64,000 nt of DNA from a candidate division FCPU426 bacterium (lineage in GTDB: Bacteria > Oederibacteriota > Muellerivitia > Muellerivitales > Muellerivitaceae). Under the pieces are notes generated by a model. The model saw only the letters and a program-made list of their open reading frames with translations, was not told where the DNA came from and searched no databases. This document shows positions 1-64,000 of this stretch, in pieces (within the stretch, counting starts at the first letter, position 1; every line of letters starts with the position of its first letter). A program made the position numbers and the translations under genes. Location of the stretch: contig CAWKAR010000050.1 in assembly GCA_963847625.1 (NCBI GenBank), forward strand, positions 32,001 through 96,000. Direction: 5' to 3'.

Positions 1-104
1 AAACAAGTCCCTTTCAAGGCTACTAAACGGTTGATTCCGGGCCAAAAGATGGATACCGTGACATTCCCCGGGTTGGACGGGGATATCCCAGCTTCGAGGA
101 GCCT

Positions 105-851
105 ATGACCTCGACTTTCCTATATATAGTCCTCAGCGTCACGATCGTGAGCCTTATTTCGCTTATCGGTATATCCCTTTTCTCACTCAGCCATAACGCG
201 TTTCACCAGATCGTCTCTTTCCTGGTGGCGTTGGCGATAGGGGCGCTTTTCGGCGATAGTTTCCTCCATCTCCTGCCGGAAGCTTATGCCCGGCCAGCCG
301 CCGGATTGAATACGCCCCTTTACGCCATCGGCGGAATTCTGCTTTTCTTCATCCTGGAGAATTTCCTGCAATGGCGGCACCAACACTCGGATGAGCACCA
401 GGAAATCCACCCGGTCGGCTACTTGAACCTCATGGCGGACATGGCCCACAACTACATCGACGGGCTCATCATCGGTGCTTCCTACCTGGCGGGTTTCAAG
501 TTGGGATTGGCTACCTCTTTAGCGGTCATGCTTCATGAAATCCCACATGAGTTCAGCAATTTCGGAATCCTGGTGATGTCCGGCTTCACAAGGGGAAAAG
601 CACTTTTCCTGAATTTCCTGACGGCCTTGACGGCGGTAGTGGGGGGGCTTACGGCCTGGTGGGTCGGATCGAACGTGGATGGCTTCATGCAAGCCTTGAT
701 CCCCATTACCGCTGGAAGCTTTATTTATATTGCGGGTTCCGACCTGGTACCCCAGCTCCATAAAAACGTGAAATCCCTCAGGGCGTTTTTACAGATCTTG
801 GCCATCCTCGCGGGAGTAGGGATCATGTATTTGTTGAAGGTGTACGAGTAA
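105..851 (+). CDS. ZIP family divalent metal (Zn/Fe/Mn) transporter
   Basis: Multi-TM protein with His-rich loop (HQHSDEH) and the ZIP motifs HNYIDG and HEIPHE; GAGGAG RBS upstream. Confidence 0.92.
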   Translation: MTSTFLYIVLSVTIVSLISLIGISLFSLSHNAFHQIVSFLVALAIGALFGDSFLHLLPEAYARPAAGLNTPLYAIGGILLFFILENFLQWRHQHSDEHQEIHPVGYLNLMADMAHNYIDGLIIGASYLAGFKLGLATSLAVMLHEIPHEFSNFGILVMSGFTRGKALFLNFLTALTAVVGGLTAWWVGSNVDGFMQALIPITAGSFIYIAGSDLVPQLHKNVKSLRAFLQILAILAGVGIMYLLKVYE

Positions 852-1021
852 AAAAAACTGGCCTCACTGTCGGCCGGTTATCGCAATGAGGCCGTCGCCG
901 ATTCCTTCCAAAGCCGGGTCAACGCATCCCACAGGTTTTTCCGTGTGGCCAAGTGATAGCTGAGTGGAAAATTTTTGTCCCCTAGGCTAGAAAGAAAAGG
1001 AGGGTTCGGGAAATCCTGGGA

Positions 1022-1537
1022 TTAACTTTCAGTCTCACTGGAAAGGTTGGGGGTGTCCTTGATGGAGAAGGTCAAAAGGCGGCAAAGCTGGGCTTTTTCC
1101 TTTTCTTCCACCAGCCGGTCCACCTCGGGATACAAAATCCGGTTTTCCCTTACCGAATGCTGTTCCAGGTATTTCTTGAACTGGGCTTCGTCATCGAATA
1201 GGGCGATGATTTCCTTCCAATTGGAATCGCTGCGGCTCAAACGGGAAGCCCGCAGGACCAAACGGTTGAACCACTCCGTGATTTTCTGGTGTTCCGAGGA
1301 AAAAACCTCGGTTTCACCGCCATGGATTTGGGCGGCCCTCTGCTGGTAGAGGGGCAGCAGGATCTCGTCCTCCTCCTTCATATGATTGAAAAGGGCTTTA
1401 CCTAATGTTTTCAACATAGCCCTGGCTTGGGTGTAATCGCCTTTGAGAATGGCGACTTGGTGGTTTTCGAACAAATCATGTATTTCCTGGTGGATCTGGT
1501 TCAATTCCAAAAGAGTGCGGGACTGGGATTCCGTCAT
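1022..1537 (-). CDS. Hemerythrin/HHE cation-binding domain protein
   Basis: Repeated His/Glu motifs HMKEEDEIL, EHQKI, HSVRENRILYP. Confidence 0.8.
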   Translation of the reverse strand: MTESQSRTLLELNQIHQEIHDLFENHQVAILKGDYTQARAMLKTLGKALFNHMKEEDEILLPLYQQRAAQIHGGETEVFSSEHQKITEWFNRLVLRASRLSRSDSNWKEIIALFDDEAQFKKYLEQHSVRENRILYPEVDRLVEEKEKAQLCRLLTFSIKDTPNLSSETES

Positions 1538-1627
1538 TTTTTTCCGTTCCTTGGGAATATAAGTGATTCTTGAGAATGGAGCCTTTATGAATTACTTGAA
1601 TTTTAAATTTAATGGAAGTTTTTAATG

Positions 1628-1643
1628 TATGACTAGTCTCATA
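1628..1643. promoter_or_regulatory. Putative CRP/FNR-type site TATGACTAGTCTCATA (1 mismatch to the consensus)
   Basis: Near match to TATGAC-N4-GTCATA about 90 bp upstream of the hemerythrin start. Confidence 0.5.
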
Positions 1644-1704
1644 ATGGTTATCGTCGCAAGAAATGTTTTCCGTGTTGAGGGGCACGGCCGGGTTTCATAT
1701 TCCA

Positions 1705-1779
1705 TGCCGATCTTCCATAAAGCTTACGAGGAGGCCGGTATTGCACCGATTTTTATGACAGCCTTATAGAAAATCGGCG
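1705..1779 (+). mobile_element. Double-hairpin miniature element, copy 1
   Basis: TGCC...GGCG, two 36-nt hairpins separated by 3 nt, flanked by CA/CA; homologous to five other copies. Confidence 0.7.
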
Positions 1780-1847
1780 CATGTTTATGATGGAAGCGGG
1801 GAAAATGAAATGGGGGGTTCAGCCGCCACTGATTCCCCATGAATCTG

Positions 1848-1922
1848 TGCCGATCTTTCATAAAAAACATTTTGAGATCGGTGCTATACCAGCCACTTTA
1901 ACCGTTTTATGGAGGGCTGGCA
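1848..1922 (-). mobile_element. Double-hairpin miniature element, copy 2
   Basis: TGCC...GGCA, 75 bp, flanked by TG/TG; reverse complement aligns with 53481-53554 and 53718-53791. Confidence 0.75.
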
Positions 1923-2037
1923 TGCGCCGGCAGTCTTCTCCCTCGGGCCGAATTTTATATCTATTAATTCAGCACACTCACATCTTGGGTTTCGGCTTGT
2001 AGCCTCAACCCAGAGGCCGGAAGTCTCGAGCGGCCTG

Positions 2038-2511
2038 CTAAACGATCCCCGAGGTGATATTGGTTTGGAGGAATTTGAAAACCAAATCGGATAATTTTTC
2101 ACAATTTTGGCCATAGGCATAAAGCTGGCAGCGCCCGCCCCTGGAGGGATTGAATTCCACCACCAGCGTCGCCGGGGGACCGGGGGGGGGCTGGATGGAA
2201 AATTTCGAAAGTTCGCAGTTTTCCAGGATCAAACGGACATTGCGCAAGCCTTCCAAATGGTGGAGCTCAAAATCGTTGTGAACCAGAAACTGCCGGGCTT
2301 CCAGGCAGTATTTTTTCGAAAAAAACCAAAGGCTGTCCCACTCCGTAATTTTTTGGTTTTCCTCGTTGGATTGGGAAATGAAGACGTCCTCGATGGGTTC
2401 GGGGATCAAACGGGCGGCGAATTCAAGGATATCCTTGAGCTTTTTCAGGCAGGACTCCGAAGTCAGGCCCATTTTTTGAAAATACACATTGAAAGATTTG
2501 TTCATGACCAC
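2038..2511 (-). CDS. Hypothetical protein
   Basis: 157-aa ORF with globular-protein composition and a purine-rich upstream region; no family recognised. Confidence 0.65.
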   Translation of the reverse strand: MVMNKSFNVYFQKMGLTSESCLKKLKDILEFAARLIPEPIEDVFISQSNEENQKITEWDSLWFFSKKYCLEARQFLVHNDFELHHLEGLRNVRLILENCELSKFSIQPPPGPPATLVVEFNPSRGGRCQLYAYGQNCEKLSDLVFKFLQTNITSGIV

Positions 2512-2564
2512 TCTCCAAATTTCTTCCTCGATTAGAAGTTTTTATAGGGGATGGGAATTGAAAG

Positions 2565-2586
2565 GGGTATGACCACGGTCATACCC
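2565..2586. promoter_or_regulatory. Perfect palindrome GGGTATGACC-AC-GGTCATACCC containing TATGAC-N4-GTCATA (operator or terminator hairpin)
   Basis: 10-bp inverted arms between the 2608-2838 ORF stop and the 2038-2511 ORF start. Confidence 0.45.
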
Positions 2587-2607
2587 TGCCGGCGCCGGAC
2601 CGCAAGG

Positions 2608-2838
2608 TCAATTTTTGGGTTTGCCCCTGGGTGCCGGGATAGGCTTTGCCGACCCCGTCGCCGGATGAGAGTCGGGGGTTGAAACATCGCTTTGGCGCTT
2701 CAACCAATCACGGTACCCAGAGTGAAGCGCGGGAAGCTGGCTTGGCTTTTTCCCTGAAAAATTCTGGGCCACGGCTTTCCATTTTCGGTGTTGTTCCTCG
2801 AAAAATTTTTTCAGGATTTTAGAATCCATCAGGAACAC
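2608..2838 (-). CDS. Small hypothetical protein
   Basis: 76-aa ORF divergent from acs; no recognisable motif. Confidence 0.4.
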   Translation of the reverse strand: MFLMDSKILKKFFEEQHRKWKAVAQNFSGKKPSQLPALHSGYRDWLKRQSDVSTPDSHPATGSAKPIPAPRGKPKN

Positions 2839-2894
2839 CTTTAGCTAAACTGCGGAACCCATAAAGTAAAGTACTTGGCAGGGGAGAGCTGAAT

Positions 2895-2910
2895 TATGAC
2901 GTAAGTCATA
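2895..2910. promoter_or_regulatory. Putative CRP/FNR-type site TATGACGTAAGTCATA
   Basis: Perfect TATGAC-N4-GTCATA palindrome upstream of acs. Confidence 0.65.
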
Positions 2911-3083
2911 GGGGGAGCCTAAAAAGAGGGGAGAATGACCTTCCCTTGATTAGATTCCAGGGATGCTGCGAGTGAAAGAAGTTAAAAAAAGTCAATCTTT
3001 GCGGGCATATTTTGCCAGGTTGGTTAAACTTTAAAAAACAAGCTACTAAGCTTTGATAACTTAAATTTTTTTAGGGAGGAAAG

Positions 3084-5063
3084 ATGACACCGCCAGAACA
3101 ATCCATCACAAGTTTTCAAAAGGATTCCCAAACCTTCCCGCCGCCGAAGGACGTAGCTGCAAAAGCCTATATCGGTTCTTTTCAAAAATACCAGGAGATG
3201 TACAACCGTTCGATCAAGGATTCCAAGGCATTTTGGCTGGAACAGGCCGCTTCCGAACTTCAATGGTTCAAGAAACCGACGAAAGCCATGGAGTACACTT
3301 GGGACACGGCCAAAAGGGTTATCAAACACACCTGGTTTGAGGACGGTGAGCTGAACATTTCGGTGAATTGCCTGGACCGCCACCTCGCCAAGCTCGGGAA
3401 CAAAGTCGCGATCCTTTGGCAGGGTGAAAAGGACGAGGAAGTCCGCAAGATCACCTATACGGAATTGCACAAAATGGTCTGCCAGTTCGCCAACGTGCTT
3501 CTCTCGAAGGGAATCAAAAAAGGGGACCGCATCTGCGTTTATATGCCCATGATCCCGGAGGCGGCCGTCGCCCTGTTGGCCTGCGCCAGGGTGGGGGTCA
3601 TCCACTCGTTTGTTTTCGGGGGGTTCAGCGCGGAATCCTTGAAAACCCGCATCCAGGACTCCGAGAACGTCATGGTGATCACCACGGACGTGAGCTACCG
3701 GTCGGGGAAAACCATCGGCTTAAAAACCATCGTAGACGAAGCCCTGAAGGAATGCCCCTCGATTAAGAGCGTGATCGTATACAAAAGGGGGGAAGGCAAA
3801 GTCAACATGCAATCCGGGCGGGATTCCTGGTGGCACGACGACATCAAGAACACCAGCCCCATGCACGAAGCTAAGCCCATGAAGGCCGAAGATCCCCTCT
3901 TCATCCTTTACACGTCGGGTTCCACGGGAAAGCCCAAGGGCGTCCTGCACACGACGGCGGGATATCTCCTGCACGCGGCCATCTCCTTCAAGTACATCTT
4001 CGATTACCATCCGGAGGATATTTTTTGGTGCACCGCCGACATCGGCTGGGTAACGGGCCATAGTTACATCGTTTACGGGCCCCTGGCCGTCGGCGCCACC
4101 ACCGTAATGTTCGAGAGCGTCCCCACCTATCCGGACGCGGGAAGGTTCTGGCAGGTCGTGGCCAAACACAAGGTGACCATCTTCTACACCGCCCCCACGG
4201 CCATCCGGTCCCTCATGCGCGAAGGCGAACAGTGGCCGAACAAACACGACCTCAGTTCCCTGCGGATACTGGGTTCGGTGGGGGAGCCCATCAATCCCGA
4301 GGCGTGGCTGTGGTACCACCGCAATATCGGGAAGGGCCGCTGTCCCATCGTGGATACCTGGTGGCAGACCGAGACGGGCGGCATCCTGATCACCCCCCTG
4401 CCGGGCGCCCATACGCTCAAGCCCGGAAGTGCCTCCCGGCCCTTCTTCGGGGTAGAACCGGTTGTGATGGACAACAACAATAAGGAATGCGCCGTGAACG
4501 AAGGCGGCAAGCTCTGCATCAAGAAGCCCTGGCCCGGCATGGCCCGGACCATGTGGGGGGACCACAACCGCTTCATCGACACCTACTTTACGGCTTTCGC
4601 CGACCTTTATTACACCGGCGACGGCTGCCGGGTCGACACGGACGGGGACTATTGGCTCCTGGGCCGCGTGGACGACGTGGTGAACATCTCGGGGCACCGC
4701 ATCGGAACCGCCGAGGTGGAAAGCGCGTTGGTCTCCCATCCCAAGGTTTCGGAGGCCGCGGTGGTGGGCTATCCCCACGACATCAAAGGCTCGGCGCTTT
4801 ATGCTTACGTGACCCTCAAGGAGGGCGTGACACCCTCCGAGGAACTGAAGAAGGAACTGGTCCAGCACGTTCGCAAGGAAATCGGGCCGATCGCCCAGCC
4901 GGACAAGATCCAATTCGCCGAAGGGATGCCCAAGACCCGGAGCGGCAAAATCATGCGCAGGATTCTCAGGAAAATCGCCGAGAACGACACGAGCAACCTG
5001 GGGGATACCTCGACGCTGGCCGATCCAAGCGTCGTGGACAAGCTGGTGAAAGGGAAGCTGTAA
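3084..5063 (+). CDS. acs: Acetyl-CoA synthetase (AMP-forming)
   Basis: [21 protein letters not shown] and [11 protein letters not shown] (acetylatable Lys) motifs; GGAGG RBS. Confidence 0.97.
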
Positions 5064-5102
5064 TCAGCCGGTAAGCCGGGTTTGCTTCCTTATATAAGTT
5101 AT

Positions 5103-5141
5103 AAAAAAGCGCACTTTAGATTTCCTAAAGCGCGCTTTTTT
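5103..5141. terminator. Bidirectional intrinsic terminator
   Basis: AAAAAAGCGCACTTTAG...CTAAAGCGCGCTTTTTT between convergent acs and porin genes. Confidence 0.8.
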
Positions 5142-5180
5142 ATTTACGGCTTAAAGAGTCAACAACTAAGGACTAAATGG

Positions 5181-6779
5181 TTAGAACCGATACCAAGCTG
5201 AAACCTGGAAGCGATGTCCCAACCAAACCTGTTCCGGGGCGGTGGCTGTCTTGAGATAGTTCGTGGCGATCCGGGCATATTCCACGGCCAGCCGGATGTT
5301 GCTGGTGAAGTCATGCATGATATTAGCGAACATGACCTGGTCGTCATTGTAAGACCCGGCGCTCATGCCGGCCCCGCCGGCCTTCGCGGGATTCCAGGCG
5401 GACAAACCCCCGATATTGGGGGAGAAAATTTCCCCGTAACCCGCCGTCAAGAAGGTTCCCCAGCTCTTGGGACCGTGGATCTGGACCTGGCCGTTCCAGC
5501 TTTGCACTTTGATCAGGGTGAAATTGTTGCTCGGATCGAACCCGGCGATACCCGCGTCCAAGTTGGGGGAAAGGGTGTTGTTGCCGACGGTTACGGCTGC
5601 GTTATTAGCGTTGGCTAATGCCGGCAAACCACCCGTCCAGTACGGAAACATGTCCCCGTCCCCTGTTCCCGTGGTCCACTCACCTGTCGCCACCACAGCG
5701 GGACCATCCTTGCCGTCAAAGGGAAGAAGCGGGATCAAGGCGTCAATCGCCAGGCTTTGCGCCCAAGTGTAGTTGTTTAAATCGTAGTTGCCCGGATTGT
5801 TCCAGGCGGTGGGCCAGGCATAGTTCCGGTCGGTCCCGGAAACACCGATGCTGAAAGGAACGGTGTTGACGGGGCCGGTGGCCATCCCAAAACGCCCCTT
5901 CCACCCGCCGATGATGAATTTCAACGCGCCATCCGCGTTGGGGAATTGCGAATCGCGCTGCTCGGGACGGTCGGCGGAAACGGCGAGTTGCACCCTCACA
6001 TCCTCTCCGAGTCCCAGGGTGTCGGATACTCGGATCTGGGGGGTCCGCTCGTAAAGCACGCCCATGTAGGGGGCCACGGAAACGGAGGCCAGGATGTAGT
6101 CCATGTTCCACCCGAAGAGGGACCAGTATTGGCCGGCCATGATATTCAAGCCGTTCTTTTCAGCCGAGACGTAGGCGTGGCGGAGGCCCAGGGTGGGATA
6201 GGTGTACCAACTACTCTCTGAATTAGGAGAAGCAGAGTTACTGGGGGCAGACAAGTAGGTGGGGCTCGGGTCATACCCCTTGAAATCGACTTCCACGTAA
6301 CCCTTGGTCTTCCAGCCGTCGATAGCCGGAACCGTGCCCAGGAAGGAAAGGCGTGAGTCCCGCATGGAAGCCAGAGTTTCACCGTTATTTCCGTTATAGG
6401 ATCCCACTCCCGGAGACGGAAGTCCCGACCTTAGGACCGGACCGTCACCCACCACCTCGGCGAAGGAATGGGTATCATCCTGGATCGCGTCCAGTTCGGC
6501 GAAACCATGGACCTCGACCTTAATCGCGTTTTCCAGGCCTGAAACCCGCTTGGATAAAGAATCAAGGGTTGGAGTCTCCGCGGCAGGAACGGCCGTGGAA
6601 ACGGCGGTTGGCGCTGTTGCCGGTACCGCCTTATGAGATACTGTTGCCGGAGCGACAGTTGTAGCTTTTGTCGCGGCTGAAGCGGGAGCGGCATTGTCCG
6701 CCAGTGCCGGGGAGGCTGACAGGGTCAGGGAAACCCAACCAGCCGCAATCCAAAACATTAAAAACAAAATCCGTTTCAT
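5181..6779 (-). CDS. DcaP-like outer-membrane porin
   Basis: Signal peptide, Ala/Pro/Thr linker, short coiled coil, then SRLSF, YVEVDF, LRHAYV, AGQYWSLF, RTPQIR motifs; C-terminal Phe. Confidence 0.7.
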   Translation of the reverse strand: MKRILFLMFWIAAGWVSLTLSASPALADNAAPASAATKATTVAPATVSHKAVPATAPTAVSTAVPAAETPTLDSLSKRVSGLENAIKVEVHGFAELDAIQDDTHSFAEVVGDGPVLRSGLPSPGVGSYNGNNGETLASMRDSRLSFLGTVPAIDGWKTKGYVEVDFKGYDPSPTYLSAPSNSASPNSESSWYTYPTLGLRHAYVSAEKNGLNIMAGQYWSLFGWNMDYILASVSVAPYMGVLYERTPQIRVSDTLGLGEDVRVQLAVSADRPEQRDSQFPNADGALKFIIGGWKGRFGMATGPVNTVPFSIGVSGTDRNYAWPTAWNNPGNYDLNNYTWAQSLAIDALIPLLPFDGKDGPAVVATGEWTTGTGDGDMFPYWTGGLPALANANNAAVTVGNNTLSPNLDAGIAGFDPSNNFTLIKVQSWNGQVQIHGPKSWGTFLTAGYGEIFSPNIGGLSAWNPAKAGGAGMSAGSYNDDQVMFANIMHDFTSNIRLAVEYARIATNYLKTATAPEQVWLGHRFQVSAWYRF

Positions 6780-6937
6780 GTTGTCTCCTTGAAAATTATT
6801 GCGCCTCTACCATTCGCCGGAAAAATCCAAGAAATTTTTCTGAAAACTTGGCCCGGATCCTATTTTAAGGCGTCCGTCATTTTTATAAAAACAGATGACG
6901 AATATAAACATTACATTCTCATCAACGCGTCCTACTG

Positions 6938-6953
6938 TATGACTTGGGTCATA
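6938..6953. promoter_or_regulatory. Putative CRP/FNR-type site TATGACTTGGGTCATA
   Basis: Perfect palindrome in the divergent porin / CoA-transferase intergenic region. Confidence 0.65.
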
Positions 6954-7101
6954 GATAATGAATGAACTTTGGCCTCAAAAATCATTCCATGCTATAGTTA
7001 ACCGGTATTCCCACCCGAAAAATTTATTCGAGAAATAAATCGGATAAGACTTTATTGAATAACCCGGGGGGAATTTTTTTTTGTGAGGACCTAAATTCAT
7101 C

Positions 7102-8997
7102 ATGGAAACCGAACACCAAAGCCTATTCGAAAAGCTGAAGACGGAGTACCCCTCCAAGTTCGTCACGGAAGAAAACATCTTCAAGCATATCCATCCCGGT
7201 GACCGGATTTTCATCGCCACCGGTTGCGGCGAGCCACAGTACCTGGTCGGAGCCCTGATCCAGTTCGTCGAAAACCATCCCAAGGCCTTTTTCGACGCGG
7301 AAGTCATACACGTCTGGACCCTGGGGCTGGCCCCCTATACCGACAAGAAATTCAAGCAGAATTTCCGGCACAATTCCTTCTTCATCGCCGACAACACCCG
7401 GGAATCGGTCAACCAGGGCCTGGCGGATTACACCCCGATCTTCCTTTCCCAGGTCCCCGACCTGCTCAAACGAAAAGTAGTGCCGGTGGACGTGGCCTTG
7501 ATCCAGACCAGCCTACCGGATGCCCATGGGTACATGAGCCTGGGTTTGAGCGTCGACATCACCAAGGCGGCCACGGAAAACGCGCGCCTGGTCATCGCCC
7601 AAACCAACATCGAAATGCCCCGGGTCCACGGGGACACCTTCATCCACATCAACGACGTGGATTTCATCGTGCGGCATGACGAGCCCCTTCTGGAGTACGA
7701 ACCCCAGGTTTCCGACGAGATCGCCCAGCGCATCGGGAAGTACGTGGCGCGTTTCATCGAGGATGGGGACACCATCCAGGTAGGTTACGGCAGCCTGCCC
7801 AACGCCATTCTGGCCAACCTACGCGGCAAGAAGCACCTGGGCGTGCATACCGAACTGCTGACGGACGGCATCGTGGAGCTCATGAAGGAAGGGGTCATCG
7901 ACAACACTCTTAAAAACCTCAACCCGGGAAAGGCCATCGCCAGCTTTTGCATGGGCCGGAAGCCCACCTACGAGTATATCCACGACAACCCGGGCATCGA
8001 GTTCAGGCCCATCGACTACACCAACAACCCGCTCATCATCGCGAGCATCAAGAACATGACCGCCATTAACACCGGCTTGGCCGTGGATTTGACCGGCCAA
8101 TCCACCGCCGAGTCCCTGGACCGGGTGTTTTTCAGCGGCGTGGGGGGCCAGTCGGATTTCATGCGCGGCGCCGTGCTATCCCCGGGCGGGAAGACCATCC
8201 TGGCCATCCAATCCACCGCCGACAACGAGAATATCTCCCGAATCGTCCCATTCCTCCACGAGGGCGCCGGGATCACCCTCACGCGGGGCGACATCCAATA
8301 CCTGGTCACCGAGTACGGCATCGCCTACCTGCACGGCAAGAACGTGCGGGAGCGCGCCATGGACATCATCTCCATCGCCCATCCCAAGTTCAGGCCCTGG
8401 CTGATCGAGGAAGCCAAGAAAAACAACCTGATTTACCGGGACCAGGCCTTCATTCCCGGCCGCCGGGGGGAATACCCGGAGGACCTCGAAACCCACCGCA
8501 CCACCGAGTCGGGCCTTCGCCTCCTCATGAGGCCCGTGAAAATCAACGACGAACCGCTTCTGAAGGATTTCTTTTACTCCCTTTCCGACCAGAGCACCTA
8601 CCGCCGGTTCATGTCGGTGCGCCGGGATATGCCGCATGAAAGGCTCCAGGAATTCGTGGTCATCGACTACAGCAAGGAAATGGTGATCCTGGCGGTCCGG
8701 GAGGACCCGGAGCGGGAGGAAATCGTCGGGGTCGGGCAGTACGGTATCCAGGAAGACCGTCATGCGGCCGAAGTGGCCTTCGTGGTCAAGGACAGCTACC
8801 AGAACCAGGGTGTGGGGACCGAACTGCTGGCGTACCTGACGGTGCTGGCCAAAAAGCAGGGGCTTTTCGGCTTTACCGCCGAGGTCCTGCCGGACAACGC
8901 CACCATGCTCCACCTTTTCGAGAGCCAGGGGTTCGACGTGGAGAAACGCACCAGTTCCGACGTGGTGGATCTCAAGATGGCCTTCAAGGCTGTTTAA
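7102..8997 (+). CDS. Acetyl-CoA hydrolase/CoA-transferase fused to a C-terminal GNAT acetyltransferase
   Basis: GDTIQVGYGSLP, HLGVHTE and SGVGGQSDF motifs, followed by a Pat-like GNAT (LSDQSTYRRF, AEVAFVV, QNQGVGT). Confidence 0.9.
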   Translation: METEHQSLFEKLKTEYPSKFVTEENIFKHIHPGDRIFIATGCGEPQYLVGALIQFVENHPKAFFDAEVIHVWTLGLAPYTDKKFKQNFRHNSFFIADNTRESVNQGLADYTPIFLSQVPDLLKRKVVPVDVALIQTSLPDAHGYMSLGLSVDITKAATENARLVIAQTNIEMPRVHGDTFIHINDVDFIVRHDEPLLEYEPQVSDEIAQRIGKYVARFIEDGDTIQVGYGSLPNAILANLRGKKHLGVHTELLTDGIVELMKEGVIDNTLKNLNPGKAIASFCMGRKPTYEYIHDNPGIEFRPIDYTNNPLIIASIKNMTAINTGLAVDLTGQSTAESLDRVFFSGVGGQSDFMRGAVLSPGGKTILAIQSTADNENISRIVPFLHEGAGITLTRGDIQYLVTEYGIAYLHGKNVRERAMDIISIAHPKFRPWLIEEAKKNNLIYRDQAFIPGRRGEYPEDLETHRTTESGLRLLMRPVKINDEPLLKDFFYSLSDQSTYRRFMSVRRDMPHERLQEFVVIDYSKEMVILAVREDPEREEIVGVGQYGIQEDRHAAEVAFVVKDSYQNQGVGTELLAYLTVLAKKQGLFGFTAEVLPDNATMLHLFESQGFDVEKRTSSDVVDLKMAFKAV

Positions 8998-8998
8998 G

Positions 8999-11119
8999 AT
9001 GACCATAAAAACGCCGGATATTAAGAGCCTCTTCGAGCCCAAGAGCGTGGCGATCGTGGGGGCTTCCGCCCTCCCGGACAAGATCGGCTACAAGATCGTG
9101 GACAACATCCTCGCGGGCGGTTACAAGGGCCGGGTTTATCCCGTGAACCCCAAGGGCGGGGAGGTACTGGGCCTTCCAATGAAGTCCAGCCTCGCGGAAA
9201 TTCCGGAACCCGTGGACTTGGTCACCATCGTGATTCCGGCCAAACTGGTCATGGACTCCGTCAAGGATTGCGCGAAGTACGGCGCGAAGTTCCTCTCCAT
9301 CATCACCTCCGGTTTTTCCGAGGTGGGCAACGTGGAGGAGGAAAAGGCCATCGCCTCCTACGCCCGCGACAACGGGATGCGCGTGCTGGGGCCCAACATC
9401 TTCGGTATTTACTCGGCCAACGCCTCCATGAACGCCATGTTCGGGCCCCGGGTCCAAAGCGGGAACGTGGCCATCATCACACAAAGCGGCGCCCTGGGCA
9501 TCGCCATGATCGGCAAGACCGCGGTGGACCACATCGGACTTTCCGCCATGGTTTCGGTGGGAAACAAGGCCGACCTCACCGAGTCGGACCTGTTGGACTA
9601 CCTCGCGCAGGACCCCCGCACCAAGGTCATTATGTTGTATATCGAGGGTATCCGTGACGGGGAGAAGATGGTATCCGCGCTCGCGCGGACGGTCCGGAAA
9701 AAACCCGTGGTCCTGATCAAGTCCGGGCGTTCCAAGCGCGGCGCTATGGCGGCTGCCTCCCACACCGGGGCTCTCGCCGGGTCCGACGAGATCCTCAACG
9801 ACATCGTCAAACAATGCGGCGTGCTGAGGGCCGAGAACATCCAGGACGCCTTCAATTGGTGCAAATTTTTCACCTGCAGCGCCGCGCCCCGGGGAGAGAA
9901 CACTGTCATCATCACCAACGGCGGGGGAATCGGCGTGATCACGACGGACGCCTGCGAGAAATACCAGGTGCAGCTTTACGACGATGCGCAGGTCATGAAG
10001 AATATCTTTGCCAAGGCGGTTCCGGATTTCGGTTCCCTCAAGAACCCCATCGATCTCACAGGCCAGGCCCGGTCCGAGGATTACAACGCGGCCATGGACG
10101 CGGCCCTGAAGAATGAGAATATCCACTCCATCATCAGTCTTTACTGCGAAACCGCGGTCTTTGACGTGAACAACCTGGCTACCATGATCCGCGAGAACAC
10201 CATCCGTTACCAAAAAAGGGGAAAGCCCATTCTATTCTCCATCTTCGGGGGAGAGGCCACCGAGAACTGCATCCTGTCGCTTCGCAAGGACAACGCGCCG
10301 GTTTTCCCGGACGTATACGAAGCTGTTTCCTGCCTGGGGTCCCTGATGGCCCAGTACCGCCACACGCTGACCCCTCCGACCGTTCCCGAGGAAGCCGCCG
10401 TCCCCGCGAGGGAAGTGGACGCCATCCTGGACAAGGCCCGGCAGGATGGGCGTTATTTCCTCCTGGCCCAGGAAGGCCAGCGCCTCATGGAACTATGCGG
10501 CATCGCCACCCCCCAGAGTGCCATCGCGCGCAGCCTGGAGGAGGCCGTCAAGGCCGCGGAAAAGATCGGCTATCCTGTGGTCATGAAAGTGGTGTCCCGT
10601 GACATCCTGCACAAGAGCGACGTGGGCGGGGTGGCCCTGAACCTGGAAAACCCCAAGGAAGTCATGGACGCCTACGAGGCAATCCTGCACAACTGCCGGA
10701 ACCATAACCCGCGTGCGGTCATCGAGGGCATGGAAGTGTCTGAAATGGTGAAGCGCGGCATCGAGACCATCGTGGGCGCCCGGCGGGACGCTTCCTTCGG
10801 GCCCATCGCCATGTGCGGCATGGGCGGCATTTACGTGGAGGTCATGAAGGACGTGGCCTTCCGGGCGGTTCCTTTTTCCCGGCAGGAGGTCCTGTCCATG
10901 ATCAAGGAAACCAGGATCTATCCCCTGCTGTTGGGGGTCCGGGGGGATGAGAAGAAGGACATCGAGCGGGTGATCGACTCGATCATCATGTTGGGCTCTC
11001 TGGTGCGGCAGTGCCCGGGGATATCGGACATTGAGGTGAATCCCCTGGTGGTGTACGATCAGGGGAGCGGGATCAAAGCTGTGGATGTGCGGGTACTTTT
11101 ATCGGAGAGGCGTTTGTAA
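8999..11119 (+). CDS. ADP-forming acetate/acyl-CoA ligase (fused alpha-beta)
   Basis: PKSVAIVGAS CoA-binding domain, SHTGALAG phospho-His, ATP-grasp with HKSDVGGV and EVNPL. Confidence 0.92.
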   Translation: MTIKTPDIKSLFEPKSVAIVGASALPDKIGYKIVDNILAGGYKGRVYPVNPKGGEVLGLPMKSSLAEIPEPVDLVTIVIPAKLVMDSVKDCAKYGAKFLSIITSGFSEVGNVEEEKAIASYARDNGMRVLGPNIFGIYSANASMNAMFGPRVQSGNVAIITQSGALGIAMIGKTAVDHIGLSAMVSVGNKADLTESDLLDYLAQDPRTKVIMLYIEGIRDGEKMVSALARTVRKKPVVLIKSGRSKRGAMAAASHTGALAGSDEILNDIVKQCGVLRAENIQDAFNWCKFFTCSAAPRGENTVIITNGGGIGVITTDACEKYQVQLYDDAQVMKNIFAKAVPDFGSLKNPIDLTGQARSEDYNAAMDAALKNENIHSIISLYCETAVFDVNNLATMIRENTIRYQKRGKPILFSIFGGEATENCILSLRKDNAPVFPDVYEAVSCLGSLMAQYRHTLTPPTVPEEAAVPAREVDAILDKARQDGRYFLLAQEGQRLMELCGIATPQSAIARSLEEAVKAAEKIGYPVVMKVVSRDILHKSDVGGVALNLENPKEVMDAYEAILHNCRNHNPRAVIEGMEVSEMVKRGIETIVGARRDASFGPIAMCGMGGIYVEVMKDVAFRAVPFSRQEVLSMIKETRIYPLLLGVRGDEKKDIERVIDSIIMLGSLVRQCPGISDIEVNPLVVYDQGSGIKAVDVRVLLSERRL

Positions 11120-11120
11120 A

Positions 11121-12155
11121 ATGAAAACAATCGTCATTGGATCCAGCGAAAAAAGCGCCGGTAAAACCGGTGTAATCTTGGGTTTGCGAAGCGCCCTGGG
11201 AAAGGGGGCGGGGTACATGAAGCCCCTTGGCGACCGGCTGATCTACCGCAAGAAGCAATTGTGGGACTACGATTCGGCCCTCGTTACCAACCTGTGGGAC
11301 CTCAAAGAGAACCCCGAGGACATCTCCATCGGGTTCGAGCACGCCAAGCTCAAGTACAAGTACGACGCTGAAACCACCGTTGAGAAGGTGCACGAGGTGG
11401 CCTCCCGGGCGGGTTCGGGGAAGGACATCCTGTTCGTGGAGGGCGGGAACCAGTTAGGGTACGGTTTGTCGGTCCACTTGGACGCGGTTTCCGTAGCCAA
11501 GGCCCTGAAAGGGGACCTGGTGATCGTGGTCAGCGGCTCCGAAAGCTCCATCGCGGATGACATCTATTCCATCAAAAGAAACCTGGACCTCCAGGGGGTC
11601 AACTTCAAGGGCGTCATCCTCAACAAGATCCACGATCCCCAGGATTTTAAGCAGACCCACCTGCCCGGCCTCGAGAAACTGGGCATCCCGGTGCTGGGCC
11701 TCCTGCCATACAAGAAGGAACTCACTCACTTCACCATGGGCTACCTGGCGGACATCCTGTTCTCCAAGATCCTGGCGGGCGAGGAAGGCCTGGCCAACCC
11801 GGTGGAGCATATCGTGATCGGGGCCATGTCGGTGGGAAGCGCCCTGCGCGAGACTTCCTTTATGAAGGATCATAAGCTGGTCATCACCGCGGGGGACCGG
11901 ACGGATATGATCCAGGCGGCCCTGGAGAGCAATACCTCGGGCATCATCGTGACCAACAACATCCTGCCGCCCCTGAGCGTCATTTCCCGGGCAAACGAGC
12001 TAAAAATCCCACTGCTCCTGGTTTCAACCGACACTTTCTTGACGGCCAAGCACGTGGACACCATGGAACCACTCCTCACCAAGAAGGACCAGGAAAAGGT
12101 CGCCCTGTTGACTCAAATGGTCAAAGACCATGTGGATTTGAAAAAATTAGGGTAA
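11121..12155 (+). CDS. Phosphotransacetylase N-terminal-like protein (BioD-like P-loop plus DRTGG domain), no PTA catalytic domain
   Basis: SAGKT P-loop, YMKP, FVEG, GVILNK, ITAGDRTD; ATG at 11121 follows the upstream stop, with GGAGAGG RBS. Confidence 0.85.
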   Translation: MKTIVIGSSEKSAGKTGVILGLRSALGKGAGYMKPLGDRLIYRKKQLWDYDSALVTNLWDLKENPEDISIGFEHAKLKYKYDAETTVEKVHEVASRAGSGKDILFVEGGNQLGYGLSVHLDAVSVAKALKGDLVIVVSGSESSIADDIYSIKRNLDLQGVNFKGVILNKIHDPQDFKQTHLPGLEKLGIPVLGLLPYKKELTHFTMGYLADILFSKILAGEEGLANPVEHIVIGAMSVGSALRETSFMKDHKLVITAGDRTDMIQAALESNTSGIIVTNNILPPLSVISRANELKIPLLLVSTDTFLTAKHVDTMEPLLTKKDQEKVALLTQMVKDHVDLKKLG

Positions 12156-12200
12156 AGTTTCAAATCCGATAAACTGTTCCTTAGGCTTAGACTGGTGCGA

Positions 12201-12236
12201 ATGGGTGTTTCTCCCATAAATCCGGGAAACACCCAT
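12201..12236 (+). terminator. Stem-loop downstream of the acyl-CoA operon
   Basis: ATGGGTGTTTC...GAAACACCCAT inverted repeat; no clear U-tract. Confidence 0.45.
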
Positions 12237-12409
12237 CAAATTGAAAATATCTCCTCGAATATCCCCCCTAAAACCCAAGATATTTTTTTGATTTCATTTG
12301 GGTTGTTTTTTTGTGGATAAATCATCTGAATTAAATCAAGAACCCTCAAAAATCGGTGTATTTGGGCCTGTGGATAACTTTTTTACTTTATTCCGCCCCT
12401 GGATTTTTT

Positions 12410-12425
12410 TATGACTTCGGTCATA
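12410..12425. promoter_or_regulatory. Putative CRP/FNR-type site TATGACTTCGGTCATA (possible autoregulation)
   Basis: Perfect palindrome about 135 bp upstream of the CRP/FNR regulator. Confidence 0.65.
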
Positions 12426-12558
12426 AAATCATTGATGGAATGGGAAAAAAGAAGTAATTATTAAGCCCTCAAATCTAAATGTGTTCCGATCGGCCCTAAG
12501 GCCCCTGGGAGCCTACCGCAACTTAATCTTCCTGAAGCGGGAGAGGGAGGAAGTTACC

Positions 12559-13257
12559 ATGCAGTTTCAAAAACCAGTTACGGGCAGGCTATCTAACATG
12601 GCGGGCAAATCCTTCATTACCACCCTCGACCTATTCAAGAAAATCCCGTCCTCCCAATTGGCCGACATCGAGAAAAAAATGCTGGAGCGGAAGTTCGCCA
12701 AGGGGGAGTCCATCTTTCTGGAAGGCGATCCCGCAGAGTATGTCTGGTTCGTCAAGGAGGGCCACGTCAAGTCGGTTATCCATACCGCCAACGGGAGGGA
12801 CCTCACGCTTTGCATGGTGGGGGCCAGCAGCATGTTCGGAACCTGCTGTTGTTTCGGGGGCGGGGAATATCCCTGCCACAGCATCGCGGAGACCGAAACC
12901 ACGGTAGTGGCCTTTCCAATCCAGGATTTCCTGTCCCTCTTGGAGAAATATCCCGAGATATCCAAAGCCATCGTCCACCACCTTTCAGCCCGGCTCCGTC
13001 AGGCCAAGGATATGCAGACTTTCGACCAGGAGAGCGTGGAAAAACGCATCCTCCATATCCTGACCAACTTGGTGGCCGAATTCGGAAACACTATTCCCCT
13101 GACCCGCAGGGAAATCGCTGAGATGACCGGAACTACGGTGGAGACCTGCATCCGGACTTTTTCAGGGCTGGAAAAGGAAGGGTTGGTTTACAGCTCGCGG
13201 GGCAAGATCACCGTAAAGAACGTGCAGGACCTGATCGACCGGCAGGAAGAACTCTAA
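12559..13257 (+). CDS. CRP/FNR family transcriptional regulator
   Basis: cNMP-binding-like domain (KGESIFLEGD) and HTH LTRREIAEMTGTTVETCIR; ATG 12559 chosen from the GGAGG RBS. Confidence 0.92.
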   Translation: MQFQKPVTGRLSNMAGKSFITTLDLFKKIPSSQLADIEKKMLERKFAKGESIFLEGDPAEYVWFVKEGHVKSVIHTANGRDLTLCMVGASSMFGTCCCFGGGEYPCHSIAETETTVVAFPIQDFLSLLEKYPEISKAIVHHLSARLRQAKDMQTFDQESVEKRILHILTNLVAEFGNTIPLTRREIAEMTGTTVETCIRTFSGLEKEGLVYSSRGKITVKNVQDLIDRQEEL

Positions 13258-13303
13258 CAGGGTTGTTTGTTAAAAACTGTCAGTAATAAATGAAATGGAA
13301 ATT

Positions 13304-13340
13304 AAAAAACCCGCGGATCCAAAGTCCAGCGGGTTTTTTT
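13304..13340. terminator. Bidirectional intrinsic terminator
   Basis: AAAAAACCCGC...GCGGGTTTTTTT between convergent genes. Confidence 0.8.
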
Positions 13341-13454
13341 ATTTTCCGAAGATGATACGTCTCAGTTGGCAATGGCCAGACTGTTTTTCACTTGTTCCAT
13401 ACTTGATATTCGCCCTGATTATTTTTTAATAGAAATTGAACAAACTAGAAAGTT

Positions 13455-15671
13455 TCACTTATCAAATTTCTTCCTGTAAAGCCTCAAGGCGTTCAGGACC
13501 ACCGTGATGGAAGAGAGCGACATGGCAAGGGCAGCCAGAGAGGGAGGCACCTGGGCGAAAATGGCCAGGGGAAGGGCCAACAGGTTGTAGCCGAAGGCCC
13601 AGAAAAGGTTTTGGCGGATGACGGTAAAGGTGGCCCTGGATATCCGGATGGCCTCAATGACCTTCGAGAGGTTTCCCTGGACCAGAATGATGTCCCCGGC
13701 CTCCTTAGCCGCGTCGGTTCCAGTCCCCATGGCGATTCCCAAGTCCGCGGCCGCCAGGGCCGGCGCGTCGTTGTAACCGTCGCCCACCATAGCCACCTTG
13801 CGTCCCTGATCCTGGAGAGAACGCACGTACTCCAGTTTCCCCGCCGGGTTCATGTTGGCCTTTGAATGGTCCACGCCCACCCGGGCGGCCACGCGGGTTG
13901 CCACCACCTCCCCGTCGCCGGTCAGGAGGTGGGTTTGCAGACCTAATTCTTTGAGCTTTTGGACGACCTCTTGGACATTCGCGCGGGGCGGATCCTCCAG
14001 AACCAGGATGGCGGCGATTTTTCCCTCTACGGCCATGAGGGAAACTGTCTGGCCGGCCTGGCGGTGGGCTTCGACGTTGGCCCGAACCTGGGGCGAAGGT
14101 ACGATACCCTTCAGGGATTCAACAAAAGCCTTCGTGCCAATGGCGACTTGGTGTCCCTCCACAAAACCCTGAATTCCGGCGCCCGGGGTTTCCACCACCC
14201 TTTCCACTCCAGGGAGAATCAAGCTTAAGACCATGGCTTCCTTCAGGATGGCGGAAGCCAGGGGATGGTTGGTCCCCAATTCCAGGGCCGCGGCGTACCG
14301 GAGAAGTTTTTCCTCCCGGTGGCCCTCGAAAACTATCATGTCCACCAGGCGGGGTTTTCCTTCGGTGAGGGTGCCGGTTTTGTCGAAGACGATCGTGTCG
14401 ATTTTCAGCGATTTTTCCATGACTTCCGCCCGGCGGATGAGGATGCTTCGCTTGGCGGCCACCCCGATGCCTACCATCAAGGCAATGGGTGTGGCCAGCC
14501 CGAGGGCGCAGGGGCAGGCAATGACAAGGACCGCCACCGCGTGTTGAATTCCCACCGCGAAGGGTTGTCCTCCCATAAAAACCCAGCCTAAGCATGTTAA
14601 AAAGGCGGTCCATAGCACCAAGGGAACAAAAATGGAGGCGGCTATGTCGGCGGCCTTCTGGACAGGGGCTTTGGAACCCTGTGCATCCTCCACCAGCCGG
14701 ATGATCTGGGCCAGGGTCGTTTGCTCACCCACCGATTGGGCCTTCAGGATCAGGGTGGCCACGCCGTTGAGGGTGCCAGCGTAGATCTTATCCCCGGGCC
14801 TCTTTTCCACCGGGGTGGATTCCCCAGTCAATAAGGACTCATCCACCGGTCCCTTTCCCTCTAGGATGTCCCCGTCCACTGGGATGGACTCACCCGGCCT
14901 CACGCAGAGGGTATCGCCCGGACCCACCAACTCCACCGGTACGTCCAGTTGGCGGGTTTCCTTAAGCACGTGGGCCGTGTTGGGCCTTAAGTTCATCAAG
15001 AGTTCCAGGGCCCGGTTGGCCCGGCGCTTGGAAAGGGTTTCGAGGTACCGGCCCAGCGTTATGAAGAAGACAATCAGGGCGGCGGCGTCAAAGTAAAGGC
15101 CCTGGGTGCGCCACAGAAAGGCTGCCAGGGAGGCCATAAACGCGGTGGTGGAGCCCAAGGAAACCAGGGTATCCATGGTCAAATCCCCCTGTTTCAGGCC
15201 CCGGAGGGCGGCCTCATGGAAGGGTAACCCCACCAACAGATAAACCGGGGCCGCTAGGACCAATTGGATCCAGGGCGACAGGGGGAATGGGCCCAGGCCC
15301 ATCAGGAGGTGTTGGAGTAGGAAGGGAATTACCAAGAGGCCCCCCAGGACCAGCCGCCAGCGCAGACGGTTCTGGTCCGACTGGTAGAGGCGGGAAGCTT
15401 GTTTACTGGGGAGATAGGGTTTGGCTGAATAACCGGCCTTTTCCACGACCGCTTGGAGGGTAGCTAGATCCTTAAAATCCGGTCCCAACCGGACGTAGGC
15501 CTTTTCCGAAGCGAAATTGACCGTGGCGGCTTCTACTCCTGGAACTTTATTGAGTTTATTCTCGATCCGGGAGGCGCAGGAGGCGCAGGTCATACCCTCT
15601 AAAGAGAGGATGACCGAGCGGCCGGTGGCCTCCTGGGGTGCCTCCTGTTGGGGTAAAATCGCGGTTGACAT
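13455..15671 (-). CDS. copA: Cu(I)-translocating P1B-type ATPase
   Basis: GMTCASC HMA domain, [27 protein letters not shown] and MxxSS motifs. Confidence 0.92.
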
Positions 15672-15701
15672 GTTTGGGCCTTATCGAAACGGTAACTAAA
15701 T

Positions 15702-15914
15702 TTAAGAAAGCAGGCTGGCTTTGTAGCCTTCCTGCTCCAGTGCTTTATTCACGGCTTTCAAATCCAAGGCGCCCCCGTGGGTCACAATAGCTTTCTTGGG
15801 GGCTAAAAGGACCTCGACTTTCTCCACCCCCGAGAGGGAAGCCAGGGTTTTTTGAACGGTTTGGACGCAATGATTGCAGGTCATTCCTTCGATTTGAAGC
15901 TGGGTTTGTGTCAT
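15702..15914 (-). CDS. copZ: Copper chaperone (HMA domain)
   Basis: GMTCNHC motif, directly upstream of copA; start chosen at MTQTQ. Confidence 0.88.
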   Translation of the reverse strand: MTQTQLQIEGMTCNHCVQTVQKTLASLSGVEKVEVLLAPKKAIVTHGGALDLKAVNKALEQEGYKASLLS

Positions 15915-15971
15915 GGCTAGGTCTTCCTTGGGCTTTGAATTTACCATAAGCAAGTTTTGACAGGAATGAAA

Positions 15972-15991
15972 GTGTTACAAAGCTTTAACAC
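15972..15991. promoter_or_regulatory. Palindrome GTGTTA-N8-TAACAC, possible operator between copZ and aconitase
   Basis: Inverted repeat in a divergent promoter region; cognate regulator unknown. Confidence 0.3.
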
Positions 15992-16161
15992 CCCATTTTT
16001 GTTGATTCATTTACCCTATTCTCCAAGCGGGGGTGCTGATTTTCCCTTTATTTTCAAGGTTTTATTAGGGTTGCAATGGCAAAGGGGCACAGCCCATAAT
16101 GGTTGACCCGTAAAACCACTCAGGAGGAGTTTTCCTACTTTTTTAAATTTTGGAGGAAATC

Positions 16162-18174
16162 ATGACGGCTGCCCCCGAGCGATTGAACCTGGTTCAGAAG
16201 ATCATACAAGCCCACCTCGTCACCGGTAAACCCCAGGCTGGCGATGAAATCGGCGTCAAAATCGACCAAACCCTTACCCAAGACGCCACCGGCACCATGG
16301 CCTACCTTCAATTTGAGGCCATAGGCATCCCCCGGGTCCAAACCAAGCTGTCCGTCTCTTATATCGACCATAATATGCTTCAAACCGGCTTTGAGAACGC
16401 CGACGACCACCGTTACCTCCAGTCCGTGGCTTCCAAATACGGTATTTACTTCTCCCGGCCCGGAAACGGTATCTGCCATCAGGTCCACTTGGAACGCTTT
16501 GCCGTACCAGGCCAGACTCTTCTGGGGTCCGATTCCCATACCCCCACCTGCGGGGGGCTGGGGATGCTGGCTATCGGGGCGGGCGGCCTGGACGTGGCCG
16601 TGGCCCTGGGGGGCGGCCCCTTCTTCATGACCATGCCCAAGGTCCTCAAGGTAGAGCTCAAGGGCAAACTCAAGCCCTGGGTGACCGCCAAGGACATCAT
16701 ACTGCAGGTCTTACGCCGCCTGACCGTCAAGGGCGGGGTCGGCAAGATCCTGGAATACACCGGGCCGGGGGTCAAGAGCCTTTCCGCCACCGAGCGGGCC
16801 ACCATCACCAACATGGGCGCAGAATTGGGCGCCACCACCTCGGTTTTCCCATCTGACGATGCCACCCGCGACTACATGAAGGCCCAGGGGCGGGGCAAGG
16901 ACTGGACCCCCCTGGAGGCCGACCCAGATGCCCCCTACGACGAGGAACTGTTGATCGACCTGGATAAGCTGGAGCCGCTCATCGCCCAACCCCACAGCCC
17001 GGACAACGTTACCGAGGTTTCCAAGCTCAAGAACGTGGAGGTCCAGCAGGTTTGCGTGGGAAGTTGCACCAACAGCTCCTACCTGGACCTGATGGCCGTG
17101 GCCCGAATGCTCAAGGGCCGCCATATCCACCCTGGGGTTTCCATGACGGTCACACCCGGTTCCAAGCAGGTCTTTGAAATGATTGCGAAAAACGGGGCCC
17201 TGGCGGACATCATCGCCTCGGGCGCCCGTATCATCGAGTCGGCCTGCGGGCCCTGTATCGGCATGGGGCAGGCGCCCCCCTCGGGCGGGGTATCCATCCG
17301 CAGCTTTAACCGCAATTTCGAAGGCCGGTCGGGAACCCGGGACGCCAAGGTGTACCTGGCCTCGCCCGAGACCTGCGTGGCTTGCGCCCTGGAGGGCAAG
17401 ATCACCGATCCCTCCAAGATGGGCAAAGCCCCGAAGGTCGAAGTGCCGGAAAAATTCGCCCTCGACGACGAAGGCATCATTCCCCCGGCCAAGGAACCCA
17501 AAAAAGTGGAGATCCTACGCGGGCCCAACATCAAGCCCCTCCCCATCAAGGAACCTCTCGGGGATACCATGGCCGGCCCCGTCTTGTTGAAGGTGGGCGA
17601 TAACATCACCACCGACCATATCATGCCCGCGGGGTCTAAGGTCCTGCCGTTGCGTTCCAACATCCCAGCTATCTCGGAGTTCGTGTTCAACATCATCGAC
17701 CCCACCTTCCCCAAGCGTGCGAGGGAGGCCAAAGGAGGTTTTGTGGTGGGAGGCGAAAACTACGGACAGGGGTCCTCCCGCGAGCACGCGGCCCTGGCAC
17801 CCATGTTCCTGGGGCTCAAGGCCGTCATCGCCAGGAACTTCGCCCGCATCCACCGCGCTAACCTGATCAACTTCGGCATTCTGCCCCTGACTTTCGTGTC
17901 GCCCGAGGATTACGATAGCCTCTCGCAGGCTGACATGCTGGAGATTCCCGACCTGGCAATGGTGATCAAGGTCGACCATCCCTTCCCAGTGAAGGACCTC
18001 ACCACCGGCAAGTCCGTCCAGGTGGTACACGGCCTGACAGGACGGCAGAAGGACATCATCCTGGCCGGGGGACTTTTGAATTACACGAAGCAGAAGAACG
18101 CCCAGGCACTGGAAGCTGCCGAGGCCTCCAAGATGAAACCGCCCCGTAAAGCGAAGGGAAAAGGAACGAAATAA
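16162..18174 (+). CDS. Aconitate hydratase
   Basis: TQDATGT, GSDSHT, GSCTN, ACGPCIG, NRNF, NITTDHI, NYGQGSSREHA motifs. Confidence 0.93.
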   Translation: MTAAPERLNLVQKIIQAHLVTGKPQAGDEIGVKIDQTLTQDATGTMAYLQFEAIGIPRVQTKLSVSYIDHNMLQTGFENADDHRYLQSVASKYGIYFSRPGNGICHQVHLERFAVPGQTLLGSDSHTPTCGGLGMLAIGAGGLDVAVALGGGPFFMTMPKVLKVELKGKLKPWVTAKDIILQVLRRLTVKGGVGKILEYTGPGVKSLSATERATITNMGAELGATTSVFPSDDATRDYMKAQGRGKDWTPLEADPDAPYDEELLIDLDKLEPLIAQPHSPDNVTEVSKLKNVEVQQVCVGSCTNSSYLDLMAVARMLKGRHIHPGVSMTVTPGSKQVFEMIAKNGALADIIASGARIIESACGPCIGMGQAPPSGGVSIRSFNRNFEGRSGTRDAKVYLASPETCVACALEGKITDPSKMGKAPKVEVPEKFALDDEGIIPPAKEPKKVEILRGPNIKPLPIKEPLGDTMAGPVLLKVGDNITTDHIMPAGSKVLPLRSNIPAISEFVFNIIDPTFPKRAREAKGGFVVGGENYGQGSSREHAALAPMFLGLKAVIARNFARIHRANLINFGILPLTFVSPEDYDSLSQADMLEIPDLAMVIKVDHPFPVKDLTTGKSVQVVHGLTGRQKDIILAGGLLNYTKQKNAQALEAAEASKMKPPRKAKGKGTK

Positions 18175-18191
18175 TCTAGACGTTTAAACCG

Positions 18192-18222
18192 AGCCCCGCC
18201 CGACAAGCGCGGGGCTTTTTTT
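18192..18222 (+). terminator. Intrinsic terminator
   Basis: AGCCCCGC...GCGGGGCT followed by a T-run. Confidence 0.85.
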
Positions 18223-18247
18223 ATATAGCCCAACATGAACGAGAACC

Positions 18248-19033
18248 ATGGTGAATGATAGAAAAAACCACAACGAAATTGTCCGGGATCAATTCACCCG
18301 AAGAGCTGACGACTACGCGCGGATGATTTCCGGCAACCCGAGCGACCAATCGTTGAGATTTTTGCTGGAGAGATTTCCGGTATCCAGGGAGGACAAGGTC
18401 TTGGATGTGGCCTGCGGGCCCGGCCTCTTGGCGACGGCATTGGCAGCTTTCGCGGGGCATGTCACCGGCATCGACCTGACCCAGGCCATGATCGCGAAGG
18501 CCCAGACCCTCCGGGCCCAGAAGGGATTGGCCAACCTAGACTGGGTAGTCGGTGACGTGGCGAAACTTCCCTTTGCGGACGGCTGTTTCGATTGGGTGGT
18601 AAACCGGTTTTCCCTACACCATTTCCCAAAATCCATGGCCGTATTGAAGGAAATGAGGCGTGTCCTCAAACCAGACGGGGGACTTGCCGTCATCGACCTG
18701 GCTACGCTGGAAGAAAACAACGAGGCCTTCAACCGGATGGAAAAACTCCGCGACCCCACCCATGTACGAGCCCTCACGGTTCCGGAGCTCAGGGACTTGG
18801 GGAAGAAGCTGAAACTGAGGGACATCAGCCTGGACTTCTACGGGTTGGAAATGGAATTGGAGAGCCAATTGGCCGCCTCCCGCCTCAACCCCGGGGACGA
18901 AGAAAAAATCCGGGAACTATTTAAAGAAGACCTTCGATCCGATAGACTGGGGATTCACGCGAGGATGGCAGGAGGCATGATCTGCTTCACCTATCCCGTG
19001 ACGGTTTTGACGGGTTTTAAAGAGCCAAAATAA
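18248..19033 (+). CDS. Class I SAM-dependent methyltransferase
   Basis: VLDVACGPG, GIDLT, LPFADGCFD, RVLKPDG motifs. Confidence 0.9.
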   Translation: MVNDRKNHNEIVRDQFTRRADDYARMISGNPSDQSLRFLLERFPVSREDKVLDVACGPGLLATALAAFAGHVTGIDLTQAMIAKAQTLRAQKGLANLDWVVGDVAKLPFADGCFDWVVNRFSLHHFPKSMAVLKEMRRVLKPDGGLAVIDLATLEENNEAFNRMEKLRDPTHVRALTVPELRDLGKKLKLRDISLDFYGLEMELESQLAASRLNPGDEEKIRELFKEDLRSDRLGIHARMAGGMICFTYPVTVLTGFKEPK

Positions 19034-19065
19034 AGCGAATTTGTTTTTATAAGTTTTAACACTTC

Positions 19066-19299
19066 ATGAGGTTTTTGATGGAAACCAAACCTTCCGGTAC
19101 CCAGCCTGGAACCAACCAGAAAAAGGGTATGAACATCGATATCTCGGCCCGCGAACCGGGTGAAAAATTCCTTTATACCGGCCCGCATCTTTGCGTCACC
19201 TGCGCCGAAGAGAACCGGATTGTGAATCGTCATTTTAAAGAAGGGGATACCGTCCCTGAATGCGCTCAGTGCGGGCCCCGGGCTCGTTGGGAGCCTTGA
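19066..19299 (+). CDS. Small zinc-ribbon protein (YjzC-like); true start may be 19129
   Basis: PGEK...CVTC...GDTVPECAQC pattern. Confidence 0.55.
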   Translation: MRFLMETKPSGTQPGTNQKKGMNIDISAREPGEKFLYTGPHLCVTCAEENRIVNRHFKEGDTVPECAQCGPRARWEP

Positions 19300-19453
19300 A
19301 GACATAATTGTTTCGGTCGTTAGGTTAAACGCCCTACTTCATGTGGTGGGTCAAATTCCCATTTGGGTTGCAAAACAGGCTGTTTTTTGAAGATAATGTT
19401 CCCGCTTCAACTGTTGGTGGTTTTATTTATGATCCGACTGTTAAAGGAATGGA

Positions 19454-20386
19454 ATGGCTCACGATTTCACAATAACCTTCCGGGGGGTCCGGGGAAGCAT
19501 CCCGGTGCCTGGCCCGACCACGCTTAAAATCGGGGGCAATACCTCCTGCGTGCAGGTGAACGTCCTGGATCACATCATCTTCCTGGATGCGGGCACTGGT
19601 ATCGTGAGCGCAGGCCAGCAAATGGTGCGGAATTTTTTCGCCAATCGCGAAAAGATCCGGCGGTTGAACACTACCATCTTGATTTCCCACACCCATCATG
19701 ACCATTTGATGGGCCTCCCCTTTTTTCCACCCCTCTTCATCGGCGACGCGTCCCTTTCCATCTATGGGCCCTCCATTTACGGCCCCGTCAACAGTCAGAC
19801 GGATATGAAGTACATCCTGGAAATGCTGATGGATCAAATGTTTTTTCCCATCGACCTGATGGAAACCGGTTCCCTCAAGAAAATCGAGACTCTAAGGCCC
19901 TTCGACCAAATCCTTCTGGCGAAGAATTCCGAACCCGAGCTGGCCAACCTCCAGACCGAGATCAAGACTACCTTCAAGGATAAGGTCATCGTCAGCCAGT
20001 ACAGGGCCTACAACCACCCCAAGAACGGCACGCTGGTGTATAAACTCCAATACGCGGGAAAATCCGTCGTTTACGCCACGGACATCGAGGGTTACGCGGA
20101 AGGTGACCGGCGGCTTATCCAATTTGCACGCGGGGCGGACATTCTTATCCACGACGCGCAATACACATTGGAGCAATACACAGGGCCGGTTCCCACCCAG
20201 GGTTTCGGCCACTCCACGGCGGAAATGGCCTGCCAGGTGGCGCGGGAGGCGGGAGTGAAACAACTGGTGCTTTACCACCACGACCCCAACCACGACGACG
20301 CGGCCATCCTGCAAAAGGAAGAGAACGCCAAGAAGCTCTTTCCCAATACCGTGGCCGCGTTCGAAGGTTTGGTTCTGCTCGTTTAA
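19454..20386 (+). CDS. MBL-fold metallo-hydrolase
   Basis: GVRGSIP, GGNTSC, DAGTG, SHTHHDH, GHST, HHDP motifs. Confidence 0.92.
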   Translation: MAHDFTITFRGVRGSIPVPGPTTLKIGGNTSCVQVNVLDHIIFLDAGTGIVSAGQQMVRNFFANREKIRRLNTTILISHTHHDHLMGLPFFPPLFIGDASLSIYGPSIYGPVNSQTDMKYILEMLMDQMFFPIDLMETGSLKKIETLRPFDQILLAKNSEPELANLQTEIKTTFKDKVIVSQYRAYNHPKNGTLVYKLQYAGKSVVYATDIEGYAEGDRRLIQFARGADILIHDAQYTLEQYTGPVPTQGFGHSTAEMACQVAREAGVKQLVLYHHDPNHDDAAILQKEENAKKLFPNTVAAFEGLVLLV

Positions 20387-20528
20387 TCCCAGCCCCGTCC
20401 GGGCTTTGGTTCCCATGACGCTGGAATTTCTGCCGATCCCTTTATTCCCATGAAACCATACACGCGGAAAAATCCTTTTTTAAATGCTTGGGAAATGGGT
20501 GGGTTTTAACGGCTTCCGGAACGGCGGC

Positions 20529-21218
20529 TTAATTAGTCCTAAATCCCTTGATTTTGTTTCCAAGGTCATTAAGTTCCTCTTCGGTGGGTTCCGGCGCCGG
20601 GGACTGCAACACTTCCAACTGGTTGAAAAAATCGAAAAGAACGGACCAAAGCTCCTCTTTTGAAAATTTTTCCCGGTTCAGGAAATACCGCAGGTACAGT
20701 TGGAAACGCACGCTAGTTTCATATAGGACCGTAAAGGATATTCCTGCGAGATCGGAACTGACCAGGGGAAAGGCCTGGAGGATCACTTCCACCTCATCGA
20801 GGATCTTTTTCAAAAGTGCCCTTATGTCCAGAGCCTGGATGGCGTCGTAATAAACCGTGTCGAAATGATCGTGGGTAAGTTCGGGGCGGATCAAGACGTC
20901 ATATCTTTGGAAAGTGTCCTGGAAGGCTTTGCCGCCATCCCGGATTTCCGCCACCAACCCCCCTAAACGGGCCAGGTGAAGGATGAAATTGTTCCGTTCT
21001 AGTTCCAGGGTGGAAGCCAGCTCGTTGATGTATTGGATGTAGTCATAGGTGCCTCGGTAGCACTTCAAGAGGGCCGAAGCCATCTCCGAGGCCGTCTCAG
21101 CCTGCGACCCGCCCATACGGAGGCGGTTTTCCATCAGTCCCTGTAAATTTTTGCCAGGTTTCCAGCTTTTCAAGCCTTCCATTAATTGTTCGGCCGTGAT
21201 TCCGTCCATAGGCAACAC
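20529..21218 (-). CDS. Hypothetical protein, predicted all-helical
   Basis: 229-aa ORF with amphipathic helical pattern; no family recognised. Confidence 0.65.
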   Translation of the reverse strand: MLPMDGITAEQLMEGLKSWKPGKNLQGLMENRLRMGGSQAETASEMASALLKCYRGTYDYIQYINELASTLELERNNFILHLARLGGLVAEIRDGGKAFQDTFQRYDVLIRPELTHDHFDTVYYDAIQALDIRALLKKILDEVEVILQAFPLVSSDLAGISFTVLYETSVRFQLYLRYFLNREKFSKEELWSVLFDFFNQLEVLQSPAPEPTEEELNDLGNKIKGFRTN

Positions 21219-21403
21219 CTTATCACCAAACAGGCTCCAAGAAAACGGCCCTCTCCCTGAAACCGGGAAGGCGGGCCGCGCAGAGGAGGGGGTTTCCGGG
21301 GGTAACCTTTGGGTTCGTAGACATCAAGTGGGGCTTTGGGTAGACTACTCGCGCCCGACGTGGGATTTATCAAACGACAAAATGACAATGAAGGGAAGGA
21401 AAT

Positions 21404-22345
21404 ATGCCGTCACAACGTCCGAAAATCATCGTAGTGGGAGCCGGCAACGTGGGGGCTTCCTGCGCCGCCTGGATGGCTGAGAGGGACCTGGGAGACATCG
21501 TCCTTTTGGATATTCCGGCCGCCAAGGACATGCCCAAGGGAAAGGCCCTGGATCTTTTGCAGGCGGGCCTCATCTCCGGCTACAACGCGCGTTTGACCGG
21601 TACCACCGACTACGCGGACACGGCCCAATCGGATATCTGTGTGATCACCGCGGGCGTGCCCCGCAAGCCTGGAATGAGCCGGGAGGAACTGGTGGCTGTC
21701 AACCAGGGAATCGTGACCGAGGTGGCCAAGAAACTCACGGCCGGGTCGCCCGACACCATCCTGGTCGTGGTAACCAACCCCCTGGACACCATGTGCTATA
21801 CCGCCCTTAAAGCCTCCGGGCTCCCCAAGCACCGGGTCCTGGGCCAGGCGGGAATACTGGACTCGGCCCGCATGCGGGCCTTCCTGGCGCAAGCCGCCGG
21901 CGTGACCGTGGAAAGCGTTCATGCCGCCGTCATCGGCGGGCACGGCGACGAAATGGTGCCGCTGGCTCGCTATTCCACCATCGGGGGGGTTCCCATCTCC
22001 CATTTCCTGAAACCCGAGCAAGTCACCGCCATCATGGACCGCACGCGCAAGGGCGGCGGGGAGCTGGTGAGCCTGCTGGGGGTCAGCGCCTGGTACGCGC
22101 CGGGGGCCGCCGCAGGTTCCATGGTGGAGGCCATCCTGAGGGACAAGAAATTAGTGGCGCCCTGCTCGGCCTACCTGGAAGGGGAGTACGGCCTGAGGGA
22201 CATGTATTTCGGGGTTTATTGCGTCCTGGGCCGCAAGGGCCTGGAAAGGATCCTGGAGATCCCGCTGGACGCGGAGGAAAAAAAGATGGTCGAGAAATCA
22301 GCCTCCCTTATTCGCGATACCATGAAGGCGCTTAAGAATATCTAG
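21404..22345 (+). CDS. mdh: Malate dehydrogenase (LDH-like)
   Basis: GAGNVG, PRKPGMSR, VTNPLD, LDSAR, GGHGD motifs. Confidence 0.95.
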   Translation: MPSQRPKIIVVGAGNVGASCAAWMAERDLGDIVLLDIPAAKDMPKGKALDLLQAGLISGYNARLTGTTDYADTAQSDICVITAGVPRKPGMSREELVAVNQGIVTEVAKKLTAGSPDTILVVVTNPLDTMCYTALKASGLPKHRVLGQAGILDSARMRAFLAQAAGVTVESVHAAVIGGHGDEMVPLARYSTIGGVPISHFLKPEQVTAIMDRTRKGGGELVSLLGVSAWYAPGAAAGSMVEAILRDKKLVAPCSAYLEGEYGLRDMYFGVYCVLGRKGLERILEIPLDAEEKKMVEKSASLIRDTMKALKNI

Positions 22346-22381
22346 GGTTAGCAGAAAAAGTTCTAAATCGGTGGGGATAAC

Positions 22382-22774
22382 TTAAGAAATCTTGGCAGAG
22401 AGAACGGGGGCCTGCTTGCCAAAACCCTCGTTTAAAGCGGATTCCACGCTGGGGAAAAGCCGGACCCACTTGTTGAATTCCAACATCTCGAAAGTGTCGT
22501 GGATCTCAGGTGGCATAGCCGCCAGGAGGATGTCCCCCCTCGATAAGCGCACGCGAGCGTGGAAAACCAGCAACGCCTTCCAAGCCTGCCCGCTGAAGTA
22601 TTTGGCCCCTGAAAGATCCAGGATGATTTTTTTCGAGGTCGATTTGTCAAAAGCGGCCTGAAGGGCTTTGTCGAATTCCGGCAGGGTGGCGGCGTAAACA
22701 AAGCCGGTCACTTTCAGGACTCCCACTCCGCCGTACTGTGAATGAAGATTGACATCGAAAGAGAAATTTTCCAT
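22382..22774 (-). CDS. STAS domain protein (anti-sigma-factor antagonist-like)
   Basis: IILDLSGAKYFSG-type STAS motif and size. Confidence 0.8.
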   Translation of the reverse strand: MENFSFDVNLHSQYGGVGVLKVTGFVYAATLPEFDKALQAAFDKSTSKKIILDLSGAKYFSGQAWKALLVFHARVRLSRGDILLAAMPPEIHDTFEMLEFNKWVRLFPSVESALNEGFGKQAPVLSAKIS

Positions 22775-23004
22775 TGAACCCTCGGAACCGGAATGGGGCG
22801 CGCTAACTTGAAACTAACTATAGTGGGGGACTCCCGCAGAAACCTAGTCAAAACGACTCGAATTTAGGAAATCGATTAGTCTGATGGCCGAAAAAAATGC
22901 TTCATTCCCGCAACAAAAGTTTCGAAAAAAGGTTTATCCTTTTCCAACGGTCGAATAGTTGTGACAGCCATCGGTAAAAATGAGAGAAGAGGGCGGAAAA
23001 AAAG

Positions 23005-23847
23005 ATGTTAAATCGTTTTCAGGTTGTTCAACCCGCTGAAAGTCAAATCCGGCACGTTCTTGCAAAAATCCGGGACAACCGGGCGGCTCTTTTGGCTGGC
23101 GGTAACAGAGATGAAATCCATGATTTCCGGGTCGGCTTAAGGAGTTTAAGGACCTACCTGCGACTTGCCCGGAAACTTTGGAGCGCGGCGCTAGTGGAGC
23201 CAATCCGGAATCAGTTGAAAAGGCTACAGCGAGCCACCAGTATTTTCCAAGACGAGATCGCCCAAGACAAAGTCATCCGAACGGCCCTGCGCGCCCTCGG
23301 CTTAATACAAGCCGCCCGCCCATGGCTGGATGAGCGTAAGGAATATCTCGAGAGCCAGAGGGAGAAAGCCAAAGAGGTGATCTGCGCTCCTGGGGTCGAG
23401 AAACTCCTAAAACGGGCGGAAACTCTACTGGCCCCTCTGGCGGGTTTGGAAATTGCGTCCGGCAGAATCAAAAATTTGAGAAAGGCCTATCGGGAGGAGC
23501 GAAAACGGTTCAAAAAACGCTTGAAAGCCCATGAAGAAGGTGAGAAGGACGATACCACGCTCCACCGCCTCAGGATCCGGGCGAAACGTCTGCGTTACAG
23601 CCTGGAAGGATTCGGTTTCCTCGACCCGCGCCGTAGGCAATGGCTCCACCCGCGAACCAAGGCATTCCAAAAAGCAGTCGGGGATTTGAGGGACACCGTG
23701 GGCGCCCTGGGGGTTGTGGCAAGGGATAACCGGATTCCCTACAAGGTTCGGATACCGCTCAAGAGGGAGTTGTCAAAACGGGAAGCCTTGTGCCGGACGG
23801 ATATTGATAAAATTCTCAACGCCTTTGCTCGGTTGAAGGCGCGTTGA
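23005..23847 (+). CDS. CHAD domain protein (polyphosphate-binding family)
   Basis: IHDFRVGLRSLR and LHRLRIRAKRLRY motifs. Confidence 0.88.
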   Translation: MLNRFQVVQPAESQIRHVLAKIRDNRAALLAGGNRDEIHDFRVGLRSLRTYLRLARKLWSAALVEPIRNQLKRLQRATSIFQDEIAQDKVIRTALRALGLIQAARPWLDERKEYLESQREKAKEVICAPGVEKLLKRAETLLAPLAGLEIASGRIKNLRKAYREERKRFKKRLKAHEEGEKDDTTLHRLRIRAKRLRYSLEGFGFLDPRRRQWLHPRTKAFQKAVGDLRDTVGALGVVARDNRIPYKVRIPLKRELSKREALCRTDIDKILNAFARLKAR

Positions 23848-23919
23848 ACACAGCGCTCAGAGGTTCGTCACCGGATGTTTTTAATAACCCGGTTTTGGAC
23901 TTGGAGTGGATCGGGATTG

Positions 23920-23993
23920 TGCCGATCATCTATAAAAATATATCGAGATTGGTACTATACCAACCTCCTTGAATAAATTATGGATAGTTGGCA
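23920..23993 (-). mobile_element. Double-hairpin miniature element, copy 3, inserted in a gene 3' end
   Basis: TGCC...GGCA, 74 bp, flanked by TG/TG; supplies the stop codon of the 23978-26089 CDS. Confidence 0.75.
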
Positions 23994-26089
23994 TGGGCCG
24001 CAAGCTCATCCAACTTTTGAAGGAGTTGGGGAGGAGGTTGGTAAATCGAATCCCACTTGGCTGCCTCCAGAAGGGCTTTTTTCGCCTCCGAGTAACGTTC
24101 CGCCTTCCCGAAAATCTGAGCCAGGTTGTAGTTCAACAGGCCGTTAGACCCGAAGCTCAAAGCTTTTTGAAAAGTTGTAAGGGCCAGAGTGTATTTCTTA
24201 TCCCAATAATAATTGTTGGCCAGCTTGCCCCAATAATAAAACTTGAGGAAGGAATCGCCCTGAAAGTCCGATTCCCTGTCCAATAGATACCGGATGGGTT
24301 TGTCCAGTGGTTGGGTAAAAGGATGGTCCAAAAGCAAAAAGTTCAATTCCCGCAGGTCCCGGTCCGCCTGGTTCCAACCCTCCAGGATTTTTCGGTTGGC
24401 GGGGTTCAAGGGGATAATGGCTTGAAGGTTGGAATCAGAGGGGGAAGGGCTTTTCCAGTCGGTAAAAACGGCATCAGGAAACAGCCTTGTTAAATGGGGG
24501 CGGCATCCATCGTCCGCGATGATTGCGGCCCAGGAAACTTTTCCGGAATCCAATGAAGGGTTAGCCAGGGTGTTGAATGAATAAGTCCCCACGTTCAAAT
24601 AAACCGGGAGCCATTCATCCATGGAAAAATCCGAATAAACCAAACCGGGACCGGAGGTTTGGCTGTGTTTCTTGAGGCTTTCGCATAGGGCGACCCTCGG
24701 ATTCGTGTCCGAAAAATCCCGGTTGGCGACGGCCATTGATTTTTCCAGGGTGACGTGGTCCAGGCCAATCGAAAGGAAAAAAACGGGAAGAATGAATGCA
24801 AATCTCGCTGGCCCATTGGGAAGTCCCCCCAGAACAGCTCCCAAACCCAAGGCCATGGTGGCGATGAAGAGGGGAAGAAGCGGCGCCAGATGATAACCAT
24901 TGATGTTGTTGGCCAGCAGGCAGGGCAGGAAAAGCACGGCGGCGCTTCCAGCCATCCATTTCGCCAGGGGGTGCCAGCGGAGGCGCCACCATTCCGCCGT
25001 CCCCATGAAGAAAAGGCTTCCCAGAATCGGATTCAAGAGGCCTCCCCAGCCGGAGTTGTACAGGAAATACCAGGGCTGGCCAGTCCAGAAAAGGTTGGTG
25101 AAGAGAAAGGCGTTTTGCCAGTAGTGCCAATGGTAAGTCTCGTCGCCCTTTTGGTTGAAAGCGAAAAGGATCCTGATATAAGCGCCGAAATTTTCCCTCA
25201 GGGCCGCAATCGCCAGGGGCAGGACCGTGAGAAAAGCGGCCGCCAGGAAAAGGAAGAGGTCCCATTTCCGGTTGGGCCAGGAACGGCGGAAGAACCAGCC
25301 GAGGGTAAGAATGACGCAAAGGGCTATCAGGGGCCAGGCGAAATAAGTGTAAAAACCCAGCCCCAGGCAAAACCCCAGAAAAATCGAAAGCGCCGGATGA
25401 TTACGATTTGAATCCGCGCTCAAGAACTTGGCCAGGATCCAGAATGCCAGGGCCTGACAGAAAACCATGAGGACGGCGTTGTGAGAAAAACGCCCGATAT
25501 AAACCGGCCAAAAGCTGATTCCCAATAAGACTAAGCACAAGAATGAGAAGGACTTGGAAAAAAACACGCGAAAGGCCCGGTAATAAATAACAATGGCGAG
25601 AAAGGAGAGGAAAGCGGGAACCAGCCAAAGATTCTGGAAAGAGACACCTCCGAATTTGAATTCTTCTGTTAATAGCCAGAGATAAAGAGGCGGTAATTGG
25701 CTGGAGTAATAAAAAAAAGGCCAGCCCCCATGGCCGTTCAGGTGGATCGCGCTATAGGCGTTCACGATTTCGTCCAGGATGGGAAAGGAAAGAAAAGAAG
25801 TCAGCTTGTAAAGGCGGACAACGAGGGCCAAACCCAGGATTAAATAAATCCACCAGATTACTGGAGTGAAAAGTTCCCGGGTGAAAAGGGGTTGTTCCTG
25901 CAGCGGGGCGGGTGGCTGGTTTTTCAAATAGAAAAAACCCAAGATCCCGAAGCCCAAAAGTCCCACCGCCAGTTTGATACCCCAATCCAGGGGCGAATAA
26001 GCCAGGAGGGTGTTGAGAGCCGCCAGAAGCGTGAAGAAGACGGCGGGCCTGGAAAAGAGGGCGGCCAAGATTAACCCGCTTACCGGCAA
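23978..26089 (-). CDS. GT-C fold (ArnT/PMT-like) membrane glycosyltransferase with C-terminal TPR
   Basis: Many TM helices, RLYKL...DE in the first loop, PPLY motif, TPR-like C-terminus. Confidence 0.75.
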   Translation of the reverse strand: MPVSGLILAALFSRPAVFFTLLAALNTLLAYSPLDWGIKLAVGLLGFGILGFFYLKNQPPAPLQEQPLFTRELFTPVIWWIYLILGLALVVRLYKLTSFLSFPILDEIVNAYSAIHLNGHGGWPFFYYSSQLPPLYLWLLTEEFKFGGVSFQNLWLVPAFLSFLAIVIYYRAFRVFFSKSFSFLCLVLLGISFWPVYIGRFSHNAVLMVFCQALAFWILAKFLSADSNRNHPALSIFLGFCLGLGFYTYFAWPLIALCVILTLGWFFRRSWPNRKWDLFLFLAAAFLTVLPLAIAALRENFGAYIRILFAFNQKGDETYHWHYWQNAFLFTNLFWTGQPWYFLYNSGWGGLLNPILGSLFFMGTAEWWRLRWHPLAKWMAGSAAVLFLPCLLANNINGYHLAPLLPLFIATMALGLGAVLGGLPNGPARFAFILPVFFLSIGLDHVTLEKSMAVANRDFSDTNPRVALCESLKKHSQTSGPGLVYSDFSMDEWLPVYLNVGTYSFNTLANPSLDSGKVSWAAIIADDGCRPHLTRLFPDAVFTDWKSPSPSDSNLQAIIPLNPANRKILEGWNQADRDLRELNFLLLDHPFTQPLDKPIRYLLDRESDFQGDSFLKFYYWGKLANNYYWDKKYTLALTTFQKALSFGSNGLLNYNLAQIFGKAERYSEAKKALLEAAKWDSIYQPPPQLLQKLDELAAHANYP

Positions 26090-27666
26090 ACGAAGAGCGT
26101 GGCGGACAAGGGCGGCAAGTTCATGTCGAATTGGTTGTTGCTGAGCTTGCCCGGTTTTTCCGCCTTGATCTCCGGGGAGTGGGAATCAAACCCATAGCAG
26201 GTGTAACCGGCGAATTCGGAATTTGACTGAATCTTGAATTTGCCGTGGACCGCGTCCTTCTGGTTCTTGTTGAGGACCAATACCCACAGCACTCCCGGAG
26301 TCTTCGGATCGGTGGAGGCGTAAATCGAGGTTTGGGCGACGTCCTCAGTGGCGGCGGAAACCGAGGTTCCGCCAAAGGCGGCCCCGTTCCCGTCGTAATT
26401 GCGGTAAATCTTGAAAGCGGCCCGGTTGTAGGGTTTCAAATCACCCCAATAGTTGGCCATGAAAACCGAGTTTTTCCCGAAGATGCCCAGGACGTCCGCC
26501 TGGGCCAGGCCGCCGGAAACGTGGTTGCCCGCCCCGTAGTCGTATTCGGTGAAAGCAAGCTTGGTGCCGGGATAGCGGGTGTCGATCTTCTCCTTGACCC
26601 AGGGGATCAAAGTGATGGGTTGGCCCTTGGTGGAATACTGGGTGATCCAGCTCTTCTCCACGTAGCCCGGGTCCCAGAGACTGCGCGGGGCCTGTAGCCG
26701 CGCCTCCACGCTCTCGGGGGAAGTGTCACCCTCGGTGATGCGCTTGCCCCCTCCCTGGGCTTCGGGATACCAGTGAAGGTCCAAAACGTGCAGAAGGCGC
26801 TGGTGGTCCCTGCTTTCCAGGTATTTCATTTGGTCCAGGTAAAAGTCCAGGAAACTCCCGAACTGCTTGTTGATGTCCGCCGCGTCGGGGGAATCCTGGA
26901 GGGTAAGAAACTCCTGCCAGCCGTAGCACACGGGGCCGAAAATCATGGCTGTGGGGTCCACTTTCAAAATGCCGAGGGCCGTCAACTCGGTGGCATTCAC
27001 CATCTCCCAGTACCCGGTTTTCCGGGGATGGATGCGGGGATGGGTGGAAGGCCAGAGGGCGGGCTCATTATCCAAGTCATAGAACCTCACGCCCCCCTCC
27101 AAGCCTTTCTTGTAGTTGGCGGTCAGGAAATTCACGAACTCGTCGACGTAAACCGCGGGAGCGTCAGGGTCCGGGGTCAGGGAGAAAGCCCTTTCCTTGC
27201 GGGGCAATACCTTTTTCCAGCGGGGAGAGGGCGCGGTTTCTTTCTCGCTGACCTCCCCCTTCTTGTCAGTGGAGACGTAACCCGCCATTTGGACAGTCAC
27301 GAGGGATTCCATGCCGGCCTTTTGGTTGGCCTCCACGAAATGGCGGACGAAGGCTCCCGGCTGGTCGCAGTCGGTGTAATGGTGGTCGTCGCAAAGCCAG
27401 TTGTCGCTCACATGGTGCCAGTCGTTGCCGGCGTTGGAGGCGTTGGTGACCCAGTTGTACCCCGTCAAGCGGTTTCCTCCCAGGCGCCGCACCGTGGCGT
27501 GGGTTTCGAGGGGGTCCGTGTCGTTCAGGCCGTAGACATAAGGGCTGATGGGGCCGATGACTTCCTCTGGCATCACCAAAAAGTTGATGTCGGCGGCGCG
27601 GGCTCCGGAAAGGAAAAGCCACAAGGCTGGAAGAAGGCACCACTGGAGAATTTTTCGAATTGGCAT
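26080..27666 (-). CDS. Secreted glycoside hydrolase family 44 (endoglucanase/xyloglucanase-like)
   Basis: Signal peptide; RLGGNRLTGYNW, LDNEPALW (acid/base Glu), LDLHWYP, LAFTEY (nucleophile Glu). Confidence 0.9.
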   Translation of the reverse strand: MPIRKILQWCLLPALWLFLSGARAADINFLVMPEEVIGPISPYVYGLNDTDPLETHATVRRLGGNRLTGYNWVTNASNAGNDWHHVSDNWLCDDHHYTDCDQPGAFVRHFVEANQKAGMESLVTVQMAGYVSTDKKGEVSEKETAPSPRWKKVLPRKERAFSLTPDPDAPAVYVDEFVNFLTANYKKGLEGGVRFYDLDNEPALWPSTHPRIHPRKTGYWEMVNATELTALGILKVDPTAMIFGPVCYGWQEFLTLQDSPDAADINKQFGSFLDFYLDQMKYLESRDHQRLLHVLDLHWYPEAQGGGKRITEGDTSPESVEARLQAPRSLWDPGYVEKSWITQYSTKGQPITLIPWVKEKIDTRYPGTKLAFTEYDYGAGNHVSGGLAQADVLGIFGKNSVFMANYWGDLKPYNRAAFKIYRNYDGNGAAFGGTSVSAATEDVAQTSIYASTDPKTPGVLWVLVLNKNQKDAVHGKFKIQSNSEFAGYTCYGFDSHSPEIKAEKPGKLSNNQFDMNLPPLSATLFVCR

Positions 27667-27778
27667 GGGATGCTCCTGACTGGTCCGGGATGAAGGTAAA
27701 AACCCGGCTCATAATAGCTCAAGGGCCGCCTTTATCCCACCAGAAGGGAAGATAGTCCTTCGGCGCCAGACCCCGCGT

Positions 27779-29134
27779 TTAGTACCGGCTTCCCGGGCGG
27801 CGTTCCCCCAAAAGCTTATAGTTTTTTTCCGAGATCGCCTTTTGAACCAGGGGCCTGTTCAAGTAAAGGGACTGGGTGCGCATCATTTCCATCAAGTATC
27901 CACCTTGGAACCAGAGACTGGCCGCGAGGCAAGCGATGCCGGCCCACCGCCAAAGGGCTTTTCGAGACAAGCGCGCCCAAGCGTAAAAGGAATAAACCGC
28001 CAACAGGGGCATCAGGATATAGAAGGAGGTGGCGGAGGTTCCCTTGGCGTTGAACCAGAAGGCGGCCCAGGCCAGGAAAAAACCGAAAAAGGCCGCCCAA
28101 ACCGCCGGCCGGGCTTCGGGATGCCGGTCATCCTTGAACCAGCGATCCATCCCCCGGGTGAGAAGCCGGATATTCATGTTGACGCAAAGGTATAGGAACA
28201 GGACCAAGGGTTGCAGCCAACCGGCTAAGAGCAGAAAAACCGCCGGAAGGATCAGCCAGGGGGCGTTTTCCAGGAAAAGTAAACGAAAATGCGTGTTCGC
28301 ACCCAGGGACTTGGGTATCTCAAAGGAGACGATGGAAAAATACCGGGCCAGGACCGTGAAAAAAGCCAGGAAATTTTCCCGGTTGAAACCCACCGCCAGG
28401 CCCATTCCCCCCGCCTCCTGATGGATTCCATAACGAATCCAAGTGGGAATGAGAAAAACCAGGGGAAAAAACGATCCCAAAATAAATCCCTCAGTTTCCG
28501 GCGCCCATTTCATTTTTCCCCGGCGCCACCTGAGGAGGATAGCCAAGACGATAAAGGGGGGCAGAAGAATCCAGGAATAATGGAACTGCATATTCCAGAA
28601 AAGGCCGAAGCCCATCCAGGCGAAAGCGAACTTGGGGGAAAAGAGTCCGATCGTAAGCTCCGGTGTTGCCTCCAAAAAACCTATGAAAAAGGGGATGCTG
28701 CCGAACAATAAATAGGATGTATTAATGGTATTGGCTGAGATGTGGAGGTTCCAAGGAAGAAAGGAGAGCCAAACGAGGGTGAAGGCAAAGGGGATTTCGG
28801 GGACGCGTTTTGTGATGTACCAGGCCAGGAATCCCAAGGCCCCCATCGAAAGCAAGTTCAGCAAAATAAAAGGGGCTTCGGGGATGGCCCAGAGATGGAA
28901 GGGAAGTCCGGTCAAGAGGCCCTCCAGCGCCCCTGGAATCTGGGATTCGAAATTTTTCTCCAGCCAGAACAGGTCGGGGCCGAAATAAGGCCAGGTGCCG
29001 GTCGAATAGCACTTCAGCCCGATGAGGTAGGTTTGCAACTCATCCGTGGAGAAGAAGGGCTGGGAAAGCCCGAAGGCCAGCCGGAAGGCGAACAAGAATA
29101 AAAACAAGAAAAAGAATTTTAACCGGTTCGACAA
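27779..29134 (-). CDS. Polytopic membrane protein, putative GT-C glycosyltransferase (paralog 3)
   Basis: DELQTYLIGLK, WPYFGPD, QIPGALE, MQFHYSW, LGERRPGS shared with both neighbours; TTG start with AGGAGG RBS. Confidence 0.6.
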   Translation of the reverse strand: MSNRLKFFFLFLFLFAFRLAFGLSQPFFSTDELQTYLIGLKCYSTGTWPYFGPDLFWLEKNFESQIPGALEGLLTGLPFHLWAIPEAPFILLNLLSMGALGFLAWYITKRVPEIPFAFTLVWLSFLPWNLHISANTINTSYLLFGSIPFFIGFLEATPELTIGLFSPKFAFAWMGFGLFWNMQFHYSWILLPPFIVLAILLRWRRGKMKWAPETEGFILGSFFPLVFLIPTWIRYGIHQEAGGMGLAVGFNRENFLAFFTVLARYFSIVSFEIPKSLGANTHFRLLFLENAPWLILPAVFLLLAGWLQPLVLFLYLCVNMNIRLLTRGMDRWFKDDRHPEARPAVWAAFFGFFLAWAAFWFNAKGTSATSFYILMPLLAVYSFYAWARLSRKALWRWAGIACLAASLWFQGGYLMEMMRTQSLYLNRPLVQKAISEKNYKLLGERRPGSRY

Positions 29135-29193
29135 GAACCCTCCTGGAAACTTTATTTTTAAATTTTAAATGAATGGGCGGTTGAAATCACTTT

Positions 29194-30540
29194 TTAATAA
29201 AGGCTCCCGGCGCGGCGTTCTCCCAGCAAGTGGTAATTCTTATCCTGGATGGCTTTCGCCACCTGGTCCCGGTTCAGGTAAAGGGATTGCTGGGGCATCC
29301 GGTGGAGGATCAGCCCCAATTGGAAAAAGAAACTTACCACCAGGCATATCCTGCCCAAGATCCTGCAGATGGGTTTCACCGCCAGGCGATCCCAAACATA
29401 AAAGGAAAATAGGACCACAACCGGAAAGTAGACAAAATAAATATGGGCCACCGGCTCTTTCTGGGTGAACCAAAAGCTCATATAAAGCGTGAGGAAGGCC
29501 GCCCAGGCTAAAAGGTAAACCGCCAAAGCGTCCGGACGGAAGGCGCTTTTGATCTTTCCTTTCGCCAGCAAAACCAACGGCTGGATCAATCCCAGGCCCA
29601 GCATGACGAGGGGCTGAATCCAGCCCGCCAATATCAGGAAAAGCCCGCAGGGAAACAACCACGGGACCTGCTTGACCAAAAAATCCCAACGGTCATTAAA
29701 GTGATCCCCGATGAATTGGGGTATCTCGTAGCAGGCTAGGGAAAGGTAACGCGCAAGAATCGTCACGAAGTCGAGAGCATGACTGCCGTTGAAAAGTGTG
29801 ACCGTGCTTCCACCGGCGAATATACGATCCCATCCGTAACGCAGGAAGGCCGGCAGGACCAGAGCCACGGGGGGAAGCGAACCCAGGATGAAATAGAGGG
29901 CACCCTGTGAAGCCCGGCCCCAACCCGCCCGGCGGCCGTAAAGGAAAAGCGCGGCCGGAACGAAGGGTACAAGCAGGATCCAGGAGAAATGAAACTGCAT
30001 GTCCCAAAAGAGGCCGAAACCCATCAGGGCGAAAGCCCAGGAGGGGCCGGGAAATCCACCGGAAAGGGCCGGGATGGCTTCCAGGACCCCGATGAAAAAA
30101 AGGACGCTTCCAAACAGCAGGTAGCTCGGGTTCAGCACCCAAGTCGATTGGTTCAAGGTCCAGGGCAAGAGGGCCGTCCAAGCGAAAATAAAGAGGAATG
30201 GGATTTCCTTGAGCCGCCTGGAAAGCCACCCACTCAAAAGCGCGATGGACGAAAGAGAGAGCAAGTTCAGAAAAAGAAAAGGAGCTTCCGGAATCGGAAG
30301 AAGGAAAAAGGGCCCTCCCACCAGGAAGGCCTCCAGCGCGCCGGGAATTTGGGCCCGGACCGACCCGTAAAGAACCAGGTCAGGCCCAAAGAAGGGCCAA
30401 TCCCCGGTGCAGTACCACTTCAAACCGATCAGGAAGGTTTGGAGGCGGTCCTGGTCCATAAAGTCCCCGCTCAGGCCGAAGGCCGTGCGGAAAAGGAAAA
30501 GGAAAATAAAAAGAAGGATGAATTTCATTCTCGCGGACAA
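29194..30540 (-). CDS. Polytopic membrane protein, putative GT-C glycosyltransferase (paralog 2)
   Basis: Same conserved blocks (DRLQTFLIGLK, WPFFGPD, QIPGALE, MQFHFSW, LGERRAGS). Confidence 0.6.
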   Translation of the reverse strand: MSARMKFILLFIFLFLFRTAFGLSGDFMDQDRLQTFLIGLKWYCTGDWPFFGPDLVLYGSVRAQIPGALEAFLVGGPFFLLPIPEAPFLFLNLLSLSSIALLSGWLSRRLKEIPFLFIFAWTALLPWTLNQSTWVLNPSYLLFGSVLFFIGVLEAIPALSGGFPGPSWAFALMGFGLFWDMQFHFSWILLVPFVPAALFLYGRRAGWGRASQGALYFILGSLPPVALVLPAFLRYGWDRIFAGGSTVTLFNGSHALDFVTILARYLSLACYEIPQFIGDHFNDRWDFLVKQVPWLFPCGLFLILAGWIQPLVMLGLGLIQPLVLLAKGKIKSAFRPDALAVYLLAWAAFLTLYMSFWFTQKEPVAHIYFVYFPVVVLFSFYVWDRLAVKPICRILGRICLVVSFFFQLGLILHRMPQQSLYLNRDQVAKAIQDKNYHLLGERRAGSLY

Positions 30541-30586
30541 GGGTTTCCTTCCGAATCCGGAATCAGAGACAGTATTAAACCAGTTT

Positions 30587-31921
30587 TCAATATACGCTGC
30601 CGGGCCGGCGCTCGCCCAAGCAATGGTAGTCTCTTTCCTGCAAAGCCTTCAGGACAGGCGCGCGGGAAGGAAGCCAACATTGGCTGGGGGCTTCCTCCAT
30701 GGCCCAGGCAGCCTGAAAGTACACGGATGCCACCAGGACCAAGGCGACGGTCCATCTCCAATGTTTCCAATTCCCGAGCCAGGACCAAACATAACAGGAA
30801 TAAATCATGACCAAGGGGAAAAAAACGAAATAAATATGGGTCATGGGTTCCTTGGTGGTGTACCAGAAGCTTACGTAAACCATCACGAATATGGCCAACA
30901 GGAGAAGCTTCAACTCCTTCCAGGCCGGCAAGGCGCTTTTACGTTTGAACCAGGCGAAGAACAGGATGGCCGCTTGGAGGATGCCCAATACCCAGAGAAA
31001 CGCGCCGGGCAGCGCCAGGTAAGGATGGGCCTTCAGGAAGGAAACGCGCTCGTGGGTTCCTCCTCCGATCCACCGGGGCAATTCGAAGCATGCAAGGGAA
31101 AGGAACCGCCCCAGTATGACGTGTAATTTCAAGAAATTAACCTGATTAAAAGAAATGAGGAAACCGGACACGGTTCCAGAAGAACCGAAACCATATTTCA
31201 GGCAGGTGGGGATCAGGAAGGCGGCGGTAGGAAGGCTTCCCAGGAGGAAAAACAAAAGGGGTTTCGGGCCGGGCTTCAGCCTCCATTGGGCGAGCAACGA
31301 AAAGGCCGCCAGGGGAAGCAGGTAGACCCAGGAAAAGTGGAATTGCATGATCCAGAAGAGCGAGAAACCCATGAAGAAGTTGGCCCAGGACGGGGGAATC
31401 CGGCTGACGGAAAAACGGGGGATGGATTCCAGGAAACCGATTGTAAAAAGAACGCTGGGTAAAAAGATATAAGAAGGGTTCAGCACGCGGGTGGATTCCT
31501 GGATCGACCAGGGAACCACGGCGATCCAAACGCAAAGCCAGGGAAAGGATAAGGAAGGAATTCTCTCCCGGATATACCAGGCCAGCAGGAGCACCGCCGC
31601 GGCGGAGATCAAGTTGAGGAACACATAGGGGGATTCGGGAAAGGGAGCCAAACGCAGGGGGAGGGCGATGAAGAGGCCTTCCAGGGCCCCGGGGATCTGG
31701 CTGTGGAAGTTGAGGTTCTCGCCGCCGGCGATGTCCGGCCCGAAATAAGGCCAGGTGCCGGTGGTCAGGCATTTCAACCCGATCAGGTAGGTCTGAATCT
31801 CATCGATGGAATTCCACCTGGAATTGAGCAGGCCGAAACCGAGCCGGAAAAGGAAAATACCCAGAAAAAGAAATAAAATCTGGCGTTTATTCATGCGGGA
31901 AAGGACCTCTTTTAAATCCAT
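30587..31921 (-). CDS. Polytopic membrane protein, putative GT-C glycosyltransferase (paralog 1)
   Basis: Same conserved blocks (DEIQTYLIGLK, WPYFGPD, QIPGALE, MQFHFSW, LGERRPGS). Confidence 0.6.
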   Translation of the reverse strand: MDLKEVLSRMNKRQILFLFLGIFLFRLGFGLLNSRWNSIDEIQTYLIGLKCLTTGTWPYFGPDIAGGENLNFHSQIPGALEGLFIALPLRLAPFPESPYVFLNLISAAAVLLLAWYIRERIPSLSFPWLCVWIAVVPWSIQESTRVLNPSYIFLPSVLFTIGFLESIPRFSVSRIPPSWANFFMGFSLFWIMQFHFSWVYLLPLAAFSLLAQWRLKPGPKPLLFFLLGSLPTAAFLIPTCLKYGFGSSGTVSGFLISFNQVNFLKLHVILGRFLSLACFELPRWIGGGTHERVSFLKAHPYLALPGAFLWVLGILQAAILFFAWFKRKSALPAWKELKLLLLAIFVMVYVSFWYTTKEPMTHIYFVFFPLVMIYSCYVWSWLGNWKHWRWTVALVLVASVYFQAAWAMEEAPSQCWLPSRAPVLKALQERDYHCLGERRPGSVY

Positions 31922-32392
31922 TTCTAATAAGTTGCTAAAAAAACTCCAAAACGGATTTTTTCAGCTGACGACATTTGCGGAAACCCCACGATTCCTGCCC
32001 TGTTTCATTAGGTATCTATTAAAGATAACTGGGCATGCCATTTTGTCATTATGAGATTTATATGAAAAAATGGCGCGGAATCTTTGGGGTCGCAGGCTGC
32101 TTGGTGGGCCTATTATTACTTTTTCAGCCGCCTGCTAAATCCAAGCCATTTTATGACCGACTTGGGGTAAAAATCCCTTTGAATTTTTGTTGTTTTCCTG
32201 TCCCGCTTTTTGAAAAAAACAACCGATTGCAATGATTTTCATCTTATTTACTGCGAAAAGCGTATTGAACCGGATGATTTTGTAGAGTGAGTTAAAATGA
32301 ATGTAACCTTAGTGTTTTCAAGAAACTTATCTATAAAAGATTCAAGTATGAGCGATAAAATATAAAAATCTACGCCACACTGAGAGTAGCCA

Positions 32393-35300
32393 GTGACACA
32401 CTTTATCGCTGTTGAAATCGTTCTCCCAACCCTTTTTGAGGATTTGGGAAATCCCGATATCGAGCCGGTCCTGGCTACGCAGTATTACCTCCTCGAACAA
32501 AAATTCCAGGCCCATTCGGTCATCCACATGAAGCGCACGCCCCGGGGCATCCTGGCGGTTTTCGAGGGTACCGACCCCCTGCCCTGCCTATTGGAAATCC
32601 AGTCCGAGTTCTTGAAATTCGTCTGGAAAAATTACGGTAAAGGTTCGCTCCAAATCGCCGTCCACACCGAGAAGCAGGGCCAATGGTGGGACGATTTCCG
32701 GGGCCCTGAATTCGACCACGTGTCCGCGCTTTTAGCGGCTTCCCGCCATGGGCAGATCCTCCTCACCGAGGAAGCGGCTTCCCACCTGGCCCCGGCCCCG
32801 AATTACTTATTCAAGGACTTGGGCGTTCATTTGTTAAACGACCTTTTAGCGCCGAAAACCGTTTTTTCCCTCCGCCCCGCGGGATCGGCGGTCTCCGAGG
32901 AGTTGGCTCCCCGGTCCCTAAGAAGCTATCCCCAAAACCTCCCTCCCCAGGCGACTCCTTTCTTCGGCCGGGAAGAAGAGCTGGTGGAGATTACCGCGAA
33001 CCTGTTGAACCCCGCCACCCGCCTGGTGACCTTGGCGGGACCCGGGGGTTTCGGAAAAACCCGCCTGGGATTGAAAGTGGCCTCCCAAGTCGTTGCGCAT
33101 TTTCCGAACGGGGTGTATTTCGTCCCGCTGGCCCAGTTGAGCACGGACGTTCACATGGTGACGAACCTCGCCCACGCCGTCGGATTCCACTTCACCGGCA
33201 CGGAAGATTCCCAAAGGCAGTTGTTCCAGTTCCTCGCGGCCAAAAAAATGCTGATCCTTCTGGACAACTTCGAGCACATTTTGGAAGGAGCGGGCGTGGT
33301 CAAGGCCCTCCTGGCGGCGGCGCCGGGGGTGAAGGTCCTGGTGACCAGCCGGGAAAAGCTCCGGCTGGAGGATGAGATCGTCATCGAGGTGAAGGGGCTT
33401 TCCTACCCGGAGGAGAGTTACGGGGAACAAGCCGCCTCTTTCAGCGCTGTCCGACTTTTCCTTCGAAGCGCGAAGGCTTTCGCGGCGCCCGCCTTCAATC
33501 CCTCCCCGGAGGATTTGGCCCAAGTGGGGCGCGTCTGCCGTTTCCTGGAGGGGATGCCCCTGGGGATCGAGCTGGCCTCGGTGTGGGTCAAGTCCCTCTC
33601 GGTGTCCGAGATCGCGGATAAGATCTCCGCCAACCGGGATTTCGTGGCGGCGGAAATGCCCTTCCTGCCCGCCCGGCACCAGAGCCTGAGGGCGGTTTTT
33701 GAGTATTCCTGGGTCCTTCTTTCCGGGGTCCAAAAAAGGGCCTTGAAAACGGCCGCGGCGTTCAAGGGGGGGGTCACGCTGGAGGCGGCCGGCCAAGTGG
33801 GCGCCGTTCCCCTCTCGGTTTGGCCCCAGTTGGTGGAAAAAAATCTCGTGAGCGAGAAGTCCAAGGACTTTTTCGAATTGCACGACCTCGTGAAATATTA
33901 CGCCAAGGAAAAGCTCTTCGAGGATCCCGTGGAGAAGGAAAGGGTCCTGGACGCCCATTGCGCCTACCTGGCCAAAGTGCTCCGGCAGAAGGAAAAGGAA
34001 CTTCAAGGCCCCCAGCAGGGAAAGACGCTGGAATACCTGGTGGGGCAGATGGGGAACATCCGTGACGGCTGGAGAAGGGCCGTGGAAAATGGGCGGGAAA
34101 GCCAAATAGAGGATTACCTGGACTGCCTGTTCAACATCTACCAGTACAAGGGATGGACCCAGGAAGGCGCGGAAGTTTTCGAGCAGGCGGGCAAGTCACT
34201 GGGGGAAAAGGCCGGGGGCCGCGTCCGGGGAAAAACCGCCCTGCTCCTGGGAAAGATCTACTCCCGGTGGGCGTCCCTCCTCCAGCAAATGGAAAAGTGG
34301 GAAGAAGCCGTGCGGATTTTCAAGGAAAGCCTCAGGCTCTTGAAGCCCGCTAAAAACCTGAAGCAGGAGGGGTTTTGCTACAACGGCCTGGGGGTGGTGC
34401 TGTTCGACATGGGCCAGGGAAAGAAGGCCGGGAATTATTTCAATAAGGCCCTAGCGGCCTACCGAAAAGTCAAGGACCCTTCCGGGATCGCCCGGTTGTA
34501 CAACAACCTGGGGAACAGCGGCTTGAGGGCCGGACATTTCGCCATGGCCCGCAACCTGATCCAAAAGGCGCTTTCCTATTACGAGAGCGCGGGCGACTTG
34601 AAGGGATCGGCCGATTCCTACATGCTCCTGGGAATCATCCAACGCGAGTTGGGCATCTATCCGGAGGCCCGGGACTTATTCCAGAAGGCCCTGGGCTCCT
34701 ACGTGGAATGCGACAACCGCAGGGGTATGGCTTGGTCCTTCACGAACCTTGGGGTGGTGGCGGAAACCTCGGGGGACTTCAACGGCGCCAGGGAAATGTA
34801 CCAGGAAGGCTTCAGTCTCCATGAGGAATTGGGGGACCGCAAGGCCATGGGCTGGTCGAAGGGCCTGCTGGGCTGGGTCCATTGGTCTATCGGGGATTAC
34901 ACGGCGGCCAAGCAATACGTCCACTCGGCCCTTGACGACTTCCAGTTCGTGGGCGACATCCGGGGTCAAGCTTGGGTGCTATCGATGTTGGGAAACCTGG
35001 GGATAAGCGAGGGAGATTTCAAGGAGGCCAGGCGATGCTACAACGAGTGCCAAGCCCTTTTGAAAAAGAAGGAAGTCATTTCAGTGGATAAGGCATGGCA
35101 CCAGTACCATCTGGGGGACCTTTTGGACGCCGAGGGAAAGCCCGAGGAGGCCTATCCCTATCTCAAGACGTCCCTGGCAGGGTTTCGAGCCATCGGCAAG
35201 AACACGGGAATCATCACCGCACTGATCCACCTGGCGGAGATGGAATGCGAGAAGGGGATGTTGGGGAAAGCTCGGAACCGCCTGAAGGAAGCCATCGAAC

Positions 35301-35623
35301 GGGCGCTCGCCACCAACTCGAAACCCCACCTGACAGAGGCCATGGTGGTGCTCGCCCAATGGTTAATGGCGCAAGGGGTGAATTCCAACGCCTTCGCCTA
35401 CCTGAGCTTGGCCGTGAACCACCCCACCTGTCGGCGCCAGACGAAGGATAAGTCCGCGAGGTACCTGACCCACCTGCAATACCGGTTGCCGCCCGGGGAG
35501 GCGGAAAAAATATTGAGGTGGACCAAGACCGTCCAACTTGAGGAAGTCGCCCGGGGCTGGCTTTCCCAGCAGGGAAAAAGCCCGAAAGCCCGAGCGAAGA
35601 AAACCCGGAAAAGAACAGGATAA
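32393..35623 (+). CDS. STAND/NB-ARC-like ATPase with TPR repeats and a degenerate N-terminal class III cyclase-like domain
   Basis: NLP...FFGREEEL, GPGGFGKT, LLDNFE, LVTSRE, GMPLGIELA motifs; long TPR array. Confidence 0.85.
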   Translation: MTHFIAVEIVLPTLFEDLGNPDIEPVLATQYYLLEQKFQAHSVIHMKRTPRGILAVFEGTDPLPCLLEIQSEFLKFVWKNYGKGSLQIAVHTEKQGQWWDDFRGPEFDHVSALLAASRHGQILLTEEAASHLAPAPNYLFKDLGVHLLNDLLAPKTVFSLRPAGSAVSEELAPRSLRSYPQNLPPQATPFFGREEELVEITANLLNPATRLVTLAGPGGFGKTRLGLKVASQVVAHFPNGVYFVPLAQLSTDVHMVTNLAHAVGFHFTGTEDSQRQLFQFLAAKKMLILLDNFEHILEGAGVVKALLAAAPGVKVLVTSREKLRLEDEIVIEVKGLSYPEESYGEQAASFSAVRLFLRSAKAFAAPAFNPSPEDLAQVGRVCRFLEGMPLGIELASVWVKSLSVSEIADKISANRDFVAAEMPFLPARHQSLRAVFEYSWVLLSGVQKRALKTAAAFKGGVTLEAAGQVGAVPLSVWPQLVEKNLVSEKSKDFFELHDLVKYYAKEKLFEDPVEKERVLDAHCAYLAKVLRQKEKELQGPQQGKTLEYLVGQMGNIRDGWRRAVENGRESQIEDYLDCLFNIYQYKGWTQEGAEVFEQAGKSLGEKAGGRVRGKTALLLGKIYSRWASLLQQMEKWEEAVRIFKESLRLLKPAKNLKQEGFCYNGLGVVLFDMGQGKKAGNYFNKALAAYRKVKDPSGIARLYNNLGNSGLRAGHFAMARNLIQKALSYYESAGDLKGSADSYMLLGIIQRELGIYPEARDLFQKALGSYVECDNRRGMAWSFTNLGVVAETSGDFNGAREMYQEGFSLHEELGDRKAMGWSKGLLGWVHWSIGDYTAAKQYVHSALDDFQFVGDIRGQAWVLSMLGNLGISEGDFKEARRCYNECQALLKKKEVISVDKAWHQYHLGDLLDAEGKPEEAYPYLKTSLAGFRAIGKNTGIITALIHLAEMECEKGMLGKARNRLKEAIERALATNSKPHLTEAMVVLAQWLMAQGVNSNAFAYLSLAVNHPTCRRQTKDKSARYLTHLQYRLPPGEAEKILRWTKTVQLEEVARGWLSQQGKSPKARAKKTRKRTG

Positions 35624-35685
35624 AATTGAGGGGGTCGGTTTTCCTTTTAAGGACCCGACTTTGCCAAATCGCGGGTTGCCTCACG

Positions 35686-35777
35686 TTTCCCCCTCTGAAA
35701 GAGGGGGAAAAAGGGGGAGTTAGTCTTTCCGTACCGTTCTGACAACGACTAATACCCCCCTTCCCCCCTTTTTCAAA
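35686..35777. repeat. Inverted pair of C/G-rich REP-like hairpins; the second is split by the IS1595 element
   Basis: TTTCCCCCTC-TGAAA-GAGGGGGAAA, and reconstructed TTCCCCCCTTT-TTC-AAAGGGGGGAA (right half at 37752-37759). Confidence 0.7.
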
Positions 35778-35892
35778 GGGACTTATATACTTAAGTCCGT
35801 TTTTTCTTTTTTCCCTTATTTCGTGGTTTATGTGGCCCATAGGCAAAAATCCGATTTAAAAGAATATTTATTTTTTCTTTTGCCTTTGCCAT

Positions 35893-36810
35893 TCAAACCA
35901 CCTCTGTTAATTTTTTGTAAGTAAGCCTTTTTCCAATCGAAGCATCAATAAGACTTGTCAAACGCTCTTGGGTTGTGCGGGTTACGTTTCCATCATTCAA
36001 ACGGAAAGTGAATTCATTGACATAACGGGCTAAATGTTTCTTTTCCACCCGACCATGATAAACCCCGTTCAAACCTCTCTTTAAAATCGCCCAAACACTC
36101 TCAACTCCGTTAGTGGTTACATCACCACGGACATATTCTTCTTTGCTATGAGTTACAAATTCATGTTTGTATTCAGGCATTTCTTTATAGGCTGTTGCTT
36201 CATCCGTAAAAATTTCGGAACCCGATTCAACATTTTCGCGAACGGCTTCTTTGATAGTTGGAATCTTAACGTTGTTTAATGGTTCAGCGATAACCAAGCC
36301 GTCATCTTCTCGCATTCCTATAACCGGAACCTTTCCACGAGTACCACGACCGCCTATTCTTTTATTTGCGTGTTTGTTTTTTTCTTTACCACCCACATAA
36401 GTTTCGTCAATTTCAATAACGCCATTCAGCTTTCCCAAATCTTGCCCGCAAGCTTCCCGAATACGCCCAAGCATGAACCAAGCCGACTTTTGAGTAACCC
36501 CGATCTCTTTTGAAAGTTGCATACTAGATATTCCTTTACGTGCTGTTACCAAAAGGTACATGGCATATAACCACTTGTGAAGAGGTATATGGCTTCTCTC
36601 GAAAATGGTTCCAGTTCGTACCGTAAAGTCCAGGATGCAAACATTACAGCAATAAAATTCAGGTTTGCGGTTGCCGATTCTCTTGGTTTCTCCGCAAAAC
36701 GGGCAAACTGGGCCATTGGGCCAACGAAGTTTTTCAATGTGTTGCCTTGCGGATTCTGCATCCGGAAACATTGAGAAGAGTTGGAATGTGCTAATCGCTG
36801 TGTTTTTCAT
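35893..36810 (-). CDS. IS1595 family (ISXO2-like) transposase
   Basis: RWPNGPVCPFC...CNVC zinc ribbon, KGISS, EIDETY, FTDE, TNGVES, YVNEFTFR. Confidence 0.95.
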   Translation of the reverse strand: MKNTAISTFQLFSMFPDAESARQHIEKLRWPNGPVCPFCGETKRIGNRKPEFYCCNVCILDFTVRTGTIFERSHIPLHKWLYAMYLLVTARKGISSMQLSKEIGVTQKSAWFMLGRIREACGQDLGKLNGVIEIDETYVGGKEKNKHANKRIGGRGTRGKVPVIGMREDDGLVIAEPLNNVKIPTIKEAVRENVESGSEIFTDEATAYKEMPEYKHEFVTHSKEEYVRGDVTTNGVESVWAILKRGLNGVYHGRVEKKHLARYVNEFTFRLNDGNVTRTTQERLTSLIDASIGKRLTYKKLTEVV

Positions 36811-36931
36811 TGTTTTGCCTCCCTAAAATCATCTACTAAAGGCATTATACTTGACTCCGGATACGGAGTCAAGTATCTAATGTATTTTTGTGTTATAATA
36901 AACCCAATAAATCCATAAGGATACCAACCCC

Positions 36932-37693
36932 ATGGCCGATACTAATAAAACCCAAGACCAAAATAAGGATGAGGAGAAACCAAAACAAGATGGGAATATA
37001 AGGGGAATCGACTATATAAAGAGCGAAATAGAAAAGCATCATGCCAGCAAAGAAGAAGAAAGTTCCATAGATAAATCGGCAAGGAGAACAATGTTTGCAA
37101 GTTGGGCAATGGTTATTTTGGCCGCTGTTTCGATTTATGTGAATTGGAAAACATTGAGAGTTTTGAACAACCAATATGAAACTATGAAAGGGCAATTGGA
37201 AATAGCTAGTAAACAAATTTTTGAAATGCAGTCCGAACAACGAATAGACCAAAGAGCTTGGATGGCATCTTCCGGGGTTAAACCGCATTGGAATGGTGAT
37301 GATCCTGATGATTTTGAGATATCCATTATAAACACAGGCAAAACACCAGCTTTGGGATGTGTTGTGGTTACAGGAACATGCGAATTTTTGAAAGATGTGA
37401 ATAACTTTTTCGATCATCCGCGCATTGCTAACCCAGAAAGCCAAGCCTATGGAATGATTTCTCCAGGAAATAATGTTCGGAGTGGTGCGGGTCCAATATT
37501 TCCTGATGTAATAAAAAGGGTTCGGGATGGTAGTAATGGCGGGAATTTTTATGTTTGTGGATGGATTGCCTATAGCGATATCTATAAAGTTAAACATCGA
37601 ACCGAATTTTGTTATGGGGCTAGTCCCAAATCCAATTTCTCTATCTTTAGTATGCAAGGGAAACACAATCGAACAATAGATATAAATAAATAG
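36932..37693 (+). CDS. Hypothetical single-pass membrane protein (IS passenger)
   Basis: One TM helix followed by a coiled coil and a beta-rich domain; lies inside the IS ends. Confidence 0.75.
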   Translation: MADTNKTQDQNKDEEKPKQDGNIRGIDYIKSEIEKHHASKEEESSIDKSARRTMFASWAMVILAAVSIYVNWKTLRVLNNQYETMKGQLEIASKQIFEMQSEQRIDQRAWMASSGVKPHWNGDDPDDFEISIINTGKTPALGCVVVTGTCEFLKDVNNFFDHPRIANPESQAYGMISPGNNVRSGAGPIFPDVIKRVRDGSNGGNFYVCGWIAYSDIYKVKHRTEFCYGASPKSNFSIFSMQGKHNRTIDINK

Positions 37694-37801
37694 AATGAGG
37701 AATTTCAAATTCCCCTCTTTCCGGACTTAAGTATGTAAGTCCCTTTTCAAAGGGGGGAATCATCACAAGCGATATGCTTTTTGAAATTTGCCAAAATTGA
37801 G

Positions 37802-38818
37802 TTAAGGTTTCCATTTCGCCAGGAGGCCCAACGCGACCAGGAGAAGCACGAAGGCCGCGGCCCCCTTGCGGTCCCCTTCCAGGGAGCCTCCCGTCATGGC
37901 CTGGAGGACCCCGACTAGGGCGATGACGACCAAAAGCATGCCGCCTCCCCAGTAAGCCATCCCGATGGCGGCGGCGACCACCGCCCAGCGTTCCAGGTCG
38001 TCCAGGCTGGACATGCCCCGGCCCCCATCCAGGGGTGATATGGGGATCAGGTTGAAAAGGTTGATCCAAGCGTTGGTGGAAACCAGCGCGGCCAGGATGG
38101 GAAAGGGCCAAAAGAACCAAGTCCCCAGCAGGGCCAGGGTGGCGGCCAGGCCCGCCGCCGGGCCGGCCAATCCGATGCGGGAATCCTCCACGGCGGAGGC
38201 GGGCCTTTGGGTCAAGCGGATCAAGGCGCCCAGCCCCGGGATGAAGACCGGCAAACTCGTCTTGAACCCGTAACGCCTCAAGGCCGCCACGTGGCCCAAC
38301 TCATGGATATAGATGGCTCCCATCAACCCGGCCGCGAAGGCCCATCCCCAGGTGGCCCAATAAACCCCGAAACTTCCCAAAAGGCCCAGCATGGGCAACC
38401 CGCCCTTGAAACCCAGCATTAGAAGTTTGGCCTTGGAGAGCACCAATACCAGCGCGGCCTTGAACTTCAAGAACAGGGCGCCGATACCGGCCAGCGCCGC
38501 CCCCAGGTTTTTGGGTTTCAGGGATTTTTCCTTGGGCCGGGACAGGGTCTTGGCGCCGCCGCCCTTGTCGATCCGGGCGGAGAGGTCCCTTAATTTCTCC
38601 TGCAAATGGCCGCGCTGGAGGCTGTCCGCCGGCAAAAGTTCCACCGCCTGGCGCAGGGCATCCGCGGCCTGGGATAAATCGCCCGCGGTTTCACATTCAA
38701 GGCTGAGGCTCCAAAGCTGCTTGAGCTTGTCCCGGTGGGTCAAGGTGCCGCAGGAAGGGCAAGCCAGCAGGGAAGGCGGGTATTGGGAAGAACATTGGGG
38801 GCAGGTGTTGGCGTCCAT
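37802..38818 (-). CDS. Site-2 protease (M50 family) with N-terminal zinc ribbon and TPR-like helices
   Basis: HELGH, LAGP, NLIPISPLDGG; start at MDANTCPQC overlaps the upstream stop (ATGA). Confidence 0.88.
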   Translation of the reverse strand: MDANTCPQCSSQYPPSLLACPSCGTLTHRDKLKQLWSLSLECETAGDLSQAADALRQAVELLPADSLQRGHLQEKLRDLSARIDKGGGAKTLSRPKEKSLKPKNLGAALAGIGALFLKFKAALVLVLSKAKLLMLGFKGGLPMLGLLGSFGVYWATWGWAFAAGLMGAIYIHELGHVAALRRYGFKTSLPVFIPGLGALIRLTQRPASAVEDSRIGLAGPAAGLAATLALLGTWFFWPFPILAALVSTNAWINLFNLIPISPLDGGRGMSSLDDLERWAVVAAAIGMAYWGGGMLLVVIALVGVLQAMTGGSLEGDRKGAAAFVLLLVALGLLAKWKP

Positions 38819-41001
38819 CAGGAGGGGACTTGGGGAGGAATGGCGGACGGGGCTTCCGAACCCGGTGAAGCCGGATTCCCCAAGTGGAAGGGCCCCTTCA
38901 ACAGGAAGGGCTGGCGTTTGTTCATCCGCCAGGCTTCCCAAAGGCCGAAACAAAAGAGCGCTCCCGTGATGGCGGAATTCTGGAAGGCCAGGACAAAGGC
39001 GTAGACTAAACACACCAGGATGCCCAGGATGAGAATTAAAATCCTCACGAGGATGCTTTTGTCCCCTTTCGACATGGCTTGGATTAACCAGGTATCCCAA
39101 CCCAGGGAAGAACGCGCTTGGACTTTTGGCTTCGGCCGGGGGTTGAACTGATAAATAGTTTGAGCGCCGTTGGGGCCCGCTAAGGTGATGATATCGGCCT
39201 TCGGCCCGTTCAAAGGCGCGGTCGCGTTCGCGGAAACAGGCGCGTTCGGGGTTTCAACCCTGCCGGCGAGTGCCGGGGTTTGGGCTTCCTTTGTTGAAAG
39301 GGAGGATGATGGAAGCGGGGTTTTTACCCGCGAATGAACGGGAATTTCCATTTGCTTTGAAACACCCTGCTGGGAAGCGATGGAGGGCTGGGGGGTGGCC
39401 AGCGGGGTGCCCGCCGCCGAGGGGGTTTGCGGCGCCCCCATTGAGGCGGCCGGTTTTTTAAAATTACTGTTTTTCATGATTGAACGGGTTTGGGCGAGGA
39501 CGACCCCGATTATAACGGCCGAGATGACGACATAAGTGATGCCGACCGCGATCGTTTGGTAGACCCAGCCCCCCTGCCGGTGCGCCCCCTTGCGGACGCC
39601 TCCTCCCACTAGCCATCCCACCAACAGGGTCAATAAGCCGAAGATTTTGTCCGTCGCCAGGGTCACCCAAAGGAAAAGCCCGCCGGCCACCAGCCCCCCC
39701 AGGCCACCCAACAGAATGGCCATGAGAATGTTCTTGATACCGCCGCTTTTCCCGCGCAGGTCCTCGCCGGCCTTCTTGCAAACGGGGCAGACGGTGAAAT
39801 GATTGAGCTCCCAGTATTCCCCCTGGATGGGTTTGCCGCAGGCCCGGCATTTCAGGGGGGCGGCGGTTCCGCGGAAAACCGCCTTGTCGAAGTCCAGCTC
39901 CACCGGCGCGGCGGGGGCCAGGCGGGAATTCAGGATCTGGACGAATTTCTCGGGATCGGGGCAGAGCGACCGCTCGGGGATCCAAAAGTCGATTCCCTTG
40001 GAGGTCTTCCACTGTTCCTGCTTGCGTATTACCAGCTTTTTTTCGTTTTCCGCGCCGTCCAGGGTGGCCAGCCAGGGGCCCGTCTGGAACAGTTTCAAAC
40101 CGACACCCTTTCCGCGCACGTGTTTGACTTCCTGGATGTCCGCGTAGCTGACGCGGGATTCCACGCCCACCCCCGTGCGGCCGTCCTGGAGGGTCAATTC
40201 CCGGGGGCCCAGGATCAGGCGCAGGCGCGAGGAACGCACTTGGGAAAGGACGGCGGTTGCCAGGACACCGACGAGAACACTGACCATGAGGCCATGGTTG
40301 CCTTTGCCCAACAGGCCGCTCTCGGCCAGGAAAACCGCCCCGCCGACGGCCGCGAGGAAGAATAGGACCAAAACGATCGCGGCCCGGCGGAATTCAGCCT
40401 TGGAGTTCCAGGAAAAAACCTCCAGGGGTTCAGGTGCCGGGATTTGGGACAAGGATGCCCTGCGCCGCCTTGGTTCCAATTCCTCGGCGAACTCGTGGGC
40501 TTTACCCCCGATGACCTCGTTTTCGATCCAGAGGTCGGCCTGGAAACGCGCCTTGACGCGGCGGTCCTTGTTCTTCCAGCCCTCGGAGGTGGAGAGGTAG
40601 GGGCCAAAGGAGGTGAAAAAAAGGTCCGGGTCCCTCAGGGCGACCGCCACGCCCCGGCCCGGGACCTCGGTCACCACCCGGACGTTCGAGTAGTCCAGGC
40701 GGCCGCGGATTTTCTTTTTCGTCCCCAGGTAGATGTCGAAAAACTCCAAATGGCCGGAATGGAAGGTGAACCGGTAGTCCTTGTGTTGGAGCCATTGGAA
40801 AAACCGGGAAAGGCCGTAACCGAACAGGAACCCCCCAACGAAAAAAAGGAGCTCCTGGAGGATTTTTTCCTTTTCGGGATCGTAGGCGAGGAGGAGGGCG
40901 GGGATGGAGCATAGGAAGCCCCATAGGAGGTAATCGGGCTTGAGGGGTTGGGATTTGAAACTGAAAACGGGCTCAGGCGACGGGTTCATGGTGTCGTACA
41001 T
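38818..41001 (-). CDS. Hypothetical multidomain membrane protein (two repeated TM-hairpin plus soluble modules, CxxC...CxxC, Pro-rich loop)
   Basis: 727-aa ORF; internal repeat RLDYSNV...GRGVAVAL...DLWI vs RVSYADI...GKGVGLKL...DFWI; CRAC...CPVC. Confidence 0.7.
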   Translation of the reverse strand: MYDTMNPSPEPVFSFKSQPLKPDYLLWGFLCSIPALLLAYDPEKEKILQELLFFVGGFLFGYGLSRFFQWLQHKDYRFTFHSGHLEFFDIYLGTKKKIRGRLDYSNVRVVTEVPGRGVAVALRDPDLFFTSFGPYLSTSEGWKNKDRRVKARFQADLWIENEVIGGKAHEFAEELEPRRRRASLSQIPAPEPLEVFSWNSKAEFRRAAIVLVLFFLAAVGGAVFLAESGLLGKGNHGLMVSVLVGVLATAVLSQVRSSRLRLILGPRELTLQDGRTGVGVESRVSYADIQEVKHVRGKGVGLKLFQTGPWLATLDGAENEKKLVIRKQEQWKTSKGIDFWIPERSLCPDPEKFVQILNSRLAPAAPVELDFDKAVFRGTAAPLKCRACGKPIQGEYWELNHFTVCPVCKKAGEDLRGKSGGIKNILMAILLGGLGGLVAGGLFLWVTLATDKIFGLLTLLVGWLVGGGVRKGAHRQGGWVYQTIAVGITYVVISAVIIGVVLAQTRSIMKNSNFKKPAASMGAPQTPSAAGTPLATPQPSIASQQGVSKQMEIPVHSRVKTPLPSSSLSTKEAQTPALAGRVETPNAPVSANATAPLNGPKADIITLAGPNGAQTIYQFNPRPKPKVQARSSLGWDTWLIQAMSKGDKSILVRILILILGILVCLVYAFVLAFQNSAITGALFCFGLWEAWRMNKRQPFLLKGPFHLGNPASPGSEAPSAIPPQVPS

Positions 41002-41285
41002 TCCGGCTTTCCTCGCAACGTCGGGTGTGAAACGGGCTTGTATTATAAAGGCTACAAAGCCAAAAAGAGGGAGTGGGAGGAAAGACTAAGCGACAACCGG
41101 AAATAAAATTCAAATAATGCTGTTCTTTCTGGAGGGGGTTAGGAAAACCTGGACCCATAGTCCTGGATATTTTTGGTTATGTCCAGGAAGGCTCGAATTT
41201 AACCGAAATTCATAATAATAATACTATATATACATGATTATATAAGTACACTTGTATTATTATTGATATATTGTATTATATTTTC

Positions 41286-42749
41286 ATGATTGCCTCTAAA
41301 GCCGAACTTTTCTCGGTGCTTCGCCAATATAACCCCTGGTGGTCCGGTGGGCGGGTTCCCAACTTGCCGACCTGGAAACGGGTGGCTTTCCATGAAGTCG
41401 TCACCTGGATCGAGAATCCGCCCGCCAACCGGGCTTTACTCCTCAGTGGCGCGCGCCAAGTCGGGAAAACCACCCTTTTCCTGCAAGCCATTGAGCACTT
41501 GCTGGGCCAGGGTGTCAATCCCCCGAATATCCTCTACGTTACTTTCGACCATCCCCTTTTGAAATTGCTGGGGTTGGACGGGTTGTTGGAATTGTGGCGG
41601 GAATTCCAGCCAACGGGCGGGGGAACCGAATACCTTTTCCTCGACGAGATCCAGATCACCAAGGATTGGCAGACTTGGTTGAAACACCAGGTCGATTTCG
41701 GAAAAGGGCGCCGGATCGCCGTGACGGGTTCCGCCACGCCCTTGAACCGCGAGGGCCAGGAATCCGGCGTCGGGCGCTGGCATACCATCCGCCTGGCGAC
41801 TCTGTCTTTCTATGAATACCTCCAGTTGCGGAACCTTCCCCTGCCTTCGCTCCCGCCGGTGACTTCCCTCATGAACCTCCTCAAATGGGACGAGAACCAA
41901 TTTACCCGCGTCGCGGACGTCGCCAAACCCCTCGTCGGGTATTTCCATGAATACCTCCTCCGTGGCGGGTTTCCCCAGTGCGCTCTGGTGGAAGATATCT
42001 CCACTGCCCAAAAACTGCTCCGGGAGGACATCGTTGACAAGGTCCTCAAGCGGGATATGACGGCCCTTTTCGGGGTCCGCCGCGTGGTCGAGTTGGAACA
42101 GGTATTCCTCTACCTTTGCCTGCACGACGGGGGCCAGGTTTCCCTGCCCGACTTGTGCAAGAACCTCGAGCTCAAGAGGCCCACGGTCGAGAACTTCATC
42201 GACTTGCTGGAATCCACCCACCTCATTCACCGCCTTTTTCCTTTCGGCTATGGAAAGGAAGTCCTCCGGGGAAGGGCAAAGATCTACCTGGCGGACGCCG
42301 CCATCGGGCCCAGCGTCCTCTTGCGGGGAAGGGCGTTGCTGGAAAACCCGACCTGGCTGGGGCAGGCGGTCGAGACCGCCTTCTTCAAGCACGTCTTTAC
42401 CCGTTACTACCAGCAAAGCGTGGGGTTTACTTATTGGCGGGGAAAGAAGGACCAGGAAGTGGACATCATCGCCGACGTGGGGGACAGGCTGGTCCCCTTC
42501 GAGGTGAAATACCGGCCTCCCGGCTCCATCAAACTGAAGGGACTCATCGAATTTTGCGGGGAACGGAAAGTGGAATTGGGCTATGTCATCACCCATGATT
42601 TGACCGACTTCGGGGAGGTCCCGGTTAAAGCCAAGCTGCCTAACAGCCGGATCTTGAAAATACCGGCGCCCCTGGCCTGCTATTGGCTCGGGAAATTGGA
42701 GATTGAGAATACCCAAGATATGGAATCGCCCCATTTACCCATGGGATAA
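41286..42749 (+). CDS. AAA_14 ATPase with DUF4143-type C-terminal domain
   Basis: NPWW, GARQVGKT, FLDEIQ, VTGS, GGFP, KIYLAD, EVD...PFEVK. Confidence 0.88.
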   Translation: MIASKAELFSVLRQYNPWWSGGRVPNLPTWKRVAFHEVVTWIENPPANRALLLSGARQVGKTTLFLQAIEHLLGQGVNPPNILYVTFDHPLLKLLGLDGLLELWREFQPTGGGTEYLFLDEIQITKDWQTWLKHQVDFGKGRRIAVTGSATPLNREGQESGVGRWHTIRLATLSFYEYLQLRNLPLPSLPPVTSLMNLLKWDENQFTRVADVAKPLVGYFHEYLLRGGFPQCALVEDISTAQKLLREDIVDKVLKRDMTALFGVRRVVELEQVFLYLCLHDGGQVSLPDLCKNLELKRPTVENFIDLLESTHLIHRLFPFGYGKEVLRGRAKIYLADAAIGPSVLLRGRALLENPTWLGQAVETAFFKHVFTRYYQQSVGFTYWRGKKDQEVDIIADVGDRLVPFEVKYRPPGSIKLKGLIEFCGERKVELGYVITHDLTDFGEVPVKAKLPNSRILKIPAPLACYWLGKLEIENTQDMESPHLPMG

Positions 42750-42988
42750 ATACCCAGTGGTCGATACCGTGGACGAACCCATTGAGAAGAAAGGATTGGG
42801 TGTTTAAAGCGTTAATGCGACTAGGCCGGAAAGTTTTAACCCTGTTTTTTTTGATGTCCAGAGACCAACCTTTTCGGACTTTCAGGTTTTTAATAACCTC
42901 CAGTTTCCGTCCTTAAAACAGCCGTTGTTTCACCATGTTATACTACGCAACCCATTGAACGTGGAACCCTTTAGTAAAGGCAAATAAA

Positions 42989-43777
42989 ATGGTTTTATCA
43001 CCATCCCAATTAAATAAAGAACTTTTAAACGAAACCCTCTGGCGTTATGTAACTTTACCGATCTTTATAGACATGCTTCTCAATAAAAGATTATTTTTTT
43101 CATCTCCTATTTTTTTCAAGGACCCTTGGGAAGGAAGAATTTCTGAAAAACAAAGAATTGAATGGACAAAATCTAATTTTGAAATAAACCAACCTGATGA
43201 TGATCTGATTAGAATCTATATGGAATGCGTAAAATCTAACATTTATATAAGTTGTTGGCATTCTAACGAATCAGAATCGGAGGCGATGTGGAATAGTTAT
43301 TCCAGTAATCATGGTATCGCAATAGTTACTAAAGCCAAAAATGTATTAAAGGCGCTTCCGGAAAAATCTAATGTGAATGAAGTTCCTTATGAATTTAAAA
43401 AAGTCCAATATTTTTATCAGAATGAAGAACTCAAAATTTTAGATCCCGTTTCACCCTTTTTTTTAAAAAGAGAGTCTTTTAAACATGAAAATGAAGTTAG
43501 AGTTATTATTTTTCATCAAAAAAAATGTATTGAGGAATATAACCATATCATGGAACTTACCCTAAAAAATCCTAAGTTACTTCATCTTTATGGTGCTCAT
43601 TCAAACCCTGATGGCGGAATTTATTTACCAATAGAACCAAATGAATTGATTGAGAAAATTATAATTCATCCAGAAACCCAAAATTGGACTGTCAATTTAA
43701 TAATTGATACTGCAAAAAAATTAGGATTCACAAAAGAAATTAATAAATCTGATCTATACGCAATACCACCTAACTAA
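42989..43777 (+). CDS. DUF2971-like protein
   Basis: LWRY, DPWEG, YISCWH...SEAMW..Y, KR..F.HENEVR; AT-rich. Confidence 0.75.
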   Translation: MVLSPSQLNKELLNETLWRYVTLPIFIDMLLNKRLFFSSPIFFKDPWEGRISEKQRIEWTKSNFEINQPDDDLIRIYMECVKSNIYISCWHSNESESEAMWNSYSSNHGIAIVTKAKNVLKALPEKSNVNEVPYEFKKVQYFYQNEELKILDPVSPFFLKRESFKHENEVRVIIFHQKKCIEEYNHIMELTLKNPKLLHLYGAHSNPDGGIYLPIEPNELIEKIIIHPETQNWTVNLIIDTAKKLGFTKEINKSDLYAIPPN

Positions 43778-43908
43778 TTTTTTAAAGAAATATTTTGATC
43801 GTTTCCCAACCCGGCGATCCAGACAGTTGTCCAATATTCCCAATTACGTATTTCCTCTATTGTCGGCCGTATCCAGCGGGAATATCTTGGATTCGTGCTT
43901 TTATCCCT

Positions 43909-44568
43909 TCATTTGCATACACCCATCTCTATCTTCCTTCCGGCAATCCATACATTTTGGGTTAGTTCATCGGCCACAGTATTTATAAATGAATTAATAG
44001 CTTGATCCCAAGTTCCTATACCGCCAGTTGTAACGTGTTCTTCACTATGCCAAGCTATTTTCCCGGTGGCTACGTCAACCAAATCAACAGTTGCATTAAA
44101 AGTTGTGATAGTTCCAGCTATACTTTGATTCATTGTTCTGGAGGTAAATGTGTAATCTCCAAATGCATCTCGCGTGACGGTACCTTGGGTTGTGGAACCC
44201 AAATCAATGTTGTAATCTCGGCTTTTAGGCGTATCCATTCCTATAAAAATAACCGCATCACAATTATTTTTTTCACATAATTGTTTAATTTCATCAGTAG
44301 TTAATGGGGTTAATTTAAAAGTTTCCTGGACCCTTTCATAAATTTTTGCGGGGATATCCCCTTTTGCATCTGTGTCTTTTTGATTCAAATTATTGGACAA
44401 ACCATCTTCTAATTGTGTTTGGAATTCCATCCCCGGGACATTTGCTATTATTAAAATTGATGAATATTTTTTAAGTGCAACTTCTGGATTACTCCTGCTA
44501 AAAATGTGGGTTTCAGCACAACCCCCTACTAATAAGCCTATACCTAACACCAACAAAATCTTTATCAT
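43909..44568 (-). CDS. Hypothetical lipoprotein
   Basis: Lipobox LVGGC after a signal peptide; VDLVDVATGKIAW strand motif. Confidence 0.75.
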   Translation of the reverse strand: MIKILLVLGIGLLVGGCAETHIFSRSNPEVALKKYSSILIIANVPGMEFQTQLEDGLSNNLNQKDTDAKGDIPAKIYERVQETFKLTPLTTDEIKQLCEKNNCDAVIFIGMDTPKSRDYNIDLGSTTQGTVTRDAFGDYTFTSRTMNQSIAGTITTFNATVDLVDVATGKIAWHSEEHVTTGGIGTWDQAINSFINTVADELTQNVWIAGRKIEMGVCK

Positions 44569-44586
44569 CCCGCACCCCGTAATTTT

Positions 44587-45462
44587 CTAATTCTTGGTAT
44601 CAGTGTGTAACTTTTGAAGCAACATACCCATAAGGTAATCAAGCCATTTCTCTGTATCAGTTTTCTCTTTATCAGTTTCAGCCATTGATAATGCCTGATT
44701 AAATGCATCACAGGAATCTTGCCACTTTTTCTCTTTTGCTGCTAATGAACCAGCTTCATAAGCTTCAGTGAAGGAGTGATATTTTATTTTAACCAACCCT
44801 GATTCTTCTAATTTCATAGCCATTTCACTAAGAAATTCATCTCTTATTTCTCCGAACCCTGAGCCATTTCCGCTTGTTTTTTCCTCACAATGCCATACTG
44901 TTTTTCCGCTATTGGTCTCCATAATCTCCGATGTGCCATTTAATCCTATTGCGGTTTGGAAGGAATACCCGTTGGTGTTTCCTTGGTATTGGGAATAACT
45001 GGTATTGTTTCCGTTAACTCCATAACCAAATAATCTATGAAATATATTTTGGAAAATATCAGAATTCGTAGTGGAATCACCTGTTGTTTCGGTATGAAAT
45101 TGTTGAGACATAATTGGTTGTACTAAAATTATCATAATTCCATCTGCTTTTAAAACACGTACAACTTCTTTTGATTTTTCCCATTTATCCTTTTCTCCAG
45201 AGAAAATAACCTGGGTGGAAGCAACTAATATTGAGGGGACACGCCAATCATTTAGCCTTTTGATAATTCCTTCTTCCACGGCCATACGATCTATTGTGCT
45301 TAAAGCGGGATCTGCGTAAACAAGAAGCTTACTGAATAGTTGACTTTTAATTTCAGGATTAACCTGTGCGTATATTTCCGTAGTTGGCGTTGGATTAGCT
45401 TCTAAATTAGTACAACACATAATAAAAACCCCTATTCCCAACGCCAGCAGAGACTTTTTCAT
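44587..45462 (-). CDS. Hypothetical exported protein, distantly similar to its neighbour, with TPR-like C-terminus
   Basis: Signal peptide; ETNSGKTVWHCEE resembles the neighbour's DVATGKIAWHSEE. Confidence 0.7.
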   Translation of the reverse strand: MKKSLLALGIGVFIMCCTNLEANPTPTTEIYAQVNPEIKSQLFSKLLVYADPALSTIDRMAVEEGIIKRLNDWRVPSILVASTQVIFSGEKDKWEKSKEVVRVLKADGIMIILVQPIMSQQFHTETTGDSTTNSDIFQNIFHRLFGYGVNGNNTSYSQYQGNTNGYSFQTAIGLNGTSEIMETNSGKTVWHCEEKTSGNGSGFGEIRDEFLSEMAMKLEESGLVKIKYHSFTEAYEAGSLAAKEKKWQDSCDAFNQALSMAETDKEKTDTEKWLDYLMGMLLQKLHTDTKN

Positions 45463-45668
45463 TCTATGCCCCTTAGCAAAACCACATTAAATATGAATCC
45501 ATTTTATGCCCAAACAGCATATCTCCTGAGTATTTTCACTTCTGTAAAACCGCTCAAAATTATAAGATTTCCCATGTATATGGGATAACGACATATTTAA
45601 CCTCTATTATTTTCGGACATTCCGTTTCTTTTAATCCCACGATGGTTTCAACTCGTTTCACCCGCTCA

Positions 45669-45799
45669 CCGCGGGCTTAATCAGGGCGGGGCAGGGAACT
45701 GCCGGTTCGCAGGACTTCCAGGAAAGCGGGTCCGTAGCGCTTTAACTTGGTTTCACCCACGCTGGAAATTTGGGCGAACTCATCCAGGTTGGAGGGCCG
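45669..45799 (-). pseudogene. Duplicated recQ 3' end (HRDC C-terminal fragment)
   Basis: 131-bp ungapped direct repeat of 46624-46754 with about 9 mismatches, including the stop codon. Confidence 0.92.
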
Positions 45800-45851
45800 T
45801 GGGCAGGGATCGTGGACGATATTTTCAAAGCGAAATGGGGCAGAAATTTAG

Positions 45852-45885
45852 TTGATGCAAAGATGGTATCATATATAATACCATC
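45852..45885 (+). promoter_or_regulatory. Sigma70-type promoter with overlapping operator for the TA operon
   Basis: TTGATG-16-TATAAT, palindrome GATGGTAT-N8-ATACCATC; only 6 nt between the -10 box and the ATG. Confidence 0.7.
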
Positions 45886-46314
45886 ATGAAACCTTTGCGA
45901 ATTGTGTTGGATACCAACATTCTTGTCTCAGCTTTAAGATCGCGCTTGGGCGCTTCGCACCGGTTATTATTGGCGCTGGGCGACAAACGGTTCCAAATTC
46001 AATTGTCGGTGGCGCTTCTGTTGGAGTATGAGGTGGCTATCAAAAATCCAAATAGCGGCATTAAACTTTCAGCCGGGGAAAAGGACGACATCCTGGATTA
46101 TCTCTGCTCCGAGGCGCGACATTGTAAAGTACATTATCTTTGGAGGCCATGCTTAAAGGACCCGGGAGATGACATGGTCCTGGAATTGGCCGTGGCTTCC
46201 GGAGCAAGTGGGATAGTTACTTTTAACAGACGGGATTTCAAAGGAATTGAGGCTTGGGGTTTAAAAATTTACACGCCCCAGAAAATATTGACGTTTTTGG
46301 GAGGACTAAAATGA
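45886..46314 (+). CDS. PIN-domain toxin (type II TA)
   Basis: IVLDTNILVS, DPGDDMVLELA, IVTFNRRDF. Confidence 0.9.
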   Translation: MKPLRIVLDTNILVSALRSRLGASHRLLLALGDKRFQIQLSVALLLEYEVAIKNPNSGIKLSAGEKDDILDYLCSEARHCKVHYLWRPCLKDPGDDMVLELAVASGASGIVTFNRRDFKGIEAWGLKIYTPQKILTFLGGLK

Positions 46315-46550
46315 GTGCTATCAGTTTGAGGTTGCCGAATACCCTTCACCGTTCCGTTCGTGAAATGGCTGATAAGGAGCATGTTTCCATCAATCAAATG
46401 ATCACATTGGCCCTCGCGGAAAAAGTTTCAGCCTTGATGGCTGATGAATATTTAGGAAGCCGCGCAAGAAGTGGAAGCCGGGCGAAATTCCTGAAGGCCA
46501 TGGGCCGGGTAGGAAAAACAGAACCTGAGCCGAAGGACAAACTTCGTTAA
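46311..46550 (+). CDS. Ribbon-helix-helix/HicB-like antitoxin
   Basis: ISLRLPNTLH...SINQMI; ATGA overlap with the toxin and GGAGG RBS. Confidence 0.85.
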   Translation: MSAISLRLPNTLHRSVREMADKEHVSINQMITLALAEKVSALMADEYLGSRARSGSRAKFLKAMGRVGKTEPEPKDKLR

Positions 46551-46631
46551 CTGTCCCCGATAAGCCTGGATGGGTCAGTCTGGGCCAATAGGTCATCCAT
46601 AGGCTGTCCACAGCGGGGACTCGCCGCGGGC

Positions 46632-48479
46632 TTAATCAGCGCGGGGCAGGGAACTGGCGGATCGCAGGACTTCCAGGAAAGCGGGCCCGTAGCGCTTCAA
46701 CTTGGTTTCACCCACGCCGGAGATTTGGGTGAACTCATTCAGGTTGGAGGGCCGCTGGGCGGCCATTTCGCGAAGGGTGCTGTCGTGAAAAACGACGTAG
46801 GGCGGAAGGTTTTGCTCCTTGGCCAGGCTCGCCCGCAGGGAACGCAAGGCCTCAAAAAGGGAAGATTCCCGGCCGTCCCAGGCGGCAGGCGGCCTTGCCG
46901 GGGATTTGCCCTTCCGAGAATCCCGTTTGGCCTTGCGGGGAGCCGGGTCTTCCCTCAACCACACCTTTTGTCCCTCCTTCAAGACGGACCAGGATTTTGG
47001 ATTCAGCTTAAAGGTGCCGTAGCCATCCAAGTCCACTTCGATATAATCCCCCGCGACCAATTGGCGGAATACCGAGTCCCAATTCCTTTTTTCCAATTCC
47101 TTGCCCACGCCGAAAACGCTCAACCAGGTATGGCCGAACTGGGCGGCCTTTTCCGTCTCCTTCCCCATCAGCAGGTCGATCAAGTGGCCGGCGCCGAAGC
47201 GCTGGCCCGTGCGGTAAATGCAGGAGAGGGCTTTTTGCGCGGCGACGGTGGCGTCCCAGGTCTTGGGGGGCTGAAGGCAGTTGTCGCAGCCGCCGCAGTT
47301 TCCCGGATGCTCCTCGCCGAAATAGGCCAGCAGGGACTGGCGGCGGCAGCGCACGGTCTCGCAAAGGCCCAGCATGGCGTTGAGCTTTTGCCCGGCCAGG
47401 CGCTTGTAGGCTTCCTCCCCCTCCCCGCCCTGGATCATCCGCCGGAGCTTCACCACGTCGTCCAGGGAATAGGCCATCCAAGCCGAGGCGGGTTCTCCGT
47501 CGCGCCCCGCGCGGCCGGTTTCCTGGTAATAGGACTCCACGCTCTTGGGGATTCCCAAGTGGGCCACGAAGCGCACGTTGGGCTTGTCGATGCCCATTCC
47601 GAAAGCGATGGTCGCCACCATGACTAGCCCGTCCTCCCGGAGGAACCTGGCCTGGTGGCGGCGCCGCGCATCCGCCTCCATTCCGGCGTGGTAGGGCAGG
47701 GCTGGGACGCCCCTTTCCGAGAGCCAGGCGGCCGTTTCCTCGGTATTGGTCCGGCTCAGGACATAGACGATGCCGGCTTGGCCCGGATGGTTGGAACGGA
47801 TGAAATCCAGCAACTGCTCCCGGCCCGCGCCCTTGACCGTGATTTGGTAGCGGATATTGGGCCGGTCGAAGCTGGAGGAGAAAACGGGGTCTTGCGCCAA
47901 CCCCAACCGCTCGCGGATTTCTTTTTGCGTTTGGGGGTCCGCGGTGGCCGTCATGGCCACCAGGGGCACGGAGGCGAAATGCTCCCGCAGGCGGGCGATT
48001 TGGAGGTAATCGGGCCGGAAGTCATGCCCCCATTGGGAAACGCAGTGGGCCTCATCCACGGCGATGAGGCTTAAGGGAAGGCCGTGGATGAAATCCTGGA
48101 ATCCGGGGGTGATGAGGGTCTCGGGAGCGGCGTAAAGCAGGTCCAATTCCCCCCGAAAGGCTCGTTCGCGGATTTCGCCTTTTTGGCGGCCATCCAGGGT
48201 GGAGTTGTAAAAGGCGGCCGCCACCCCGTTCTGGACCAAGGCGTCGACCTGGTCCTGCATCAGGGCGATGAGGGGGGAAATGACCAGCCCCAATCCGGGC
48301 CTCAACATGGCTGGGATCTGGAAGCAGAGGCTTTTGCCGCCGCCGGTGGGCATCAGCACCAGGCAGGAACCGCCGTCCAGGACATGGCGGATGACGGCCT
48401 CCTGCCGGCCTCGAAAGGACGGGTATCCGAAGACGCGGTTGAGAAGGGAAAAGGGGGTGGTATTGGTTGAAGGTTTCAT
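46632..48479 (-). CDS. recQ: ATP-dependent DNA helicase RecQ
   Basis: [43 protein letters not shown], Zn/RQC and HRDC domains. Confidence 0.97.
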
Positions 48480-48551
48480 AGGGGGCGGTTACCGTCGGTT
48501 CGATTTCAAACCCCGACATGATAACGCCCCGTTGGAGGCGGTTCTAGCGAT

Positions 48552-48646
48552 CTGCCAGTAGGAGCCGTGGAACCTGCCAGTAGGAAGCCCGATCTGCCAG
48601 TAGAACCTCCGAAACCTGCCAGTAGGAGGCCGGATTCTGCCAGTAG
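48552..48646. repeat. Five copies of CTGCCAGTAG at 20-22 bp spacing
   Basis: Core starts at 48552, 48574, 48594, 48616, 48637. Confidence 0.85.
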
Positions 48647-48745
48647 GTTCCTGCTGAATGTGGGCGGGTTATCTCCACAGATTTCTTATAAATCTGCACT
48701 GGCAATCATTGCCCTCGGCTTGAAGCCTCGGGCAGCCAGCCCCTA

Positions 48746-49038
48746 CCGGTAAATGACACTGGGTTTATGGGCGGGTTATCTCCCCTGCCGGCAAATGATA
48801 CTGGGTTTGCGGGCGGGTTATCCCCCCTGTCGGCAAATGACACCGGGTTTGTGGGCGGGTTATCCCCCCTGTCGGCAAATGACACTGGGTTTGTGGGCGG
48901 GTTATCCTCCCTGCCGGTAAATGACACTGGGTTTGTGGACGGGTTATCTCCCCCTGCCGACAAATGACACTGGGAATGTGGGCGGTTTATCCTCCCTTCC
49001 GGCAGATGACACTGGGAATGTGGGCGGGTTATCCCCCC
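48746..49038. repeat. Tandem repeat, about 7 x 42 bp
   Basis: Consensus YCGGCAAATGACACTGGGTTTGTGGGCGGGTTATCYCCCCTG. Confidence 0.92.
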
Positions 49039-49243
49039 ATACTGGGTTACTCGCCTTTTATACTGGGTTGCTGGCTTCCAATAAAGGGTTCGCGGCTTCC
49101 AGCACTGGGTTCGCGGTTTCCAGCACTGGGTTCGCGGCTTCCAGCACTGGGTTCGCGGCTTCCAGCACTGGGTTCGCGGTTTCCAGCACTGGGTTCGCGG
49201 CTTCCAGCACTGGGTTCGCGGCCTCCAGCACTGGGTTCGCGGC
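49039..49243. repeat. Tandem repeat, about 10 x 21 bp (TTCCAGCACTGGGTTCGCGGY), degenerate at left, interrupted by IS256 at right
   Basis: Seven near-perfect units; the repeat resumes (CACTGGGTCCGG) at 50613. Confidence 0.92.
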
Positions 49244-49249
49244 CCTGTG

Positions 49250-50604
49250 GGTAGTGTATTTTTGGGGGGTGTAAAAAGAAGCGGGCGTAACATGGTGTTT
49301 GTCTAGAACGCCATATCCTTTTTGTGAAAGGAAGTTACGCCCATGAAGAATATACACCTAGCCTTACAGGCCTTGGCAAGAGAGAAAACTCAAGCCTGGG
49401 TGAAATCTGTGGTTGGAAGCCGTGAGGTCGGCGAATGGGTAGGAGAAGCCCTGAATCAACAACTTTCGGAGGCTTTCAACGCCCAGTTGAGGAAAGAACG
49501 GGATGAAGCGTTGAATCGCCAGCCATATGAAAGGCAGGAAGGAAGCCGGTATCGCAATGGGTTCAAGCGGATCCTAGTTGCTGGATTTCTGGGACCTTTG
49601 GTGCTGAAAAAGCCAGTTTTGAGGAAAGGCGGATTTGTTTCGGAAACTCTGACGGCATTGAGAGCTGGAAGCCAAGCCTTGGTGGGATTTCTGGGAATGA
49701 AGTTCTGGCTAAAGGGGGCTTCCACCCGGTCGGTGGCGGCAGGGCTAAACGAGGCCTTTGGAACTAAGCTGACAGCCAATCACGTTAGCCAGATGACCAA
49801 TGCCTTAAAACCTACCCTGGAAGCCTGGGCTAAACGGCTATTACCCACCGGGATTCAATACTTGTACTTGGATGCCCTTTACCTGACGGTCAGGCGACAG
49901 GAAGCCGGTGTGAAACAAGCTTTGCTGGTGGCCATCGGGGTGGATGGGAACCTGAAGAGGCATTTTCTGGGGTACATGGTGGGAGACCGTGAAAGTGAGT
50001 CGGCCTGGGAAGCCATGTTGGAAGACTTGTTGAACAGAGGCTTAGACAGAAAAAGCTTACGAATGGTGGTATCCGACGCCCACGGTGGAATTGTCGCGGC
50101 GGTGAAAAATCGTCTTGGAATCCCCCATCAATTATGCTTGGTACACAAGATGGAAAACGTCCGGTGTCGAGTGGCCCAGAAGGACAGAAAGGCATTCATG
50201 GCTGATTTCAAAGCGGTGTATTGGGCCGAAAGTCGAGAGAACGCCTTGGTGGCACTAGGAAGTCTCAAGGCTAAGTGGGCCAAAACCTATCCCAAAGCAG
50301 TGGAGATGGCAGAGGAAAAATTCGACTCCTATACGCAGTTTTTCCAGGAAGACCGGAAGTTTTGGAAGATTACCCGCACCAGCAACCTAATCGAACGGCT
50401 TAACGAGGAGTTAAGGAAAAGGCTGAGGCCAGCGGGGATGATGCAGAACGAGCTGGAGATCGCCAAGTTGGTGTGGGGGGTAACCGAAACCCAACAACAA
50501 AATTGGAACAAGACTAAAGCCTACACCTCAAGAAGGGAGGCGGAGGTTCAAGCTGCTTGATTAAGACGCCCGTGGAAATTTACACCCAAAATATTGACGC
50601 AGGG
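49250..50604 (+). mobile_element. IS256-family insertion sequence
   Basis: Target duplication GCCCTGTG at 49242-49249 and 50605-50612 (9 bp if the preceding G is counted); imperfect 26-bp ends sharing GGGTGTAAA. Confidence 0.88.
49343..50560 (+). CDS. IS256 family transposase
   Basis: YRNG, GASTR, YLYLDA, VVSDAHGG, QLCLVH, TSNLIERLNEE DDE-type motifs. Confidence 0.95.
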   Translation: MKNIHLALQALAREKTQAWVKSVVGSREVGEWVGEALNQQLSEAFNAQLRKERDEALNRQPYERQEGSRYRNGFKRILVAGFLGPLVLKKPVLRKGGFVSETLTALRAGSQALVGFLGMKFWLKGASTRSVAAGLNEAFGTKLTANHVSQMTNALKPTLEAWAKRLLPTGIQYLYLDALYLTVRRQEAGVKQALLVAIGVDGNLKRHFLGYMVGDRESESAWEAMLEDLLNRGLDRKSLRMVVSDAHGGIVAAVKNRLGIPHQLCLVHKMENVRCRVAQKDRKAFMADFKAVYWAESRENALVALGSLKAKWAKTYPKAVEMAEEKFDSYTQFFQEDRKFWKITRTSNLIERLNEELRKRLRPAGMMQNELEIAKLVWGVTETQQQNWNKTKAYTSRREAEVQAA

Positions 50605-50701
50605 GCCCTGTGCACTGGGTCCGGGAGTCCTGCCCCAAAACGGGAACCTCGGCTTGAAACCTCGGACCAGAGGAAGAAGAAGGAAGATTCCAAATAAACG
50701 G

Positions 50702-51163
50702 TTAGAGGTCCTCGGGTTGGATAACCCAAAGCAGTGCGTTCTTTTCCCCGGTCCTTTCCAGGGCGACGACGCCGGCAGCGGGAAAATCAAAAGCCTCCGG
50801 ATGGTCCTGGAAATCCAAGAAGTGGGCCAACAGGGTTTTTATAAAAGGGAGGTGGCTGACCAGCATCAAGTCGCCTGAGAACTTGTAGATTTCCCGGAAG
50901 ATTTCCGTGTCGCTTCCCTCGGGGACCAGTCCTTTCTTCACAACCAGGGCCTCGGGGGGAAGTCCCAGCAATCCCTGGATGATCCCGGCGGTCTGGGCCG
51001 CCCTGGGCAGGGGGCTGTGCCAAATCGTGAGGGGGGTCATTTTTTTCTTCTTCAGGGATAACCCCACCTTGGCCACATTTTTCTCGCCTTTGGGGGTCAA
51101 GACCGAGGGTTTCCCCTCGCCGGGGGACGCGGCGTTTCCGTGGCGCATCAAATAGAGTTTCAT
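50702..51163 (-). CDS. sixA: Phosphohistidine phosphatase
   Basis: LYLMRHG, SPLPRAAQT, VSHLP. Confidence 0.85.
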   Translation of the reverse strand: MKLYLMRHGNAASPGEGKPSVLTPKGEKNVAKVGLSLKKKKMTPLTIWHSPLPRAAQTAGIIQGLLGLPPEALVVKKGLVPEGSDTEIFREIYKFSGDLMLVSHLPFIKTLLAHFLDFQDHPEAFDFPAAGVVALERTGEKNALLWVIQPEDL

Positions 51164-51690
51164 TTATTTACTTTCCTTCCCACGAACTCCTCCAGGTGCA
51201 CGAAATTGCGTAAATGGGGCATCCGGTCGATGTAGAAGTTCCCGTTCAAGTGGTCCACCTCGTGCTGGAGGACCCTGGCCTCGAATCCTTTCAGCGTCTT
51301 GCGCACTTTATTGCCTCCCAAAGTCAGGGCCTCGAAGGTGACACTGTAAGAACGGGGAACCAGGCCCCGATAGCCGGGAATGCTCAAACATCCTTCCCAG
51401 TCCTCCTGGGTCTTTTTTGAGTATTTTACGATGCGCGCGTTCAAGTAGACCTGGAGCGGGAAGTGGGGCTGGCCCGGATAGCGTTTGTTGCCCCGGCACT
51501 CCATCACCAGGATCCGGCGGCCGTCCCCCACCTGGTTGGCGGCGAGCCCGACGCCCTGGGCCTGGCGCATGGTCACGGCCATTATCGCCGCGAAGGTTTT
51601 AACCTTGGCTGAAACCGCCTCGCGGGGTGATACATCCCGGGATCTTTTCCGCAAGACGGGCCGCCCGATTTTAACGATGATTTGCCGCAT
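51160..51690 (-). CDS. def: Peptide deformylase
   Basis: GVGLAANQ, EGCLS, HEVDHLNG; start uncertain (51690 or further upstream). Confidence 0.95.
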   Translation of the reverse strand: MRQIIVKIGRPVLRKRSRDVSPREAVSAKVKTFAAIMAVTMRQAQGVGLAANQVGDGRRILVMECRGNKRYPGQPHFPLQVYLNARIVKYSKKTQEDWEGCLSIPGYRGLVPRSYSVTFEALTLGGNKVRKTLKGFEARVLQHEVDHLNGNFYIDRMPHLRNFVHLEEFVGRKVNK

Positions 51691-52019
51691 AAAAAAAGTT
51701 TCCTTATGCTTTATCTTTTTCCGAGCCCTTACACCCATCACCTTCTTAATTTACCACGACGGGAGAGAAGTCCGAATTCCAGCTTCATTTTATTTCATTT
51801 TCCTAAAAAGACCTAAAAGGGATGGGGCTTTTGACGATGGGAACCAATGGCAAGGGATGAAGTGAAGGATGAAATAAGACCCGATTTTCATCCGAAAGTC
51901 CTAAAATATATTGTAAGGGTTTGGTAATTTTATCGGATTTTTAAATGCTGAATGGAATAAAGACCTTTTTTAACACGCTATTAAATAAAGGAACCCTGCA
52001 GCCAAAGGGATAAGTTGAT

Positions 52020-53348
52020 ATGAAAACCCGGGTTATTTTGTTTTTTCAATTTTTAGCGGCATTTATTGCCATGAGTTTAGCCGCTCAAGGTTGGGCCCAA
52101 AACATCATCGAGACGGATCTCGGGACACAACCACCCTCGATATTGGTCCAAAATCTCATGGGCGGCGGAATAGCCTTCAGCAACGTGATCTACCAGGGTA
52201 CGGTGGAGTCGGCCGGCACCTTCACCGGGGGGAACGGCATCATCGGGTTTGATTCGGGAATCATCCTCAGTACAGGACTTGCCGCCAGCGTCGTGGGCCC
52301 CAACGATCCGGGCGAGTGGTCCAACGATAACGGGGTGGCCGGTGACCCGGATTTAACAGCCCTTGCGGGTGGTGTTGACACCTATGACGCGACGGTCCTT
52401 TCCTTTGATTTTGTCCCGACTTACAACACGATTTCCTTTCAATACGTATTCGCCTCGGAAGAATATAACGCGTTCGTGGACTCGAGTTACAACGATGTTT
52501 TCGGTTTTTTCCTCAACGGGACCAACGTGGCCCTCATCCCCGGCACCACCACGATCGTGTCGGTCAACAATGTCAACGACTGCGTCAATTCCTCCTATTA
52601 CATCGACAACGTCGGGAGTTCGCAGAACGGCGGATGCGCATTAAACGTCGCCTCGGCGAACCTGAACACCGCCATGAACGGGTTAACCACGGTAATAACC
52701 GTGAACGCGCCCGTGAATCCGGGCGTGAACAATCATATCAAACTGGCCATCGCGGATGTGGCAGACGCATATTTGGACTCGAATGTCTTCATCCGCTCCA
52801 ACAGTTTCGCCAGCGTCCTCACAAACACGCCAACGGCCACACCAACGGCAACCACCTCTCCCGCCCCGTCACCGACCCCGACCGATACACCCACGTTTAC
52901 TTTTACGCCAACCGATACACCCACGTTTACTATTACGCCAACCGATACACCGACTTTCACTTCGACTCTTTCTTTTACCCCCACAGATTCTTTCACGCCG
53001 ACGGCTTCTTTCACGCCGACAGCTTCTTTTACGCCCACTTCTTCTTTCACTCCAACAGTTACGCCCACGCCCACTTGCGAAGTCCTTGTTTGGCCCGATC
53101 CCTATAACCCGGGCCGCGCGGTGGGAGGGGTGTTCAAGGTCAGTTGCATGCCCCCAGGCGCGGTCGTGAGCATCTATACGCTCTCGGGCGAATACGTGAA
53201 CCAGGCCGGGGAGTTGCGCGGAATGGTTGTTTGGGATGGCCGGAGCCAGTACGGTTCATACGTGTCATCCGGTGTCTATTATTATGTAGCCCAGCAAGGC
53301 GGAAAAACCCTCAAGAAGGGCAAGTTCCTGGTGACGAACGGTTATTGA
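52020..53348 (+). CDS. Secreted choice-of-anchor L-like domain protein with Pro/Thr linker and C-terminal FlgD-Ig-like domain
   Basis: Signal peptide; [32 protein letters not shown] repeats; PDPYNP...IYTLSG...WDGR...SGVYYY. Confidence 0.75.
52881..53070 (+). repeat. Coding tandem repeats (30-bp then 18-bp units) of the Pro/Thr linker
   Basis: ACCGATACACCCACGTTTAC units, then TTCTTTCACGCCGAC units. Confidence 0.8.
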
Positions 53349-53480
53349 ACGGATAAGCCCGATATTTTATATTTGCAAGCATTGTTGTCCAAATAAAACA
53401 AAATCCAATGAACAAAGATAAATAAAATCAGTAATTCTTTAGTCTAAAAGACGTTAAGCAAAACCTAGTTCTACGCCACA

Positions 53481-53554
53481 TGCCAATCTTCCATGAAGCT
53501 TATAAAGAGATTGGTATAGTACTGATCACATTATATTTTTATGGATGATCAGCA
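53481..53554 (+). mobile_element. Double-hairpin miniature element, copy 4
   Basis: TGCC...AGCA, 74 bp, flanked by CA/CA. Confidence 0.78.
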
Positions 53555-53569
53555 CAGATTCAGGGGATG

Positions 53570-53647
53570 TGCCGATTCACCCCCAAAGCAGTTAAGGAAA
53601 TCGGTACTATACCGAACTTTCATTGAAAGCTTTAATGAGGTTCGGCA
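53570..53647 (-). mobile_element. Double-hairpin miniature element, copy 5
   Basis: TGCC...GGCA, 78 bp, flanked by TG/TG. Confidence 0.75.
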
Positions 53648-53717
53648 TGAACTCGGATTGGCCAAAGAAAAAAGGCTTTAAATATTTATGTTTATTAAAT
53701 CCCATGAATCCCATGTA

Positions 53718-53791
53718 TGCCAGCCTTCTATAAAGCTTTTAATGGGGCTGGTATCATACCGATCTCATTATGTTTTTATGGATGATCGGCA
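53718..53791 (+). mobile_element. Double-hairpin miniature element, copy 6
   Basis: TGCC...GGCA, 74 bp, flanked by TA/TA. Confidence 0.78.
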
Positions 53792-53891
53792 TATCCGTGG
53801 CTAGGTGTATTTTGGACAGGTGTGATTCGTAAGAGCAAACCGGAAGATTAAGCCAGCCGTAAATACCGAATTTATTCCCCAAAGGATCAAC

Positions 53892-54356
53892 GTGAAGATT
53901 GAAATCAGGCCTTTTCGCCCTAAAGATGAAAAAGCGGTCATTGGCTTGTGGCGGGAATGCCGCCTAGTAGTGCCCGAGAACGACCCGGCGAAGGATATCC
54001 GGCGGAAAAAGAACGAACACCCTGAGCTATTCCTGGTCGCCCTGGCGGACGGCGAACTGGTGGGAAGCGTCATGGGCGGATACGATGGGCACCGGGGGGC
54101 CGTCAATTACCTGGCGGTGAAGCCGGCCATGCAGAGGCAGGGAATCGGCCGGAAGCTGATGGCCGAATTGGAAGCTAAATTGAATAAACTCGGTTGTGCC
54201 AAGATCAACCTTTTCGTGCGCGTGGGAAACGCCGGAGTCGGCGCCTTTTACGGGAAAATCGGGTTCGGGAAGAACAAGACCGCCATTGCCTATGAAAAAA
54301 GACTCATTAACGACGGTCTGAAAAATAAAAAAACCGGCCGGACGGCGGCCGTCTGA
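53892..54356 (+). CDS. GNAT acetyltransferase (YpeA-like)
   Basis: MGGYDGHRG, YLAV, QRQGIG, KINL motifs. Confidence 0.9.
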   Translation: MKIEIRPFRPKDEKAVIGLWRECRLVVPENDPAKDIRRKKNEHPELFLVALADGELVGSVMGGYDGHRGAVNYLAVKPAMQRQGIGRKLMAELEAKLNKLGCAKINLFVRVGNAGVGAFYGKIGFGKNKTAIAYEKRLINDGLKNKKTGRTAAV

Positions 54357-54393
54357 AATGATTTTTAGGACCTCCGCCCGGGCTGGGACCGTG

Positions 54394-54561
54394 CTATTTT
54401 TTTGGACCCGCAAAATACCAGATGATCAATCCGATTAAAGGCAACACCAGAACCACCAACACCCACAAAACCTTCGCTCCAACAGAAACCTTGCTCTTGA
54501 CTATATTGATTATGGCCCATATGTCGGCTATGAGAATCAAAATTCCAATGATACTTCTCAT
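54394..54561 (-). CDS. 55-aa PLDc_N-like two-TM membrane protein (not in the ORF track)
   Basis: Manual translation MRSIIGILILIADIWAIINIVKSKVSVGAKVLWVLVVLVLPLIGLIIWYFAGPKK; AAGGAG RBS. Confidence 0.85.
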   Translation of the reverse strand: MRSIIGILILIADIWAIINIVKSKVSVGAKVLWVLVVLVLPLIGLIIWYFAGPKK

Positions 54562-54888
54562 AAATTAAATCTCCTTGGTTCCTGAACGAATACCTAAAAA
54601 TCCGGCTGGCGTATCTTGCCGGGAGTTGCCTGTTCAGGGTTTATATTGCTGAAGCCGCCACCATCAGAAAGAGTTTATAGGCCGCGCGGGTTTGAATCAA
54701 TCGCCTAAATTGCCTTGCGGAAAAGGGTTTGGACATCAAAAACAGGAGACATTTTTGATGTATCCATTTTTCCGGATTTTAGGCAATTAAGGCTGGAACT
54801 TTAATGGGGAAAGGTTAGAAACTCGGGGAATTCAAGCCATCACTAGACGAACCTATTATTCCTTAATGAATAACGGTTCTCCGGTTCT

Positions 54889-55743
54889 TCATCCGAAATT
54901 TCCCGTTTGGTAATCCAGGAAGGCCTGCTTCAACTCGCCGGGGGTGTTCATGACGAAGGGGCCTCCCCGGGCGATGGGTTCCCCGATTTTTTGGGCCGCA
55001 GCGAACAAGAAGTGAGCTTTATCTCCGCTTGAAGCCATGAGATGAACCTCGTCTCCCTCGCCTAATACCCCCAAATACCCGGCTTTTACCGTAATTAATT
55101 TTTTATCCACCATCGTTTCGACTTGCCCCTCGATGACATAGACAAAGGCGTTTTGATTTATTGGAACCGGATGTTTGAATTCCGCGCCAGGATCCAATGT
55201 CACGTCAAAATAACTGAAGGGGATGCGGCTTCGGGCCGGGCTTTTCTTGCCGCCGTATTCTCCGGCAAGTATTTTCACTCGCACCCCGTCCCGCTGGACC
55301 ACCGGCAAAGCCTCCGAAGGGATGTCCTGGTAATAGGGATCGATCATTTTCAACTTGGCGGGCAGGTTCAGCCAAAGCTGGTAGCCCCAGGAAAGGCCGT
55401 CGGTTTGCTCGGGCATCTCGCTGTGGATGATCCCCTTGCCCGCGGTCATCCATTGGATGGCCCCGGTTTTCAAATGTCCCTCATGACCCCGGGAGTCCCG
55501 GTGGGTGAAGTTGCCGGCCATAAGGTAAGTCACTGTCTCGAAACCCCGGTGGGGGTGGTCGGGAAAGCCCGCCTGGTAATCCTCCGGGTCATCATTCTTG
55601 AACTCATCCAAGAGAAGAAAGGGATCCAAATGGTCCAGTTCCGGCGAAGCGATGATTCGCTTGAGCTTCACCCCGGCACCGTCGGAAGTGTCCCTTCCCC
55701 GGATGATTTTCACGATCGGTCGTAAGATTGCGGTCTGGTTCAT
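54889..55743 (-). CDS. Pirin family protein
   Basis: DPFLLLD, HPHRGFETVTY, WMTAGKGIIHSE, QLWLNLP, GPFVMN. Confidence 0.95.
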   Translation of the reverse strand: MNQTAILRPIVKIIRGRDTSDGAGVKLKRIIASPELDHLDPFLLLDEFKNDDPEDYQAGFPDHPHRGFETVTYLMAGNFTHRDSRGHEGHLKTGAIQWMTAGKGIIHSEMPEQTDGLSWGYQLWLNLPAKLKMIDPYYQDIPSEALPVVQRDGVRVKILAGEYGGKKSPARSRIPFSYFDVTLDPGAEFKHPVPINQNAFVYVIEGQVETMVDKKLITVKAGYLGVLGEGDEVHLMASSGDKAHFLFAAAQKIGEPIARGGPFVMNTPGELKQAFLDYQTGNFG

Positions 55744-55860
55744 GACAACCTCCCCTTTTCATTACCTTTATGAATTTTGGGGATGAAAAACCAGTAGTTA
55801 CTTCGGGGAGAGTGGGTAGATTAAAAGAGATACAGCCAACACATCTTAAAAAATAATCAC

Positions 55861-55984
55861 TAGCCACAGATGCATGGGATTAATGGGATCTATTTAAAAT
55901 TCAAAATTAAGAATTTAAAATTCATTCATGTGGTTTCCATGAATGTATTGGTTTATCTAAATGCATCCCCTGAATCCGTGGCTA
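55861..55984. repeat. Intact REP-like palindromic element with 9-nt periodic arms
   Basis: TAGCCACAGATGCATGGGATTAATGGGAT ... ATGCATCCCCTGAATCCGTGGCTA around an AT-rich spacer. Confidence 0.75.
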
Positions 55985-56007
55985 AGCCATTGCTTTATTT
56001 TGATGAT

Positions 56008-56865
56008 TTAACTTCTCGCCTGGACCAGCCAGACCAGCACCGACGCGGCAAGGCAGTAGAATCCAAAATAGTTCCAACGGCCCTTTTCCAGCCAACTGGA
56101 GAGCCATCCTAGCGCCAGGAGGCCCGCGGCGAAGCTCAGGCAGGTTCCCAGGAGGCTCGGAAGAAACAAGTGGCCCAGGTTTCCCGACGCGGCGCCCCAT
56201 GCCGACTGGGCTTTCCAAAAACGAAGAATCTCCTTGCCCAAGGCAAAGGGCGTGATGGCCAGGGCCAGGGCAAAACTGAATTCCTCGGCTTTCCTGCGGG
56301 TCAAGCCCAAGAGGAGCCCGGTGGAGATGGTCGCGCCGGAGCGGGAAAATCCACGGAAAGGAAGGCAAAGCCCCTGGGCCAGTCCGATCCAGGAGGACTC
56401 CGAGGGGCCCAGTTTTTTTTCTTCCTTTTTCCCGGCATCTTTCCGGGAGGAAACGAGAATGAGGATTCCCGCGGCGGCCAAGGCGATGGAAATGAGCCGG
56501 AGATTGCCGAAGAGCATCTCCACTTCCGCGTTAGGCGTCCCCCGGAGCGCCACCTTTTCGATCAATTTCATCAGGATAAAACCCGCCCCGAGCGTCACCA
56601 GGGTCGCCAATAAGACTTGTTTCAGGAACGCGATGGCCCTTTCGCGGGAGTCGAAGTAATTGTTTTTCCAGTCCTCCCAGAAATAAACCAAAACCGCGAG
56701 CATGGTTCCGGTGTGGAGCGCCACGAGAAAAAGGGTCATGGAGGGGTCGGTGGGGTCCAGCCCCAGCAGTTTTTCGGCCAGGATCACGTGGGCGGAACTG
56801 GAGACGGGGAGAAGCTCGGCCAGGCCCTGGACCACGGCCAAGAAGGCGATTTGAAAAAGGTTCAA
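56008..56865 (-). CDS. uppP: Undecaprenyl-diphosphate phosphatase
   Basis: QGLAELLPVSSSAH and GFSRSGATIS (BacA motifs). Confidence 0.93.
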   Translation of the reverse strand: MNLFQIAFLAVVQGLAELLPVSSSAHVILAEKLLGLDPTDPSMTLFLVALHTGTMLAVLVYFWEDWKNNYFDSRERAIAFLKQVLLATLVTLGAGFILMKLIEKVALRGTPNAEVEMLFGNLRLISIALAAAGILILVSSRKDAGKKEEKKLGPSESSWIGLAQGLCLPFRGFSRSGATISTGLLLGLTRRKAEEFSFALALAITPFALGKEILRFWKAQSAWGAASGNLGHLFLPSLLGTCLSFAAGLLALGWLSSWLEKGRWNYFGFYCLAASVLVWLVQARS

Positions 56866-57098
56866 GTGGGGTTCCTTTCCCGACCCGAGGGGTCGTCCCT
56901 TGACGGCGGATAAGATACCCTAAAGTTCCCGGGAACGCTTCAGGAAAGGTGGGCGATCGGAAAAATATTGTGCCGGGCTGGTCGCTCGTAGGCAATGGCT
57001 TGATGGAATGTCCCTTGACTCAGGCGAATTTCGGACTCAATACTTATACCAAAGGGTTGAAAAGAGATGATCTTGCCAACACATTCGGGAGGAAACCT

Positions 57099-57482
57099 AT
57101 GATGGGTCTTTTTCTTTTAATCGGCGTGGCGGCGGGCGTGGCGGCGGGTTTTTTCGGCGTGGGAGGAGGCATCCTCATCGTCCCGGCCCTGACTTTCCTG
57201 GCGGGTTTCACCCAGGAGAAGGCCACGGGGACCAGCCTGGCGGTGCTTCTACCGCCCGTGGGGCTGATGGCGGTGCTGGAGTATTACCGGCACGGCAACG
57301 TGGACTTGAAAGCGGGCCTGATCATCGCTTGCGGATTGGTGCTGGGAGCCTGGATGGGCGCGATGGGGGCCCACAAGATCGGGGAGGCGTGGTTGAAAAT
57401 GTACTTCGGATTGTTTTTAACCCTGATTGGGGTTTGGGTCATCGTATCGGCCCTCAAGGGATTGCCGGTCAAATCGTTGTGA
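57099..57482 (+). CDS. TauE/SafE (TSUP) family half-size membrane protein
   Basis: GFFGVGGGILIVPAL, ATGTSL, YYRHGNVD; GGAGG RBS. Confidence 0.88.
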   Translation: MMGLFLLIGVAAGVAAGFFGVGGGILIVPALTFLAGFTQEKATGTSLAVLLPPVGLMAVLEYYRHGNVDLKAGLIIACGLVLGAWMGAMGAHKIGEAWLKMYFGLFLTLIGVWVIVSALKGLPVKSL

Positions 57483-57513
57483 ACAACTATGATTCAACTA
57501 AATTATATTTAAT

Positions 57514-57666
57514 CTGTCATCGCGAGGAGCAGCCCCAATCGGGGTGGTTTGCGACGTGGCGACCCCAGTTCGCCGTATGATTTGGGTTTGTTTGTGAGCT
57601 TATTTATACTGAGGTTGCTTCCTCGTTATCGTCCGCCTATTCGGCGGCCACTCGTCGCAATGACAG
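57514..57666. repeat. Palindromic dispersed repeat of the GTCATYGCGAG...TCGCAATGAC type
   Basis: CTGTCATCGCGA...TCGCAATGACAG ends with internal GCGACGTGGCGAC / GTTGCTTC arms; between convergent genes. Confidence 0.7.
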
Positions 57667-57718
57667 TCAAACAAAGCTTAAAAATTTTTCATCAGCAAAA
57701 ATCAAAAAGAAAAGATTT

Positions 57719-58342
57719 TCAGGGGTTTTTGTATTTGACGCCACAGCCGTAGGGAACCGTCGTCTTGACGGAAACCTCCCGACCCGACATGGCTTCCCGC
57801 AGGGCTTGGTCCGCGTAATTCAGGTAGGGTTTCCCATCCTTGGTGCTTTCGGAAAAATCATCCTCCAGGGGGGCGTTGTCCACCGCGCCGTCGTAAATCA
57901 GGACGCCCTTGGGATCGATGACGAACAGATGGGGCGTGGTTTTGGCCCCGTATGCGTGCCCGATCACCCCGGATGGGTCCAGGAGGGTCGCGGTGGGGAC
58001 GGCGCCGTTGCGGCTCACGTCCAAATTGGCTTTCCTCGCCGTCACATAACCGTCTTTGCCGGGCGCTGAGGAAATGACCTGGAACCAAATCACGCCCTTT
58101 TTGGTCCATTCCTGCTGGAGCTTTTGCATTTTTCCCTTGTACTGGCTTTGGGTGAAGGGGCAGTCATGATTGTGCCACTCCAGGACCACGAACTTTCCTC
58201 TGTATTCGGACAGTTTCCTTATTTTTCCATGGCTGTCCTTGCCCGTGAATTCCGGCGCCTTTTCTCCCACCCTTGCCGCCTGGACATTGGTAGCTGCGAA
58301 CCCCAAGGCCAGCATTCCCAGAATGAAGATTGTTTTTTTCAC
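57719..58342 (-). CDS. Exported redoxin/thioredoxin-fold protein
   Basis: Signal peptide; APEFT, VVLEWHNHDCPF, YGAKTTPH, YDGAVD, PYGCGVKY; GTG start assumed. Confidence 0.85.
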   Translation of the reverse strand: MKKTIFILGMLALGFAATNVQAARVGEKAPEFTGKDSHGKIRKLSEYRGKFVVLEWHNHDCPFTQSQYKGKMQKLQQEWTKKGVIWFQVISSAPGKDGYVTARKANLDVSRNGAVPTATLLDPSGVIGHAYGAKTTPHLFVIDPKGVLIYDGAVDNAPLEDDFSESTKDGKPYLNYADQALREAMSGREVSVKTTVPYGCGVKYKNP

Positions 58343-58365
58343 TGAGGTCTTCCTTAAAATCCGTT

Positions 58366-58917
58366 CTATTTGGTTAAAACCGCCGCTCGGCTGCGCCAAA
58401 TCCGGGGGCGGCCCGATTCCCGGAACCCGGCGGCCTTGGCCAGGCCGAGGGACTCCTCGAAAGCCGCCGCATTGACGTGGCCCGAGGGTTCGGCGAACAA
58501 AAGACGCCCGCCCGGCTTGAGGACACCCGACATTTCCGCCCAGAATTTTTTTTGGTCCGGAAGTTCATGCACGACCGCGAAGGCCAGGGCGAAATCCGCC
58601 TGATGATTCAAGTCCCGCAGGCCCATTTCCCCCGTGGCTGGCGCGAGGCGGGTTTCAAGGCGTCCGGACAATCCGGCTTTCACCGCCCTGGACTTCAGGG
58701 TTTCCAGCATTTTGGACTGGACGTCCACCGCGACCACACGGCCTTTTTCCCCGACCCTCCGGGCGAGTTCCAAGGTGAAATAACCCATGCCCGGCCCCGG
58801 CTCCACGACCGTCATGCCTTCGCTTACGAAGGGTTCCAAGATCCGCGCGGGGTCCTGGACCCACTTTCGGAAAGGGATTAAAAGGAAGTAACCCAACCAC
58901 CAGGGACAAATATGCAT
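58366..58917 (-). CDS. Class I SAM-dependent methyltransferase
   Basis: HICPWW, VVEPGPGMG, AVDVQ, VLKPGG; AAGGAG RBS. Confidence 0.88.
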   Translation of the reverse strand: MHICPWWLGYFLLIPFRKWVQDPARILEPFVSEGMTVVEPGPGMGYFTLELARRVGEKGRVVAVDVQSKMLETLKSRAVKAGLSGRLETRLAPATGEMGLRDLNHQADFALAFAVVHELPDQKKFWAEMSGVLKPGGRLLFAEPSGHVNAAAFEESLGLAKAAGFRESGRPRIWRSRAAVLTK

Positions 58918-58933
58918 CTGTTCTCCTTGTTGT

Positions 58934-59575
58934 TTAACCGCGCTCGCCCTTTTGCCACATCTCATAGCTGAGGCGGGGGATATTCATGAAGGCGTCCCGG
59001 GTGCGCACATAGTTGCCGGTGCCATTCATCCGGCCCAAGGCATGGAGTTCCTGGGCGAGGATGTACGGGCCCTGGGGGTCGATGAACCGGTCCTCCACAA
59101 AAACCGCCACGACTTCCCCCAGGATGATGCGCGACCGGCCCGGTTTCAAAGTCTCATAGGTCCGGCACTCCAGCGCGGCATGGGACTCCTTGACGCGGGG
59201 AACGGTCACTATCGAGGAGGCCTCCGCCGTCAGGCCCGCCATTTCCAGCTCACTCACTTCGGGAGGAAACTCCACCCCGCAGATGTTCATCTGCCGGGCG
59301 ATGTCCTCGGTAACGATGTTGACTACGAACTCGCCCGAAAGCTCGATGTTGCGGGCCGTGTCCTTGACTCCATCCCCCTCTCCCGATTTCCCCGCGATCC
59401 CCAAACCCACGATGGGGGGGTCCAGGCAGAGGTAGTTGTAGGCGCTGAAAGGGGCGGCGTTGAGCCGTCCGCCGGGGCCGAGGGTCGTGACCAGGGCGAT
59501 GGGGCGCGGGGCGATCAAGCCCATCATGAGATTATAAACCTCGCGCAGGGGGGATTTTTTCAGGTCAAAGTTCAT
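58934..59575 (-). CDS. Flavin reductase-like protein
   Basis: PRPIALVTT, NAAPFS, KDTARNI, EFVVN, LEC motifs. Confidence 0.9.
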   Translation of the reverse strand: MNFDLKKSPLREVYNLMMGLIAPRPIALVTTLGPGGRLNAAPFSAYNYLCLDPPIVGLGIAGKSGEGDGVKDTARNIELSGEFVVNIVTEDIARQMNICGVEFPPEVSELEMAGLTAEASSIVTVPRVKESHAALECRTYETLKPGRSRIILGEVVAVFVEDRFIDPQGPYILAQELHALGRMNGTGNYVRTRDAFMNIPRLSYEMWQKGERG

Positions 59576-59762
59576 TTTTGTAACTCCCAATTTGATTGGA
59601 TTGCGGTTTCTTTGGTTCAAGCAAACCCATGAAAAGGATATGAATTGTTACCGGAATAATAAAGGGAATATGGTTTTTTGTTAAAGGGCGTTGAAATTAT
59701 GCCGTTAGGATGGTTATAAACCGAAGCCTCTCAACCGGGGCCAACCTTTAGAGGAATTCATC

Positions 59763-60116
59763 ATGACTTCTATCCCGAACATCAGCCCGAATATTCAGGC
59801 CGCCCTAAGCCGGGATACTTCCTTGAAGTCCATTACCGTGGCGGACCCATTCGCCAACCTGGTCAACGATCTCCTGGCCCAAAATTCCCCATCAGCCCAA
59901 CCAGGCGAAAACGCTATTCAAGCCCAGGAGCGGATCGCCGATTTCCAGCGGAAACTGGCGCTTCTCTCTGGAATAGCCCAACAGGCCCAGGAAGCCCTAA
60001 GCGGTCAAAAACCCATTCCGGGCGGATTTACCACTCCCGAGGAACAGGAATATTATTTCGCGGAATCCCAGCTCCGGCAAGTCGGACTTCCAGGAGCCGT
60101 CCTCGACGTGGTTTGA
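59763..60116 (+). CDS. Hypothetical protein
   Basis: 117-aa ORF with GAGGA RBS, followed by a terminator. Confidence 0.65.
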   Translation: MTSIPNISPNIQAALSRDTSLKSITVADPFANLVNDLLAQNSPSAQPGENAIQAQERIADFQRKLALLSGIAQQAQEALSGQKPIPGGFTTPEEQEYYFAESQLRQVGLPGAVLDVV

Positions 60117-60135
60117 GGGCGCATAGCTAAAAAAC

Positions 60136-60170
60136 AAAAAGGCCCCAGGAGATTTCCTGGAGCCTTTTTT
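60136..60170. terminator. Bidirectional intrinsic terminator
   Basis: AAAAAGGCCCCAGGA...TCCTGGAGCCTTTTTT between convergent genes. Confidence 0.85.
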
Positions 60171-60183
60171 ATCCTCTTGAGGA

Positions 60184-61644
60184 TTAAAAGAAAGCCGATA
60201 TCTGCAAGCCTCCGAAAGGACCGCTCAGGTCCAACTGAAAGGGCTTGGAGTTGGCCGGCGAGCTGGTGGAGGGGGTCAGAAGCGTCACGCTGGGAGCATA
60301 AGTAATCATTTGCAGGGAGTAGGAACTGTTTTTAAAGGAATTGGCTGTCGCCGTTTCGTATCCCCCGTAAAGCGCGACCCCGGCTGAATCCCCAAGCTTG
60401 AGATCCAAACCCACCTGCCCCTGGCCGCCGGCGCCCATGCACGAATAGGTTCCGGCCGCACCCGTGGAGGGAGTGCTCGTGTAATCTATGCTCATGGGCA
60501 TCACGAATCCGCCCAGGCAGATGAAAGGCCTTAAATCGCCATCGCCGATCAAGTACCTGATGTTCAATCCCGCGGAAAAAGCGCTGATGTCCAATGACCT
60601 GGTTCCCGTAACCAAGGGAGTTAAAGTTGATGGCGAGGAAAGGGCGCCAGTTTCAGTGAATTTCCCGACCGGCAAGTAAGCCAGGGGAATTCCGATTTCC
60701 AGGTTGCTTCCGATACTCACAACGGGTTCCAGGCCCACTTGTAGGGTGCTGGTTGGTATCTTGGCGTCGTAGTTGTCCGAACCATTCCCGGCCAGTTGGG
60801 AAATGGCCACGAGGGTTTGCACTGATTGCGCGTGGGTGACCAAGTCGGCAAGGTTGATCGAGACGACGGAAGGTTCCAATCGAATTCCGAACGCGGTTCC
60901 CTTGTGGACTTTAGGCGGTTTCGCGGCCGCGGCCACTTGGGCGTCCACCCACTGTTGGTCGGCGGGTGAGAGCCTGGCCTTCACCTGGGCGAGATAATTC
61001 TGGACGGTGGGGTTGGGCTGTTTTTGGTTGGACAGGGTCAAGGCCACCGCGCCGTTCTTCATGTCGCCGGACACGACCTGACAGATGCCCAGGTAATAAT
61101 AGGCCATCCCATCGTTCGGGTTTTGCTGGACAGCGGCCTGGAATTGGGGAATGGCCTGGGCATACTGCTTTTGCTGGTAGAGGGCGACCCCTTGGCTGAA
61201 CGCGGTGGATGCCGCGGGTATCGCCGCCGGAGCCGCGGCCGCCGCCGCGGGGGCCGCTGTTGCCGCCGCAGGCTGTGCCGCCGCCGGAGAAGCCGCGGCC
61301 GGGACGCCAGCCGTGACGACCTTCGCCTGAAGGGTTTGTACGAAGGTGGCCAACTGGGTGTTGTTGGGCGTGAGAGCGAGGGTCTTTTGGTAATCGGCCA
61401 AGGCGTTCTGGTAATCCCCTTGCTGGTAATAACAATTGCCCCGGCTTTGCAGGGCGCCCGCGTTATTGGGGTCCATGTTCAGGGCCGCCGTGAAATACTG
61501 GATGGCTTGCGCGTAGTTCTTGGCGGTGTAGAACTGGAGTCCGGCGTTGTAATAATCGACCGCGGTAGCGGCCAAAGCCGCCGATGAAGCCAAGAATAAA
61601 ACCGCGACCAACCCGAAACGGCGGAATAATTGAATGGGACCCAT
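60184..61644 (-). CDS. Exported protein with two TPR clusters and a C-terminal outer-membrane beta-barrel-like domain
   Basis: Signal peptide, TPRs separated by an Ala/Pro linker, alternating beta-strand pattern, terminal Phe. Confidence 0.75.
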   Translation of the reverse strand: MGPIQLFRRFGLVAVLFLASSAALAATAVDYYNAGLQFYTAKNYAQAIQYFTAALNMDPNNAGALQSRGNCYYQQGDYQNALADYQKTLALTPNNTQLATFVQTLQAKVVTAGVPAAASPAAAQPAAATAAPAAAAAAPAAIPAASTAFSQGVALYQQKQYAQAIPQFQAAVQQNPNDGMAYYYLGICQVVSGDMKNGAVALTLSNQKQPNPTVQNYLAQVKARLSPADQQWVDAQVAAAAKPPKVHKGTAFGIRLEPSVVSINLADLVTHAQSVQTLVAISQLAGNGSDNYDAKIPTSTLQVGLEPVVSIGSNLEIGIPLAYLPVGKFTETGALSSPSTLTPLVTGTRSLDISAFSAGLNIRYLIGDGDLRPFICLGGFVMPMSIDYTSTPSTGAAGTYSCMGAGGQGQVGLDLKLGDSAGVALYGGYETATANSFKNSSYSLQMITYAPSVTLLTPSTSSPANSKPFQLDLSGPFGGLQISAFF

Positions 61645-61788
61645 GAGACCTTCCTTTAAAACGAAATTTATTCCTGCAAACAGCGTATCCAAATGGAACA
61701 AAATAGGGTCTCCCCAGGCCCTGTTATAGGGAGAGATTTTACCAAGATTAACCGTTTTGGGTTAGGGAAAATCGGTTACCCGGGGGAT

Positions 61789-63804
61789 TTAGTCCTTTTT
61801 CCCGGCCCGCCGCCGGGCATCCTTCCATTTCCTGAAAAAATCGGGATTTTGAGGCTGGAGGCCCTCCGCTGTTTGGAAATTTTGGGCCGCTTCAGGGTAT
61901 TTTCCTTGAAGCATGTCAATATCGCCCAACCGCCCATAAAAAAGGGCTTCCTTGGGCATCAACATGATTCCTTTTTTATACCAGGAGACCGCCTCCGCGA
62001 ATTTCCGGCTTTTCATGTAAAGCGAACCCAGATTGTCCAGGTACTCGGCATTGAAAGGATCGAGCGAATAGGCGTTTTTAAACGCCTCCTCGGATTCCTT
62101 TAAACGCTTCAAGTTCCAGTAGGTGATACCCAGGTCCCGGTAAGCATCCCCGTAGCCGGGATTGATTTTGATGACCTGCTGGATCGCCGATAAGGCTTCC
62201 AAATGCCGGTTCTTCAGTTCGTAGGCGTACCAGAGATGGTGGTATAAATCAGAAGGAGCCGCCTCTTGGTATAGGGCGAGGGCCTGGTTGAATTCCCCGA
62301 TGGCCTCCTCCGGCCGGTTGATGGTCAGGAGGACCGTCCCTTTTTCCTCGTGGATATGGCCGCTGGTGGGGGGCAGAGCCAGGGCCAGGTCGTATTCCCG
62401 CAGGGCGTCGGCATGCCGGCCCGCCAATTCGTAAGACCGGGCCAGGTTGGCGTGGGGAACCTGGATGCCTTCCGGAAATAACCTCATGTCTTCCTCCCAA
62501 AGCGAGACCGAATTTCTCCAAATTGAAAGTTGCCGAAGGGTTCCCGCTCCCAGTCCGACCGTCAGGATGAAACAGAGCAGCGCCAGGAGGGCTGTTTTTT
62601 TCGATAGGAGGGAAGAGAGATAAGTTGCGGCCACCAGGAAAATCCCAAGGCTGGGAAGGTAGGTGTACCGGTCGGCGGCCGCCTGGAGCCCTACCTGCGG
62701 GAAACCCAGGACTGGCACGAGGGTGATGAGGTAATAAACCCAGGCGGTGGCCAGGTAGGGCTTCTTTTTCATCAGGAGCAAGCAAGCCAGGAAAATCGCG
62801 AAAACCGCCAGAGCCGCGGCCCAATGGGAGAAAGTGTAAGTCTCCAGGTTGGGGTCCATCGGGTAAAAAGGCGCCAGGTGATAGGGCACTCCCATCTTCC
62901 AAAGGTAAAACCCCAGGGAATGGAAAGCGTTCATGATCCGGAAATCCAAGGGGAGTTTCTCCAGGGGCGTGAATGCCCCCGCCTGGTATTGGGCGGTGGC
63001 GGTGACGATGCATACGCCCAAGGCCGCGAGAAAAAAAAGTATTTTCTCCGATATAAGTTTGGATAGGCCGGTCCGGAACCTCTCCAGGGGCCAGGCGTCC
63101 AGGAGAAGCAGAACCAGGGGCAGGGTGACGGCCATGGGTTTGGACATCAGGGCCATCAGGAACAGTCCCAGGCAGGCATAAAATTTCCAGGTTTTGGAAG
63201 GGAACTGGGAGGTGTGCTCGACATACATGAGAAGGCTGCCCAGGTAAAAGAAAGCGCACAGGACATCCCTGCGCTCCGCGGCCCAGGCCACCGATTCCAC
63301 ATGGAGGGGGTGGAGGCCGAATAAAAGCGCGCTCAACAGGGCGGCGGGAGCCAGGGGAAAGGCCGCTTGGAACGTTGGTCCGCTGGGAGTCATTTGTTTT
63401 TGGGCCAATGCCAAGATACGGGCGGAAAGGAAAAATACCAGAAGGGTGTTGAGCGTGTGGAGGATCAGGTTATGAAGATGGTAGACCCAGGGGTGAAAGC
63501 CGGCCAGCTGGCAGTCCAACGCCAGGGAAATCCAGGTAAGGGGAATCCAATTCCCGGTTTGGGAGGTGGACCAAATCCATTGGAAAAAAGTCAGGCCCAT
63601 GGCCCGGATGTGTGGATTGTCGAAGATGAAGACCTGGTCATCCCAGATCACGAAATCATGGCGGACGATGGGCAGGTAAAAAAGAAAGGTGGCCAAGGCC
63701 GGTATCCAGGCCAGGATCCAAAGCTCTTTCTTGCCGGCCCAGGCGTTTAAAAAATCATTCCGGACCGGGGTAACGGCGGCTTGATTTCCTGTTTCAGGCG
63801 GCAT
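61789..63804 (-). CDS. TMTC-like GT-C membrane glycosyltransferase with TPR repeats
   Basis: WDD in the first loop, HPLHVESVAW..ERRD, SKP, ADRYTYLP, C-terminal TPR array. Confidence 0.85.
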   Translation of the reverse strand: MPPETGNQAAVTPVRNDFLNAWAGKKELWILAWIPALATFLFYLPIVRHDFVIWDDQVFIFDNPHIRAMGLTFFQWIWSTSQTGNWIPLTWISLALDCQLAGFHPWVYHLHNLILHTLNTLLVFFLSARILALAQKQMTPSGPTFQAAFPLAPAALLSALLFGLHPLHVESVAWAAERRDVLCAFFYLGSLLMYVEHTSQFPSKTWKFYACLGLFLMALMSKPMAVTLPLVLLLLDAWPLERFRTGLSKLISEKILFFLAALGVCIVTATAQYQAGAFTPLEKLPLDFRIMNAFHSLGFYLWKMGVPYHLAPFYPMDPNLETYTFSHWAAALAVFAIFLACLLLMKKKPYLATAWVYYLITLVPVLGFPQVGLQAAADRYTYLPSLGIFLVAATYLSSLLSKKTALLALLCFILTVGLGAGTLRQLSIWRNSVSLWEEDMRLFPEGIQVPHANLARSYELAGRHADALREYDLALALPPTSGHIHEEKGTVLLTINRPEEAIGEFNQALALYQEAAPSDLYHHLWYAYELKNRHLEALSAIQQVIKINPGYGDAYRDLGITYWNLKRLKESEEAFKNAYSLDPFNAEYLDNLGSLYMKSRKFAEAVSWYKKGIMLMPKEALFYGRLGDIDMLQGKYPEAAQNFQTAEGLQPQNPDFFRKWKDARRRAGKKD

Positions 63805-64000
63805 TTCATTCCTTAATTATTGGGGGAAATAACGCATTCTATCAGATGGCACTCATTGCAAAAAGCCGGGTTTCTTTAGAGCCATCCACTGCGCTTCCTG
63901 ATATTCCCCTCCCGTTATTTAAAAAACAGGTGCGGTTTAACCGGTTTCATTTGACCCCCGCAGCCATTTGGCACAGATTCTGCAGGTATATAGGGCAAGG

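Follow-up and report, generated by a model that had tools for sequence, protein, structure and literature searches.

How tiny palindromic repeats such as REPINs, RPEs and SMRs spread has long been an open question, and clean pairs of filled and empty sites, like variants in specificity, are rare among them. One described route is that of the Marinomonas TnpA-REP: T2 and G4 of its GTAG guide determine cleavage at C|A, the base between them stays unpaired, and altering the guide alters the site (PMC8266576). Circles of BIMEs and tandem amplification have been proposed for TnpA-REP (PMC3333891). The element family described here supplies hundreds of copies in one bacterial family, alleles with zero, one or two elements, arrays, and linker variants that track the flanking dinucleotide.

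The window analyzed here is a stretch of 64,000 nt, positions 32,001 to 96,000 of the forward strand of contig CAWKAR010000050.1 (GCA_963847625.1; labelled contig C50). The focal genome (G000) comprises 4.43 Mb in 63 contigs. A first-pass annotation of the window had reported six copies of a double-hairpin element, and the coordinates and strands it gave proved exact (lengths of 75, 75, 74, 74, 78 and 74 nt). Hairpins of 36 to 38 and 35 to 37 nt around a 3-nt linker were found in all six copies as claimed, with flanks CA/CA in five and TA/TA in one. The copies and the host repeat that carries three of them are as follows.

1704..1780, + strand: element copy; body 1705-1779; linker TTG at 1741-1743; stem-2 variant CAC../..GCG
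1847..1923, - strand: element copy; body 1848-1922; linker TAG at 1884-1886
23919..23994, - strand: element copy; body 23920-23993; linker TAG at 23955-23957; at the 3' end of a glycosyltransferase-like ORF
53380..53832 (boundaries approximate), no strand: host repeat with three element copies; a gene-less palindrome with GxxExxY-type arms
53480..53555, + strand: element copy with revised ends A...C; body 53481-53554, TGCC..GGCA; linker TAG at 53517-53519; flanks CA/CA
53569..53648, - strand: element copy; body 53570-53647; linker TAG at 53607-53609; flanks CA/CA in element orientation
53717..53792, + strand: element copy of the TA sub-lineage with ends A...T; body 53718-53791; linker TCA at 53754-53756, whose A pairs with the terminal T; flanks TA/TA

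When the three elements were removed in script, the host repeat matched an uninterrupted copy on contig C60 at 93% over 209 nt. The host repeat (approximately 53380-53832) is itself an insertion, since the whole stretch is missing from the orthologous gap of a genome of the same genus (G001), and its arm motif has 114 matches on both strands of the focal genome. The G001 homologue of the glycosyltransferase-like gene end at 23919..23994 is without the element, and its upstream side is not syntenic. The window also holds an IS256-family element (49250-50603), for which the expected duplication of 8 to 9 bp was found to be 9 bp, and an IS1595-family transposase (35893-36810).

An iterated HMM seeded with the six window copies returned 183 non-redundant matches at E<=1 in the 4.43-Mb focal genome and 151 at E<1e-3; the same genome after block shuffling returned none. 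Full-length parsing succeeded for 120 focal-genome copies, most of them 73 to 78 bp long. A structure-only scan, blind to sequence and looking for two hairpins around a 1-nt bulge, gave 83 sites, 70 with a repeated dinucleotide, and 68 of these 70 were the double-hairpin element. In 2.3 Mb of shuffled DNA the scan found one site and none with a repeated dinucleotide. The Rfam 15 covariance models gave no match at gathering score in the window and no match at E<=1 in eight element loci.

The search of the whole genome and its relatives that the first-pass annotation had proposed was run with a covariance model built from 41 copies; at most 47 candidates were scored per genome, so the results are not copy numbers. 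The family set consisted of the focal genome and 30 others, with 68 genomes outside the family for comparison. Including the focal genome, 28 of the 31 family genomes carry the element (27 of the 30 others), whereas a single genome among the 68 from outside gave a match, a weak one. G008, G012 and G017, the three family members that lack it, form the deepest branch on the FtsE tree. Two patterns gave no match in viral contigs, and the element was not found in plasmid and phage collections. Scans of genome contigs and of metagenomes listed at least 18 and at least 100 loci, and the range of the element may reach beyond the phylum.

Comparison of 103 distinct copies defined each stem as nine pairs counted from the flank. 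Pairing is retained in 91 to 102 of the 103 copies at each stem position except the third, which is a conserved mismatch, G-T in stem 1 (95/103) and A-C in stem 2 (96/103), placed three pairs from the junction in both stems. In an alignment of 41 copies, mostly from relatives, 10 of the 18 stem pairs show compensatory change, a result matched in none of 500 shuffles, which confirms the earlier observation that the first stem varies yet stays paired. Three of the six window copies (1705, 23920 and 53570) reach their energy minimum as a single long hairpin or as a cloverleaf rather than as a double hairpin; it is covariation, not folding energy, that argues for the double-hairpin structure.

The outermost pairs join the flank base adjoining the element to linker bases 1 and 3. 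The linker T-N-G thereby pairs with the flanking A and C, and the stems extend one base into each flank. From this pairing, the strand A-TGCC...GGTA-T N G-TACC...GGCA-C is predicted to fold with its ends abutting over the linker and one base bulged, and the opposite strand of the element folds likewise. An excised strand, we infer, would fold as a dumbbell splinted across its own junction. The loops (approximately 20 nt) vary freely and take insertions of 20 to 60 nt and extra hairpins. In some copies the end reads GGGA and stem 2 has TCCC to match, so that the terminal TGCC is lost and the pairing is kept; judged by such variants, the central structure appears to matter more than the terminal sequence. 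Outside the conserved position, G-T and A-C mismatches number 26 and 25, and since neither strand is favored this fits selection on DNA rather than RNA. The junction TCGGCA-CA-TGCCGA, read directly from the sequence, is a perfect dyad. Composite copies with one or two extra hairpins (approximately 140 bp) and single-hairpin derivatives with a central deletion, still bounded by CA, were seen among the sites C21:16261-16405, C3:30335-30478, C40:94678-94941 and C26:77026.

The first-pass annotation had proposed that empty sites with a single dinucleotide should be sought, and these were found in a ~190-bp repeat, at the ftsE start and in the host repeat. When the flanks of the 120 copies were rejoined over one dinucleotide, 57 had a match elsewhere in the focal genome with at most two mismatches in 22, and approximately three of the matches are junctions of other copies. 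The ~190-bp repeat occurs empty (five), with one element (five) and with two different elements sharing a CA (one), from 13 motif matches of which two were unrelated or truncated. At its ends this repeat resembles the linker region of the element, one end reading CTATACC. An element variant in stem 2 is inserted in it, and its sites include C22:5124, C24:56060, C25:103903, C45:80907 and C49:13840. For the copy at 53717-53792, one sequencing-run contig, from four low-share contig sets of one study, skips the element and reads CA; that contig probably derives from another copy of the host repeat.

At the start of ftsE, 30 family genomes were compared, of which three outgroup genomes do not align. 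Seven have a full element at the same C|A (five by pattern, two by eye), six have remnants (by eye), 13 including the focal genome are cleanly empty and one is unclear. Filled and empty alleles alternate inside genera g3, g6 and g13 and differ precisely by the element plus one dinucleotide. Tandem arrays are the other sign of movement. The focal genome has 12 head-to-tail junctions, many of which join unlike copies, and G001 has arrays of seven to eight units, one with two types mixed. Nearly all array junctions have a single common dinucleotide (CA), so that the GGCA-CA-TGCC junction that had been predicted for circles is present in genomic arrays. Empty sites, arrays and covariation together uphold the proposal of a non-autonomous mobile element recognized through its structure, and as judged from these genome comparisons the element is real, lineage-wide and mobile.

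These alleles also bear on the reading of the repeats as a static operator, terminator or other regulatory motif. Copies are mostly intergenic (17 of 151 lie inside mechanically called ORFs, many of them spurious) and one copy places GGAG just upstream of ftsE, as such a motif might. The precise filled and empty alleles and the tandem arrays refute it as an origin, and we regard this reading as hardly tenable.

The ftsE start itself (C40 near 6802; L356, L341-L370) has a conserved promoter-like motif, TTGCG-N17-TAA(T/C)TT, 6 to 7 nt before the ATG, which suggests that the ftsE mRNA is leaderless in the empty genomes. In filled genomes of several genera the element starts at the predicted +1 and supplies GGAG approximately 9 nt before the ATG, turning the predicted leaderless start into one with a leader; local domestication of the element is possible at this gene. 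Dense clusters of copies at C3:6000-46000 and in G001 (L111, L112) alternate with toxin-antitoxin pairs, AAA_14 ATPases and IS, and look like a cassette array without an integrase.

The flank pairs of the 120 focal-genome copies are CA/CA (95), CG/CG (9), TA/TA (4) and mixed (12). Left and right dinucleotides agree in 108 copies against 86.2 expected, which none of 10,000 permutations reached. Linkers in the same copies are TAG (55), TCG (28), TTG (9), TGG (5), TCA (5), CAG (5) and CTG (3). A linker starting with C was present in eight of nine focal-genome copies with G at -1 and in none of 104 with another base (113 of the 120 linkers parsed, the seven unparsed ones dropped; Fisher p 2e-11, which is overstated because the copies are related). 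Among relatives the corresponding counts are six of seven and none of 116 (123 parsed of 200 matches). Over both sets, C-N-G linkers outside CG flanks number 0 of 220. The C-linker copies reduce to three target clusters and lie at six places on a tree made with the linker masked, a weak tree given the short sequences. For the third linker base, A accompanies T at +1 in five of seven focal-genome copies against one of 106 otherwise, all from one sub-lineage, and the rule fails in relatives (0/3).

Two polymorphic host sites show the same dependence. At the first, empty alleles read CG (78) or CA (13); T-linker copies there are flanked by CA/CA (9) or CA/CG (2), and all three C-linker copies by CG/CG. 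The CA/CG copies would arise from an element that brings its own A into a C|G target. At the second, empty alleles read CA (48), AA (39) or TA (3), and the filled ones are CA/CA with T-N-G linkers (10) or TA/TA with TCA (3). Since the linker pairs and covaries with the innermost flank bases, the element probably extends by one base at either end. The apparent 2-bp duplication would then combine, at each end, a base of the element with a base of the target, the cut falling at C|A. The earlier view of the dinucleotide as a plain target duplication, incompatible with HUH enzymes, is not supported in view of this pairing. A possible alternative is a genuine 2-bp duplication on which selection for pairing acted later. 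The mixed flanks bear on this; in the focal genome they differ approximately seven times at the outer base and approximately three times at the inner base.

Beyond the dinucleotide, the targets have no consensus (244 non-tandem copies, 63 contexts). They do favor particular host palindromes. GxxExxY-type arms hold 38 of 73 non-tandem copies in the focal genome and 115 of 171 in relatives; of 3000 intergenic CA sites, 127 (4%) lie in such arms. The palindrome motif classes used here were defined after the data were seen. In family genomes these arm words also border the genes for GxxExxY (PF13366). At locus L028 (G021:C15:16010-16620) a GxxExxY gene lies between two inverted variant element copies inside its arms. 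Further host repeats are presumably of the GTCATTGCGAG type, IS200-like or other palindromes. Approximately half of the focal-genome sites belong to repeats of other, unrelated kinds or to unique DNA, one of them at a tRNA 3' end. The two largest focal-genome site clusters each hold seven element subtypes with less than 88% identity, so insertion was repeated and the copies were not just co-amplified. On this distribution, the element behaves as a hyperparasite of nuclease-associated palindromes.

When 46 de-duplicated target sites were reconstructed, they folded better over +-80 nt than intergenic controls did (p 0.018), and pairing dropped at the cut site itself; the gain is modest, and over +-30 nt folding is no better than background (p 0.63). 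On the G-rich strand lie 52 of 101 copies, with a GC skew too noisy in the focal assembly. Two promoter-based readings were rejected: transcription-start targeting as a general rule (a -10 box at two of 63 targets, top strand, against a background of 4.3%) and a sigma-54 promoter (no -12 motif after GGCAC ends, by eye). One divergent copy, at C3:95364-95616, has the linker CAG between CG flanks. It adjoins the 3' end of a tRNA-Leu, which its first bases restore, and a phage-like integrase lies next to it.

The preference for nuclease-associated arms raises the possibility that there is no dedicated transposase and that the dumbbell owes its spread to host repair or to nucleases of its host repeats. 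For example, the GxxExxY PD-(D/E)XK nuclease would make a nick at C|A in the arms around its own gene, the element in its folded form would be copied or ligated in, and precise loss would follow from slippage across the two dinucleotides. The enrichment in arms fits this, as do GxxExxY genes in 27 of the 31 family genomes, the G021 gene bracketed by two copies, and persistence throughout the family, which suits a host-level factor. The same C|A rule holds, however, at the half or so of focal sites outside such arms, including the tRNA 3' end and the ftsE start; G012 and G017 have GxxExxY yet no element; and slippage alone leaves the linker-dependent choice of site unexplained. We consider this explanation unlikely, though worth keeping in mind.

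An RNA route was also weighed, in which the transcribed element closes to a small circular RNA and is reverse-transcribed in trans by a group II intron RT. The bottom strand of the element reads GTGCC...AT or ...AC, which we take to resemble group II boundaries, and the focal genome has two group II-type RTs. The identical 8-unit arrays fit rolling copy, and the ftsE copy begins at a predicted transcription start. Catalytic domain V and the bulged A are absent, though, G-U pairs show no bias on either strand (26 vs 25), orientation relative to the gene reading in is balanced (35 vs 34), the -10 box is not enriched at targets (2/63) and Rfam gives no match. We judge this route very improbable.

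The search for a mobilizing enzyme covered the focal genome and the neighborhoods of the element. The longer copies enclosing an ORF that the first-pass annotation had suggested as an autonomous partner were not found in the focal genome: half-element HMMs showed no pair enclosing an ORF, ORFs between paired copies included no recurring recombinase or nuclease, and self-BLAST with IS ends gave no such partner. The flanks of tyrosine recombinases (16 of 18 focal-genome matches viewed) gave no element-like partner. No recurring recombinase or nuclease family appeared among 925 neighboring ORFs or in Pfam searches of 50 of the 134 G001 neighbors, and clustering of the neighbors of 249 loci gave only housekeeping, IS and toxin-antitoxin genes. 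The focal genome also has nine related tyrosine integrases, several adjoining tRNA ends.

A scan for HUH motifs found only three TIRYT-type Y1 genes in the focal genome, with GGGGTCAG flanks at which IS110 copies are inserted. For subclass 2.1 TIRYT, the class of these genes, REP-like flanks have not been reported (PMC6006769). Y1_Tnp is present in 22 of the 31 family genomes, including the three without the element, and absent from nine with it. No element lies inside Y1 loci L049-L078, and three TIRYT genes of G001 have an element within 0.5 kb. By comparison with the element (28/31), GxxExxY genes occur in 27, IS30 above cut-off in eight and IS110 in six of the 31 family genomes, counts that are lower bounds for IS and recombinases because draft genomes can lose IS copies.

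The IS30-like mover suggested at first would make the element a MITE of a DDE transposase, with TGCCGA/TCGGCA repeats, a true 2-bp CA duplication, inner half-sites as extra binding sites and covariation through template switching. Both ends are indeed TG...CA, the first ~15 bases resemble the ends of focal IS30, and the junction spacing is 2 bp. Two types of IS30 are present in the focal genome, with approximately 50 copies in all and 57 profile matches. Their duplications, however, are of 3 bp and arbitrary sequence (31/36 and 18/18), their conserved GTGCAACAC block is missing from the element, the element's range far exceeds theirs at the cut-off (8/31 against 28/31), and variants end in GGGA rather than GGCA. 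Template switching is disfavored because it would erase the mismatch kept in 95 to 96 of 103 copies. An IS30-like origin is thus rather improbable.

Much the same applies to conservative double-strand recombination at a 2-bp core, by an IS110-type enzyme as for MITEPpu9 or by a serine enzyme, with the junction as catalytic dyad and the middle dyad as accessory site. Matching cores, tandems and insertion in palindromes parallel MITEPpu9 (PMC12288879, in its available portion). The perfect dyad at the junction would suit such an enzyme. The five focal resolvase-domain matches lack element-like ends, and the ends of the focal IS110 types, bounded by AG, are unrelated to those of the element, which, with IS110 in only six of 31 genomes, counts against the IS110-type mover that had been suggested. 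The target of a bridge RNA spans approximately 11 to 14 nt, and the single dinucleotide common to the 63 target contexts is too little for it. Covariation, moreover, spans the loops and not the dyads. We find core recombination quite unlikely.

The explanation that we favor, though with no better than even confidence, is a non-autonomous element that moves as single-stranded DNA by an HUH/Y1-like 'peel and paste', with the linker as both splint and guide. It is favored because the T-N-G rule found here equals the T/G rule of TnpA-REP at C|A, and the genomic covariation of linker and flank is consistent with guide-paired single-strand cleavage at the dinucleotide. The element would be A-TGCC...GGCA-C. 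On a strand exposed at a replication fork, a cruciform or an open promoter, both hairpins would fold and the two C|A steps would meet over the T-N-G linker, where a trans-acting enzyme would cut and join both. The product would be a single-stranded circle of ~76 nt in dumbbell form, in which a single base bulges out across from the junction; the donor C|A would be restored. The circle would re-insert at a C|A in an unpaired stretch, chosen by linker T and G, and a C-N-G linker would select C|G targets. Arrays would come from insertion at an existing junction or from rolling copy.

Several points count against single-strand movement. Searches of the focal genome and of neighbors yielded no enzyme, and Y1_Tnp occurs in the three family genomes that lack the element and is missing from nine that have it; known Y1 enzymes are strand-specific and the element is pseudo-symmetric; the third-base rule of the linker fails in relatives; three focal-genome copies differ at the inner and not the outer flank base; and over +-30 nt the targets show no excess of folding. 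More tentatively, the element could be the type member of an undescribed class of minimal self-guided DNA transposons, in which the linker splints the junction and sets the target dinucleotide. Its enzyme would then belong to none of the known Y1, IS110, DDE and serine families, and might be encoded by the host lineage or be the GxxExxY nuclease. If the single-strand reading is true, a smaller DNA-guided mobile element can hardly be imagined, and this one would offer a way towards a new single-strand recombinase.

The open-access literature gave no description of the element family or of a linker-splinted dumbbell. Its diagnostic words are absent from the available part of the Rickettsia RPE and REP supplements (PMC3733652) and from the REP tables of two surveys, except for seven TGCCGA matches in one, the two viewed being unrelated. 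The first-pass annotation had left the element outside all named families, and this holds: it lacks defining features of REPINs, PATEs, IS30 MITEs and IS110 MITEs, and Rfam has none of it. The Rickettsia RPEs and CGTC/GTAG REP dimers are likewise small palindromes, some as dimers 1 to 5 bp apart inside other palindromes (PMC3733652, same portion); unlike them, the element has no CGTC or GTAG tag and is not mainly intragenic and in frame. Like MITEPpu9 (ssr9) of ISPpu9, it is a small, putatively circle-forming module with a 2-bp core, tandems and insertion in palindromes. Unlike MITEPpu9, which the available part of PMC12288879 describes with a cognate IS of the same ends and one REP target, the element has unrelated targets and no focal IS110 has its ends.

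The closest parallels are with REPINs and BIMEs, where an inverted doublet of short hairpins is the replicative unit, non-autonomous and extragenic, with tandem arrays and insertion into other repeats (PMC3116915 and PMC3333891, in part), and with TnpA-Mb, whose base-paired choice of the dinucleotide cleavage site has T.G selecting C|A (PMC8266576, in part). Unlike REPIN and REP sequences, the element lacks the GT(A/G)G (or CGTC) foot and has the linker T-N-G after GGTA instead. It has one common 3-nt linker that pairs with its own ends and loops of ~20 nt, its ends are precise and symmetric where REPIN excision, in the sources as available, is asymmetric, and no RAYT or REPtron-like gene flanked by it was found in the focal genome or at Y1 loci L049-L078. 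With PATEs and IS200/IS605 ends it shares two fused hairpins, the absence of a transposase and probably of a true duplication (PMC3119063, in part). Its hairpins, unlike theirs as described there, extend to the very ends, and its target is 2 nt (C|A) instead of 4 to 6. PATEs differ further, since the element has no parent IS200/605 with the same ends; family IS200 ends are different GC hairpins, and some of these types are element targets.

The SMR-A/B repeats of Haloquadratum (80 to 110 bp) also have inverted termini without a counterpart in known transposons, choose the palindromes of other mobile elements as targets and lack an identified mover (PMC3119063, in part). They are archaeal, without target duplication and more than 95% identical within a type, and the available description mentions no double hairpin or linker pairing. 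By analogy, it is these unexplained SMRs that the element most resembles in lifestyle. The element works like a REPIN or a PATE yet lacks what defines membership in either, and what is new, as read from the aligned copies, is that its stems covary and extend onto the flanks and its linker pairs with its own ends.
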